A stretch of DNA of 64,000 nucleotides from Octopus vulgaris (Eukaryota), in the NCBI GenBank assembly GCA_951406725.2, contig OX597817.1:24614001-24678000 (forward strand). Direction: 5' to 3'. The number at the start of each line of letters is the position of its first letter. The stretch's first letter is position 1. The notes below the pieces were generated by a model. That model was not told the origin of the DNA and ran no database searches. It saw only the letters and a program-made list of their open reading frames with translations. Below are positions 1-64,000 of this stretch, piece by piece. The position numbers were made by a program, and so were the translations under genes.

Positions 1-90
1 ATGTATGTATATATATATATATGTATATATATATGTATGTATATATATATGTATGTATATATATATTTGTGTATATATGTATGTATATTT

Positions 91-1644
91 ATATATATAT
101 ATAAAACTGAGAATATGTGTCTGTCTGTCTGTCTGTGTGTTTTCCTGAAACTTGAGAACTACACAACCAATTTCATTCAAGTTTTACACATGCCTTACTT
201 AGGGTCCATGTAGTTTCATGGGCAAAAAAATGTTCAACTTCTTGCCCATAGCAATATCATATCCTCTCCACTATTTTGGTATTATGTGTTAAAAGTGAAA
301 CAAAAACATTTCTCTATTTTATGTCAGATATTTTCACTTTAACAATAAAAATTAGAGATAATAATAACAATTATATGTAGTAAGTAATAATTAAAATCAA
401 CCTAAAGTATAATATAATCATAACATAACAAAAGTAAAAATAGCAATTGGTATAAAATTGCATCGATGACTTGAACTTGAATAAGTGGTTTCACATGAAT
501 GGGAATAAATTAAAAATAAAATTAGTGTGCAGAAATGGAATAGTCCAGATGGAGCTGTGCACATACCGTTTACCACGGCTTTTACATTAGATTATCTGCT
601 AATTAGCTAGCATTAAGTATCTATATGAAGTTTGGCTGTATGTAATGTCTGTTTTCTCGAACAGCCGCTTCTACTGAGTACTGTTGTTGGTTTATTTCTT
701 ATACATAAAGGTCTATAGCTTCAACTGCGTACTGCTTTTTGATTCACCGTAAGGTTTGTTGTTGTTATTATTATTGTTTAACTATTGTTATCACGTTTGT
801 TGGTTCCTCGTAAGGGAAATGTTGTGTTGCATTTGTTAAATAATTGTAATCTGTAACCCTCCCCCTTTGGGAGAAGGAGCTTTGGTTATTGTTTAAAAAT
901 TGAATTGTGTCCCTGTTTGGGGAAATTGACAATATTTTCACCGTTTATATGGAAGCATATTGTTAGAATGCCTTCGATAGAAGAAAGTCCAAAAATGAAT
1001 TTTGCTACAGTCATTGGCGGGCGTGAACGCATTAAAATTAAAATGGAAGAAATACAAACCTATTTCGGATTGATCACCGACAAAGATGGTGAATCTAGGA
1101 TAACACCACCAAACGAAATAAAAACTTAAATTAAAGAAAAGACTATTGTCTATAAAGTATATAATGTAGAGAAAAAAAGATTTGAACACCTGAAGGAAAG
1201 CACCATCGAAAAGTGTCTTGGTGCGACTATGAAAGATATCTAACCAGAGGCAATAAATTCGCCACAATAGAAGCAAGGTTCAAGTCAACAGAGCATGCAA
1301 GGGAGTACTCGACTCGAACCTTGCAAAGTGGAAATATTTTATTTTTACCTTTATATCTGGGACGTAGGATGTCCCAGATAAAAATTTAAAATGTCCCCCC
1401 AGAAGTAGAGGTAGGCTGGATTGTAGCCATACAATTGATCGAAATTGCAAGAAACGGGCCTACAATTCCAGTCTGTTATATATTTTGAGTATTGTTATCA
1501 CTAGCGATATCAAGATATAACTTTGTATTTTGTATTTTATGTGTAGATGTATATATATAGATGTACATGTAATATGTACACATATATATACACATATATA
1601 CATGCACTAGCACTATGGCCCGGCAACGACGGGTCATAATGCTA

Positions 1645-1645
<1 letters not shown>
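91..1645 (+). mobile_element. Non-autonomous Helitron carrying internal foreign sequence
   Basis: 5' end tatataaaactgagaatatgtgtctgtctgtc resembles the 5' ends of the other Helitrons here (the TC terminus is blurred by the TA tract). The 3' end has the hairpin ggcccg-gcaacga-cgggtc followed by CTAG|T at 1642-1646. Confidence 0.65.
968..1478 (+). pseudogene. Degenerate ORF1 (gag-like) N-terminal fragment of a non-LTR retrotransposon, probably L1/Tx1-like
   Basis: Reads MPSIEESPKMNFATVIGG...IKEKTIVYKVYNVEKKRFEHLKESTIEKCLG, then after a frameshift RYLTRGNKFATIEARFKSTEHAREYSTRTLQSGNILFLPLYLGRRMSQIKI*NVPPEVEVGWIVA, with internal stops. The family assignment is by resemblance only. Confidence 0.4.
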
Positions 1646-1691
<46 letters not shown>

Positions 1692-1786
1692 GATAACACA
1701 AGATAATTACTTCCATAAACAATAATCCAACTTGCTTTCATCAATAGAATTGATATGGAAGAATCACCAGAGGCACTTAATTATTA

Positions 1787-2060
1787 CTCTTTTATTCTTT
1801 TACTTGTTTCTGTCATTTGACTACGGCCATGCTGGAGTACTGCCTTTAGTTGAGCAAGTTGACCCCAGGACTTTTTCTTTGTAAGCCTAGTACTTATTCT
1901 ATTGGTCTCTTTTGCAGAACTGCTAAGTTACAGGGACATAGACACACCAACATCAGTTGTCAAGTGATATTGGGGGAAGGACACCCCCCCCCCACACACA
2001 CACACGATAGGCTTTTAGTTTCTCTCTACCAAATCTGCTTACAAGGCCTTGGTTGGCCCA
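1787..2060 (-). mobile_element. SINE family A, partial copy
   Basis: Matches the 3' part of the family A copies (tail ...ctccagcatggccgtagtcaaatgacagaaacaagtaaaaga on the minus strand). Confidence 0.85.
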
Positions 2061-2652
2061 ATGTTAAAATGCATAGATACATTAAAAATATATAAATATA
2101 TAGGAATATATATTACTAAATCCCAAAACATGTATTTTCCACATTGTAGCCTAAATTATAAAGACAGAAGTTTACAATTTTGGCTTTAGATTGTGAAATA
2201 AATAAAAATATTGCCTGTTAAAAAGGTGTCATCTTAACACATAGACTGAAATAGATTTGTTTATCACTTATATCCCAATTTCATTTATTTCAAACAGGGA
2301 AAATGTTTATTCTACCAGCAAATATGTCGTATACATTAAGAGCTAAAATGCATTATTGCAAATTATTGAATGCAATTTAACCAATAGATCCTTTAAACTA
2401 AAGCACTTGTATAACTATTTCTGTTGATATAAAAGGTGAACAAGAAAAGTATTTAGCATACATTTTTATTCATTTAGAGTATAGTTGTAAAAGTCTAGAT
2501 AAAAGTAGATCATAGGCTGCAAAAAAATGTGTTCACTTGTGCCACTGACAGAAAGAGAAAATGTGAGAGAGGGAAAAAAAACACAAGAATAGATTCTATA
2601 TGATTAAAGACATACACACACAAGCACACTCTCGCACAAAAACACACACACA

Positions 2653-2662
2653 TATGTGTGTG

Positions 2663-2701
<39 letters not shown>

Positions 2702-3090
2702 GTATATGTATATATATATATGTATATGTATATATGTATATGTATATATGTATATGTATATATGTATATGTATATATGTATATGTATGTATATATATGTA
2801 TGTATATGTATATATAAGTATATGTATATGCATGTATATGTATATGTATGTATATATATGTATATGCATGTATATGTATATGTATGTATATATATGTATA
2901 TGTATGTGTATGTATATATATATATGTATATATATATATGTATGTGTATATATGTATATGTATATGTATGTATATGTATATGTATATATATGTATGTATG
3001 TATATATATGTATGTATATGTATATATATGTATGTATATGTATATATGTATATATATGTATATGCACACATATATTCGCAGTATATATGT
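2653..3090. repeat. Compound (TA)n/(TATG)n/(TATATG)n microsatellite
   Basis: Directly visible; it produces the Y/I/M/C/H-rich spurious ORFs. Confidence 0.97.
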
Positions 3091-3361
3091 ATAAGTTTGG
3101 GTGTGGATGCTCTACATTGGTGTGTGTATGGGAAGTGGGGGGTCATTCAATTCAAAGAAGTCATTTTAGTAGAAACCAAGTACTTCTTTCTTTGTACACA
3201 AATACATCAATCATATTTGAAACTTGGAGCTATTTGCTATTTTCTTTTATTTTGACAACATATACATACATACATGCAAGTATAAATGCATATATACATA
3301 CATAAATACATATATGCATACATACATACATACATACACGCACATATTTTGCTATATATTT

Positions 3362-3572
3362 GTCATTGCATAAACTAATAGCTTCATGATAGAGTTAAGA
3401 AAACCAATCAATCTTTAGACAATAAAAGAGCAGTAACTGCTCACAAAAGTACACCAACTTGTGATCTGGTACAAGTTGGTGTACTTTCATGGAAGGCTGC
3501 TGTTTTCATATTGTCTATTGATTGGTTCTTTTTTTAAACCTTTCATGTAACTATTAGTATCAAAGCATTACT
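3362..3572. repeat. Long imperfect inverted repeat with a perfect 17-bp inner stem
   Basis: aaagtacaccaacttgt (3446-3462) pairs with acaagttggtgtacttt (3471-3487). The outer arms still align (aaccaatcaat..tagacaata, actaatag..catga). Confidence 0.8.
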
Positions 3573-3610
3573 TCATACATTGGCTACTTCAATACATACA
3601 CTGATATAAT

Positions 3611-4038
3611 TGTATGTGTATGCTTGTGTGTGTGTGTGTGTGTGTGTATGTGTGTGTGCATGTGTATGTGCATATATATGCATATACACACACACACATA
3701 TATATTTTTATCCATGTATGCATATATATGTGTGTGTGTGTATATATATGTGTGTATGTATTCATGCATGCATATATACACACACACACACATGCATATA
3801 TATATATATATATAATATATATATCTATGTATGTGTATGTATATGTGTGTGTGCATGCATGTGTGTATATATGTGTGTATGTATATGTGTGTGTGCATGC
3901 ATGTGTGTATATATGTGTGTATATGTATATGTGTGTATGCAGGCATGTGTGTATATATGTGTGTATGTATGTATGTATGCATGCATGCTTGTATATATTT
4001 ATGTATGCCTGTATGTATGTATACATGCATACATATGT
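3611..4038. repeat. Compound (TG)n/(TA)n/(CATG) microsatellite
   Basis: Directly visible. Confidence 0.95.
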
Positions 4039-4162
4039 AGAAATACTCAGGTTGGCACGCAAGGCTGCAGTAAACCCACTTCAAATGAGGAATCCCTGAT
4101 CTTTATCAAATTATTCTTCTTGGACTTGGCTAACTCATACACAAAATCCATTGGTCTACTGA

Positions 4163-4543
4163 GGAGGCGCAATGGCCCAGTGGTTAGGGCAGCAGACTCG
4201 CGGTCGTAGGATCGCGGTTTCGATTCCCAGACCGGGCGTTGTGAGTGTTTATTGACCGAAAACACCTAAAGTTCCACGAGGCTCCGGCAGGGATGGTGGT
4301 GATCCCTGCTGTACTCTTTCACCACAACTTTCTCTCACTCTTACTTCCTGTTTCTGTTGTAACTGTATTTCAAAGGGCTGGCCTTGTCACTCTCTGTGTC
4401 ACGCTGAATATCCCCGAGAACTGCGTTAAGGGTACATGTGTCTGTGGAGTGCTCAGCCACATACACATTAATTTTACGAGCAGGCTGTTCCATTGATCGG
4501 ATCAACCGGAACCCTCATTGTCGTAACCAACGGAGTGCTTCCA
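4163..4543 (+). mobile_element. tRNA-derived SINE family B (resembles octopus OR-type SINEs), full length
   Basis: A box tggcccagtgg and B box ggtttcgattcc. A closely similar copy lies at 60588-60969. Short TSD tctactga. Confidence 0.9.
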
Positions 4544-4731
4544 GTTCTACTGAACTGGATATCTTGTACTTTGCTTGTATCTGGGCTTCTTGGCATTGCA
4601 AGTGTGAGTCATTGTGATGTTGTGCAAGTTGCACTTGACTTAAAACTCCTGTAGGAGTATTACTAGCATTTGTCATTGATAGTCATGCTCAACTAACAAG
4701 TAGACAGCCATCATATATATATAATTCCAAG

Positions 4732-5068
4732 GTGAAGGTGCATACCTTAGTGGTTAGGGCATTCGGCCCACGACTGTAAGGTCATGAGTTCAATTCCTGT
4801 TGATGCATTGTGTTCTTGAGCAAGACACTTTATTTCACATTGCTCCAGTCCACTCAGCTGACAAAAATGAGTTGTACCTGTATTTCAAAGGGCCGGCCTT
4901 GTCACAATCTGTGTCATGCTGAATCTCTCTGAGAACTACTTTAGGGGTACACGTGTCTGTGGATTGCTCAGTCACTTGCATGTTAATTTCACGAGCAAGC
5001 TGTTCCGTTGATCGTATCAGCTGGGACTTTCATCGTCATAACTGACAGAGTGTTCCTTCTTCTACTTC
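4732..5068 (+). mobile_element. tRNA-derived SINE family C with a CORE-like central motif; shares its 3' half with family B
   Basis: tRNA-like head, then tgtgttcttgagcaagacacttt. The 3' region gtatttcaaaggg...gttccgttgatcg is homologous to about 4365-4540. (CTT)n tail and TSD taattccaag. Confidence 0.85.
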
Positions 5069-5375
5069 TAATTCCAAGAGAGTTAGAGTTTGTGAATCCA
5101 ACCAACTAAGGGATATCTATCCAATATACTTCTGGTGAAATACCCAATTGTTAATGCATAAGTGTTTTCTTTAGTTTTTTATTCAATGTTCTACATTATA
5201 TATTGTAATAATTATTGGTATTTTTATATATATAAATCATCATCATCATCATCATTGTATGTATATTGTTAGAATTATTTTTGGATGCCTGTATCGGAAA
5301 ATTAAACAAATAGACATAATATAATGTCAAAAAGTTGATGAATACCACCTCTTGATCCTTTCCATTTTCTTGTTA

Positions 5376-5413
<38 letters not shown>

Positions 5414-5416
5414 CAT

Positions 5417-5845
5417 AGGCACAGGAGTGGCTGTGTGTTAAGTAGCTTGCTTACCAACCACATGGTTCTCGCTTCAGTCCCACTGCATGGCACCTTGGGC
5501 AAATGTCTTCTGCTATAGCCTAGAACTGACAAAACCCTTGTGAGTGGATTTGGTAAACGGAAATTAAAAGAAGCCTGTCGTATATATATATATATATATA
5601 TACATACACACACTCACATATATATATGTTTGTGTGTCTGTGTTTATCCCTGCCAACATCTCTTATCACTTGACAACTGATGCTGGTGTGTTTACGTCCC
5701 CATAACTTAGTGGTTTGACAAAAGAGACTGATAAACTAAGTACTAGGCTTACAAAAAATAAGTCCTAGGGTTGACATGCTCGACTAAAGGTGGTGCTCCA
5801 GCATGGCTGCAGTCAAATTACTGAAACAAGTACAAGAATAAATGA
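5417..5845 (+). mobile_element. tRNA-derived SINE family A with an internal (TA)n(TG)n tract
   Basis: Head ggcacaggagtggctgtgtg..., CORE-like gcaccttgggcaa, tail ctccagcatggctgcagtcaaattactgaaacaagta. More than 12 homologous copies occur in the window. Confidence 0.92.
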
Positions 5846-5892
5846 ATAATAGTGTGTGTGTGTGTGTGTGTGTGTTTGAGTGGGCACATATA

Positions 5893-5939
<47 letters not shown>

Positions 5940-6781
5940 GTATATATCATCTCTTAAATATTTTATTAAAGCCAAAACCATGCAAGTGTTAAGCCTTAAA
6001 ATACAGACTGATGGTTATTACTATTAGCCATTAGTACTAACCATCAATACACACACATGCACACACACGCCACACACATGCACACACATTCACAAGCACA
6101 CACATAGACATGTTTGGTTGCAAAGAATCCAGAGTTGTAGTTAAACGGTAGTTATTAAAAACATTTGAGAATGCAAAGACACATGTTAGAATCTATCGGT
6201 AAACCTAAGATCAGAGAAGAATTCAGTGGCGTGGGAAATAGCAGAAAAATAACCTGACTGTACGACCACAGGAACATTTATACTCAAGTGCAAAATTGAC
6301 AATAAAGAAATAAGATTAAAAGCTAGAACACAGGCTATAATCACAAGTTTGATGATCAAGAAACAGAAATGAAAATGTTTTAGATCATTTGACTCTAAGT
6401 CTTACTTCGCAAAGATAGAATGTTAGGAAGGCACAGAAAAAATTATCCAATATAATCAGAATCAGTTAAGGTTACCTACGTCTGTGAATAATTCAACCAC
6501 TTATATGTTAATAGTGGAGCTGAGAATTTGGCTGATCAAACAGCTGAAATCTTATTGTCATACACACTGGAGAAAATCCGTGTGTGTGTGCGTGTGTGCG
6601 CATGTGTGTGTAGACAGATTGACTGATTGGTAGAGAGATAGATGAGACAGAAAAATAGAAAGATTGATACACATAAGGCTGGCAACGGACACAAACTGAT
6701 GGTGCTTTTATGTGCCACCGGCACAGGGGCCAGGCGAGGCTGGCAACGGACAATATATATATTTATAAACATTCATATATA

Positions 6782-7661
6782 CAGGGTGTTTGTGCTAAAT
6801 TTGACAGGAAAAGAAAACAATATTCCATCCAAAAATAAAAGTATTTTCAAAATGAAAAAAATATCAACTACATTATGGTTGGGAGATAACTCAAAGTAGC
6901 CACCCACAGCTGTTCACCATGACCTCAAAATGTCTCTGGAACCCAGTGCATGCATTCTTCACTGGATCACCAAGAAGATCTTTGAAAACCTTCTTGATCT
7001 TGGCCAGTACCTCAGCCTTGGTGTTGCAGGTAGAACAGTTGATGTCTTTCTCAGCCATGCACCACACATAATAATCCATGGGATTACAATAAGGAGAATT
7101 AAGAGTTTAGAAATTGGAGCAGGTAAAATCATAGAAATTTTCCAGCAACTACTTCTGACGCTTTGTAGAAATATGGCAAAGAGCTAAGTCCTACTGCTAC
7201 ACAAATGGCCTCCCAGCAGCAACCCACTCCAGCCAGGGTTTTACCATAGTCACATAACAGCTTTACATAGCCACGTGAATTGAAGCCAAGGCCCTGATCT
7301 ACACTTGGCGGAATTCTGGCATGCGGACACAGCCAGAATGCCAGCTATGTCTCTTTGTAATGGCCACGACTTCATAGTCTCCACTGCACTTGTCCATGTC
7401 ATATCTTACAACCTTTACAGTGTTCACAGAGTAATTGAGTAGCCACCATGATGGCATTTTGATACCCAGTGCAAACCATCATGATACATGTAACACTTAT
7501 TCAATATTCAGATGACTTCAAGTAACCCATATAAGTTAACTTTTTCTCAACCACAACTTTAATTTGTATGCTCTCCAACACCATTAACTGTTCACCTATA
7601 CAACAAGATGCTCTTGAAAAAAGGACACATAAGAATTGTTAAATTTAGCCCAAACAACCCG
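6782..7661 (-). mobile_element. Tc1/mariner-superfamily transposon, internally deleted and decayed
   Basis: TIRs cagggtgtttgtgctaaatttgaca and tgttaaatttagcccaaacaacccg, flanked by TA. Remnant (SPYCNP)MDYYVWCMAEKDINCSTCNTKAEVLAKIKKVF matches a Tc1/mariner transposase C-terminus. Confidence 0.88.
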
Positions 7662-8020
7662 TAAATATATATTGATTGTAGTCAAACCAGGTATATGATA
7701 TTTTGAATACATTTAATACGTATGTTTCAGATCATTATGCAATAGTTAAAAAAGGGAATTTCATCTCTTATGTAAAATCTTCCTCAGTTGAAACAGATCA
7801 ATTTCTGTGTGTCCATGTGTGAACGCATGTGTGTGTGTGTGCAGAGTTTCCACACAGTTTTCATTTGGTAAAACTTTGGCAAATCCATTCAGAAGCCATT
7901 GATTGGCTTTGTATTATTGCAGAAGTTACTTGCTTAAGGTGCTATGCAGCAGGACTGGATCTGAAACAGCAGTACTGTTAAGCAATCTTCTTAAACACAA
8001 ATATATCCATGCACCTTATT

Positions 8021-8236
8021 TGTGTGTGTGTGTGTGTGAGATGGGTGTTTGTATGTGCATGTGTGTTTGTGTGCATACATACGTGTGTGTGTGTGTGTGT
8101 GTCTGTGTGTGTGTCTGTGTATATATGTGTGCAAACATTTCCTGTCAAAAGGTAGACTTTTATACAAATTTTACTTTATTCAGGCTACTGCTTACTCTGA
8201 ATATATACTTACAGTACATTGTACATCTCTTATATG

Positions 8237-8270
<34 letters not shown>

Positions 8271-8301
8271 CACACACACACGCACGCACACACAAACACA
8301 T

Positions 8302-8340
<39 letters not shown>

Positions 8341-8430
8341 TACACACATTTATGCACACACACACACACCTGCACACACACACACACACACATACACAAA
8401 CACACAGAAACACACACACACAGACACTTT
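8021..8430. repeat. (TG)n and (CA)n microsatellites
   Basis: Directly visible. Confidence 0.95.
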
Positions 8431-9589
8431 GAGAGGTAGGACACATTTCTAGTCTTTGTTGTACACATCCTTTGATCTTCCGGGTTTTATTTGATGTTAT
8501 CTAATTGTTTTTGCTGTCACTTTTCTTACTCCTGAATAGGACCGTTCTAGTAAGATCTATGGTCAAAGGCATGACCATCCTCTTCATTTCTTTAAAACTC
8601 ACTCTTTGATTTCTTATTGTAACTATGAAGGAGATTTGACTCTTACGTCTAACAATTTGTGTTAGCATATTGGTGCTCCTTGTTTAAGCATGATGTTACA
8701 CAGGAAATAATTAATAAATGCATATATGCATATAATATAATGAATCTACTTTGGGGCTATTTTCAATAAAGGGAATCTATATTTATAATACGTTTGTGTT
8801 CCATGAAAGCGTAAGTTTATGATTTATTGTCAGAAGTCCAATCTCACCATCAAAACAATAATCTTTTGCTAACAGAATATCAGCACTTTATGAGTTGCCA
8901 TTGTATCTTTGTGTGGAATAGATGATTGGCGGAATACTTTTGAGAAATACCACTCCATCAAGAATTGTCAGCGGCACTACTCAATCTTCTAAGAAAGTGA
9001 TTTAATCTTATGCCATTGAATGGTAATTTTTTTTTTCCCTGCATCATGTATCTATTATATGTGAGTGTGTGTGTGTGTGTGTGTGTGTCTGTAGGTGTAA
9101 GCTTGTCTATACAATTCGGGAAATACTCCCTTTCTTAAATCAATATCATTTTGTTTCTTTATTTTAACAATAATGTTTTATCAAAGAATCCTTTATTCCA
9201 AGGCAGCAACGAGGTGAATTAATTTTAGGCATTGTGCACAAGATTCTAAAGAAGTAAATAAATATATGAAATGAGAGAGAGAGAGATGCATAGATAGATA
9301 GATAGATAGATAAATAGAAAGAAAGATACACACAGAGATAGAGACAGAGAAAGTGAGTGAGAGAGAGAGGTAGGGGGGGGTCTATGGGAATGAGAGAGCA
9401 AAGCAAAAAAGAGCTAAAATATCGTATGATATACAATGTATGCAAAAGTCTTTCTCATCCATGCAGCACCTAAATCATATGATAAGGGCACTCATTGCAC
9501 AGTAGATTTATTTTCTTTGATTTATCATTTGACATCTAAATATATTTACTCCTACCCTTATTCTCTCTTTCTTTTCTCCATGTATGTAT

Positions 9590-9669
9590 ACACACACATG
9601 TATATATATATATATATATACATATATATACATAGACATACATATATAAACGTATATACACGTATAAAC

Positions 9670-9702
<33 letters not shown>

Positions 9703-9709
9703 TACATGC

Positions 9710-9782
<73 letters not shown>

Positions 9783-9789
9783 TACATGC

Positions 9790-9822
<33 letters not shown>

Positions 9823-10021
9823 ACATATATATATATATCATCATCATCATCATCATCATCATTTAACGTATATATACAGACATACATATATATATACATA
9901 CATATATATATACATATATATATACACATACATATATACATACATATATATATACACATACATATATACATACATATATATATACACATACATATATACA
10001 TACATATATATATACACATAC

Positions 10022-10054
<33 letters not shown>

Positions 10055-10062
10055 CTTATATA

Positions 10063-10116
<54 letters not shown>

Positions 10117-10130
10117 TATATGTATATGTA

Positions 10131-10187
<57 letters not shown>

Positions 10188-10190
10188 GTA
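9590..10190. repeat. Compound (TA)n/(TACA)n microsatellite containing a (CAT)n tract and a 30-bp higher-order unit
   Basis: Unit catatatacatacatatatatatacacata repeats about 5 times at 9901-10050. Confidence 0.95.
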
Positions 10191-11071
10191 AATGCATGTA
10201 GGTGTCTGTGCGTATTATAAACAAAATCACATAGAATTCCTATAACAAATATTTCTCTGCAAAAATATATATCAGCTGCTTCGGCTGTAAACTTAGTCAA
10301 CAAATCCAAAATGTCAGAATAAACAGAATGTATTTATATTAGATTCCACAATGAATGAATGGTGTTTTTATTGAAGTAACTAAATGTTTTAAGATCTGAA
10401 ATCTCTATCGTAAGACATGTTTCTCCATAATCTACTTTAGTTTTTCCAATAACAAAATGCTCAGATACAAGAACTAATCACCAAGCTGTTGGAAAGATTC
10501 AGGAAATAAGGGATTAGCTATATAGCATTTCTACTACGCATTATTGACATACAAAACAATGTCATTTGACTATTATTTGGTTTTAGGAGAGGATGGAACA
10601 AAATCAGAAGATGTCTCAACAAAGTCTTTGATAATAATAATAAGAATTTCTGATTATATATTATTTTTCTTCTTTTGCGACTCATTTGTTTCCGTGATGT
10701 ACTCTGAATGTATATTATGAGATAGTTTATCAGAGAATTAAATGATATTGTACACCTCAGATGTAACAACAATGTAGTTAATTAGAATGTGCTCTTATGA
10801 TTTTGTTCTTTGATGAAGACTCGTTCATTTAAGCAGTGTCTGCTAAATGTACAGTTATTTAAATTGTATATTCAAAAGAGAAACTGTTATATGATTAAAT
10901 CTATGTTTCTCGCACAAGAAGTTAACAGCTATGCATACCTGCATATCAACATGCTTGCATACAGCACATGCATAGCTGTTTTTCTTTATGTTCCCTCACA
11001 CCTGTACAAATACATAAACATTTGCTTGAATTCTGGGGATTTCTAGAGGAGAGAACAACTGATTATATAGT

Positions 11072-11550
11072 AATAATAATAATAATAATTTGGTATAAAA
11101 GATGGGCTACAGCAAATATTCTGCTCAATACCACAGATTTGCTTGTCAGTTGTTTGACCTTAACCAGTTGAGCATGTCCCATAGTGACTGACGATATATG
11201 CATCTCTGATCACGAGCAGTAGTAGTGGGGGAGCGAATTGAGAGGAAATCTTTAGGATTTGAATAATTCCCCTCTGGAAACATAGGTGTTTTGTTCAACA
11301 TCCTTAAACAACCCTTATTCAGGGACCTTTTGAGCGGGATGGGTTACTCAACCAGAAGAAAATTCTAACTGGGCCCCACCTGTGCTGTTTATCTTGATAT
11401 GAGATCACCATGTCGCACACATATGGTTGTGATGCATGTGCCTAGTGTAACCTTATCAGACGGGTAGTCATGATGGGTATACTGGGCTTCGTATATTTTA
11501 CCTCAGTGTCACTTTGATGGCATGCACTGCTCTCTCACTCAATAATAATA
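11072..11550 (-). mobile_element. Probable interspersed repeat bounded by (AAT)n tracts, class unclear
   Basis: Sharply bounded GC-richer block with (AAT)n on both sides. Only one copy in this window. Confidence 0.45.
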
Positions 11551-11785
11551 ATGATGATAATGAAATTATTGTTTACAGTGCTCAGGTGCACCACAACTTG
11601 TCAAAAGTGCATATAAAACATATGCAGTAATGTACAAATGTCTGGGAAGTGAACAGTGTATGAGTCAGATACATGCTTGCATGTGTATGGAGGGGAGAAA
11701 ATCAGGTGTAGTGTTGGTGAATCTCAGGAAGCATGGAATTTTTGAAGGATGCAGTGCTCCGACAACTAACAACTAATGCCGGCAC
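11551..11785 (-). mobile_element. CR1-clade LINE 3' end
   Basis: C-terminus PALVVSCRSTASFKNSMLPEIHQHYT*. The 3' terminus tacagtgctcaggtgcaccacaact is shared with the 21940-22280 copy. Confidence 0.8.
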
Positions 11786-11987
11786 ACATGCACTACAGTA
11801 CTCAACCAGTACTTCTTTTATCAATCCCTGCATGGAAAAACGAAAGACAAAGTTAATTATAGTAAGATTCGAGCTTTGATCATAAAGAGTTGTAATTAAA
11901 AACAAGGTATTTTCTCCAATGACCTATCAATTCTGATAATCCATTACCATAATGTGGAAATAATGAACTGAAGTAAGTATAGTCTTA

Positions 11988-12202
11988 CCAACCACATGGT
12001 TCCGGGTTCAGTCCCACTGCGTGACACCTTGGCCAAGAGTCTTCTACTATAGCCTCGGGCCAACCAAAGCCTTGTGAGAGGATTTGGTAGTCGGAAACTG
12101 AAAGAAGCCCGTCGTATATATGTATATATATATATGTGTGTTTGTCCCCACAACATTGCTTGACAACCGATGCTGGTGTGTTTATGTACCTGTAACTTAG
12201 CA
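11988..12202 (+). mobile_element. SINE family A, partial copy
   Basis: Homology to the family A copies. Confidence 0.88.
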
Positions 12203-12892
12203 ATATGTATAGTAACAGAAATAGTTAAATTTATATTTGTATATTATATTAGTAGTCAGAGGTGTATACATGCGTTAATAGTTACAGAAATAATTATGAG
12301 CCTGATGTATAACCTACAGCATTGTCAAAGTCTCAGTAAGCTATTATGTATATAATTATAGGTATATGCAGCTGTATTTTGAAATGCATTATTTACTTAT
12401 TTGGAGGGAAGAAAAGCATGATTTATCTTCAAGGAAACTGATATAATTATTATGGTTAAAATATTTAGTGATTCCTGAGATACAAATGCAATATGAGAGG
12501 AAGTGAATGGTGTTACTGATTATCAGTGTATAGATGGTTTACTACAAAGTTCATTTAACTGGAATTTATTCACACTGTGATGTGTCACTATTAAGAGCCA
12601 ATATATGTTAAACTTCACTGAAGTTGATAAATTTCCCATTGTTTGATGTAAATTGATTTAACCAAATAAAACCATTATCATAAATCAACTAGAAGCAATT
12701 TGACAGTTGTTAGAGTAGAGTATAACGTCTCTAATTCTTATAGTTCTTAATGTTTTTACACAAACTGTGGTCGTTCCAGCATACATGATTCATGTATGCG
12801 GATTGAAATGATTAGATTAAGAGTCTACAGTCATCAGTACTACCTATATTAATATATATATAGATTAGGAAAAAAATGAACAGAACAGATGT

Positions 12893-13310
12893 GGGATCTT
12901 TTCGGTATGACCGGCAGTTTTTTAAAATAATTTCCACGTGAACTAAACACTTTTAAACTTCGTATACTGGTAGAATGTGTTTATAAAACATCTTTTACTC
13001 TTGGCGTTATTGAGAAAATGCTATGATTTGTAAGATATTTGTTGTTGTTTTTCTTCAATTTCTGCAATTTCAACCAATCAATGATGTCTATTGAGGTTAA
13101 AACATCCTGTGCCGTATGAATATGTCCCTCATTTAAGAAACAGAATGGGTTTATTTACATTTCTGAAGAAAAAAATACCCTTCCTCCCATCCCTAACCCT
13201 AACCCTAAAACAGATTGAAATTCAATAGATCGATGCTAGGGTCATAATTATGGGTAACAATTTCATATGACACCGCTAGAAAAAACTGCCGGTCAAACCG
13301 AAAAGATCCC
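12893..13310. mobile_element. Non-autonomous DNA transposon (MITE) with about 31-bp TIRs and an internal (CCCTAA)3
   Basis: gggatcttttcggtatgaccggcagtttttt pairs with aaaaaactgccggtcaaaccgaaaagatccc (one mismatch). Possible 6-bp TSD agatgt/agatat. Confidence 0.88.
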
Positions 13311-13702
13311 AGATATGTACTGAACAAAGCACAGTAAAGGTGCCTCGTTTAGTATAGAAGTAACTTGGAACAAAAGTTGATACATGGTTGAAGTTGCCTT
13401 AAGTCTTGCAACAGACAGTCCCTAAGTGATGTATGATGTTCGGTAAATTTATGATAAGGACATCAAGGCAAAAAAATCTCTTCCAAAACATGACATGCTG
13501 CATAAAGATTTCTCTGTGGATGGAAATGATAAGTGAGCAGTAATAAAATATTGAGTGCACCACCTAACACCCATGCCAGCATGGTAACACAGATACAAAA
13601 TTGTAATGATGAGGGGTATATCTTTGACTTTAAAAATGTTGATATTAGTCACTGACTTCATCAGGATTATCATCACATTTGTAATCATCATTACCACTAT
13701 TC

Positions 13703-14510
13703 ATCATCATCATCATCATCATCATCATTATCATTTAACGTCCACTTTACATTCAGGCTCAGGTTGGACAGTTTGACTGCAAACTGGTAAGCTAGGGAGC
13801 TGCACCAGTTTCTGATCTCATTTGGCAAGGTTTCTATAGCTGGATGCCCTTCTTAACACCTAACCACTTCGAGAGTGTAGTGGGTGTTTTTTATGTGCCA
13901 CTGGCACAGGTACCATTAACCTGACACTGGCATTGGCCCAACTATGGTCTCACTTGGCATGATAGAGCTACACCAGCAAGGTATATCGTTAAAGGTCTTT
14001 GTCACTTGTTACTACATCCATGAGGCCCAATGCTCAAATAGTGCTTTTTATGTGCCATTGGCAAAAATTCCAGTCAGACGGAACTGGCATCGGCCATGAC
14101 TATGATTTCACTTGGCTCGACAAGTCTTCACAAACACTGTATATTGCCCAATGATTGAAGGGTGCTTTTAACGGGCCTTGATTACAATCTCACTTGGCTT
14201 TCAGAGTTTTCTCAAGTACAGCATATGCCAAAGGTCTCAGTCGTTTGTCATTGCCTCTGTGATCATGCTTCACCACCTCATCCCATGTCTTCCTTGGTTT
14301 TCCTCTTCCACAGGTTCCCTCCACTGTTAGAGTACAACACTCTTCATACAGCTGTCCTCATCCATTCACATAACATAACCATACCAGTGCAGTTGTCTCT
14401 CTTGCTCACCACATTTGATGTTTCTCATGCCTAACCTTTCTCTCAGGATGCTTACACTCTGTCATGCATGCACACTGATATTACACACCCAGCGAAGCAT
14501 TCTAGCATTA
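13703..14510 (-). mobile_element. RTE-like LINE 3' end with a (GAT)n tail
   Basis: Minus-strand C-terminal motif TLTVEGTCGRGKPRKTWDEVVKHD. The 3' UTR contains gctggatgcccttc.taac.cc and ends in (CAT)n on the plus strand. Confidence 0.85.
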
Positions 14511-15533
14511 GATTTTTTTATTTTTATTAATTACCTTAATTCTTCTGTGCGTTGATAGTTGGGGCATGAGTGAAATAATATCACTGTTCACAAATATTTT
14601 CAAGCAATCTTTGTATGACATCTTTCTCATTTTCTTATTATGAATGTTTCCTGGATTTCATCTCATGACTAACTCTCATCTAATACTTAGCAGTCACTGC
14701 AGCATATAGTAATTGAACCTTACATGATACACACACACACACACACACACACACTTTGACAATAAAAAAAATTCAAATAAATCTCACACATACATTAGTG
14801 TGTCTGCGTGTGTGTGAGTGTGTAGGTTGTGCATTGTAAAATTTGATGTTTAAATATATTTGCAGACATGACATGATATTTTATTATATTGATATACTGG
14901 ATATGTCACCAACCAATTTAAAATTTTTCTTGGCAATAAAAAAAAAATTTGAATAAATCACACATATTTTTCGGTTTTTTTTTTTTCACTAAACAATAAG
15001 ATTGTTGTCGAAAATGCTAAGAGTCATACAATGAAAATATTTTTCATACTTATTTCATAAAATATAACAGATAAATTGAAAAGAGTCCTTATCAAGGAAA
15101 GGGCAAATGTTTTTCTTTTTTTTTTAAATAAAAGGTTAAAACTCATTGTTATGCTCAAAAAAAAAAAAAAAAAGAAAGAAAAGGAAGATAATAGTAGCAA
15201 AGAAATAAAAGATACATAAATTGTTTTGCAGGAAATGTACGAACTAAAACTGAACAAGATGAAACAATTTTCAGAAATGTTTAATATAGTGTTGTTAGTT
15301 AACAAAAGATTATCTTGCATAAAAGACAAAAAAAAAATAAATAAATAAATAAATAAAATTAGCCAATGCAAGTTTTAGAAAAAGGAAGGAAAGAGATATT
15401 GAACTTCTTGAAAATTTTAAAACATGTGAAAACATTTGCTTTGTAGTTTTTCTCTTGGAGGAAGTCATCGTCGACATCATTATGTAAGTATTATATGTCA
15501 TGTCTATTTGTTTATATATGTGTATGTATAATA

Positions 15534-15578
<45 letters not shown>

Positions 15579-16139
15579 AATACTTATATACACATACACA
15601 CACTATACACAAATATAAGAAAAAATATTCTGGTTTTCAATAGTGCTTTGCAGTTGGTATTTTAAAGTAATCATGAGCTGTGAATAACAGAGAAGAAATA
15701 TATACGAATAAATGGAAAAAGTATAAAATATTTTAAGTACAGGAACTCTTCATACACAGACATACATGCATACATACACTCACACAGATACATGTACACA
15801 TACATGTGCACACACATATACATACATACATATATACATATGTACATACCTGATGGCTATCAATTCATTAGATAAGTATGACCATGGCTGACTAAATAAA
15901 GTGCATCTTAGCATTACATGTTGTGAGAACGACAATAGCATTTGAATCCTGCCAGTGACTTACAGAGCTAGTTACGAGTTCAACATTCATTCAAATTTTT
16001 CTCTGATTTCTTGATTTTTCTTGTTCGTTCTCGTGATTTTCTCTGTGTGCCCTCATTGCTTAGATAAATCTGAGTGATTAACACATGTTTTCTGGTAGAC
16101 AGTGCATGCGAGGTTGGTCTCAACAAGAAAGTCGTTGTA

Positions 16140-18651
16140 ATTTGTTACATGTTGTATGACTTCTCTGGTGGTTCACCGAGCCTGTGGGAGATATAAATAT
16201 GTGGCCACAGACTTCACAGACAAGGTGAGGAGCTGTAGAGTCAATGGAATGGAATTGTCTTTCCATTCTGATCACCTTGTGCATGACTACTCATTTGCAT
16301 TTTGCTTCCAGATTTTCCTATATTATCTTTACTTCTAGGTTTTCCTATAATGTGATATATATTCCCACTCCTAGAGCAGTGAGCTGGCAGAAACATTAGC
16401 ATGCCTGGTGAAATGTGTAGCCATATTTCGTCTGTCATTACGTTCTGAGTTCAAATTCCACCGAGGTCGACTTTGCCTTTTATCCTTTCGGGGTCGATAA
16501 ATTAAACACCAGTTACGCACTGGGGTCGATGTAATCGACTTAATACCTTTGTATGTCCTTGTTTGTCCCCTCTATGTTTAGCCCCTTGTGGGCAATAAAG
16601 AAATATATATATTCCCACTCCTTTTCTGAAATCTTGCAGATTTCAAGTGATTCTTTTTAAGCTGTCCTTTAATCATTTCCTGGGCTTATGTTGTAGTTAA
16701 GTACCTTGTGACAGCTCACCATACAATATTTGCTTGGGAATTCTGCTGTCATCAAAACATAGAACATGACCAACCTGGCACATAAGGTGACAGGGAATGT
16801 GGGCCTCAATACTCACTCACTGCACTGGTTTTTTTCTTAGACCTCTGTGTCATGCACATGTGTTATCAAGTGGATGCCTAGGATGTTTCTCAAACATTTC
16901 TGTTGAAAATACTCAAGTACTTTTTAACTGTTGATGGTACACTACCCTGGTTTCATACAAAAATAATAGGCATGTCTGTATGCAGTTATTGTAGACCACG
17001 AACTTGAAACCTGGGGTTATTCTTCAAGCCTCACTAGGACCAGACATGATCTTTCAGAATGGCAAAGGCATCAGTGGTCCTTTTCGTTTGTGCAGTGATT
17101 TCATTGTCTAATGAATAGTGTAAATTGATAATGCTATCCAAATATTTAATCGTATCAACTACCTACAGTCTGTAGCCATCAACATAGATAGCTGGTTCTA
17201 CATATAAAAATTCAGGCACAGGTTTGTACATTACTACAGTTATGTCAAGACTGATGATGAGGTTAAAGGCCTTGTAGAAGGGTTAAAGGCCTTGTAGAAG
17301 GTCGAAAGTCTGGTAGCTCCTGTACAGTGTGAGACACATAGAAGAAATCACACCAAAGATTAGGGAGTCTTTGCCCTTGCTGCAAAATGCTAAATGCTGA
17401 AGATCTGATCTAATGCATGATATTGTATATATACGCACCTCCTTGTTGTAGTACTTGAAAGTGTGCCGCAGAATTACAAAGGAGATTGTGAATAGTGTTA
17501 GGGCAAAAAGGTTACCTTCTTTGACAGCATTTTTGATATTGAAGGCCTCTCTTATGATCCCACCTAGATTTACTGAAACTTGGAAGGACTGTTGTAATTT
17601 CATAAAGTAATTTCAGAATAGCTGAGGTGGCTAAGGATTGCTCAAGATGTTTAACAACTGTCAGAGTTAAGTGCCTTTGTTAGATCTTCAAACATTTAAA
17701 AGAAATTTGCTGTTGTTCAAAACACTTGAACTTGTCTAGTCTTGAATATCATATCTGTTGCATCTTGTTTTGCTCTGAAGTCATACTGAGATTCTGGTAA
17801 GATCCTTTCAGTGATGTAGGCATTTAGCCTTGTCAGAAGTATCATGGCAAAGATTTTTCCTGCTGCTGCAATACCACAAAGCAACACCACAGTATTTTTC
17901 ACAGCTCTCACATGGTCCTTTACATTTGTACAAAGTTATCATGATAGAGCCTTGCCAATCGTTATGCATTTCACCAGTTGTCCAGATGTTGCATATGATC
18001 TTGTGCATAAGGAGCACCATATGAGCTCACTTCCACGATTATGAATCTCAGCAAAGATACCATCATCTCCAGCCACCTTGCCAGTATTCTGCTGACCAAT
18101 AGCAGAGATTACTTTGTTTTTAGTTGGTGGATTACTGAGGCTTCAGACTACTGGACACTGGTCAAGACTGTCCAGTACAATAGGCTCTATTTCTGCACTT
18201 CTGTTGAGCAGATCAGAGAAGTATTGTCACCATCTTGTTGAGATCTTCTCAATGCTGGTGTAAAGCCCTTTTTCATCCCCAGCGTAGAGAAGAGCAACAG
18301 TTACTGCTTTTGATCCAAAAGCTTACTTCATAAAACTTCATAAAGTACTTTGATATTCTTGCTGTCTGCTGCAGTTTGGATTTCAGCTTCAAGGTTCTCA
18401 TTATCAAGTGTAGCTCAAGATCAGAGCTACAGTGAAACTAAAGAAAAATGGGCTCTGTCCCAGCTAAAATGAAGGACTGGCTTCATGAAAATGATGAGGC
18501 AATATGGTGCATTGTAGCAAGGAGACATGCATGACCAAATCTTACAAGAAAATATCTACCAATCAAAAGCATCTTGAAACCCTGTTAAAAGAAGCCAATT
18601 TTGATGCACAGAAGCATTTTGCACCATGCATGATACCTGGTGATAGAACCT
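16140..18651 (-). mobile_element. Decayed RTE-clade LINE (RT plus C-terminal C2H2), interrupted by a SINE, with an inverted 5' segment
   Basis: Remnants IWTTGEMHNDWQGSIMITLYKCKG, GKIFAMILLTRLNAYITERILPESQYDFRAKQDATDMIF, FNIKNAVKEG and CEVCGHIFISPTGSVNHQRSH, with many stops and frameshifts. Confidence 0.88.
16375..16604 (+). mobile_element. tRNA-derived SINE family D (Meta-domain-like core)
   Basis: gagctggcagaaac head, gagttcaaattc B box, core gactttgcctttTatcctttcggggtcgataaattaa. TSD tatattcccactcct. Confidence 0.9.
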
Positions 18652-18724
18652 GAATTGTAAACTGTAGCATATACACATAGATGCATACTTACATACGTAC
18701 ATACATATATACTCGCATGCATAC

Positions 18725-18775
<51 letters not shown>

Positions 18776-18818
18776 CATACATATACATATATACATATAT
18801 ATATATATATACATACAT

Positions 18819-18869
<51 letters not shown>

Positions 18870-18890
18870 CATATACATACATACATATAT

Positions 18891-19095
18891 ACCGGAGTAA
18901 ACACATAAATGTGAAACAAGGTGGAAAAAAGAGTACTCAAATACCAGTGGTAGAGTAATATGCTTTATTTAAAGCAGCAGAAAATCCAACAAAACCTGTT
19001 ACTCTGAGTTGATACATATTGTCAGGGATTTACTTAAAATTGGAACGTGAAACTCAGAGTAACAGGTTTTGTTGAATTTTCTGCTGCTTTAAATA
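18891..19095. mobile_element. Penelope-like element terminal fragment in inverted arrangement within a (TA)n/(TACA)n tract
   Basis: 45-bp inverted arms 18966-19010 and 19051-19095 (one mismatch). The right arm starts with gaacgt-GAAA-ctc-a-gag-TA-acag, the 3' half of a hammerhead motif. Confidence 0.6.
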
Positions 19096-21939
19096 CATAC
19101 ATGATGATATATATACACATACATATATATACATACATACTTGTTTGAAATCTTCATTGCTTGTATCATTTAAGATGTAAAATGTCTGACTTAATTACTT
19201 AGCATATGAAGACGAGTAGGATGAGAAACAAGGAGTGTTTGGGGGCTACACAGAAGCAAACAAAAGCTTTTTGCAATAAAATGAGTTATGTGAGGTTAAC
19301 CCTGAATACATTAGTTGCTTTCATTATATTCGATGGATATTCCGTCCAATTCTCTTTATAGCATATTTCAAAAGTGAGTTGGTACCTGGGTACTGGATTT
19401 ACGAAATCCTTATCAACTGTCCATAGATGTTTTCTTTCTCCTTTATTTTTTCCGACCACATTGGTGTCCAGATGGCAACAGAGTTCCACAACAATATCTG
19501 ACTGGTTGTGTTTCAACTTGGTGGCTTTTTTAATTGAAAATAGTCTTTTGACCCCGCAGTTTTCATATAGACAACTTTCATCTCATCACTAGAAATAGGC
19601 TAAACCATTGATTTCAAAAGAATCGTGTGAAAAACATTAACTATATGAGTAGTCATGTACAAGAGGTGGGTGGAGATGAATAAAAATGTTTGTGTTAACT
19701 TTTGGGTTTATAAACAAATGAAATGAAAGTTTAAATACAAACTCATTATTATGATTCCACACAATTTCAATTTTTGATACATATTGTCAGGGATTTACTT
19801 AAAAATTGTGTGGAGTAGCATTTACCTCAAAATTCTAGAAATAGAAATTAGGCAGTGCTTCTCAATGAAATTAGATTATCAGCAAAGACGAACATTTTAG
19901 AATCCATATTGGTGTTCACAGGAAAAAATATGCACTCATTCCTCAAGTATTGTTAAAAATGGATACAGATGAGAACTAAGTATTGAGACAAGTTTCAAGA
20001 AAATATTAAATAAATACCATATGCTTAGGCTATACAGTCTGATATGCCGAAATCAGCTATTGGTTATTAATAAAATTCTCATGTCAAGTTCATATGTTAG
20101 AAATGCTTCTAAATATTTCAGGTTCAAGTATTTATGATAAAAAAGCTTTGCTTCAAATACATCAAATAACTTTTAATATATACATTTCTAAATTTTCAGG
20201 AAGTTAAATAATTGAAGGATTTCTGCCCTGAAACCAAAATACATCTAGATTTTCAGAAATCATTTCTTACTTCAATAAAATGTGAATTAAAGATCATTCA
20301 CAATAATAGTTTAAATACTTTCGCTTTCAATTTTAATGATGCCTATTTTCTTGTTTTCTTTTCATCTTCTTGGTTTCACAATTATTCTTGCGATCTATTT
20401 ATATCCCAGGCTCAATTGTCTTTGTTCAAAACAGGAAAATCATTTGTAATTGGAGAAGATTGTTTAGTAAGGATGCCTTTAAGGAAAATAAATGACTTTT
20501 GATGGAAACCATAACAAATTTCTTTGTATAATTTTCCATATTTCCCTGTTCTAATTTTCTAATTTCTCTTTTGTATTCAGGAGCCTGTTACATGAATCCC
20601 TATGTGGTTTCTATTGAAGCAATTAGTATTTTTATTTAAATTGTAGGATTCCTTACTATATGCCATTGCTGACGTTCTTATTAGTAGCAGAAGTGGTGGC
20701 ATCATCATCATCATTAACCTCCTCATTATCATCATCATTATCATCCCCGTCATATATTGATTTTTGTTTACCACATGTAGAAGAGTAGTTAGTTAGAGAG
20801 TAGTGGTTATGTAAATGTGTACTTTAATGAAAGCAGATTAAGAATTTTTACATCGGTCACGATCTGTATGATCTTCCTTGCTATATTTTTCTTACATTAT
20901 TACATTATTACAATAATTTATAGTTCCATTTGTTTTGAAAATTCTCTAGCATTCCCAGTTTATACAAAGATGCACAAAGAAAGGTAGTCAGACATACAGA
21001 GAAATAGATAGATAATCACAGATAAATTGATAAATCAAACCAGAATAACTGTCCCCACCATATATTTCAATCAACCCTCTCTGTACAAACATACTTTTCT
21101 CCTATTTTTCTTTATTATCTTTTTCAATACAGCATCATTTGTCTACCTACACCTAATCTAATATTAATTCATATTACTCTGTGTACTCAAGGAATGACCT
21201 GCAAAAAAAAAACTGTATAAAACTAGAAGAGCTACAGTAAGTTACAGACTGATGATAGTGAGAAAGCCAAAACTATATACCTTTACCTTATAATAATTAA
21301 TAAAATATGTTCTCTTTAATAAATAAATGTTTTTATATTCTTTAAAGTCAAAACAAAGCAAACAACAAAATAATGAATAAATAGAAGTCAATGGCTTGTA
21401 CATTTAGCTTGTATTTCAAAATCTCAAGGTTAAGACTCCTACATCAGAAAATTTATGAAAAATAATGTTCTGTGCTATAATGTGTTTATGAAGGGTTGCT
21501 TTGCATACTTTGGATACTGTTGGTATTGTCAGTGGTCAGTTATGGTCCTCCTCAGTCACAAGTTGATAGTCATCATCATCATCATCATCATATATATAAT
21601 ATAACATAAGATAGATAGACAGATACATACATATATACATACAGACAGACAGACAGACAGACAGAAATACAGGCATACTGATATAAATAACCATACATGC
21701 AATTTTATCTACTGGCATGCAGCATCAAAAAGGGAACATTTGGTGTGTGAATAGTATTTGCGTCCTTTTTTTTTTAGGAACAAGATATTACCGCCTAATT
21801 ATTTGCATTTCAATTATCATATTAATTGGAATTATTATTCCCAGAGAATTCAAATGATTTAAAGAGTTGAGGTTTACAGGTGATAATGCTTATTTTCTCC
21901 AATTAAATTAGCAATCATTCGTATTTCCCATGTATAATA

Positions 21940-22280
21940 AATAATAATAATAATAATAATTGTGTACAGTGCTCAGGTGCACCACAACTCATCTAAAGTG
22001 TATGTATAATCAGGTGTAGTTTCGGCGGATTTCGGAGAGCATGAGGGCCTTAAAGGATGCAGTGTCATGGCAGTCAACAACTGACGCAGGCAGTTTATTC
22101 CATGCTTCAGCAACTCTGAGCGTGAAAAAAGGTTTCCGAAAGTCATGGGAGCTGTGTTGTTTTCTGACTTTGTAGGCATGTCCACGTGTGCTAGACACAT
22201 AGAGATCAAAAAGGTGTTCAGTGTTGTTGTTGGTGAGGTGGTTGATAACTTTGTGGGTGTTTGTCGAAGCAGAGGCTACG
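21940..22280 (-). mobile_element. CR1-clade LINE 3' end with an (ATT)n tail
   Basis: ORF 22010-22198 STRGHAYKVRKQHSSHDFRKPFFTLRVAEAWNKLPASVVDCHDTASFK is a typical CR1 ORF2 C-terminus. Confidence 0.9.
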
Positions 22281-22459
22281 GTGCTCCACTGAAGTTTAAT
22301 TTAGTGCCTTTAGGCTTTAAATTCAATACATATACCATTAGTGGGTTGGTCTTACATAACATTTTGTTATTAAATACATGCCTAAGCATAGTATAACCAC
22401 TTAATGTCCGATTTGAAAGTAATGTAATATTTATTGGCCGGTTTTCTTATCAACAAAGT

Positions 22460-22830
22460 ATCATCATCATCCTTTAACGTCCGTTCTCCATGCTAGCATG
22501 GGTTGGACGGTTCGACCGGGGATCTGGGAAGCCAGAAGGCTGCACCAGGCTCCGGTCTTATCTGGCAAAGTTTCTACAGCTGGATGCCCTTCCTAACGCC
22601 AACCACTCCGTGAGTGTAGTGGGTGCTTTTTACGTGCCACCTGCACTGGTGCCAGGCAAGGCTGGCATCGGCCACGGTCGGATTGCTGCATTTTATGGAA
22701 GCCAGTCAAGGCGGCACTGGCTTCGGCTACGATTCGGATGGTGCTTTTTACGTGCCACCGACACGGAAGCCAGTTGAGGCGGCGCTGGCATTGGCCACAA
22801 TTCAGATGGTGCATTTTATGGAAGCTACTC
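22460..22830 (-). mobile_element. RTE-like 3' UTR/tail copy with internal tandem units
   Basis: (CAT)n tttaacgtcc...ggatgcccttcctaacgccaacc, plus repeated ggtgctttttacgtgccacc units. Confidence 0.85.
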
Positions 22831-23365
22831 AATAATTAAAAAGTAATAACCCAATGAAATGATTCATCATAGGTATACCGTACTGTGCTCTCTGTAATCT
22901 GATATATTTGGCTACACGCCTACTCTCATCAGAAATGTTTCAGTGAGACAAAATTCTTCGTAGTTCTTTTGTTATGAAACAGCATTTCTCTCTCATATAG
23001 TAAATATATACAGCAAATTCCATGTCTAACATAGTAGTTATGATACCAATGATGGCAACATTATTATTGAATCTAATATGCATAAATTTGTGAAGAGTTA
23101 TGCATTTCTGGACATTTAATTATGTATTTGTATTATATCATTTACATTATATAACCGATAATCAGTGTTTGTTATTGAAGCATGTGTAAGATGATGTAAC
23201 TAATTATTTTACACATTAGCTTTCCGGTTTTGCTTTGTTTTCTCGATGTACTTATTGGTGCATCCAATTGTGAATTTCACCCAAATGATATGCATACTAT
23301 AGTAAGCGTTTTCCTCTTGGTTTCTCTTCATATATGCATGCATATAGTTTTCAGAGTAAATACTA

Positions 23366-23876
23366 CCATAAATCCTTGAGTATCGTTCAACCTTTTAGTA
23401 TAATACACAGGGGATTTTTAGGGGGCTGTACCTCTGAAAAACCTAAACCTTGTGTATAATACACGCCCCTTCTCTAATTTGAGTCAAGGAGGTCTATATA
23501 ACGTCCTTGGTTTGTAAAAATGTATACAATAACGTCCTTTATTGTTATTGTATATATAACATAATGCAAACGTGTAGCATTTTGTTTGCAGATAATAAAG
23601 AAATAACAGTAATAACAATAATAAAGTTTAATAAATGTTGCTTACTGCAAGTTATGGATGATTTTTTTATGACTTCATTGCTTTCAGGCTTAGCTTAAGG
23701 TATTTGCACACCCGACATCACAAAATGTGTCTGAATAAACATTGCCAGACAGCAAATAGAGACTTGGACATTGCTTAGAAAATATTTTTCATTTTTAACT
23801 TTGTATATAGTACGCGCAAGGGATTTTGACCTTTAAATTTTGAGAAAAAATGCGGATTATACTCGAGGATTTATGG
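23366..23876. mobile_element. Tc1/pogo-type MITE
   Basis: TIRs ccataaatccttgagtat and atactcgaggatttatgg, with a TA target duplication. Confidence 0.85.
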
Positions 23877-23930
23877 TACTTGCAAATTTACAGATTTCCA
23901 AGCATCACTTGCATGTATTGCATACGCATA

Positions 23931-24995
23931 GGAGGGGATACCCAAAGGTAGCTGGAAACGGTCTCTGTGAGACAAGCCTATTGTAGCTCTGGCTTCTGCT
24001 GCTAGAAGCCACTTGATGTGACCTTCAGGCATCAGTCTGCCAACCAGTGTCATCGAGTAAAGTCATACTGCCATGTGGTGCGTTTTTGTTTTGCAGGGCT
24101 TCTCCCCTGTTCGTCGATTTTTGCAAAGACTGAAATGAAGAAACGGTGTACTTTCATGGATTTCTGTTTTCTGCTGGGGAAAATAGCAGCTGAAACAGTT
24201 GCCATGCTTCAAACACTTACAAGAACACTCCCGTGAGCAAAACATAAATTTACGAGTGGTTTTCATGCTTTAGAAATGGTCATTTGTCACTTGAAGGCCA
24301 ACCTTATTTAGGACAACCGTTGACCTCCCGAACTAATGAAAACATCATGAAAATTCATTGACAGAGCTTTCTTTGACAAGCTTGTTGATATGACTGCTGT
24401 GTCCTGGAGCTCCTGCCAACGAATTTTGAGCAAGGAATTGTGATTGAAAAGAATTGCTGCAAAATTTGTGTCTTGCTTGCTCATGGAAGATCAAAAGCAG
24501 TCATGACTGAATGGATGTTGTGAACTGAGAATGGATGTTGATCTGGATTTTTTTTCAAAGGTCACCAGCTGGTGCTATGGAATTTATAGATGTGGAAGAG
24601 GTGAAGAAAAAAAGCGATGGTGGTGTTAAAAGGTATCACTTCCTAAGAATTCCAACACTACTTCAAATAGTGGAAAAAATATTGCTTCAAATGGAGAATA
24701 TTTGAAGGTGATAAAAGTGTAAACATGTAAATCTAAGTGAATTTTATGTTATTTTATTTTATCTAGTTTCAGCTCACGAGCTGTGGCCATGCTGGGGCAC
24801 CGCCATTTGGTGTTGCTACATAATTTTACTTCACGAATGCTTTTTAGCAATTGCCATTTGGTGCATGAGAGAGTTCGATGCAGCTGCCCTCATCTACACA
24901 TCCTGCCATGAAGTTGGTTCATCTGGGATACTTGACAGGAAGAGATCCATAAAATAATATTGCAAAATTCCTGTTTTTTGAGGGGTACCTCTTTG
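23931..24995 (+). mobile_element. Decayed, internally deleted mariner element
   Basis: Degenerate TIRs gaggggatacccaaa and ttttgaggggtacctcttt, flanked by TA. HTH remnant FCFLLGKIAAETVAMLQT and C-terminal remnant FIDVEEVKKK...IASNGEY-EGD. Confidence 0.85.
24750..24948 (-). mobile_element. 5'-truncated CR1/L2-group LINE 3' end nested in the mariner
   Basis: DLFLSSIPDEPTSWQDV*MRAAASNSLMHQM. Tail ggcggtgccccagcatggccacagctcgtgagctgaaactagataaaataaaa. Confidence 0.8.
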
Positions 24996-25230
24996 TATAT
25001 ATTCACTTCTGCACTTCTGCAGACTCACTTGCACGTAAGTAGGTGCATAACATGAACTCATGTTCATACACATGTACACATAAATATATATATGCTTTCA
25101 TCAATATACATACACATGCATGTATATGTGCACACACATACACACAGACTTACATATTTGATCTGAAAGTCAATGATAATTCCTATTCATATGGCAGAGT
25201 TCCATGCTACAATGATAGTTTTAAGAGTTA

Positions 25231-25742
25231 CTAGCAGTATCGCCCGGCGTTGCTCGGGTTTGTAAGGGAAATAACTATATAAGCATTTTTAGAGAGTTAC
25301 TTCCCTTATAGATGCCAATTCGGGCTTTCTTAGCCATTTCTGTTTTGGTGTCTTCAAGCCATGAAGTCGTTGTTCTAAAAGAACGCTGGTCTCCTTGACA
25401 ACGCTTTACAACGTTGATTTCCTTACACTCCCTTCCCCACAGCTTCACGAGGGAGGGAAGAAGGGGAGAAGCAAACAGGTGCAGGTGTGACCATGGACGC
25501 CAACGCCGCTGCCATCGACACACGAAAAATTATGCATTAAAATGGAATAAAAAATGATGTTAAATTATTTTTAAAATCGTAGACTCATCGTAGACGCGCG
25601 CTAATACTCAGACGGGCTTGATATGAATCACGACTATAAGATACCCGAATTTGGTTAAACTGCACCGCAAAATGTGGGAATAGTTAGGAATCTAAATCGA
25701 AGGGGACAGACACTCACACAACTACAGTTTTATATATATAGA
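25231..25742 (-). mobile_element. Non-autonomous Helitron
   Basis: Minus strand starts A|TC and ends cccgagcaacgccggg-cgatactg-CTAG|T. Homologous to 34268-34572. Confidence 0.9.
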
Positions 25743-26753
25743 TATATTACCATATACCATAGTGACTAATGTGTATATAGGTGGAAAGAAGAAAGTGTGG
25801 GGATGTGCTGAACAACTTTTGATAAATAATGCTGTGTCGTCTGCATTAAACATTACAGAAACTTTGAACTGTAGACAGTATGGTGTGATTTTAAAAAATT
25901 TAAAAAACACACACGTCTATTTCCTATTCATAACTACTGAAGTTATTTTACAAGCTGCTATCTTAATGACTGCAAGGAAAATGCTTTCAAATATCTGGCC
26001 AACGTTCTTCACACTTATAACTGAAATTAGAACAATTGGATCTGATGTTATGAATATTCTAAAAAGAATATTCCTTGAAGAGAGTATGTCTACATTTCTG
26101 TTTATTCTGCTACTAAATCTTTTATGAAAGTCCACTGGAAAAGTGCTAAGATGCCCAACAACAGAAGACAAAAGACAGCTCATAATTTTTCAGTCGATGG
26201 CCTAAAAGCTATGTTCAAAATATGTACAATGCTGAAAAACTAGCAGGATTTAGATGAACTGCTAAGTTACAGGGATATAAACACACCAGTGTCGGTTGTC
26301 AAGCAATGTTGGGGGGACAAACACAGACACGCAAACACATATACGCACATACATGTATATACATGTATATACTATTGAGGGTGAAGATTTTCTTCCCAAA
26401 ATATGAAACTTTTGCATTAATTACCTCTCCTTCCCTCTTTTCCACACAAGTGCTAAATATATCTAGTACTGAAGAAATTATATCATACAGGGATGCCATA
26501 CGTAAGGAATGGCCTAAGAATATTATATCTGACTTGAAAACGTATGGCACTTAGGCTCTTCTCTTGCAACAGAATATCATTGAATGCATTCCCAGTAATA
26601 TTACTAGCATTGACATTTTCGATAATTGATTGATCAACTACAAGAATCCACATAAACAGTAACATTGACTTGCTCTTGCAATAAACAAGAAAAGAAATGA
26701 CTTAAGTACAGTGCAGGCAGCCTTTGGGTGTTGTATGGTATCACTCAGAATAA

Positions 26754-26988
26754 GGCGGCGAGCTGGCAGAAACGTTAGCACGCCAGGCGAAATGCGTAGC
26801 TGTATTTCGTCTGTCGCTACATTGTGAGTTCAAATTCCGCCGAGGTCGACTTTGCCTTTCATCCTTTCTGGGTCGATAAATTAAGTACCAGTTATGCACT
26901 AGTACTTAATTTATGTAATCGACTTAATACTTATGTCTGTCCTTGTTTGTCCTCTCTATGTTTAGCCCCTTGTGGGTAATAAAGAAAT
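26754..26988 (+). mobile_element. SINE family D
   Basis: Full length. TSD ggtatcact(c/a)agaat. Confidence 0.92.
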
Positions 26989-27183
26989 AGGTATCACTAA
27001 GAATGGATCTGCTAAACAACAGCCTCAAGAATAAATACATCAGCCAAATACTTAAAAAAGAAGATAGCAACATCCTAAACCCACAAGCGAACTACTCAAG
27101 AAGTATTCATCCCAGATGGGCTAGACTAGAGTGCCTTAATAAGAATAAACCTTGAAATGTAACTTCCTCCCCAAAATGGTTAT

Positions 27184-27565
27184 ACTCTTTTACATGATTC
27201 AGTCATTTGACTGCGGCCATACTGGAGCACCACCTTCAGTCCTGAAATCTGCAAATCGACCCCAGGACTTATTCCTTGTAAGCCTAGTACTTATTCTATC
27301 AGTCACTTTTGCTGAACTGCTAAGTTACAGGGACATAAACACACCAGTGTCAAGCAATGTTGGGGGGACAAACACAGACACACAAACACATATACGCACA
27401 TACATGTATATACATATATACGACGGGCTTCTTTCAGTTTCCCCCTACCAAATCCGCTCACAAGGCTTTGGTTGGCCTGAGGCTATAGCAGAAGACACTT
27501 GCCCAAGGTGCCACGCAGTGGGACTGAACCCGGAACCATGTGGTTGGTAAGCAAGCTACTTACCT
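27184..27565 (-). mobile_element. SINE family A
   Basis: Homology to the family A copies. Confidence 0.9.
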
Positions 27566-28029
27566 AGATATAATTCCTATATGATGCTAATATAAGCATG
27601 AAGTGTACTCATTCTTAAACATAAGACCATACTTTGAAGGTTATGTTTTTTATAAACCAAATTCAGAAAGAAAGTCACGAAATATCTAAAGAACAAAAGT
27701 GACAAAGAAGCCCTTAAACCCCCAAGATGCACTTAGAAATGTCAATTATGTTATATTTCAGGGGAAGATATTATGCATGTGATCAGTAGCTGTCCAATAA
27801 TATTATCAAGGTATTACCTTCTATTGAAGCATGATGCCATTGCTAAAACAATGTCATCCATAAGAAAAACTACTCTGGGATAAATAGAGAGAACGGCCCT
27901 ATTACTGAATATTTACATACATGTCAACATGAATATTAGAACATTCCTGTGAAAAACTTCGACTAAGATAAAATGACACCATCTTGATATGGGTGGTTGA
28001 GAAATAGAAGAACAATCCTTTACTGTCGT

Positions 28030-28402
28030 AGGCGTAGGAGTGGCCGTGTGGTAAGTAGCTTGCTTACCAACCACATGGTTCCGGGTTCAGCATCACTGCA
28101 TGGCACCTTGGGTAGGTGTCTTCTACTATAGCCTCAGGTCGACCAAAGCCTTGTGAGTGGATTTAGTAGACAGAAACTGAAAGAAGCCTGTCGTATATGT
28201 GTACGACCTCGTGTATACCGTTGGCGATTTTTTTTCCTCTGTCTTCCCTTCTCTGGATCTTTCCTTCTCCTATGTTTCCGACGAAGAGCTCCGCTCAAAA
28301 CGTTAAACCCTCCTTCTTCCCTTCTTTCCTGAGCATCCAATAATACTATATTTGTTCTACGTCCTCGCGTTGTCGTGTTTTTTGGGGTTTTCTTGTTTGG
28401 AT

Positions 28403-28455
<53 letters not shown>

Positions 28456-28662
28456 TTGTGTGTCTGTGTTTGTCCCCCCAACATTGCTTGACAACTGGTG
28501 GTGGTGTGTTTACGTCCTCGTAACTTAGTGGTTCGGCAAAAGCGAATGATAGAATAAGTACTAGGCTTACAAAGAATAAGTCCTGGGGTCGATTTGCTCG
28601 CCGAAAGGCGGTGCTCCAGCATGGGCACAGTCAAATGACTGAAACAAGTAAAAGAGTAAAGA
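28030..28662 (+). mobile_element. SINE family A with an approximately 200-bp insertion in its internal microsatellite
   Basis: Head at 28030 and tail at 28662. The foreign block 28203-28406 sits in the TA/TG tract. Confidence 0.9.
28203..28406 (+). mobile_element. Probable Penelope-like 3' fragment with a variant or degenerate hammerhead motif
   Basis: gttt-CCGACGA-a-gagc-tcc-gctc-AAAA-cg-TT-aaac at 28274-28308. The pyrimidine-rich body ends in (TA)n. Confidence 0.6.
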
Positions 28663-28786
28663 GTCATAGAAATTAGCTGGTCTACTGATATGAACATTTT
28701 TACCAAATTCCAGTGATAAAGAGCACATAAATCGAAAATTATCCAAATGCTAAAATCATAAGCAGAAAGTGTAACCTCTCGAAAGA

Positions 28787-29081
28787 GCAGTTCTTCACTC
28801 CTGCTCCAGAGCATCGGCTGCGGGGTCATTCCGAAAAGCTCTACCTCCAACGATTTCATCTCAATCGAAGGAGAGGAGCATTCTCCGTCCGGGTTGCGGA
28901 TCCGTGGAACAAGCTGCCAGACGAGATGGTGAAGATGCCGACGACCGCTTTGTTCAAAGTCTCCTTGACATCAAGTGGCCTGAACTCTTTACATGAATAC
29001 CACCCTATACTTAACTCCATGTCCCCCTACATGGCCTTGCTTTTTGCTTTTGAGCCCAAAAATTAATTAACTAACTAACTA
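28787..29081 (+). mobile_element. CR1-clade LINE 3' end with a (TAAC)n tail
   Basis: FFTPAPEHRLRGHSEKLYLQRFHLNRRRGAFSVRVADPWNKLPDEMVKMPTTALFK. Confidence 0.9.
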
Positions 29082-29454
29082 ATATCTTCATTCTGCATTT
29101 ACTTGCATAGTTATTGGTACATTTGAGTAAGTGGTAATCTCAGAGTTGAAATTTTTAGCCAAAGAAAGTGACCAGGTAACATGCATTTAAAATACAATCT
29201 GCAAACAGAACAATGACAATTTTCTGAAGTTCACTTTGTAATCCAAACTGCTTTTTGCGACTTAAATTGCTGTTTAGATCCTTCCTTGTCAGAAGAATTT
29301 GAACTATTAAAAAAAGCAGTAACAAACACATGTATATATGCATATGTACTTGTCAGATTTAAATGTGTGCGTGTGTGTGTGTAAATATATACACACACAT
29401 TCACACACATACATATATATGTATACACACATATGTGTGTATAATTGTGTGTGC

Positions 29455-29696
29455 GTGTAAAAAGCACCATCCGTCCGTGGCCGTTTGCCAGCTTTGTCTG
29501 GCTCCTGTGTGGGTGACACGTAAAAAGCACCCACTACACTCACGAAGTGGTTGGCGTTAGGAAGGGCATCCAGCCGTAGAAACACTGCCAGATCAGACTG
29601 GGCCTGATGCAGCCCTCTGGCTTCACAGACCCCAGTTGAACTGTCCAACCCATGCTAGCATGGAAAGCGGACGTAAAATGATGATGATGATGATGA

Positions 29697-29700
<4 letters not shown>
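29455..29700 (+). mobile_element. RTE-like tail copy ending in (GAT)n
   Basis: gtggttggcgttaggaagggcatccagc...ggacgtaaaatgatgatgat. Confidence 0.85.
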
Positions 29701-29741
<41 letters not shown>

Positions 29742-29900
29742 ATATACACACATATTCATACACACATACATATATGTGTTTATGTGTGTATAATTGTGTG
29801 AGTGTGTGTGTGTGTGTATATATATGTGTGTGTGTGTGTGTGTATGTATGTGCACACATGTATGCATGTATGCCTCCGTGTATATGTATGTATGTATGAA

Positions 29901-30457
29901 TATAGTGTCAGGTCACTTTTGAGTGCTACTGGTAACATGTAACCCAGTACAACCTGTTGCATAGTCGGGTCGTTGGCGACCAAACCGGCAACCCCACCAA
30001 GCTCGCTTGGTGAGGAGGGTGTTTATTGGTCACCCTGCGGGATGAAAAACAAAACCCGTCAAAGGGTGGAGGAACTCTTAAGAGTCAACGGCCATCCAAT
30101 AAATGTCTTAAGGCTGTATCATGTGCAGGGACATAGAAATAATCGGACTGAATACCCGATCGATCGGTTAAACCATTGGGAGTGTAGGACTCCTAGCCTT
30201 TGTTAGGGCATCCTTCAAAGAGAAGGTAACTCAGGTAACTGGGATAACTCCGACATAAAACCTGCGGCTCAGTGGTTACCGATGATGTTGACTTGTTCTT
30301 CTTTTCGGATTACGGCTGTTGTTGCTTAGTGAGTGGGATTGACTCAGTGCACAGCCTTTCCTCACTTTAAAAAAATCTTCTTGCACAGGCATTGCATGAT
30401 AACAACATTGATTAAGCTTCGTGCAATGGCCATACTCGATAACGGGGGCAGCCACCA
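29901..30457 (+). mobile_element. GC-rich structured repeat resembling an RTE 5' UTR
   Basis: Several hairpins, and the motif gttagggcatccttcaaagagaaggtaactc resembles RTE leaders. Flanked by microsatellites. Confidence 0.45.
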
Positions 30458-30640
30458 TATATATATATATATATATGTAGGATGAAATCTTTATAAGAAA
30501 TTATCAAGTAGTTAGCATGAAAAGCCTCATAAGGGAAATATTTATTAATTATTCCCTTTAAATATATTTATTTATATTAAGGTCATTACTATACATAAAT
30601 GCCTTACACAAGGAGTAAGTCAAAGTCAAAACTATCATAA

Positions 30641-30695
<55 letters not shown>

Positions 30696-32101
30696 AGTTA
30701 CTTGATCTTAGGTAAGGTGCTTCATTTAGAGATAGCTTAAAGAAGTTGCATAATCATTTTATTTATATAATTTATTGTTTTGGTTTTATTCCAAAACAAG
30801 CTTGTCCTTATTTCAAGGAAGAAAGATTGAGTGTATGCATTGCATATTCTATGAAATTCTCTTATCTAATTCATGTTTCCTGCATGTTCTTCCAACATTC
30901 CTGTATGCTATTCACTATTAAGATTTTGGCCACTGCTCTATATTTATCATCAAACCCAGTTAGAACTCAAATGCTTCTTAACTAAATCTCTAATTTGTTG
31001 TACAAACTTCTAAAGTTTGAGCCAACCAATGCAAGACAATCATGCTCGTTAGCATACACGTTGATATTTAAATGCATCTGCTCTCCTATTATCTATTGGA
31101 AACATAATAATCTGAATATCTTAGGTTCCTAATTCATTTCTTTGCATCTCAGTAAGATTCTCTCTCACATCAAATAAACATAGTGTAAGAACTCGAATCT
31201 CAAGGGAAGATTTTCCTTGCTCATAATTACTAGTTATTACCGTGCTGAAATAGAATTCTCTTATATTCTAAGGGTATGAAGTAGAGAAAAAGCATCATTT
31301 TATATCAGCACTTTTTCACCACCCCTAATATTAAGCAAGAAGCCTGTCTGTCGACAGCGGACATTCTCTTAACTAACGGTTCCATGTTCAGAGCATGACC
31401 ACCATAATTATTGAAACTAGCCTTGTATAAGTCTTTTGGATGTTGTAATTAACATAATAATGATCATTTAGAAATCTAAGCAGTCTAAAGAAAATTATAT
31501 TCACCAACCAGTAGAAATATATATTTAAATAGATAACACTATTACTTTTTTCTTTTGTTTCCAATTTTTTTTTTCCTTACAAAGCCAAAATAAGGATAAA
31601 ATAATTTTACGGCAAGTTTTGTTTTTATAATGCAAGATGACAATGATATATATAAAAAATCCAATAATATTGGGGTAATGTTAGTTTTTAAAGTTATCGT
31701 TAATTATTTTTTTAAAGTAGAAATGAGGCAAAAATCTATGAGAATGTAAATGCAAATTATATAACATTTGATACTTTTTTTTTACATTTTAAATTTCTTT
31801 ATATATATTTATATTTTGAATTTCTTAAATATATATTTTTTACTTGTATCTGGCCAACCATTTTCCTCTAAATATCTGAGATGAGTTGGTAATAGGTTTG
31901 TAAATTTTCAGACTATTCACCTAATCTTTAAAGATGAAGATTTTTTTTTCTTCTATTTTAATATCTACATCTACACTAAGTTTCATATGTTTTTGCTATG
32001 CTACTGTCATCAGATGTTTTACTCAATCACCTGTATATAGTACCAAGCTAGAATTTGCCAGTTATTCTAGTTCAGTTCGGATAGAAATGTTTTGTTAATT
32101 A

Positions 32102-32297
32102 TTCTTTTATTTGTTTCAGTCATTTGACTGCGACCATGCTGGAGCACCACCTTCTTAGTTGAACAAATCAACCTAAGGACTTATTCTTTGTAAGCCTAGT
32201 ACTTATTCTATCGATCTATTTTGCTGAACTGCTAAGTTATGGGAACATAAACACACCAGCATCAGTTGTCAAGTGATGATGGTGGGGACAAACACAG

Positions 32298-32345
<48 letters not shown>

Positions 32346-32507
32346 GACAGGCTTCTTGCAGTTTCTGTATACCAAATCCATTCACAAGGCTTTGGTCGGC
32401 CTGAGTCTATAGCAGAAGATACTTGCCGAAGGTGACACGCCATGGGACTGAACCCAGATCCATGTGGCTGGTAAGCAAGCTACTTACCACAGCTACTCCT
32501 GCACCTA
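32102..32507 (-). mobile_element. SINE family A
   Basis: Full-length homology with an internal (CA)n. Confidence 0.92.
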
Positions 32508-32893
32508 TTAGTTAATTAATTTTTAGAAAAAAAAATTATTAATTAAATCAAATCTAAGTAGACTATCATCATTGTCATTGTCATTATCATCATAATCTCC
32601 ATCAACACCTCTACTACCACAGCTGCCACTACCATCATCCTCATCATGCATTTATTTACTATTTTTGTATGTGTTGCAGCTCTTCTCCAGTATAGAGTTA
32701 TTTTCATTTGTTGCAGTCATTTGTTATTACCAACGAAGTTCAACCTTCTGAGACTGAATCATATAAGAGAGCAGCTTTCACTAGTTCTTTCTTTGTCTCT
32801 CTCAGATTTTTTCCACTTGGGCCATTTTTTTTTTTTTTTTGGCAAACTATCATTATCTATATGTGTTACATGTCCATACTACTCAAGTTTGCA

Positions 32894-33111
32894 GGGCGGC
32901 GAGCTGGCAGACTCGGTAGCACGCCGGGCGAAATGCGTAGCCTTATTTCGTCTGCCGTTACGTTCTGAGTTCAAATTCTGCCGAGGTCGACTTTGCCTTT
33001 CATCCTTTCGGGGTCGATTAAATAAGTACCAGTTACGCACTGGGGTCGATGTAATCGACATAATCCTTTTGTCCCCTCTGTGTTTAGCCCCTTGTGGGCA
33101 GTAGTGAAATA
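32894..33111 (+). mobile_element. SINE family D
   Basis: Full length. 16-bp TSD catactactcaagttt. Confidence 0.93.
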
Positions 33112-33425
33112 CATACTACTCAAGTTTTTTCTCTTGCACCCTACATCTGTTACCAATTAGTAGCACTAATTAACATACCTTGTGGCATTTATTCTGGCTG
33201 TCTCTGCTTGGAGTTCAAACCCTTCTGCAATCAAACTTTGCTTTTCATACTTTCAAGGTCAATCGATCAATTATCAATCTGATATTTGTGTTGATTCTAT
33301 TTCTCTATCTCGTTCTCTCTTCTTTTTCCTTCTACAACAAATTGTTTTCTGCTAGACATGGAGAAAGAAGGAAGGATTTACCTCTGGTTTAAAATGCCTA
33401 TGGTATACCAAATGTCTTAATGAAA

Positions 33426-33839
33426 AGGCAGCAAGCTGGCAGAGACGTTAGCACACCAGGCGAAATGCGTAGCTATATTACGTCTGCCGTTATGTTCTGA
33501 GTTCAAATTCTGCCAAGATCGACTTTGCCTTTCATCCTTTCGGGGTCAATAAATTAAGTACCAGTTACCCACTGAGGTCGATGTAATCGACTTAATATGT
33601 TTGTCTGTCCTTGTTTGTCCCCTCTATGTTTAGCCCCTTGTGGGTAGTAAAGAAATATATATTACATCTGCCATTATGTTCTGAGTTCAAATTCTGCCAA
33701 GGTCGACTTTGCCTTTCATCCTTTCGGGGTCAATAAATTAAGTACCAGTTACGCACTGAGGTCAATGTAATCGACTTATTCCGTTTGTCTGTACTTGTTT
33801 GTCCCCTCTGTGTAGCCCCTTGTGGGTAGTAAAGAAATA
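33426..33839 (+). mobile_element. SINE family D head-to-tail dimer (full copy plus 5'-truncated copy)
   Basis: Two copies lie inside a single TSD, ggtataccaaatgtct(t/c)aatg. Confidence 0.9.
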
Positions 33840-34267
33840 GGTATACCAAATGTCTCAATGGTGTTCCTATAACTTCGTCAACAGAAGAGATCAAAAGGAA
33901 AGAGGTGTCACACGGCGTTTGAGTGGCAATGTGAGAGTGAAGAACAACACCTCATGAACAATTAGTTGTAACTTTATTCACCGCACGAAATATTTTCCAT
34001 GTTGGTCCTGAATTAATAATGCAACAACAAAATGTACACACTGCGAAAGGCAATTCTGTAGTTATGTCAGAATAGTTGGTTAAATAAGCTCTGTGAAAAT
34101 GCAGTGAATACTGTAGATACGTCATCCTAAATTCATGACTGAAATACCATGGCTGCCATCTGCTTGGTTGAATAAGAAGTTGTTAAAACAACAGTTAAAA
34201 GCTGGAAAATGAGAATGTGGTTTTCGTGGCAGCATTTGCCAACATTCTGAAATTTGGTACCCAGAGC

Positions 34268-34572
34268 TCCTCTTTATATATAAAAATGAAGTTGTGTGAG
34301 TGTCTGTCTCCTACGATTTAGATTCCTAACTACTCCCACATTTTGCGGTGCAGTTTAACCAAAAGCGGGTATCTTATAGTCGTGATTCATATCGAGCCCT
34401 TCTGGGTATTAGCGCACGTCTACGATGAGTCTACGATTTAAAAAAATTTACCATCATTTTTTCCCGTTTTTAATGCATTTTTTTTGCTATTATATAAGGG
34501 AAGTAACTCTCTAAAAATGCTTATATAGTTATTTCCCATACAAACCCGAGCAACGCCGGGCGATACTGCTAG
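34268..34572 (+). mobile_element. Non-autonomous Helitron
   Basis: 5' tc...tatatataaaaatgaagttgtgtgagtgtctgtc and 3' cccgagcaacgccgggcgatactgCTAG|T. Confidence 0.9.
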
Positions 34573-35078
34573 TTTATTAATAAGCTTCTTTAAGAGAAAT
34601 TCTGGAATATTCTAGAAGGTTGCACCATGGGATGACACCATGCTGATTGGTCAGTTAATTGGCCTATCACATGAAATGGCTATTACTAAACTGTGACTTT
34701 TGCTTAGCAATTTGTTGATTTGGTTTTGAATTTACTACAGAAGCTTTTTTTTTTTTTTTTTTTACAGCTCATTTGTGATCCATCATTCATATATATCACC
34801 ATTACACATCCTGTAGAATATACTTGCTTCATTTCTCTTGAATATTTTAACATACTTTGTATTCAATTCACATGTATCACTACAGTGCAATACTGTATTT
34901 TGTAATAGGTACACCATATGGAATTTCTTGATATTGAACAAGACCATTTTCCAGCATGGATTAATGTACTGCCTGCTTCCTAACTTATTACAAGTTTGGT
35001 CTTTGCTAAGTTTTTGCTAAGGCCATTTAATTTCAGGCTTTACTTCCACATCTAAAATTTCTTTTCTAGTTCTACTAT

Positions 35079-35490
35079 AGGCGCAGGAGTGGCTGTGTGG
35101 TAAGTAGCTTGCTTACCAACCACATGGTTCCGGGTTCAGTCCCACTGCGTGGCATCTTGGGAAAGTGTTTTCTGCTATAGCCTTGGGCCGACTAATGCCT
35201 TGTGGGTGGATTTGGTAGACGGAAACTGAAAGAAGCCCATCGTATATATGTATATATATATATATGTGTGTGTATGTTTGTGTGTCTGTGTTTGTCCCCC
35301 TAGCATTACTTGACAACCGATGCTGATGTGTTTATGTCCCCGTTACTTAGCGGTTCGGCAAAAGAGACCGATAGAATAAGTACTGGGCTTACAAAAGAAT
35401 AAGTCCCGGGGTCAAGTTGCTCGATTAAAGGCAGTGCTCCAGCATGGCCGCAGTCAAATGACTGAAACAAGTAAAAGAGTAAAAGAGAGA
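35079..35490 (+). mobile_element. SINE family A
   Basis: Full-length homology. Confidence 0.93.
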
Positions 35491-36012
35491 GTATAGATTC
35501 AATTATAAGAACAAGATCATCAACATAGAGGAGTTCCCAGGGGCAACCAGTCTTATACTCTTCTATTTTGACCAGGAGGACTAACAGGTGGGGAGTGAGA
35601 GCTGAGCCCTTGCGAACTCATAACTGCACACTACATTTGTTGCTGTATTCATTGCTGTCACCTCAGTGATGGTACCCTTGCAAATGTCTTGAACGACTCT
35701 CACTAGCCATTGATCTACTTCTAACTTCCAAATTAACTACCAGACCAGGAAGTGAGTATCCTTGATGATTATTTACTTTTAGCTATCTGAAAAGGGGAAT
35801 TTTTACTGAAATATTATAAGACTTTAAAAAATCAATGTAAGGCAATAAAATATTTTTGCCTTACATCTGTTTGCTTTTATAAATATCACCTTACATATTT
35901 TGCTTAACTTCTCACCTATAGCACTCGAAATTTTTCCCAACATTTATATCATTTACACACACTGAAATGCCTCAAACAATTTGCAATACACTATTGTTGT
36001 TATTGTTGATAC

Positions 36013-36046
<34 letters not shown>

Positions 36047-36447
36047 GGACAAGAACTGATACTTACATTATGATACGATCATAAAATATAATTAATTGTA
36101 CCCGCTCACCAATTTTATGGCCTTGTGCTTATGTAAGTAATTATTACCATTATTATGACTCACCTAGTAACAAGCCTTATAGATAGAGAGTCATTTTCTC
36201 AACTCTAATCTACAAGACACTGTTTGGAGGGGGAAAGAAAGATAATAGATATATAATTTTTGATAATACTAGAAGAAATGTTTTTCGTATATTTCATATT
36301 AAAATTTTTTAACTGGTTATAGTCTGTATGTTAGGTGGAAGATGATGGCAATCCAAAGTGAAATAATATCAACTGTTGTTGACAGTGAAGAAGAAGCAGA
36401 CACTGAAAGTGAAAACATATCAATTACTGAGATACAGTGCAAGATAT

Positions 36448-36815
36448 AGGCACAGGAGTGGCTGTGTGGTAAGTAGCCTGCTTACCAACAACATGGTTCC
36501 GGGTTTGTTCCCACTGCGTGGCACCTTGGGCAAGTGTCTTCTACTTTAGCCTCAGGCCGACCAAAGCCTTATAAGTGGATTTGGTAGACAGAAACTGAAG
36601 CTGTGTGTCTGTGTTTGTCACCCCAACATTGCTTGACAACTGATGCTGGTGTGTTTACGTCCCCGTAACTTAGCAGTTCGGCAAAAGAGAATGATAGAAT
36701 AAGTACTAGGCTTACAAAGAATAAGTCCTGGGGTCGATTTGCTCGACTAAAGGCGGTGCTCCAGCATGGCCGCAGTCAAATGACTGAAACAAGTAAAAGA
36801 GAGAGTAAAAAAGAG
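36448..36815 (+). mobile_element. SINE family A lacking most of the internal microsatellite
   Basis: Homology; deletion between gaaactgaag and ctgtgtgtctgtg. Confidence 0.92.
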
Positions 36816-37884
36816 TATATAGACAGGAACCATAATGAAAAAACTAAAATAAAATAATAATAAAGAATAAAATAGTTGAAATGTGTGTAGGAAAACCAAA
36901 AAACAAAAATCTTGCAAAACACCTCACTAGAAATGAAGCAAGCATACTCTGCCGGATGTGTAATGTCAGTGTACATTGATGATGGATCACAAATAAGCTG
37001 AGGAGAAAACTGAGCTTCAAAGAAATAATATTCATCATGCAAGACAACTATTGTGGTGCAAATATATGATGTCTATGGAACAGTAAATTAGTGTTTGTGC
37101 AACCCAGGGCAGCCCTTGAGTTTGCTTTCCTCATGAATGATGCAACACAAGATATATAGAAAATATCACTCAAAGCAGATGATGCCCCATCCCATCCATA
37201 TGTAGCTATGTCAGAGATATGGATCGATCAAAAAATGAATATTATCAAACAAATCCCTCTCTCTCAGAGATGCACAAGCACCTACACACATATATACACA
37301 CATGGCAGTAACTTCCGCCTACCAAATTCAATCACAAAGCTTCGGTCAGCCCGGAGCTAGTGCCACACAGTGGGACTGAACCCGAAACCATGTAGCTAGG
37401 AAGCAAGCTCCCTAACCACACAGCCATGCCCGCATTTACTTGTCCAATCCATGCTAGCATGGAAAGCAGACATTAAACGATGATGATGATGATGATGATA
37501 ATGAAACAAATGTGTTTTGAAGTAGTGAAAATAAATACTCAATTACTCATTGTACTACTAAGAATATTCAATGCAAAGTTTGTATTTCAGACAAATAACT
37601 GGATGCAACCCTAAGTGAGGCGTCAGAAATGATAAACCATAAGAAAATTTGAGAAGCATTAAGCTGTAAGAACATTTGGGAAAATATTCTTTATGTTTAT
37701 AAGTACAGAAAATGATGCAAAATGCACAAAATTTTCTTACTTCTCTCTCTCTCTCTTTGTGCTAGTTACTAAAAGAAGGAGCATAATGAGATTAAATGAA
37801 GCATTTAATAAAGTGTCTCAGAAGTTAACATGCAGTGAGAAGTTGAGTGACAGGTAGGGCCATTTGAGCCTGGAGAAGATGAAA

Positions 37885-37955
37885 TGAGTATGCAGCTAGT
37901 TAGTTCAGAAAAGCAATAGGGTCTTCTGTACTAACTAGCTGTGATAAGTGACTCA
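37885..37955 (+). ncRNA. Candidate pre-miRNA-like hairpin
   Basis: cagctagttagt-t-cagaa, 13-nt loop, ttctg-t-actaactagctg, plus G-U pairs and a basal tgagt/actca stem. Confidence 0.25.
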
Positions 37956-38081
37956 AACAGAGGAAAGTGCTTGCAATATGCTAGTCTGCATCACTGCCTG
38001 TAAATAGAATAATTTATTGCTAACTACAGTCAAGGATGAGTGGGTAGTTGTAACAGGTGAACCATCCCATATATGTTATAC

Positions 38082-38309
38082 GGTGAGCTGGCAGAAACGT
38101 TAGTGCGCCGGGTGAAACGCTTAGCGGTATTTCGTCTGTTGTTGTGTTCTGAGTTCAAATTACGCCGAGGTCGACTTTGCCTTTCATCCTTTCGGGGTCG
38201 ATAAATAAAGTACCAGTTGCATACTGGGGTCTATGTAATCGGCTTAATCCCTTTGTCTGTCCTTGTTTGTCCCCTCTATGTTTAGCCCCTTGTGGGTAGT
38301 AAAGAAATA
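38082..38309 (+). mobile_element. SINE family D
   Basis: TSD catatatgttatac. Confidence 0.92.
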
Positions 38310-38918
38310 CATATATGTTATACAATATATCAACCTCAACCTTGTTGAGTGTCAATAACTGGTCTCAAGGCTAAAGTACTTTCTGGTTCTTAAGTGAATC
38401 CTTGTCCAACGATCAACATTGTTGTACATGTGGGGTTGGTATAAAAGTTCATCAGAGATTTGAGAATCTTCTTAGCATGCATCGTGACTTTGAAGGGTTT
38501 AGTTGTGTTTTTCATTAGGGATTGTGAGGTATAAGATTGTTTCCTTGATATGCATATTCATTCTTAAAGTCTACTATCAGAATTTCCTTCTTTTCTTCCT
38601 GCCTTCTTTCCCACTCACCTACCTACCTACTCCTATCAACCTACCCAACACAGTTTTCATTTGACAGACTTTGCTTATATGGCCATAATAAATTTGAGAC
38701 TACACGAAGATACTTGAATAAGGTGGTGTACTCACCTACATAGCTGCAAAATAAATGTCTCAACCACATAACCACACATACATATACAAATCAAACATAT
38801 CACATATGCATATACACATCACTCACACTCACACATATATATATATTCATATGTGTATGTGTGAACGTCATTGTGCTTTATATCTATCTATCTATCTATC
38901 TATCAATCTATCTAACTA

Positions 38919-38967
<49 letters not shown>

Positions 38968-38996
38968 AAATATGTGAGATCCTTGGTACAGTTGGG

Positions 38997-39212
38997 TATA
39001 TCTGAAAAAAGAAAAAGAAAGACTTCACTGATTTATTATTTTTTAATTTTTTTAATAATATAAATTTTTAGTTCATAAATCTAGTAGGTTCATTGTTTAA
39101 AGAACTTACTAGATTTATGAACTAAAATTTATATTATTAAAAAATTAAAAAATAATAAATCAAGTTGATTAGAACTACCAGTGAGGTCATTTTTTTTTCT
39201 TTTTACAAATAT
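38997..39212. repeat. Inverted repeat between (TA)n tracts
   Basis: Near-perfect arms of about 57 bp (39029-39086 and 39108-39162), with more diverged outer arms (gacttcactg / cagtgaggtc). Confidence 0.85.
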
Positions 39213-41516
39213 ATATATATGCACATATGGAAAGACAGGCAGTAAGACAGACAGGCAGGTAGATAGATATGTGTATGTGCCTGTGTGTTCCTGCATGTGT
39301 CCAGTGTACACGTGTCCATATGTTTAGATGTATATTAAATGGAAAGTATACATTTTAATGATGAAATGTAAAACAGGATAAATCATCTTATATTTGTAAT
39401 TTGGTAAGCTAAACATAATGATTCATGTTCGTATTTGTGTCACATTTCTGAAACATGATGACTTTTTTGATCAAAGCAGATGAAAATTACATTTACACAA
39501 TATTTTTGACAAATTCATAATGTACACATATTACATGGTTTCATACACATATTTTATACAAGTATACATACACAAGCACGCACATATAAATACATATGTA
39601 TATAAATTATTTCATATTACCTTATGCACACACACACACACACACACACAAACGTATGTATGTAATTTGATATAAAACTGGTAATGTTTTGGGGGGGATA
39701 TAAAAGCAAAGAGTATTTTGTTACTTATCCCATTTCATAATTTCTCATTTTTCTCAATTAAAGAGTTCAGCTTCAGTAAGCCGAATCTACAAAATTCTTG
39801 GCATTAAACAAATCTCTACTTTCAATATGAAATGCAGTTCAAATATCTGTGTACAACTTAATTAATGTCAGTGGTAATGGGTGAAATTACACCTGCATAA
39901 TTTTGGTGCTGTCACCATATTTGTCAGAAAGTAGACTCTCCCACACTTTATGATCACCCCTGTTCAAATTTTAATTAGTTTACAGTTTGGTGCTGTCTCT
40001 CTTGCCTTTTTAAATCAGAATGTTATTAGGCTAATGACTTTTCTCCTAAGGTGTTTAACTTATTTATTTATTTATTCATTTTTTCTCATCTTTTAATGAA
40101 GAGTCAAGGCTGTGCCTATGATGCTTTTACAAGGCCTCTGACTTGTGTGTATGAGATGGGGTGGTACCCTCAAATCAGAGACCTGATCTGAATGCTTACA
40201 GCAAAGAGGACTCTCTTAAATATATTGATACTGAAGGTACTGAATGATGGTGTCTAATGAGGCAACACAAGAAAGCCATAGGGTAAATTGAACTCAATGC
40301 AAAATCCACAAGTACCACAAGGCATCTAGTGTGATATTCTTATAGGTCTGCCATTTCACTTTCCTAGATTGGTTCTTTTTATCAACCTTGTAAGAGAAAA
40401 TGGCAAAGTTGACTACAGCAGGATTTGAACACTGAGTGCAGAGCATTGAAGCAAATAGCACGTGGCATTCCATCCAGTGCTCTAATGACTCTGCCAATGT
40501 ATCTCTTTAATTACCAGGTTGATTTTCATTAATTGAAATATATTTTAGTTCACTGCATTAAGTATGTTAACACTTTATATAACAATACAATACTTGTGTA
40601 TATAACAGTATTTGATATAGTTTCTAAGTTTAGAACAACTTGATAGGATATATAATTATTTTGTGAGAAAATAATTCTTAATGTTTCGGTCCACACATTC
40701 CGGGCGAAGACTCTGTGCTCATAAATAACCCAGTCAAGCATGTGACCTTCCATTAACCATTAAAGTTTCTATCTAAATAGAAATGATATAAGCAAGAAAA
40801 TTACTTATTCAATGAGAAATATAATTTGAATGCTAACTTTAGAGAAGGGCAAGGCTAATTTTCTAATTCATAAATTGAAAAATAATTATCTGAATTATGT
40901 GTTGCACAACAGTAGAGGCATGATTTAGAGGTGAAGCTGGGAGCTTGTCGTTAATTACTATGCTGATTGCAGAATGACCTCGTGCATGAATTGAATTAAA
41001 GAACTGAGAAAACGAGAAGCAATAAACATCATATTATTGTTTATGCAAGGAGTCTGCAACATCCTTTGCCGAAGCAATTTCCTTTGAAACTACAAGGTCT
41101 GTTTGAAAGAAGAGAGGCTATTATAATTTAATGTCCCACCCTCACTCACTCACTGGAATTTCATTTATTGAAAGAAAGTGACAGTTCAGGAGGCTGAGTA
41201 TGAAGTGTTTAGACCTGCAACAATTCATTAATGTTAATGTGATTATTGTTTAATTTCTATCATGTGTGAGATCATGTATAGCAGTCAAAAGTTCACAGGA
41301 TGGGTGTAGGAATGGTTGTGTTGTTAAGAGGTCCACTCTACAACCATGTGGTTCTGCATTCAATTCCATTGCTCAGCATCTCATGGAAGTGTCTTCTATC
41401 GTAGCCTTATATCGTAGCCTTGAGTGAAATTTCATGGATGGAAAACATGCAGAAACCTATCTGTCGTAATGTATATCTATCATGTGTTTATGTGTATGCA
41501 TGTATTTTTATGCAGC

Positions 41517-41547
<31 letters not shown>

Positions 41548-41553
<6 letters not shown>

Positions 41554-41975
41554 AATATTAGGGAATGAATCCAAAATTACAGGGAAAAATCAGATTTAGG
41601 GTTAAATCCAATTTTATAGTAAAATATTATATAATATAATTCGAGACAAAACCACTATTTTAAAACCAAACAAGGAAAGACTTAATCAATACATAAAATC
41701 AATATATAAAATTTTAATTCACTTCAAAATTTGATACTGATTAGAAGATCGAAAATCCACCTGAAGATTGTCGGTAGCAGACACGAAACATTTGTAGTGG
41801 CGGTTTATTTAATTTATATTAAAATTTTATGTATTGATTAAGTCTTTCCTTGTTTGGTTTTAAAATAGTGGTTTTGTCTCGAATTATATTATATAATATT
41901 TTACTATAAAATTGGATTTAACCCTAAATCTGATTTTTCCCTGTAATTTTGGATTCATTCCCTAATATTTATTAT
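41548..41975 (+). mobile_element. Penelope-like element insertion: inverted partial pseudo-LTR plus a 5'-truncated copy, within (TA)n
   Basis: 152-bp inverted arms 41548-41699 and 41824-41975 with no mismatch seen. Hammerhead motif in the spacer; (TA)n on both sides. Confidence 0.8.
41757..41800 (+). ncRNA. Minimal type I hammerhead ribozyme motif
   Basis: Stem I ccac/gtgg, core CTGAAGA, stem II tgtc..gaca, cGAAA, very short stem III ca-tt-tg, cleavage triplet GTA. Confidence 0.7.
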
Positions 41976-41997
41976 TATATATATATATATATATATA

Positions 41998-42136
41998 TTC
42001 TTTACTACCCACAAGGGGCTAAACACAGAGGAGACAAACAAGGACAGACAAAAGGATTAAGTCGATTACATTGACCCCAGTGCGTAACTGGTACTTAATT
42101 TTTCGACCCCGGAAGGATGAAAGGCAAAGTCGACCT
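41998..42136 (-). mobile_element. SINE family D, 5'-truncated, between (TA)n tracts
   Basis: Reverse complement of the 3' half of family D. Confidence 0.9.
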
Positions 42137-42505
42137 TTATATATATATATATGAGTATGAAATATTCATGTATACACACACACACATAGACATCATATGC
42201 AAACTCTGTGGTGCTCTTTACACTGGAGAAACAGGGCGACACCATGGGGATATTTTCACAAACACATCAGAAGCATAATGTTTCATTCAGTTCCATGCTA
42301 TTTCAAATTTCATAGGCTCCTAACAAGAGTCCAATTCCTTCAAGCCTGAACTTAGTCAGATACTCATTTTATATATATATTGTTAGGCATTGCAAAACTA
42401 ATGGCCTGGAGTAGAGCTCAATGGATGTTTGCTTCACAACAAAATGTTAGATTAGTAAAGACTGATAATAAGAAAATGAAGTGACATCTGTATTGACTTT
42501 CTCAT

Positions 42506-43170
42506 TCATCATCATCATCATCAGCAGCATCGTTTAACGTCCGTTTTTCATGCTAGCATGGGTTGGATGATTTGAGTGGGGACTGGCGAACCAGATGGCT
42601 GCACCAGGCTCCAATCTTGTTCTGGCAGAGTTTCTACAGCTGGATGCCCTTCCTAATGCCGAGAGTGTAGTGAGTGCTTTTATGTGCCACTGGCACGAGG
42701 GCCAGTCAGGTGGTACTGGCAATGGCCACGCTTAAATGGTGTTTTTTACGTGCCACCTGCACAGGAGCCAGTCCAGCGGCACTAGCAACGACCTTGCTCA
42801 AATGCTTTTTCATGTGCCTGTAAGGCGACGCTGGTAACGATCATGCTCGAATGGTGCTTTTTACATGCCACCAGCACAGAAGCCAGTTTGCTGCTCTGGC
42901 AACAATCTTGCTCAGATGGTGCTCTTAGTGCTCCACTAGCACAGATGCTAGTCATCGAATTTGATTTCAATTTCATTGGATTTGATTTAGATTTCACTTG
43001 CCTCAACAGGTTTTCGCAAACAGAGTTTAGTGTCCAATGAAGGAAAGGTACGCATAAGTGGGCTAGTTACACCCCTGGCATAGGCCACGATGTAATGGTC
43101 TCATTTGGCTTGCCGGGTCTTCTCAAGCACAGTGTATTTCCAAAAGTCTTGGTCACTAGTCATTGCCTTG
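42506..43170 (-). mobile_element. RTE-like 3' UTR copy with approximately 60-bp tandem units
   Basis: (CAT)n tail and repeated ggtg(c/t)ttttta(c/t)gtgccac..gcac..gccag..ctggcaa units. Homologous to 53333-53793. Confidence 0.85.
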
Positions 43171-44133
43171 TTTAATAATGCATTTCCCAATATATATATA
43201 TGCATAAATGTAATTCATTTCCCAGATAAATTGCACTTCATACTCAAGGCTCCAATGAATCTATAAGGTGTTACTCAGGCACTCAACTATGAGTCCACTG
43301 CATCTCATAGCAGAAACAGCTGTTAGCTAATGAAGTTCATAAGGTAACAATTTATTCCTTTTTCACCTCATTTTCTTAAGTATGTATGTGTATGTTTGTT
43401 TGCATATGTGTATGTTTGTGTTTGTGTGAATTAGTAATGACTACATGTGTGTTTGTTTTAAACAATGGCCTCACAAAGGAACAACGTCATTATCTTTCAG
43501 TCCACCACAAAAGTATGTCTGGACTCTTAGACAAGTCTTGACATGCTGCACAATCTTTGCAAAAAAAAAAAGAAAGACTCATTCAACTATTGTCGATTGT
43601 TTTTAGTTCCTCTGTGTAATCATGTCTAGGTTATTTGATGCTTGAAATACTGGGAAATTAATACATTGCTTGGAAACACGTTAGGAATGGCATCAGACAG
43701 TAAAGAACTCTGCTCCAGCTTAGTGTCAGCTAACCCATGAAAGCATGGAAAAAATGTTAAAACAATGGTGGTGGTGGTGAGGGGGAGGAGGAGGAAAACT
43801 CAAGAAATTAGAACAGTGTAAGGAAATGAAAGACTCAGTACCAACAATGCTGTCTGAAAGCAGGGACACATGAGGCAGTTTCCCAGGAACATCATGGGCC
43901 TAAGGGCTTAGTTCTGACCTCTGTATATGACGGTTTGCTGTCAATAAAGAACTACAATAGGGTCCAGTGCACTGATTTACACAGAGGCCTATAATGCTGC
44001 TAAGATGGCCCTGGGTACTGATGAAGGTTCTTCCTCCAATATTACATATCTCTAGTCGTTATGAAACTTGTATATATATATGTGTGTGTGTATGTGTGTA
44101 GAAGTTTGAAAAGTAACACATGGGTTGATATGT

Positions 44134-44424
44134 ATAAGGAAAATAAGACAAGGTAGAAAATGCTAAAATAATTTCTTCACAAAGAGCATTTTGGTACTGG
44201 TTTCATTCTTTTCAATTTTTCAACTTGGAAAATGTGCTACCAATTTGAAGACTATGGGAATAGTTTAAAAAAACATTTCATTTAATTTTTTCACAATTCA
44301 ATTGTTTTTCTTTTCTTTTTTTTTTTTGCTTTACTCTCAGTTGTAAAAGTTGAAAAGACTGAAGCTGGTACAAAATGTTCTTCATGATAAAATTATCTTA
44401 GCATTTCCTACCTTGTCCTATTTT

Positions 44425-44465
<41 letters not shown>

Positions 44466-44586
44466 AGGAAAATAGGACAAGGTAGGAAATGCTAAGATAA
44501 TTTTATCATGAAGAACATTTTGTACCAGCTTCAGTCTTTTCAACTTTTACAGTAAATATAAAATAAATATAAAAATAGTTGGTGAA

Positions 44587-44639
<53 letters not shown>

Positions 44640-44675
44640 TTCACCAACTATTTCTATATTTATTTTATATTTACT
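44134..44675. repeat. Compound fold-back repeat: three copies of an approximately 90-bp unit plus a 40-bp inverted pair, centred on two (TA)n tracts
   Basis: 44342-44430 is the exact reverse complement of 44463-44551. 44551-44590 vs 44636-44675 has one mismatch. An older diverged copy lies at 44134-44224. Confidence 0.92.
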
Positions 44676-45738
44676 TTTATTAGAATCTGTAATCCTATAG
44701 GTATAACTACTTTAGTAAGCGTTTAGTTAAACATCATTTCTGAATTTTTATTAGCTAACACATATATGTATGTTACTATCACATTTTTGACAAGTTTATT
44801 CATTTTTGTTGTACATGAAAGAATTATTTCTACTCAGTATAACTGTAGATCTCCATGCCCACCACTCTTTCTACATTACTCCGATTAGCTTTATTTTTAT
44901 CAGGGATGTCTTCTTTCCAAAGCATTACAATACATATGTGAATTTTGTTCAATTATGTATTTTATGTTTTAAGAAGATAAAAAAACAAACTAACTTTTCA
45001 AGTATAGAAATCTTTTTGAAATTTTAAAAGAAACCATATACATACATTGATAGCCTGTTTACAAGAGGTTTGTCTTAGTGCTGTTGGATATAATATCACT
45101 TAGTACTGTTAGATATGATATCTTATGAGATAGAACTTGATACTATTTTCAACAATAATTCTGTAACATCAGTAACATATAAAACATTAGCTTTTTAATA
45201 TTTGGAAGGCAGTTTTAGCTTGTTTCTAAAGTTAAGAAGAAAGAAATTGTTGTTGCAAGCACTATGGTATTTTATCAGAAGCCAAAACAGTGTTTTGTGC
45301 TGTAGAACATGGTGTTTCTGATTAAGTTATTATCTTCTCTTCTGCTTAGTATTAATCTAGGCTCTTCAATGCAATCTTTCTAAATGTTGATGATCTGATT
45401 GCATCAAAAGTATCTAAGAAATATTATCTTTCTAAATCACCATCATCTTCATTTGAAGACTGTTTCCCATACTGGTATGGATTGAATGGTCAGAGTTTAG
45501 GTGCCAATGAGGCACATGTAGACTTGAGACCTTTTATTTTTCTTTGAATTTAGAAGAAAGAGCCATGGCCACTGCTTTCAAAGACCCTCTCATTACCAGT
45601 GAGATTGATGTCATTAATATTTCACATAGATAGCTGCAAGTTGACAGTTGTAGAAAAGTTAGCAGAATGGGAATTTTAGGTTTGAAATATCTGCTGGTTT
45701 TGGTACATTGGTAATGAGTATCATTGGTAATGATAGAA

Positions 45739-45964
45739 GGCGGCGAGCTGGCAGAATTGTTAGCACGTCGGGCGAAATGCTTTGCGGTATTTCGGCTGCC
45801 GTTACGTTCTAAGTTCAAATTCTGCCGAGGTCGACTTTGCCTTTCATCCTTTCGGGGTCGATAAATTAAGTACCAGTTACGCACTGGGGTCGATGTAATC
45901 TAGTTAATCCGTTTGTCCTTGCTTGTCCCCTCTGTGTTTAGCCCCTTGTGGGTAGTAAAGAAAT
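45739..45964 (+). mobile_element. SINE family D
   Basis: Full-length homology. Confidence 0.93.
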
Positions 45965-46305
45965 ATGTAATTATTAGAGGTGAGAGGCAAGATTTGGATC
46001 TTCCCTTGTAAAGGTGGTATGAGACCAGCTAACTCCAAAGCAGAAACAAGAGGCTAAATGCATGTAGTTCAAAGTCTGGAGTGTGTCTGTAAGTATTGTT
46101 ATCCCAATGAGCCATGTTTTCTTTCCCTTGATTCAATACAGGTTATTTGCATGTGTAGTGGTGGCACTGACCCAGATGTCAGAGAACTACTCTACTGTGG
46201 AGCCCTGCTGGGTTTTGTAGAATGTCAGAGATTATTGGGTCTGAAATAGTTTCTGGCCTTGAATAGAAAGGGCATATTTGATTTAGATAAATGATTATCA
46301 TGTTT

Positions 46306-46710
46306 AGGCGCAGGAGTGGCTGTGTGGTAAGTAGCCTGCTTACCAACCACATGCTTCTGGGTTCATTCCCACTGCGTGACACCTTGGGCAAGTGTCTTCT
46401 ACTAAGTCTCGGGCCGACCAAAGCCTTGTGAGTGGATTTGGTAGATGGCAACTGAAAGAAGCCCAATATATATATGTATATATATATGTTGTGCATGTGT
46501 ATTTATGTGTTTGTGTTTGTCCCCCCAACATTGCTTGACAACCAATCCTGGTGTGTTTACGTCCCCGTAACTTAGCAGTTCGGCAAAAGTGAGTGATAGA
46601 ATAAGCACTAGGCTTACAAAGAATAAGTCCTGGGGTTGATTTGCTCGACTAAAGGCAGTGCTCCAGCATGGCAACAGTCAAATGACAGAAACAAGTAAAA
46701 GAGTAAAGAG
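46306..46710 (+). mobile_element. SINE family A
   Basis: Full-length homology. Confidence 0.93.
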
Positions 46711-47224
46711 CTTGCTTTTTTCGTAGTGGGCTATAATTTTTTGTAGGGCTATATGCCGGAGGTAAAAACATGTTGATGTTAGAAAGAAAATAAATAGTTT
46801 TGGCAAATATGTAAAAATAATTCGTAACAGTATTTCTTGTTAAGTACACTGCTTACTTATTTTAATTCCTTTTGAAGATACTAAAGAATTTAAAGAAATT
46901 CATAATATGATTAAACTTTTCATAATCAAGTTTGTATTTGACATATAACTTAATAAAAAGTTCTTAAGAAAAAGTCATTATTGAATGTTTTAATTTAAAC
47001 ATTAACTCTTTATAACAAGAAGCTTTTTATTGTTGGATCAGAGATAATTGCAGGCAAGCTAATATAAAAAGTGTTAAGTAATTTTATTGAAGCAGTGGGG
47101 ATTTATAGTAACAAGGAACAAATTAGGCAAATTATTTCACATAGAGGATACAAAATTTTGAGTTTCTTAAGAATCCAATGTTGTTTGTAGAAATTACATT
47201 AAGTTAAAATATCTGAACTGTTTT

Positions 47225-48073
47225 TGTATGGGCTATGACAGCTGAGGTCATGTGTAAGCTTGAAAGAAATGAAGCCAATATGCTTCACTGGCATCTTCAG
47301 TGAAAATTTAGGCATAAGAGAAATGAATCTGATGTATTGTGCAAGGGAGACAGCTCTGCTGGTATGGTCATGTGAAGCATATGGACATGGACAGCTGTGT
47401 AAAGAAGTGCCATTCTCTAACTATGGAAGGAACCTGTGGTGGGGGTAAGACACCATGGGACAAGGTGCTGAAGCATGATCTTTGAACTTTGAACCTCACA
47501 GAGGCAATGACTGGTGACTGAGACCTTTGGTGATGTGCTGTGCTTAAGAGGACCAGTCAAATCAAGTGCACCTAAGCTGGTAGCACGTAGAAACATTTTT
47601 TGAATATTGGGCCTCACGGAGCAAAATGGCTGAGTTCCTCTTGAACATTAGGCCTCATGGAGACAAAGTGTCTGAATTCCTTTCAAGTGTTGGGCCTCAT
47701 GGAGGCAAAGTAGCTGAGTTCCTTTCGAATATTGGACCCCATGGAGGCAATAACCAAGACCTTTGGCATTATGTCATGCTTGAGAAGAAGACCCATCAAG
47801 CCGACCAAAATTCCAATCTTGGCAGATATTGGTGTCATGCAAATTGTCATCCATGCAAGTGGCAAGTAAATGCACCCCAGTGTTATGCAAATGGCACCCA
47901 TGCCAGTGGTACGTAAAAAGCACCCATTACACTCTTGGAGTGGTTGGCATTAGAAAAGGCATCCAGCCTTGGAAAACCATGCCAAATCAGATTGGAGTGT
48001 GCTGCAGCCTTCCAGCATGCCAACCCAGTCAAACTGTCCAACCCATGCCAGCATCAACGACAGATGTTAAATG

Positions 48074-48074
<1 letters not shown>
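47225..48074 (+). mobile_element. RTE-like LINE 3' portion with 39-bp tandem repeats in the 3' UTR
   Basis: WYGHVKHMDMDSCVKKCHSLTMEGTCG remnant, repeat unit aagtggctgagttcctt..gggcctcatggag, and the conserved tail. Confidence 0.85.
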
Positions 48075-48104
<30 letters not shown>

Positions 48105-48702
48105 GTTTTTCTTCTTCCTTCAATTTTGTTTCCATTTCTTGCCAAGGGTCTTCCAGACATCTGGGTCAACTAAACTCATTGTATACATTTATAGACCATT
48201 AAAATTAACACACCAAATTGTTCATTTACAAAATGAAATAAAATTATGAAGAAAATAATTATTCACATCAATAGTAATTGTTCTCACAGCAACAATGCTC
48301 TTCTCAATATGTGCAAAGTACAAACCAAAACATTCTTTTGCACTTCTTGCAAGGATGCTAGGCAAGGTGTCAGCATCAACTAATTTTCATTTCCATTTTT
48401 GATCATTCCTAGTGCTTCTACAATCACTGATATTATAATTATCCAGAGATGTTGCATTGGCTTGATTTCAATGAACAAATATTTATATTTTCTCAGCTTG
48501 TCAAATTCTTTTGCTGGAATATTATGATGACAAGGTATACTCATGTCAATCAATAATCAAGTGTTATTATTGTGGTCTTTTACAACAATATCCAGTATAT
48601 TAGCTTTGATAGTTTTGCCTGTATGTACTGGAAAGTCTCCCAAAAATTGTTACATTTTCTTCCTCAGTTATAGCTTCTGGGAGATGGTTATACTATTTGT
48701 TA
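48074..48702 (-). mobile_element. R4/Dong-type LINE 3' end (REL endonuclease) abutting (TAA)n
   Basis: DFPVHTGKTIKANILDIVVKDHNNNT*LLIDMSIPCHHNIPAKEFDKLRKYKYL...VIVEALGMI...LQEVQKNVL. Confidence 0.85.
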
Positions 48703-49271
48703 ACAGTTTTGATTTTATAATTTTGACTCCGCCTCCTCTTCCTCCTTGTCGTCACCATCATCGTCATCGTCGTCGTCATTGCCTTCATTGTCGTCATCAT
48801 CAACCTCGTAATTGTATTGCAGAAAGTAACAGCAATAAAGTTAATGATGACATTTATCGTAAAAATGTTCATAGAAATGTTGATAGAGGTGTTAATAGTA
48901 AAAATTGTAGTAATAAAGTTGCTGATAATAAAAGTGATTATGTAAATCATAATAATTAATCTTGGTGAAGTTGTAATGGGTGATGATGATGATGATGACG
49001 ATGATGATGATGACGACGGCGATGATGATGGCAAAGATAATGGATAAACATTGCAGCTAGTATGAACTTGTTTAAAGATGTATTTAAAATCGTATTATTA
49101 ATGGGAGAAAATAAAAAATTAATTTGTTGATAAAAATATAGAACAGAGAAGGTAATGGAGTAATAAATAAGAGCTAATATGATAAGGGGTTATATATATT
49201 TTTATCCAGGTATATGAACGGTCATAGTTTTGATAGTGTAAGGACCATTAATTCACCTTTTGGAAATTCTT

Positions 49272-49306
<35 letters not shown>

Positions 49307-49784
49307 GACTCTATTTTGAGAGATAAGAAGAAGAGGGAGTGTTTGTAATAAAAATTAAGTTTTTATATCAGATTCACCTCAATGAGAAATGAGTTAGTGA
49401 GGAAATTGTGGTAAACCATTAGTGGGTTGCAGTGTACAGAGGATTTATGGTAATGAGTACTATATTATGCTAGTCACTGAGATGCAAAAGCATTAGTGTG
49501 TAAGTACTGTTGTCTGAGAGGAGAAGAAAGATGCTTGTGCATAATGAGGAGTAAGTTAGGGGTCCCAAAGGGAGAGTTGGTCAAGTTGTTTGTAGCTATG
49601 TTAGTTTTAGAAAGGCAAAGTTAAAGAGAGGGGTGAGATTGCTATCATCAGTAGTATTTAGGATTAGTTTAAGAGAATTTTTAAAGTTTCAGTTTAAAGT
49701 TTGGTTTCCAAAATTAGTGCACACACATGCTGGTTCCATGTAAAAGCACCCGTCCAGTAACATATAAAAGAACCTGTGCCAGTA

Positions 49785-50050
49785 CTGAAAGAAGCCCGTC
49801 GTATATATGTATATATATATATGTGTGTGTGCGTGTATGTTTGTGTGTCAGTGTTTGTCCCCCTAGCATTGCTTGACAACCGATGCTGGTGTGTTTATGT
49901 CCCTGTCACTTAGCGGTTCGGCAAAAGAGACCGATAGAATAAGTACTGGGCTTACAAAGAATAAGTCCCAGGGTCGAGTTGCTCAATTAAATGTGGTGCT
50001 CCAGCATGGCCACAGTCAACTGACTGAAACAAGTAAAAGAGTAAAAGATA
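49785..50050 (+). mobile_element. SINE family A 3' half, inserted in an RTE-tail fragment (about 49725-50232)
   Basis: Homology to both families. Confidence 0.85.
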
Positions 50051-50289
50051 AAAGAAAAGTACAAAGTAAAGCACCCAGTACACTCTGTAAAGTGGTTGGC
50101 ATTAGAAAAGGTATCCTGCCTTAAGAGCCATACCAAAAGAAACAATCAGAGCCTGGGCAGTTCTCCAGCTGGTCAGATCCTCTCAAACTTTCCAGCCCAT
50201 GCTAAAATGGAAAACAGACATTAAATGATGATAAAATATCTGCAACTGGATCCAGAGGAGAATTTATGTGTGAATTCCTTAGTACAACA

Positions 50290-51900
50290 GCAGCAAGTTG
50301 ATATCACATTCCCATTTCTATCCACTGGGGACCAATACTTGTTTATAGTTCAAATATATTTTATATATTGTGTGTATTATTTGCTCAAGTGTCCAATTCT
50401 GTCTTTTGATTAATTTTAGTCATAATCTCTGAACACAATATATTGACCAGCCATCAGTAGCCTCGTTGTCACATACTTGTACTTTGTAATTTTAAACATC
50501 GGTTAAAACAGTTTTAAATTTCACAAAATCATAGTCGTGATATTCTCAGCAATTTTATGTTTGGTCGTTATGAAGTCAACAAATGATTGCACAATCTTCC
50601 CTTCATCTCCATCAATCACAGCTTGGTATAAAATTTGGCTTGTTTGTTCTTTGTATGGAATATTGAAGTACTTTCCAATAATACCAAAATGTGTTTAATT
50701 TCTTTTGCATTCTTAATGATGTTACTCCTTATTTTTTCTTCCAAATTTTCTAAGCTTCATTTAGCATATCAGGTGAGACACCGGATGAAGCAAACATCTT
50801 TTCTGTTTGATTCTTGGAAGAAGGTCACTTTGCATAGATCATAGTTTACTAGGAAATGAAGTAATCCTAAATAATTTTCTTTATCTTTCATTGTTTCAGA
50901 TTCCACTTTCTTCTTGGTGATCAAGTTAAGCCAATTTCGGTTCAACTACAAATTTAACGATATCAGTCACCTATAAAACTAACTTTTTCCCCTTCTTCAC
51001 TTCATTTTTAACAGCTTGTTCTAATTTTTTTATCAGTTGTAGTTCTACAAGCAATCCTAAGTTCCAACTCCTTACATTTGTGAAAGCCTGAGCTTGTGCT
51101 ATGCTAGATTCATGCTCAATCAATTTAGTATTCACTTTCCACTTCACATTGAATAAATCCACCAAATAAAAATGTGAGTGACAGTCCGCAAAAAAAAACA
51201 AAAAATGAGTACAAAGCATCCTCAGAAAGAGAGTACACCATCCTACTTTTCAACATATTTTCACCTTTAGGAATAGCTTTTAGAAAAAATTACTCAAATA
51301 TCAGTTTTCTTGTTTACCTTTTAACTGATCTACCCTAAAGTAGCACTTCATAGAAATCGAGCTGGCAGAAATGTTAGAACGCCAGGCGAAATGCTTAGCA
51401 GTTTTTCATCTGTCTATACGTTCTGAGTTCAAACTCCGCCGAGGTTGACTTTGCCTTTCATCCTTTCGGAGTTGATAAATTAAGTACCAGTTACGCACTG
51501 GAGTTGATGTAATCGACTTAATCCCTTTGTCTGTCCTTGTTTGTCTCCCCTCTATGTTTAGCCCCTTGTGGGCAATAAAGAAATCAGAAATAAGATACTG
51601 AACTACAGACGAAACTTAATGTACCAGTATGTCATTGTCAATTTTGCCTGGATTTTGACCAGCAACTTTTAAAACAATAACTGGAATTTTTTTGTTGTGT
51701 TCTCAAGTAAAACTGATAAATTGCCTGAAGTTGAAGAATCCCTTAGATTTGGTGATGGTTTGTATTTGGAAACTGCTTCGAATTCAGTAGTAATAATTCA
51801 GTTTCTTCATAAAATGTATATTTCGTCAGTGTTTCTTCACTCCTTTGGTACTTCCTCCTGAGTATTTTCTTTTATCTAACAGGCGCAACACTTTCTTTTG
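50290..51900 (-). pseudogene. Decayed hAT transposase (ZMYM1-like; TTF zinc finger plus DUF4371 region)
   Basis: Ordered motifs GENMLKSRMVYSLSEDALY, KLIEHESSIAQAQA, ENYLGLLHFLVNYD, SPDMLNE, KEQTSQIL...QSFVDFI, QVCDNEA..MAGQY, with many stops and frameshifts. The upstream boundary is approximate. Confidence 0.85.
51358..51584 (+). mobile_element. SINE family D inserted in the hAT remnant
   Basis: Homology to family D. Confidence 0.92.
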
Positions 51901-52449
51901 TTCTCTTCATCAGAGGATAGATTGGTAAAATAATACAATGGCTATTAGCCTAATTAATTTATTGGACATCTGTCTCATAAAAGACGAATTGCTTCTTGTT
52001 CATGACTTTCAGCTCATGAATACAAAATAGGAGATTTGTATGGGTCAATTAAGGAGTGAGAGTTCAAAAGGCTTCAAATGCTATAAAGGTCTAAGAAGGG
52101 CTAGCATTCAGTATCTGGAATTAAATAGAGAAGAACAAGAAATAATATATCTGCAACCAATATTAATGAACAAAAACATTAATATGTGGAGAAATAAATT
52201 CATAGGGGAAGCTTCAAAAATTAAGTAACTCAGAGCTTAAATTCAATTACACAAAAATTAGACCTATGAGCTCACATTTGGAAACAGAGAATGGTGTGTA
52301 TATAAATGTGCATCACTTTAAAAACTTGTGTTGCATTCTACAAAACAATATCTCACACAGGAAACAAAGAAAATATGTCACACATATTTTTAACATACAA
52401 TATTCACATAGGCAAATTGTGAGATGTCTTCTCACTCTTGAGGATCAGT

Positions 52450-52789
52450 TAGGAATTGACTGGTGATTGCCTTTTATGAGGTATCTCATAATTAATTAAC
52501 TTTGCAATTGAAGGCTTTCAATATGTCCATTGGAAAACATTTTGGCTATTTTGTTTTTTAACAGCTTCTTGGTCTAATCCTAAGATGATTTTTATGTAAC
52601 AGCTAATACCAACATAATAATTTCAATATAGGAGTGGCTGTGTAGTAAGTAGCTTGCTTACCAACCACATGGTTCCAGGTTCATTCCCACTGCGTGGCAC
52701 CTTGGGCAAGTGTCTTCTATTATAGCCTCAGGCCGCCCAAAGACTTGTGAGTGGATTTGGTAGACGGAAACTGAAAGAAGACCGTCGTA

Positions 52790-52836
<47 letters not shown>

Positions 52837-53330
52837 GTGTGTGTGTTTGTCCCCTAACATCACTTGACAACCGATGATGGTATGCTTACGTCCCTGTAAC
52901 TTAGCGGTTCGGCAAAAAGAGACCGATAGAATAAGTACTAGGTCTCCAAAGAATAAGTTCTGGGATCGATTTGCTCGACTAAGGGCGGTGCTCCACCATG
53001 GCCACAGTCAAATGCCTGAAACAAGTAAAAGAGTAAGGAGAGTGAATATTAAACATTTATTTACAGTGCTTTATAGATAACGTTCCTTTTTGATAAATTC
53101 AACCAGGCAACATGATCTTCATCATCATCAATTTGCATCACTCAGTAGTATATTTATGATAAAACTTATGCCATAATTGTTCCCCCCTCGCTTTTATCAA
53201 TAACCAAATCCTAATCTATGCTGCACAACCGACTTTCACTATCGAACATATTTTCTTTTTGCAGTATCAGATCATTATGCCTGGCTAATTTTTCGTATAT
53301 TTTCAGGGGGTTTGAGTTGAAATACTCTAG
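52450..53330 (-). pseudogene. Possible very decayed Mutator/MULE-like transposase fragments
   Basis: KIILGLDQEAV...IAKMFSN and PLKIYEKL..DL only loosely resemble MULE motifs. Interrupted by a SINE. Confidence 0.25.
52630..53040 (+). mobile_element. SINE family A
   Basis: Homology. Confidence 0.92.
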
Positions 53331-53332
53331 CA

Positions 53333-53793
53333 TTCATCATCATCATGGTTTAACGTCCACTTTCCATGCTGGCATGGCTTGGACGATTTGACTGAGGTCT
53401 GGTGAACCAGATGGCTGCACCAGACTCCAATCTGATCTGGCAGAGTTTCTACAGCTGGATGCCCTTCCTAATGCCAACAACTCTGAGAGTGTAGTGGGTG
53501 CTTTTTACGTGTCACTGGCTCGAGGGCTAGTCAGGTGGTACTGGCAACGGCAATGCTCAAATGGTGCTTTTTATGTGCCACCTGTATAGGAGCCAGTCCG
53601 GCAGTACTGGCAATGAACTCGCTCCAATGTATTTTTTCAAGTGCCACCAGCACAAGTGCCAGTAAGGTGATGCTGGTAAACATCACGCTTTAATGGTGTT
53701 TTTTACGTGCCACCAGCACGGAGGCCAGCTTGTTGCTCTGGCAACGATCACGCTTGTATGGTACTCTTAGCGCTCCACTAGCACGGATGCCAC
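53333..53793 (-). mobile_element. RTE-like 3' UTR copy with tandem units
   Basis: Colinear with 42506-42950. Confidence 0.87.
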
Positions 53794-54416
53794 TGCATTG
53801 TATCATTTATATTTATCTTGCTGTAGTTATGAGTGTTCTTGACTGATTTTATACGATTATTTATACACTTTGGTCACAATTATGAATAAAATTACATTTA
53901 TAAACCTCCTCTTGTGTTCAACAAATATATTTGTTGGTAAAATTTTTGTCAGGAAACATTTTAGCTTGGTGTGAAAATTTTCCCCATTTATTTTAATTCT
54001 ATTCTCATGACCAAGAGAAAAAATCTGTTTTTGCTGTTGTTATGCAACAGCAAAAGTCATGCAGCTCTAAATCCCAAGAAAAATGTATTTTATAATTTTG
54101 ATAACTTCTGTAATTACAACTACTCATATTTCATTTGATTTTTTTTTTTTTTAAATATATTTTTCTGCAGGTTCTCCTCCAGCATTAGCGATGTCGTGTT
54201 TAATCACATTATTTGTAACGGTTCCCCCACATGTTGACTCAACTATTAGTCTGAAATAAAGCATTTCTCCAATGAATGTGATCAAGAGAATAGCCAGTTC
54301 TCTAAACAACTGAGAGGTGTGTTAGATTTTTATACGCTGAAGACTGATGTCCAAATGGAGTATGACATACATTGTAAAAAGCCATAAACATAAATCATGT
54401 ATGTACACTCATTTAG

Positions 54417-54817
54417 TCTTTTACTCTTTTACTTGTTTCAGTCATTTGACTGTGGCCATGCTGGAGCACCGCCTTTAATCGAGCAACTCGACCCTGGGAC
54501 TTATTCTTTTTGTAAGCCCAGTACTTATTCTATCGGTCTCTTTTGCCAAACCGCTAAGTAACGGGGATATAAACACACCAGCATCGGTTGTCAAGCAATG
54601 CTAGGGGGACAAACACAGACACACACACACACATATATATATATACATATATACGACGGGCTTCTTTCAGTTTCCGTCTACCAAATCCACTCAGAAGGCT
54701 TTGGTCGGCCCGAGGCTATAGTAGAAGACACTTGCCCAAGATGCCACGCAGTGGGACTGAACCCGGAACCATGTGGTTGGTAAACAAGCTACTTACCATA
54801 CAGCCACTCCTGCGCCT
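54417..54817 (-). mobile_element. SINE family A
   Basis: Full length, and apparently a young copy. Confidence 0.93.
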
Positions 54818-54940
54818 ATATTTAGAAGGATCGTTATTATGCCCAGTCAGAGAGTGACCTTTGGTTTCACTCTTATCAGACACTTAGCTGTATAAGTGAC
54901 TCATCATATATATTGAATAAATTTACTCTTTTAGTAAATA

Positions 54941-55315
54941 CTAGTAGTATCGCCCGGCGTTGCTCAGGTTTGTAAGGGAAATAACTATAAAGCATTTTTA
55001 GAGAGTTATAGCCAAAAAATAGCAAAAAAAATGGGGAAAAAATGATGGTAAATTTTTTTTGAGAGTTAAAAAAGGTGGAGTTGCGTACCCTAGACGGTCT
55101 GTGGTTTGGGTTTCTGATTCTCGACCCCATGTCGAATTTATCGATTTTTTTCAGAACTGGGGGAACTTTTCAAAATTTTCGCTGCGTTAGTTTTGAATTA
55201 TGACATTGGGCTATGTGTGTCAAGTTTCATCAGAATCGGTTGAAAGCCGTGGTCAGAGTGAGGGTACAGACACACAGAAAACGCACAGACAAACTGCCGT
55301 TTATATATAGAGAGA
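54941..55315 (-). mobile_element. Chimeric non-autonomous Helitron
   Basis: A|TC start and CTAG|T end. The 5' part is shared with 56073-56331 and the 3' part with the 25231 and 34572 elements. Confidence 0.9.
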
Positions 55316-55383
55316 TATCTGTTAAAATGAGATGTCAGTATTATCTTCATGTTTGTGTAATTTAGACAGCAGTTTATTTACCA

Positions 55384-56331
55384 CTAGCAGCATAGCCCGG
55401 TGTTGCCCGGGTATGTAAGAGCCCCTAGTAGGCAACGACTAATCCCAATCTAGTCCTTTCCCTCTAGGGAACGAAGGCGCATGTGTAGGTTGCAATGTCT
55501 TCTCTTCACTCGAATACTTCTGTGTATACGATGTTCTTAGCTGTCCCTTTGGGCGAAAACATGAAAACATCATTGCGTCTCCCAACGCATGAACAGCCCA
55601 CGTAGAGTTGACCGTTGGCAAAGCATTGTTCGCCCAACTGTAACCCAGCGACTTGTAGCGTTTGGCCTTGGGATTTATTGATGGACATTGCGAAGCAGAG
55701 TTTAACAGGAAACTGAGAATGCCTGAAGTGGATTGGTAGGTCAGCGCCCGACGGTTGAAGGTGCATGCGTGGAAGACGTACTCTCCCTTCCCACAACCGG
55801 TAAGTATTGTGGCCTTTATTAAATGTGGTGGCAAATGTTTCACAACCAGACGTGTGCCGTTGCACTGTTTAGGTGGAACCAAATTCCTGATGAGCATAAT
55901 GGGCACACCGACTTTTAACTTCAGGATGTGTGGCAGCAGGCCTGGCGGTTCAAGTGAATTCAGGAATTCAACAGGATAATCGGCAAGCTCGGCGGGGTCT
56001 GCTGTCCTATCAATAGATTTGTAGACGTGGACATCACCAGGAATAGCTTCAAGTAGCTGGATATTGATGGAGTTGAGAGTTAAAAAGGTCGAGTTGCGTC
56101 CCCTAGACAGTCTGTGGTTTGTGTTTCTGATTCTCGACCCCATGTCGAATTTATCAATTTTTTCAGAACTGGGGGAACTTTTCAAAATTTTCACTACGTT
56201 AGTTTTGAATTATGACATTGGGCTATGTGTGTGTCAAGTTTCATCAGAATCGGTTGAAAGCCGTGGTCAGGGTGAGGGTACAACCTGACAGACACACAGA
56301 CAGACAAACTGCCGTTTATATAGAGAGAAGA
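55384..56331 (-). mobile_element. Internally deleted Helitron retaining the helicase C-terminus
   Basis: A|TC 5' end; 3' hairpin cccggg-caaca-ccggg followed by CTAG|T; PIF1-like coding fragment inside. Confidence 0.95.
55506..56070 (-). pseudogene. Helitron RepHel PIF1-like helicase C-terminal fragment, frameshifted
   Basis: YPVEFLNSLEPPGLLPHILKLKVGVPIMLIRNL..CNGTRL, then after a frameshift QFPVKLCFAMSINKSQGQTL..GQLYVGCS..KNIVYTEV. Confidence 0.95.
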
Positions 56332-56335
56332 TACC

Positions 56336-56631
<296 letters not shown>

Positions 56632-57540
56632 TGTTTAATTATTGGCTAAACTGGCAATATGACCATTCCGAATGCATATGTTTTATTTTATTTATTAATA
56701 TATTATATGATGAAACGCACGCACCCCCTTAATTAAGATTGTTCTTTATATCAAGTTTTTGTTCTTGATATTAACTCTCACGCGCACTCTTAACCTTTCT
56801 GTCCCATCCCTTTCTCAGCCTTCATTCTTTGTTTTCCTTTTCCTCTACTTAACTTGTCTCTTCCTCTCTCTCATTCTTCACTCTCTCTCTCTCCCCCTCC
56901 CCGTTTAACATGGTTTCCTCGCAGCCATTCCCCTTCTTCTCTCTCTTTCTCTTGCTCCTCCTCCCCCCTTCCCGTCGTTCACCAGCGACGTGACTTCCGC
57001 CTTCCTGTCGTTCACCCGCAACGTCACTTCCGCTGCTGTCTCTCTCGCCTGGCTTTTTCAAAGTAATGGACGTCACTCTTTTTCCTCCGCTCGTCGTCCA
57101 TAAAAGATTCTGCGTTTGTAATACTTTTTTTCGTTCAGCGTCAACAGCCCTTCTTATCTTGTTTTTCCTTGTCCTGTTTTTACTATTTTTTACCCCTCTG
57201 CGAAAAGATCTCAGAATTTTAATTGATTTGCCTTTCGCAGGAAGGAAAGTTTTCTCGTCGAAGATACGTCTCGCTTTTATCCTTCGAAACGTAGAGTAGA
57301 TGAAAGCTTTAGCGACTGAAGAAGGGTTTTTTTTCTTTGTGTTAATTGTCCTGTATTCTATTTTGTTGTTGTTTTTAAATATATGTCCAGTTCCTTTGGT
57401 TTGTGTCTATGTTTTCGTTTCTCATTGTGTTCGACGTCCTTTTGGTGTCCTGTACTCATATATGCGTGTATATGTACACGTAGAGGTTGGTACGTACATA
57501 TATGTTTATATATATGCATATGTTTTATTTTATTTATTAA

Positions 57541-57834
57541 CCCCTTACCCAACAATTATTTTGAAAATAAATGTATATTTTAATTGTTTTATTTTACTAT
57601 GTTTTGAATGGTGATTTCGAGGTATATTTCAAACCTTATTTATTATGAATTTTAATTCAATAATATTGATTTTAAATTTCCGCTTTGGGCAGAAACGAGT
57701 TAACCCGTTTTTAGACGAAGGAACTCGTTTGCTGTCGATTTTGGCGAGTCTATCTTTTGACCAGTTAACTCGCCAGAGATAGAAAAAAACGATTTCGGTC
57801 AAAACGCATATATTCGTTTCTGCCGGGTAAGGGG
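57541..57834. mobile_element. piggyBac-type MITE
   Basis: TTAA|ccccttaccc ... gggtaagggg|TTAA. Confidence 0.85.
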
Positions 57835-58234
57835 TTAATATATATATATATATATAAGTAGAGAGTAATGTAAAAACATTACGGAGGATATATAATAAAT
57901 ACTTAAGATTTTTTATGAATATATTAATGGCCAAACATGTTATAAAATATAAAGAAGAAAAACGTTTATGATTATGAACAAGTCACAATTATAACTAATA
58001 GGTCCCTAACACTGAAATTACAATAGTTGCAGACACTATTTGCCATGTCGCCTGAAGGCATTCTTTATCGTGAGGAGAAATAATATGATTGATATAATGG
58101 CTTCATAGTGGTTTTGGCTGCTATTTTTAACATGTAGCGGTTTTCTAACCCTCTTAGTTATAATGGTGACTTGTTCGTAATTATAAACGTTTTTCTTAGC
58201 AGTTCAGCACAAGAGACCAGTAGAATAAGTACTT

Positions 58235-58420
58235 TGCATTGTGCTCTTGAGCAAAACACTTCATTTCACATTGCTCCAGTCCACTCAACTGGCAAAAAGG
58301 AGTAACGCTGGAATGGACTAGTGTCCCATCCAGCTGGGGTGGGGGGAACATACGCCACTGAAACCGGGAAACCAGGCCCATGAGCCTGGCTAGGCTTTAA
58401 AAGGGTGCATTTATTATTAT
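58235..58420 (+). mobile_element. 5'-truncated CORE-like SINE with a family C core but a different tail
   Basis: ttgagcaaaacacttcatttcacattgctccagtccactca is shared with about 4816-4856, followed by atggactagtgtcccatccag..gaaaccggg. Confidence 0.7.
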
Positions 58421-58499
58421 TTTACAATGAATAAGTACAACTTTTTGGATATTTGCTCTTTACTTCAACTTGCACTGTACCTACTTTTTCTGCCACTAT

Positions 58500-58930
58500 A
58501 AATACTTGGTTAAGTAGATTTTCTTGATTTAACCCACATTTCGTCAACTAATCAATATTGCTCTGACAATGGAGACAGCATCCAATTCACTTAGTGTTGT
58601 GATGTCAAGAATTTCTCGCAGATAATACTATCAGGTTTAGTTGTGTCAACAAATCACACAGCAAGTAACAATTGCTTCTTCTTAAGATATGTCAGTACTT
58701 CCATCAACAATTACTGAAATTCCAGGTGAAGCATTGACTACAAGAACTATTACTTTCCTTATAATTTCATCATACAATTGATCAGTTCATTTTCTGAAAA
58801 ATTTTCTAAATGATTTCAAATGCAGAACTTAGAGACTTTGAACACTTCCAGCTGTGTGATTTTGTCCACATAAAGCAATGTCATATGTACAATATAATAT
58901 AATGTTTGAAAGTGTTGAAAATAATTGCAG
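58500..58930 (-). pseudogene. Second decayed hAT (DUF4371-type) transposase fragment
   Basis: DIALCG, NELINC..EIIRKVIVLVVNASPGISVIVDGSTDIS. Confidence 0.7.
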
Positions 58931-58944
58931 AAATCTTCTTTTCA

Positions 58945-59536
58945 TTTACTCTTTTACTTGTTTCAGTCATTTGACTGTGGCCATGCTGGAGCACCGCCTT
59001 TAGTTGAGCAAATCGACCCCAGAACTTATTCTTTGTAAGCCTAGTACTTATTCTATTGGTCTCTTTTGCTGAACTGCTAAGTTACGGTGATGTAAACACA
59101 CCAGCATCCGTTGTCAAGCGATGTTGAGGGAGACAAACACAGACACAAAAACATATACATATATATATATATATATATTCATATACACGACGGGCTTCTT
59201 TCAGATTCCGTCTACCAAATCCACTCACAATGCTTTGGTCGACCCGAGGCTATTGTAGAAGACACTTGCCCAAGGTGTGACACCGTGGGACTGGACCTGG
59301 AACCATGTGATTGGCAAGCAAGCTACTTACCACACAGCCACTCCTACGCCTATTTGTTATTTTTTATACATGCAATCATTCCCTGTAACCAATAAATCAT
59401 CCACGAAAATCCACTCAAAACTCTTTGGTTGACCCGAGGCTATAGTAGAAGACACTTGCCCAAGGTACCACACAGTGGGACTGAACCTGGAACCATGTGG
59501 CTGGTAAACAAGCTACTTACCACACAGCCGCTCCTA
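58945..59536 (-). mobile_element. SINE family A (58945-59351) plus a second head-only copy (59410-59536)
   Basis: Homology. Confidence 0.9.
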
Positions 59537-59964
59537 CAAAAATAACTAAATCGCTAAAATAATTAAATACACTTTGAAATCATAAAAACTGGTGGAGGTG
59601 TGCAACACTTCAAAAGACAACAACAAAATAACAAGAAAAGTACTTTGATTCATCTTTTTTTTTTGTATGAATTGATATACAACCAGATGCATTACTACTG
59701 ACAAAACTAGAGCATGCAGAGTTATGGTAGTCAGTTATAAAATCAAGTATGGGATTTGTACTTTGTTAATGCATAGGCTTATTTTGCTTCTTTAAAATGT
59801 ATTATTTAAAGCTTCCCTTTCAACCAATCTTTATATTTTCATAAATTTTCTAATATCCATTTCTGAACAAAAAAATTGTTTAAAGAAGAAACTAAGGTTG
59901 TCCAAAATGTCTGCAACAATCCAAAAATAACATCTTGATATAAAATCCTGTTATTGTGTCATGT

Positions 59965-60248
59965 GATCATTGCTAGTGCCGTGCCCCCTGACTGGCTCCC
60001 ATGCCAGTGACATGTAAAAAGCACCATTCAAGCATAGCCGATGCCAGTACTGCCTGACTGGCCCTCATGCCGGTGGCACGTAAAAAGCACCCACTACAAT
60101 CTCAGAGTGGTTGGCGTTAGGAAGGACATCCAGCTGTAGAAACGTTGGTAGATCAGATTTGAGCCTGGTGCAGCCTTCTGGCTAGCCAGCCCTCAGTCAA
60201 ACCGTCCAACTCATGCCAGCATGGAAAGCAGATATTAAACGATGATGA
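59965..60248 (+). mobile_element. RTE-like tail copy
   Basis: gtggttggcgttaggaaggacatccagc...aaacgatgatg. Confidence 0.85.
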
Positions 60249-60584
60249 AATACTAGTAAATGCAAAAGCAGCAATCTAATATAAAATTTCTGACTTATTT
60301 CCTCATGAAAACAGTGTCATAGTGTGAAATCAAATTGCTGTGAAACAAAATTTTCATATTTAATTTTAATATTGTCACATTAACATTGTTTCACAAATAC
60401 TTCAACATTTCTTACTGTACAGTATTATGATCTTGAACAGGGTAAATAACTGAAACCAAAATAGAAGAGGTCTTGTCATGATGGTATTTTGCACAGAATT
60501 GTATATATAATGCTTGTATCTGGTTGATCAGTTATATGCATAGCCTCTTATGTCCAGCTCGTATTCTATGATATTTTATAAGGT

Positions 60585-60969
60585 GGATGGAAGCACTCCA
60601 TCGGTTACGACGACGAGGGTTCCGGTTGATCCGATCAACGGAACAGCCTGCTCGTGAAATTAACGTGTAAGTGGCTGAGCGTTCCACAGACACGTGCACC
60701 CTTAACGTAGTTCTCGGGGATATTCAGCGTGACACAGAGAGTGACAAGGCTGGCCCCTTGAAATACAGGTACAACAGAAACAGGAAGTAAGAGTGAGAGA
60801 AAGTTGTGGTGAAAAAGTACAGTAGGGATCACCACCATCCCCTGCCGGAGCCTCGTGGAGCTTTAGGTGTTTTCGCTCAATAAACACTCACAATGCCCGG
60901 TCTGGGAATCGAAACCGCGATCCTACGACCATGAATCCACTGCCCTAACCATTGGGCCATTCCGCCTCC
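60585..60969 (-). mobile_element. SINE family B, full length
   Basis: Reverse complement of 4163-4543. TSD tattttataaggt. Confidence 0.92.
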
Positions 60970-61588
60970 ACTATTTTATAAGGTATTACATGGTGCAATG
61001 ATGCAACAGACATGGGTTTCAACACTAACTTATGTGAAGTAATTTTCTGTACTACAGGGCTAGGTAGAAGACCAGAATTTCCAAAACACTTTAGCGCCTT
61101 CACCATAATGTTCCAACATGACCTTCTATTGAAACCCTATTGTTCTCAGTAAACGGGACTGACTCCAGATGGAGTACAGCCCAAATTTTTCCCACCAGTG
61201 TATGCTTGAGTATACACAGAACTGAATATATGTATCCACGGAAAATTCAGTAAAAGATTCCCATGTCAAGTCATGGCAAAATATATATATTGAAGAAGGA
61301 AAACACTCAAACTAAAGTCCTCCTGACAAGAAGGTAACTTTTATTGACAAATCTTGGAGAAGACTTGCTGATATAAAACCAGAAGATGATATAATTACTG
61401 CATTTCTTGCTTTTGTTTGTCACAAGTATTTTAATTATAGGTACATTGTGAATATCACATGTGTCACAGAAGCATGTTCTTATACAGTAAAAAGATCTTA
61501 TCATGAGATGATTATTGTCCCAAAATGTTAAACAACTATCATTGCTTATATTTGTGTACGTGTGCGTGCATGCATACATATATACATA

Positions 61589-63285
61589 CACACCAAGCTG
61601 AAGTCATAGGTTTTTCATATTTGAATAGTTCAAACAAGTCACCTATGGAAAGGGTTTAGTTATCAAAATATATCCCATTCTATTCTATTTTCTGTTGCCA
61701 TCATCGTGCCAGAAGCTCAATTCTATGCTTATAACATTTGGTTGGTTTAGAGGCAAAAACCTCCCTGCACCTGTTTTCAACTCCATCCTCATTATTGAAC
61801 CACCTTTCATACTAGAAATGAGAACTGGCCCGGAAAGCATGGTAATTTGATGGTGCAATATCAGGAGAGTAGGGAGGGTGAGGCAGCACTTCCAACCCCA
61901 AGTTCATCATGTTTGCACTTTGTTACATTGTCAGTGTGTGCTGGGGCATTGTCATGCTTTTGGAGAGTGTGTCTCTAATTAACTAATGCTAGGTAGTAGG
62001 CTTTCAAAACATCATATACACACTGCAATTGTTGAGCATACAGGTAAGCATTCACAGCCTGACGATCTGGGACAACAATCTCTCAAAATCCCACCAAATG
62101 CACAACATGATCTTCTGTTCAAACCATTCCTGTTTGATAACAGGTTCTGAAATCTGGCTAGAATGAAGCCACTGATTTCTCATATTAGGTTTACAAAAAT
62201 AGATTTACTTCCATCCTTAGTTTTAATTCAATGCCAACTCAAAAATGTTGTTGAGCCTAAGAATTGGTCGGTTCACGAGGAGCTTTTCAACAGTATTTAT
62301 TCACAAGGCCAAGCTTATGGAGGTGTTGATTGATGGTACTTTGTGAAGGACCAAGATCTGCCAACAATGTACAATTACATGTGCTTGGCTGTTGTTCAGA
62401 CATTTCAAGAAAGGCCTCACCTTCCACAACAGCAGGTAGTGGAAGCGCAATGGCCCAGTTGTTAGGGCAGCGGACTCATGGTCGTAAGAACGCGGTTTCA
62501 ATTCCCAGACCGGGCATTGTGAGTGTTTATTGGGCAAAAACACCTAAGCTCAACGAGGATCCGGTAGGGGTGGGGTTAACCCCACTGTACTCTTTTACCA
62601 CAATTTTCTCTCACTCTTTCATCCTACTTCTGCCGCAAAGCAGAGGAACCATGGTGTAACCCACTATGGTGTGGTAAACTTTCAGACCCTAGATTGTGAA
62701 TCCTTTGTACTCCCAGAATGGTTCAGCTCTCCACCCATTAAAAGCCACCATTTACAGAATGAGGATAACAATGTAGCTTTTGCCCCCATGCAACCGCCAG
62801 TCTATCGCATGTGGTTGGTGGATCTTCAAGTTGCCACATGCATTCTTAGTAGCTTAGAGTAGACTCGAATTAGAGATTATTCTTTGTGCCTAATTGCATG
62901 AGTCCTGATTGGAAGAAGAAGAAGAAGAAGACAATTGCAGGTCACTCTGACCTTGGTTTGTCTTTGAGGTTGGTTGGTGTCATGTACCTGAAAAGTCTAA
63001 ACAAGTTTTGTGCCACACTTTCATTGACAGCTCTTGGGCCTTCCTCATTATTAATTTATTTTGGCACTGCTCAAGACTCAGTCCATTTTCCCCACAAGTT
63101 GCGCAAAATTATTCTAAATGCAGTTTTCTCACTACACATTATCAAAGCCACAAAATAAAGAATAAACAATTCAGCAACTATTGGACAACAAGCTATATCA
63201 AATTAATGATATAACATGCAGATACAATTTGCCAAAAATCATCAGTGAAAATCAGATAAAAAAAAAACCTTGACTCAGCTTGTTT
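61589..63285 (-). mobile_element. Full-span decayed mariner element interrupted by a SINE
   Basis: Degenerate TIRs caagctga(a)gtca(t)aggttttt at both ends. Remnants INNEEGPRAVNESVAQNLF..LKDKPRS, QSTINQHLHKLG, KIMLCIWWDFE, HDNAPAH and SPDIAPSNYH. Confidence 0.88.
62440..62930 (+). mobile_element. SINE with a family B head and a different 3' body ending in (GAA)n
   Basis: Head homologous to about 4163-4345, then unrelated sequence. TSD acaa(ca/tt)gcaggt. Confidence 0.8.
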
Positions 63286-63329
63286 TATGTGTGTGCACAC
63301 ATGTGTCATTCTCTCTGTATACAATTATA

Positions 63330-63434
63330 TATACAAGCATACATATGTATATATATATACATATATATATATATATTTATATATATATACATATACATAT
63401 ATATATATACATACATACATATATATATATATAC

Positions 63435-63471
<37 letters not shown>

Positions 63472-63526
63472 CATACATACATACATATATATATATATAT
63501 ACATACATACATACATATATATATAT

Positions 63527-63559
<33 letters not shown>

Positions 63560-63797
63560 TATATACATACATACATACATATATACATACATACATATAT
63601 ATACATACATACATACATATATATATATATGCATACATACATATATATATATATATGCATACATACATATATATATGCATACATACATATATATATGCAT
63701 ACATACATATATATATGCATACATACATATATATATGCATACATACATATATATATGCATACATACATATGTATATATATATATATATATATATATG
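63330..63797. repeat. Compound (TA)n/(TACA)n microsatellite with a 20-bp higher-order unit
   Basis: Unit atgcatacatacatatatat repeats about 6 times at 63630-63770. Confidence 0.97.
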
Positions 63798-64000
63798 ATT
63801 CAGTCTCTATTGCATCGCTTGTACAAGCCATGCACTTGAAAGCCATAAGTGAAATCAACATTTTTAGCTAATGAAATTTCTTGCTATGATTCACTTGAAA
63901 CTCAATTACAATCTCCCGTCCTCCCCTCTCTGTCCATCTATCTCTCACACATGCACATACACACAACCCACTCTGTGATGACAACATCATACTATAGATT

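Follow-up and report, generated by a model that had tools for sequence, protein, structure and literature searches.

The window analysed here, a stretch of 64,000 nucleotides from Octopus vulgaris, contains a fold-back at 41548-41975 that raises the question of what kind of element made it and how its two arms came to lie head to head. The arms (41548-41699 and 41824-41975) are exact reverse complements of 152 bp around a spacer of 124 bp, without any further arm match outward of them, and (TA)n borders the structure on both sides, just as the initial annotation of this DNA had described. Its reading of the locus as a young insertion of a TA-targeting, hammerhead-bearing Penelope-like element (PLE) also stands, but it missed that the insertion consists of spliced leader sequence and that a copy with two long arms is an exception in its family. 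Almost certainly, the element is made of head-to-head DNA copies of the spliced 5' leader of a PLE of the Hydra clade, inserted in (TA)n. The whole explanation, in which these spliced leader copies likely arose by twin priming on one RNA, has in our estimate a probability of about 0.65. The parts of the structure are collected in Table 1, and comparisons with published elements refer to those portions of the cited sources that were available to us.

Table 1. Parts of the fold-back and its borders in window coordinates; u numbers count along the leader unit.
Feature	Position	Strand	Remark
Left (TA)n target array	41522..41547		window sequence
Left arm, reverse copy of leader u260 to u109	41548..41699	-	u1 = 41716
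Filler of 16 nt at the head-to-head joint	41700..41715		read by eye
Exon 1 of the parent leader	41716..41747	+	in the parents, the GTATGT donor comes next
Exon-exon junction	41747..41748	+	the parents' 1.03-1.33-kb GT-AG intron is precisely missing
Exon 2 part of the leader (pLTR and tail)	41748..41975	+	parents have 56 nt more to the ORF ATG
Predicted minimal type I hammerhead, Hydra-clade form	41757..41800	+	predicted cut after A41796
Short end site u178-180	41893..41895	+	about half of the family arms end here
Tail of about 80 nt between the two end sites	41896..41978	+	parent comparison
Right (TA)n target array	41979..41998		adjoins a separate dispersed repeat (41998-42136)

Taken in its full extent (41716-41975), the right arm represents the 5' leader of a Hydra-clade PLE. 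It starts with exon 1 at TCACTT, which we take to be initiator-like, and matches the parent to 41978, three bases beyond the left arm, which has its outer end at the long (tail) site, is 5'-truncated and lacks the hammerhead. This difference of three bases, all of which match the parent, is more easily reconciled with two separate priming events than with one end having later been copied onto the other. The filler at the joint was recognized by eye as a slipped re-copy of adjacent arm sequence with one mismatch. The short end site is read through in the window copy, and loose (TA)n ends behind 41895 occur in contigs of public runs. The joint at 41702-41715 has no cover in the contigs of four other public runs, which is neutral on artefact or polymorphism, and contigs of presumed RNA runs cover the unit, with RNA and DNA origin not distinguishable; among the runs listed as containing the unit, none is on record as RNA. 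The dispersed repeat next to the right array, presumably SINE-like, has eight further copies in the window (84-93% identity), and the TA array at its end carries the insertion.

The unit u1-u260 is dispersed through the genome, with 1,034-1,603 candidates at first look; the youngest subfamily accounts for 514 exact 22-mer matches, and several older subfamilies exist besides. Perfect arms are therefore no special feature of the window copy, an idea we rejected because at least 40 other arms are 100% identical over an 84-bp stretch, in addition to the 514 with the exact 22-mer. Most copies are head-to-head pairs. They share a 5' limit near u1-13 and end on the 3' side at one of two fixed sites about 80 nt apart, u178-180 (short) or u260-263 (long); (TA)4 or a longer array follows at 104 of 105 arm ends in the subfamily-1 loci sampled.

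The spacer carries the words of a hammerhead, including GUA at 41794-41796, which predicts a self-cleaving site after A41796. A descriptor finds this site once in the window, both strands considered, and thus confirms the hammerhead motif described by the initial annotation; it matched none of 20,000 dinucleotide shuffles of the spacer and nothing in 100 window shuffles, having been written with this motif in view and with the core-adjacent pair allowed to be open, while a stricter first descriptor missed the site. Rfam returned no hammerhead match even at E<=10. The core is conserved among genomic copies: in 16 distinct variants, the core words are kept and stems I, II and III are 100% paired, while loop 2 ranges from 6 to about 20 nt and position 7 and the core-adjacent pair also vary. 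Covariation had been expected in stems I and II and did not appear there because both stems barely change. Only stem III covaries, with one compensatory pair (A-U / G-U / G-C) that keeps its palindrome, and the overall covariation score is no better than that of shuffles (50/500). Like that of dimer-type PLE hammerheads (PMC4209133), the palindrome leaves no room for a hairpin, and its duplex is weakest in the youngest subfamily (-2.9 versus -6.4 to -10 kcal/mol). In place of the canonical G10.1-C11.1 pair we found U.U, U.C, A-U, U-A, A.C and A.A, with an open U.U pair at the base of stem II in most family copies; the C at 41784 is private to the window copy among subfamily-1 loci. Open stem II pairs also occur in 14 of 26 Hydra hammerhead rows, and one row has U.C (Craig et al. 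File S2, PMC8557442). What the initial annotation had regarded as an imperfection of this copy is hence a family-wide trait and the usual Hydra form, and decay of the ribozyme in the youngest subfamily was dropped as an explanation because the same open pair is present across Hydra elements.

Parents of the short copies were retrieved as 20 loci in which an ORF fragment is joined to a family arm. Their order is an upstream region, exon 1 (u1-32), the donor, an intron, a TTTTAG acceptor, exon 2 (u33-260), the stretch leading to the ATG, about 820 codons and a 3' region, after which the same leader follows again. The intron is of the GT-AG type and about 1.0-1.3 kb long, and the arrangement exon 1|GT...AG|exon 2 is present in all eight fetched parents. 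Compared with parent L168, the window copy has no difference in 32 exon-1 bases and two in 146 exon-2 bases (2/178). Four of 30 loci have a different sequence upstream of u33, one of them with an inverted piece of a PLE ORF, by which the gene-bearing element was retrieved. The link from the arm to an ORF with reverse transcriptase (RT) and GIY-YIG domains that the initial annotation anticipated was thus found in the gene-bearing parents; in L172, it is a single open frame of 821 aa with the GIY-YIG domain at its C-terminus. A master that runs from promoter to ORF was sought in the youngest subfamily, where none of the 19 resolved promoter-bearing ends runs into an ORF; promoter and ORF stand in line only in older subfamilies (L193, L207). 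Neptune-like families, found via a GIY-YIG Pfam search of the genome, were rejected as parents since they have other pLTRs, and family arms close to Neptune-like copies in L058, L074 and L088 represent nesting or later deletion rather than parentage. Two older-subfamily copies, found with a shorter loose-end pattern, are not the parent either, and no match to the 20-nt motif read from loose ends of public contigs was obtained in the genome.

Ten to 50 nt upstream of exon 1, the parents L168-L177 and L208-L237 from several subfamilies conserve a GTTnCnATGGTAAC-like word and TAACGG, which are both missing from a second subfamily. We assume that these words resemble RFX X-box and Myb sites. Such a pair of sites is known from meiotic male germ cells in mice.

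The parent ORF has DKG changed to DKT (QSDKTRN), the N-terminal motif RIKWK with lysine where RWK has arginine, a CxCx5C linker (CTCRDKSKC), no CCHH (no cysteine pair inside the GIY-YIG core), and CxxC and CxH flanking E and N (CYLC..E, N..CRH). The Hydra clade is defined by DKT, CxCx5C, absence of CCHH and CxxC/CxH around E and N, and the nuclease region VVY...YIG aligns by eye with the published Hydra alignment (PMC8557442). Judged by these motifs and this alignment, the parent is a Hydra-clade PLE. The (TA)n insertion and the hammerhead in the pLTR are both found in the parent family. In an AlphaFold model of the ORF (pLDDT 82.8), the predicted fold is nearest to TERT, the eight best PDB matches all being telomerase RTs. 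A Pfam search of the parent ORF found no family, Pfam and PDB sequence searches of the ORF and of the ORF alignment were blank or marginal, and BLASTP against the Neptune-like ORF of the same genome stayed at background level (E 0.024). Between thumb and linker (residues ~490-585), the ORFs of L149, L171 and L172 contain an Asn-rich (AAT)n insert of variable length; N-rich ORF inserts are also present in Penelope elements of Adineta (PMC3846280).

With the Hydra clade, which includes Hydra-1_Obim of Octopus bimaculoides, the octopus family shares DKT, the CxCx5C linker, the lack of CCHH, CxxC/CxH and the C-terminal GIY-YIG, and likewise the (TA)n targets, the hammerhead with the extra U.U pair, the inverted 5' copy and the one-ended tail (PMC8557442). 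Compared by eye, Hydra-1_Obim has another hammerhead and N-terminus and is a different family. The octopus unit is also larger, with about 4.8 kb or more versus less than 3 kb in the Hydra elements, and has an 80-nt tail where 30-40 bp are described (PMC8557442). The leader intron of 1.0-1.3 kb, the Asn-rich insert and the predominance of short copies of spliced leaders further set it apart from the clade as described there. The octopus element is a new family of a known clade.

Because the intron is lost precisely at its sense GT-AG borders, the template was spliced sense RNA, and the window insertion is a copy of such an RNA. The intron position lies 9 nt upstream of the ribozyme. Among the matches listed, 30 loci chosen on u97-180 only, a sample that takes in the window copy and one near-duplicate pair, comprised 19 spliced, four intron-bearing and seven too short ones, and both arms were spliced in six of the 30. 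The second subfamily, which has its own intron-bearing parent, gave 33 spliced, four donor-bearing and three other copies among the 40 exon-1 matches listed. Among the matches listed, all 30 promoter-bearing exon-1 copies have kept the donor, which also turns up behind 41747 at the loose ends of contigs from three further public runs. Spliced copies have no upstream promoter region, the longest upstream extent being about 17 nt (L032). Thirty ORF-joined leaders were examined, 12 of which do not reach the hammerhead by the search pattern; the other 18 consist of 17 with the acceptor, one unclassed and none spliced. The gene-bearing copies may have avoided splicing as unspliced nascent RNA, as internal introns of rare tandem masters or as a hammerhead-cut circle. 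Penelope of Drosophila virilis (PMC2377424) and Chlamys-3_cRei (PMC8557442) likewise have a transcription start inside the pLTR and, shortly downstream of it, a spliceosomal intron that genomic copies retain, whereas the octopus genome additionally contains hundreds of precisely spliced copies, of which the available text of these reports describes none. One further locus (L116:880-1655), flanked by (TA)n arrays, has about 600 nt of unrelated sequence fused to exon 2 exactly at its start; this stretch may be a host exon that was spliced to the acceptor of the element and then retrotransposed.

The arms are paired by a rule with few exceptions. Among the matches listed, 74 loci comprised 55 long+short pairs, one short+short pair, no long+long pair and 18 single arms (10 long, eight short), so that 55 of 56 two-armed insertions are long+short (binomial p ~1e-15). 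These loci come from three samples not selected on the 3' end, from which 10 duplicates including the window copy were dropped; the samples are top-40 lists and no genome census. Eight further loci added six more long+short pairs. The window copy is the rare long/long case, and the other exceptions are L049 and the gene-bearing insertion L171/L238 (short/short); since exceptions exist, a second RNA or re-priming must sometimes occur. A one-base indel, whose minor form is present in 24 of 77 arms, is concordant between the arms in 23 of 23 informative pairs (p ~2.5e-6 for independent draws), and five rarer variants are also common to paired arms. In the 55 pairs, the two arms are truncated independently of each other: the long arm reaches further 5' in 25, the short arm in 17, and 13 are ties; the arms of L031, L100 and L138 do not overlap, as in twin priming. 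The 55 joints show microhomology (36), filler (15) or blunt ends (4), thus microhomology or filler in 51. The joint of L109 carries a 210-bp stretch that is found again in the flank.

The statistics of pairing and alleles favour a single RNA that was copied twice, although allele concordance could also reflect two RNAs transcribed from the same source locus or conversion of one arm by the other at a later time. We consider it probable that twin priming on one RNA made the head-to-head pair. The endonuclease would cut both strands of (TA)n, and the two freed 3' ends would start reverse transcription on one and the same RNA, each at a different internal site. Of the two copies, the trailing one would displace the leading one, so that both could run to the 5' end of the RNA, and the two cDNA ends would then be joined by microhomology-mediated repair; we only infer the steps of strand displacement and repair joining. 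In the window copy, both primings would have occurred at the outer site. With internal priming just upstream of the ORF, a spliced mRNA would give only short promoter-less leaders, which would be dead ends, and gene-bearing copies would stem from an unspliced template, which would account for their intron retention. Short ends are common among promoter-bearing copies (8 of 19) but seldom occur on both arms of a pair; this suggests that an RNA can serve as template only if it contains the tail or the start of the ORF. In five parents, the tail is predicted to be able to pair with the first codons over about 10 bases. Small internally deleted derivatives at L239 and L240, composed of exon 2, tail and ORF start, are arranged in direct and inverted repeats with long and short ends and are possible emerging non-autonomous elements.

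In the twin priming of L1, both target strands prime on one RNA, the joint shows microhomology, and the inversions are not known to overlap. The octopus arms differ in that most of them do overlap and in that their start is fixed to two sites. Two internal RT start sites that bound the tail are known in vitro for Poseidon of Anolis carolinensis (PAc), the protein of which cuts and extends both target strands and does not need the hammerhead for insertion (PMC11167929). The RT dimer that we envisage for the octopus element is borrowed by analogy from the PAc model, and uncut RNA serves as template there as in the usual octopus case. PAc belongs to another clade and was studied in vitro, and its start sites are not homologous to the target, unlike the UA-rich end sites of the octopus family, which match (TA)n; in contrast to the octopus case, the available text analyses no head-to-head product (PMC11167929).

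Several other origins were weighed against twin priming. The same spliced leader could be copied only once, with the cDNA folding back on the sense template and being copied into a second arm, followed by deletions at the palindrome centre. This snap-back is unlikely, although it accounts for allele sharing, the long+short rule and the pairs with a common stop of both arms at u80-96. The short arm of 17 out of 55 pairs contains 5' sequence missing from the long arm, up to about 200 nt, some arm pairs do not overlap at all, and a cDNA started at the short site cannot template the tail; in addition, the two outer ends of the window copy differ by their three bases, and frequent one-sided deletion with filler would be required. 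Slightly less probable still are two RNAs, for example paired via the self-complementary stem III, each copied once onto opposite strands. The preserved stem III palindrome with its compensatory change and the occurrence of long/long and short/short insertions speak for this, but it leaves the unlike ends of 55 of 56 pairs unexplained, given single arms in a ratio of 10 long to 8 short, needs both RNAs to derive from one locus in 23 of 23 cases and meets the weakest stem III duplex precisely in the youngest subfamily.

The hundreds of near-identical short hammerhead copies might suggest a self-propagating non-autonomous family, retrozyme or SINE-like, that is moved in trans. Such an origin is improbable: there are no tandem arrays of the unit in any examined locus, the spliced copies lack the promoter region, and each short subfamily has a matching intron-bearing parent. 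The retrozyme offered as an alternative by the initial annotation is accordingly not borne out, the unit having neither tandem arrays nor a promoter of its own. Metazoan non-LTR retrozymes are likewise short, non-coding, PLE-related and equipped with a type I hammerhead, but they form head-to-tail tandem arrays, whereas the octopus elements consist of spliced leaders, single or head to head, and have a parent that co-evolves with them (PMC7229834; bioRxiv 10.64898/2026.07.22.740005).

For head-to-head palindromes of PLEs, self-priming on an antisense template was favoured in a study of Adineta, which would also cover intron retention, and the question was left open (PMC3846280). For the octopus family this is highly improbable: it would give unspliced gene-bearing copies and palindromic joints, but the arms are spliced at a sense GT-AG intron, and it survives only if spliced copies were re-transcribed antisense, so that it is largely refuted for these insertions. 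Opposite-strand pairs of minimal hammerheads in Schistosoma PLEs (PMC4209133) and inverted or solo pLTRs in Adineta (PMC3846280) show the same head-to-head pLTRs 100-700 bp apart and solo pLTRs, in their case with no link to splicing in the available text, unlike the octopus family; some solo pLTRs of Adineta were ascribed to recombination or deletion (PMC3846280). Equally improbable is a MITE with long terminal inverted repeats or an assembly artefact, as the perfect inverted ends in TA and the rarity of long/long copies might suggest, against which stand the exon junction, the variable joints with filler, the unlike flanks, the RT parent and the lack of fixed inverted ends in all copies (55 of 56 two-armed insertions with unlike ends, 18 of 74 loci single-armed).

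Most arms run through the cut site of the hammerhead, and therefore uncut RNA is the usual template. In nine of 28 pairs (7/22 and 2/6 further ones), both arms stop at u80-96, which one arm alone does in a single case (Fisher p 5e-5 on the first 22 pairs). These co-stops are a hint of hammerhead cutting in a minority of cases; exact starts at the predicted cut were seen in three of 100 arms listed, as compared with four at u70-77, and because the stops cluster at the AT-rich position u89, stalling of the RT or microhomology are live alternatives. A more far-reaching and rather doubtful idea is that the insertions record three RNA states. Uncut spliced mRNA would give the leader copies that reach the start site, RNA cut at the hammerhead would give the pairs with both arms stopping just behind the cut, and RNA cut at each of its two hammerheads would close into an intron-keeping circle and, copied for more than one round, give pLTR-ORF-pLTR copies. 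A hammerhead-cut circle has been proposed for PLEs (PMC4209133). The two pLTRs of one copy are closer to each other than to those of other copies in five of five cases, with 1,084 identical bases in L173, which fits a circle and also identical tandem sources. The co-stops, the lack of a spliced ORF-joined leader, the closeness of the pLTRs within a copy and the absence of a tandem array are compatible with the three states, and unspliced nascent RNA or rare tandem masters, together with RT stalling or AT-rich microhomology at u89, may be alternatives. If true, one scheme would cover intron retention, pseudo-LTRs, tails, palindromes and the role of the ribozyme in PLEs.

The Hydra clade, TA targeting, hammerheads, tails, inverted pLTRs and a leader intron have already been published for PLEs (PMC8557442, PMC2377424, PMC3846280). 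In the literature consulted, we came across neither the octopus family nor a Hydra element with an intron in its leader, nor any description of solo PLE leaders that are spliced; repeat databases and older PLE papers lay outside this scope, and a prior description is possible. PLE transposition, the keeping of introns and the origin of head-to-head repeats and one-sided tails are stated as open questions in the available text (PMC8557442, PMC3846280). Palindromes made from sense spliced RNA contradict the antisense-template idea for the octopus family (PMC3846280). As the octopus family is young, comprises hundreds of copies and has both a marker intron and two fixed start sites, it represents a natural read-out of PLE insertion, by which intron retention becomes testable, and a compact RNA and its protein are at hand for direct biochemistry. 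In repeat annotation, such elements can be mistaken for MITEs or retrozymes.

Other features were seen in the genome and the window. A very abundant young Neptune-like PLE (L081-L085, e.g., G000:C6:133343000-133351000) also targets TA and has a tail of about 36 nt, a hammerhead with a U3 core variant and two overlapping frames, a 479-aa upstream ORF and a 781-aa frame for RT and GIY-YIG. Another TA-targeting PLE (L087) has an inverted pLTR and a hammerhead with the core CCGAAGA, a U.U pair and a palindromic stem III. Within the window, a 278-aa open frame at 28137-28970 (-) gave no Pfam match. At 44315-44675, there are two adjacent inverted repeats with arms of about 110 and 46 nt, each centred on (TA)n and hence of a layout opposite to that of the element at 41548-41975. 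The 256-aa open frame at 55442-56209 (-) matches the Pif1 2B domain (Pfam E 8e-15) and is probably a fragment of a Helitron helicase.
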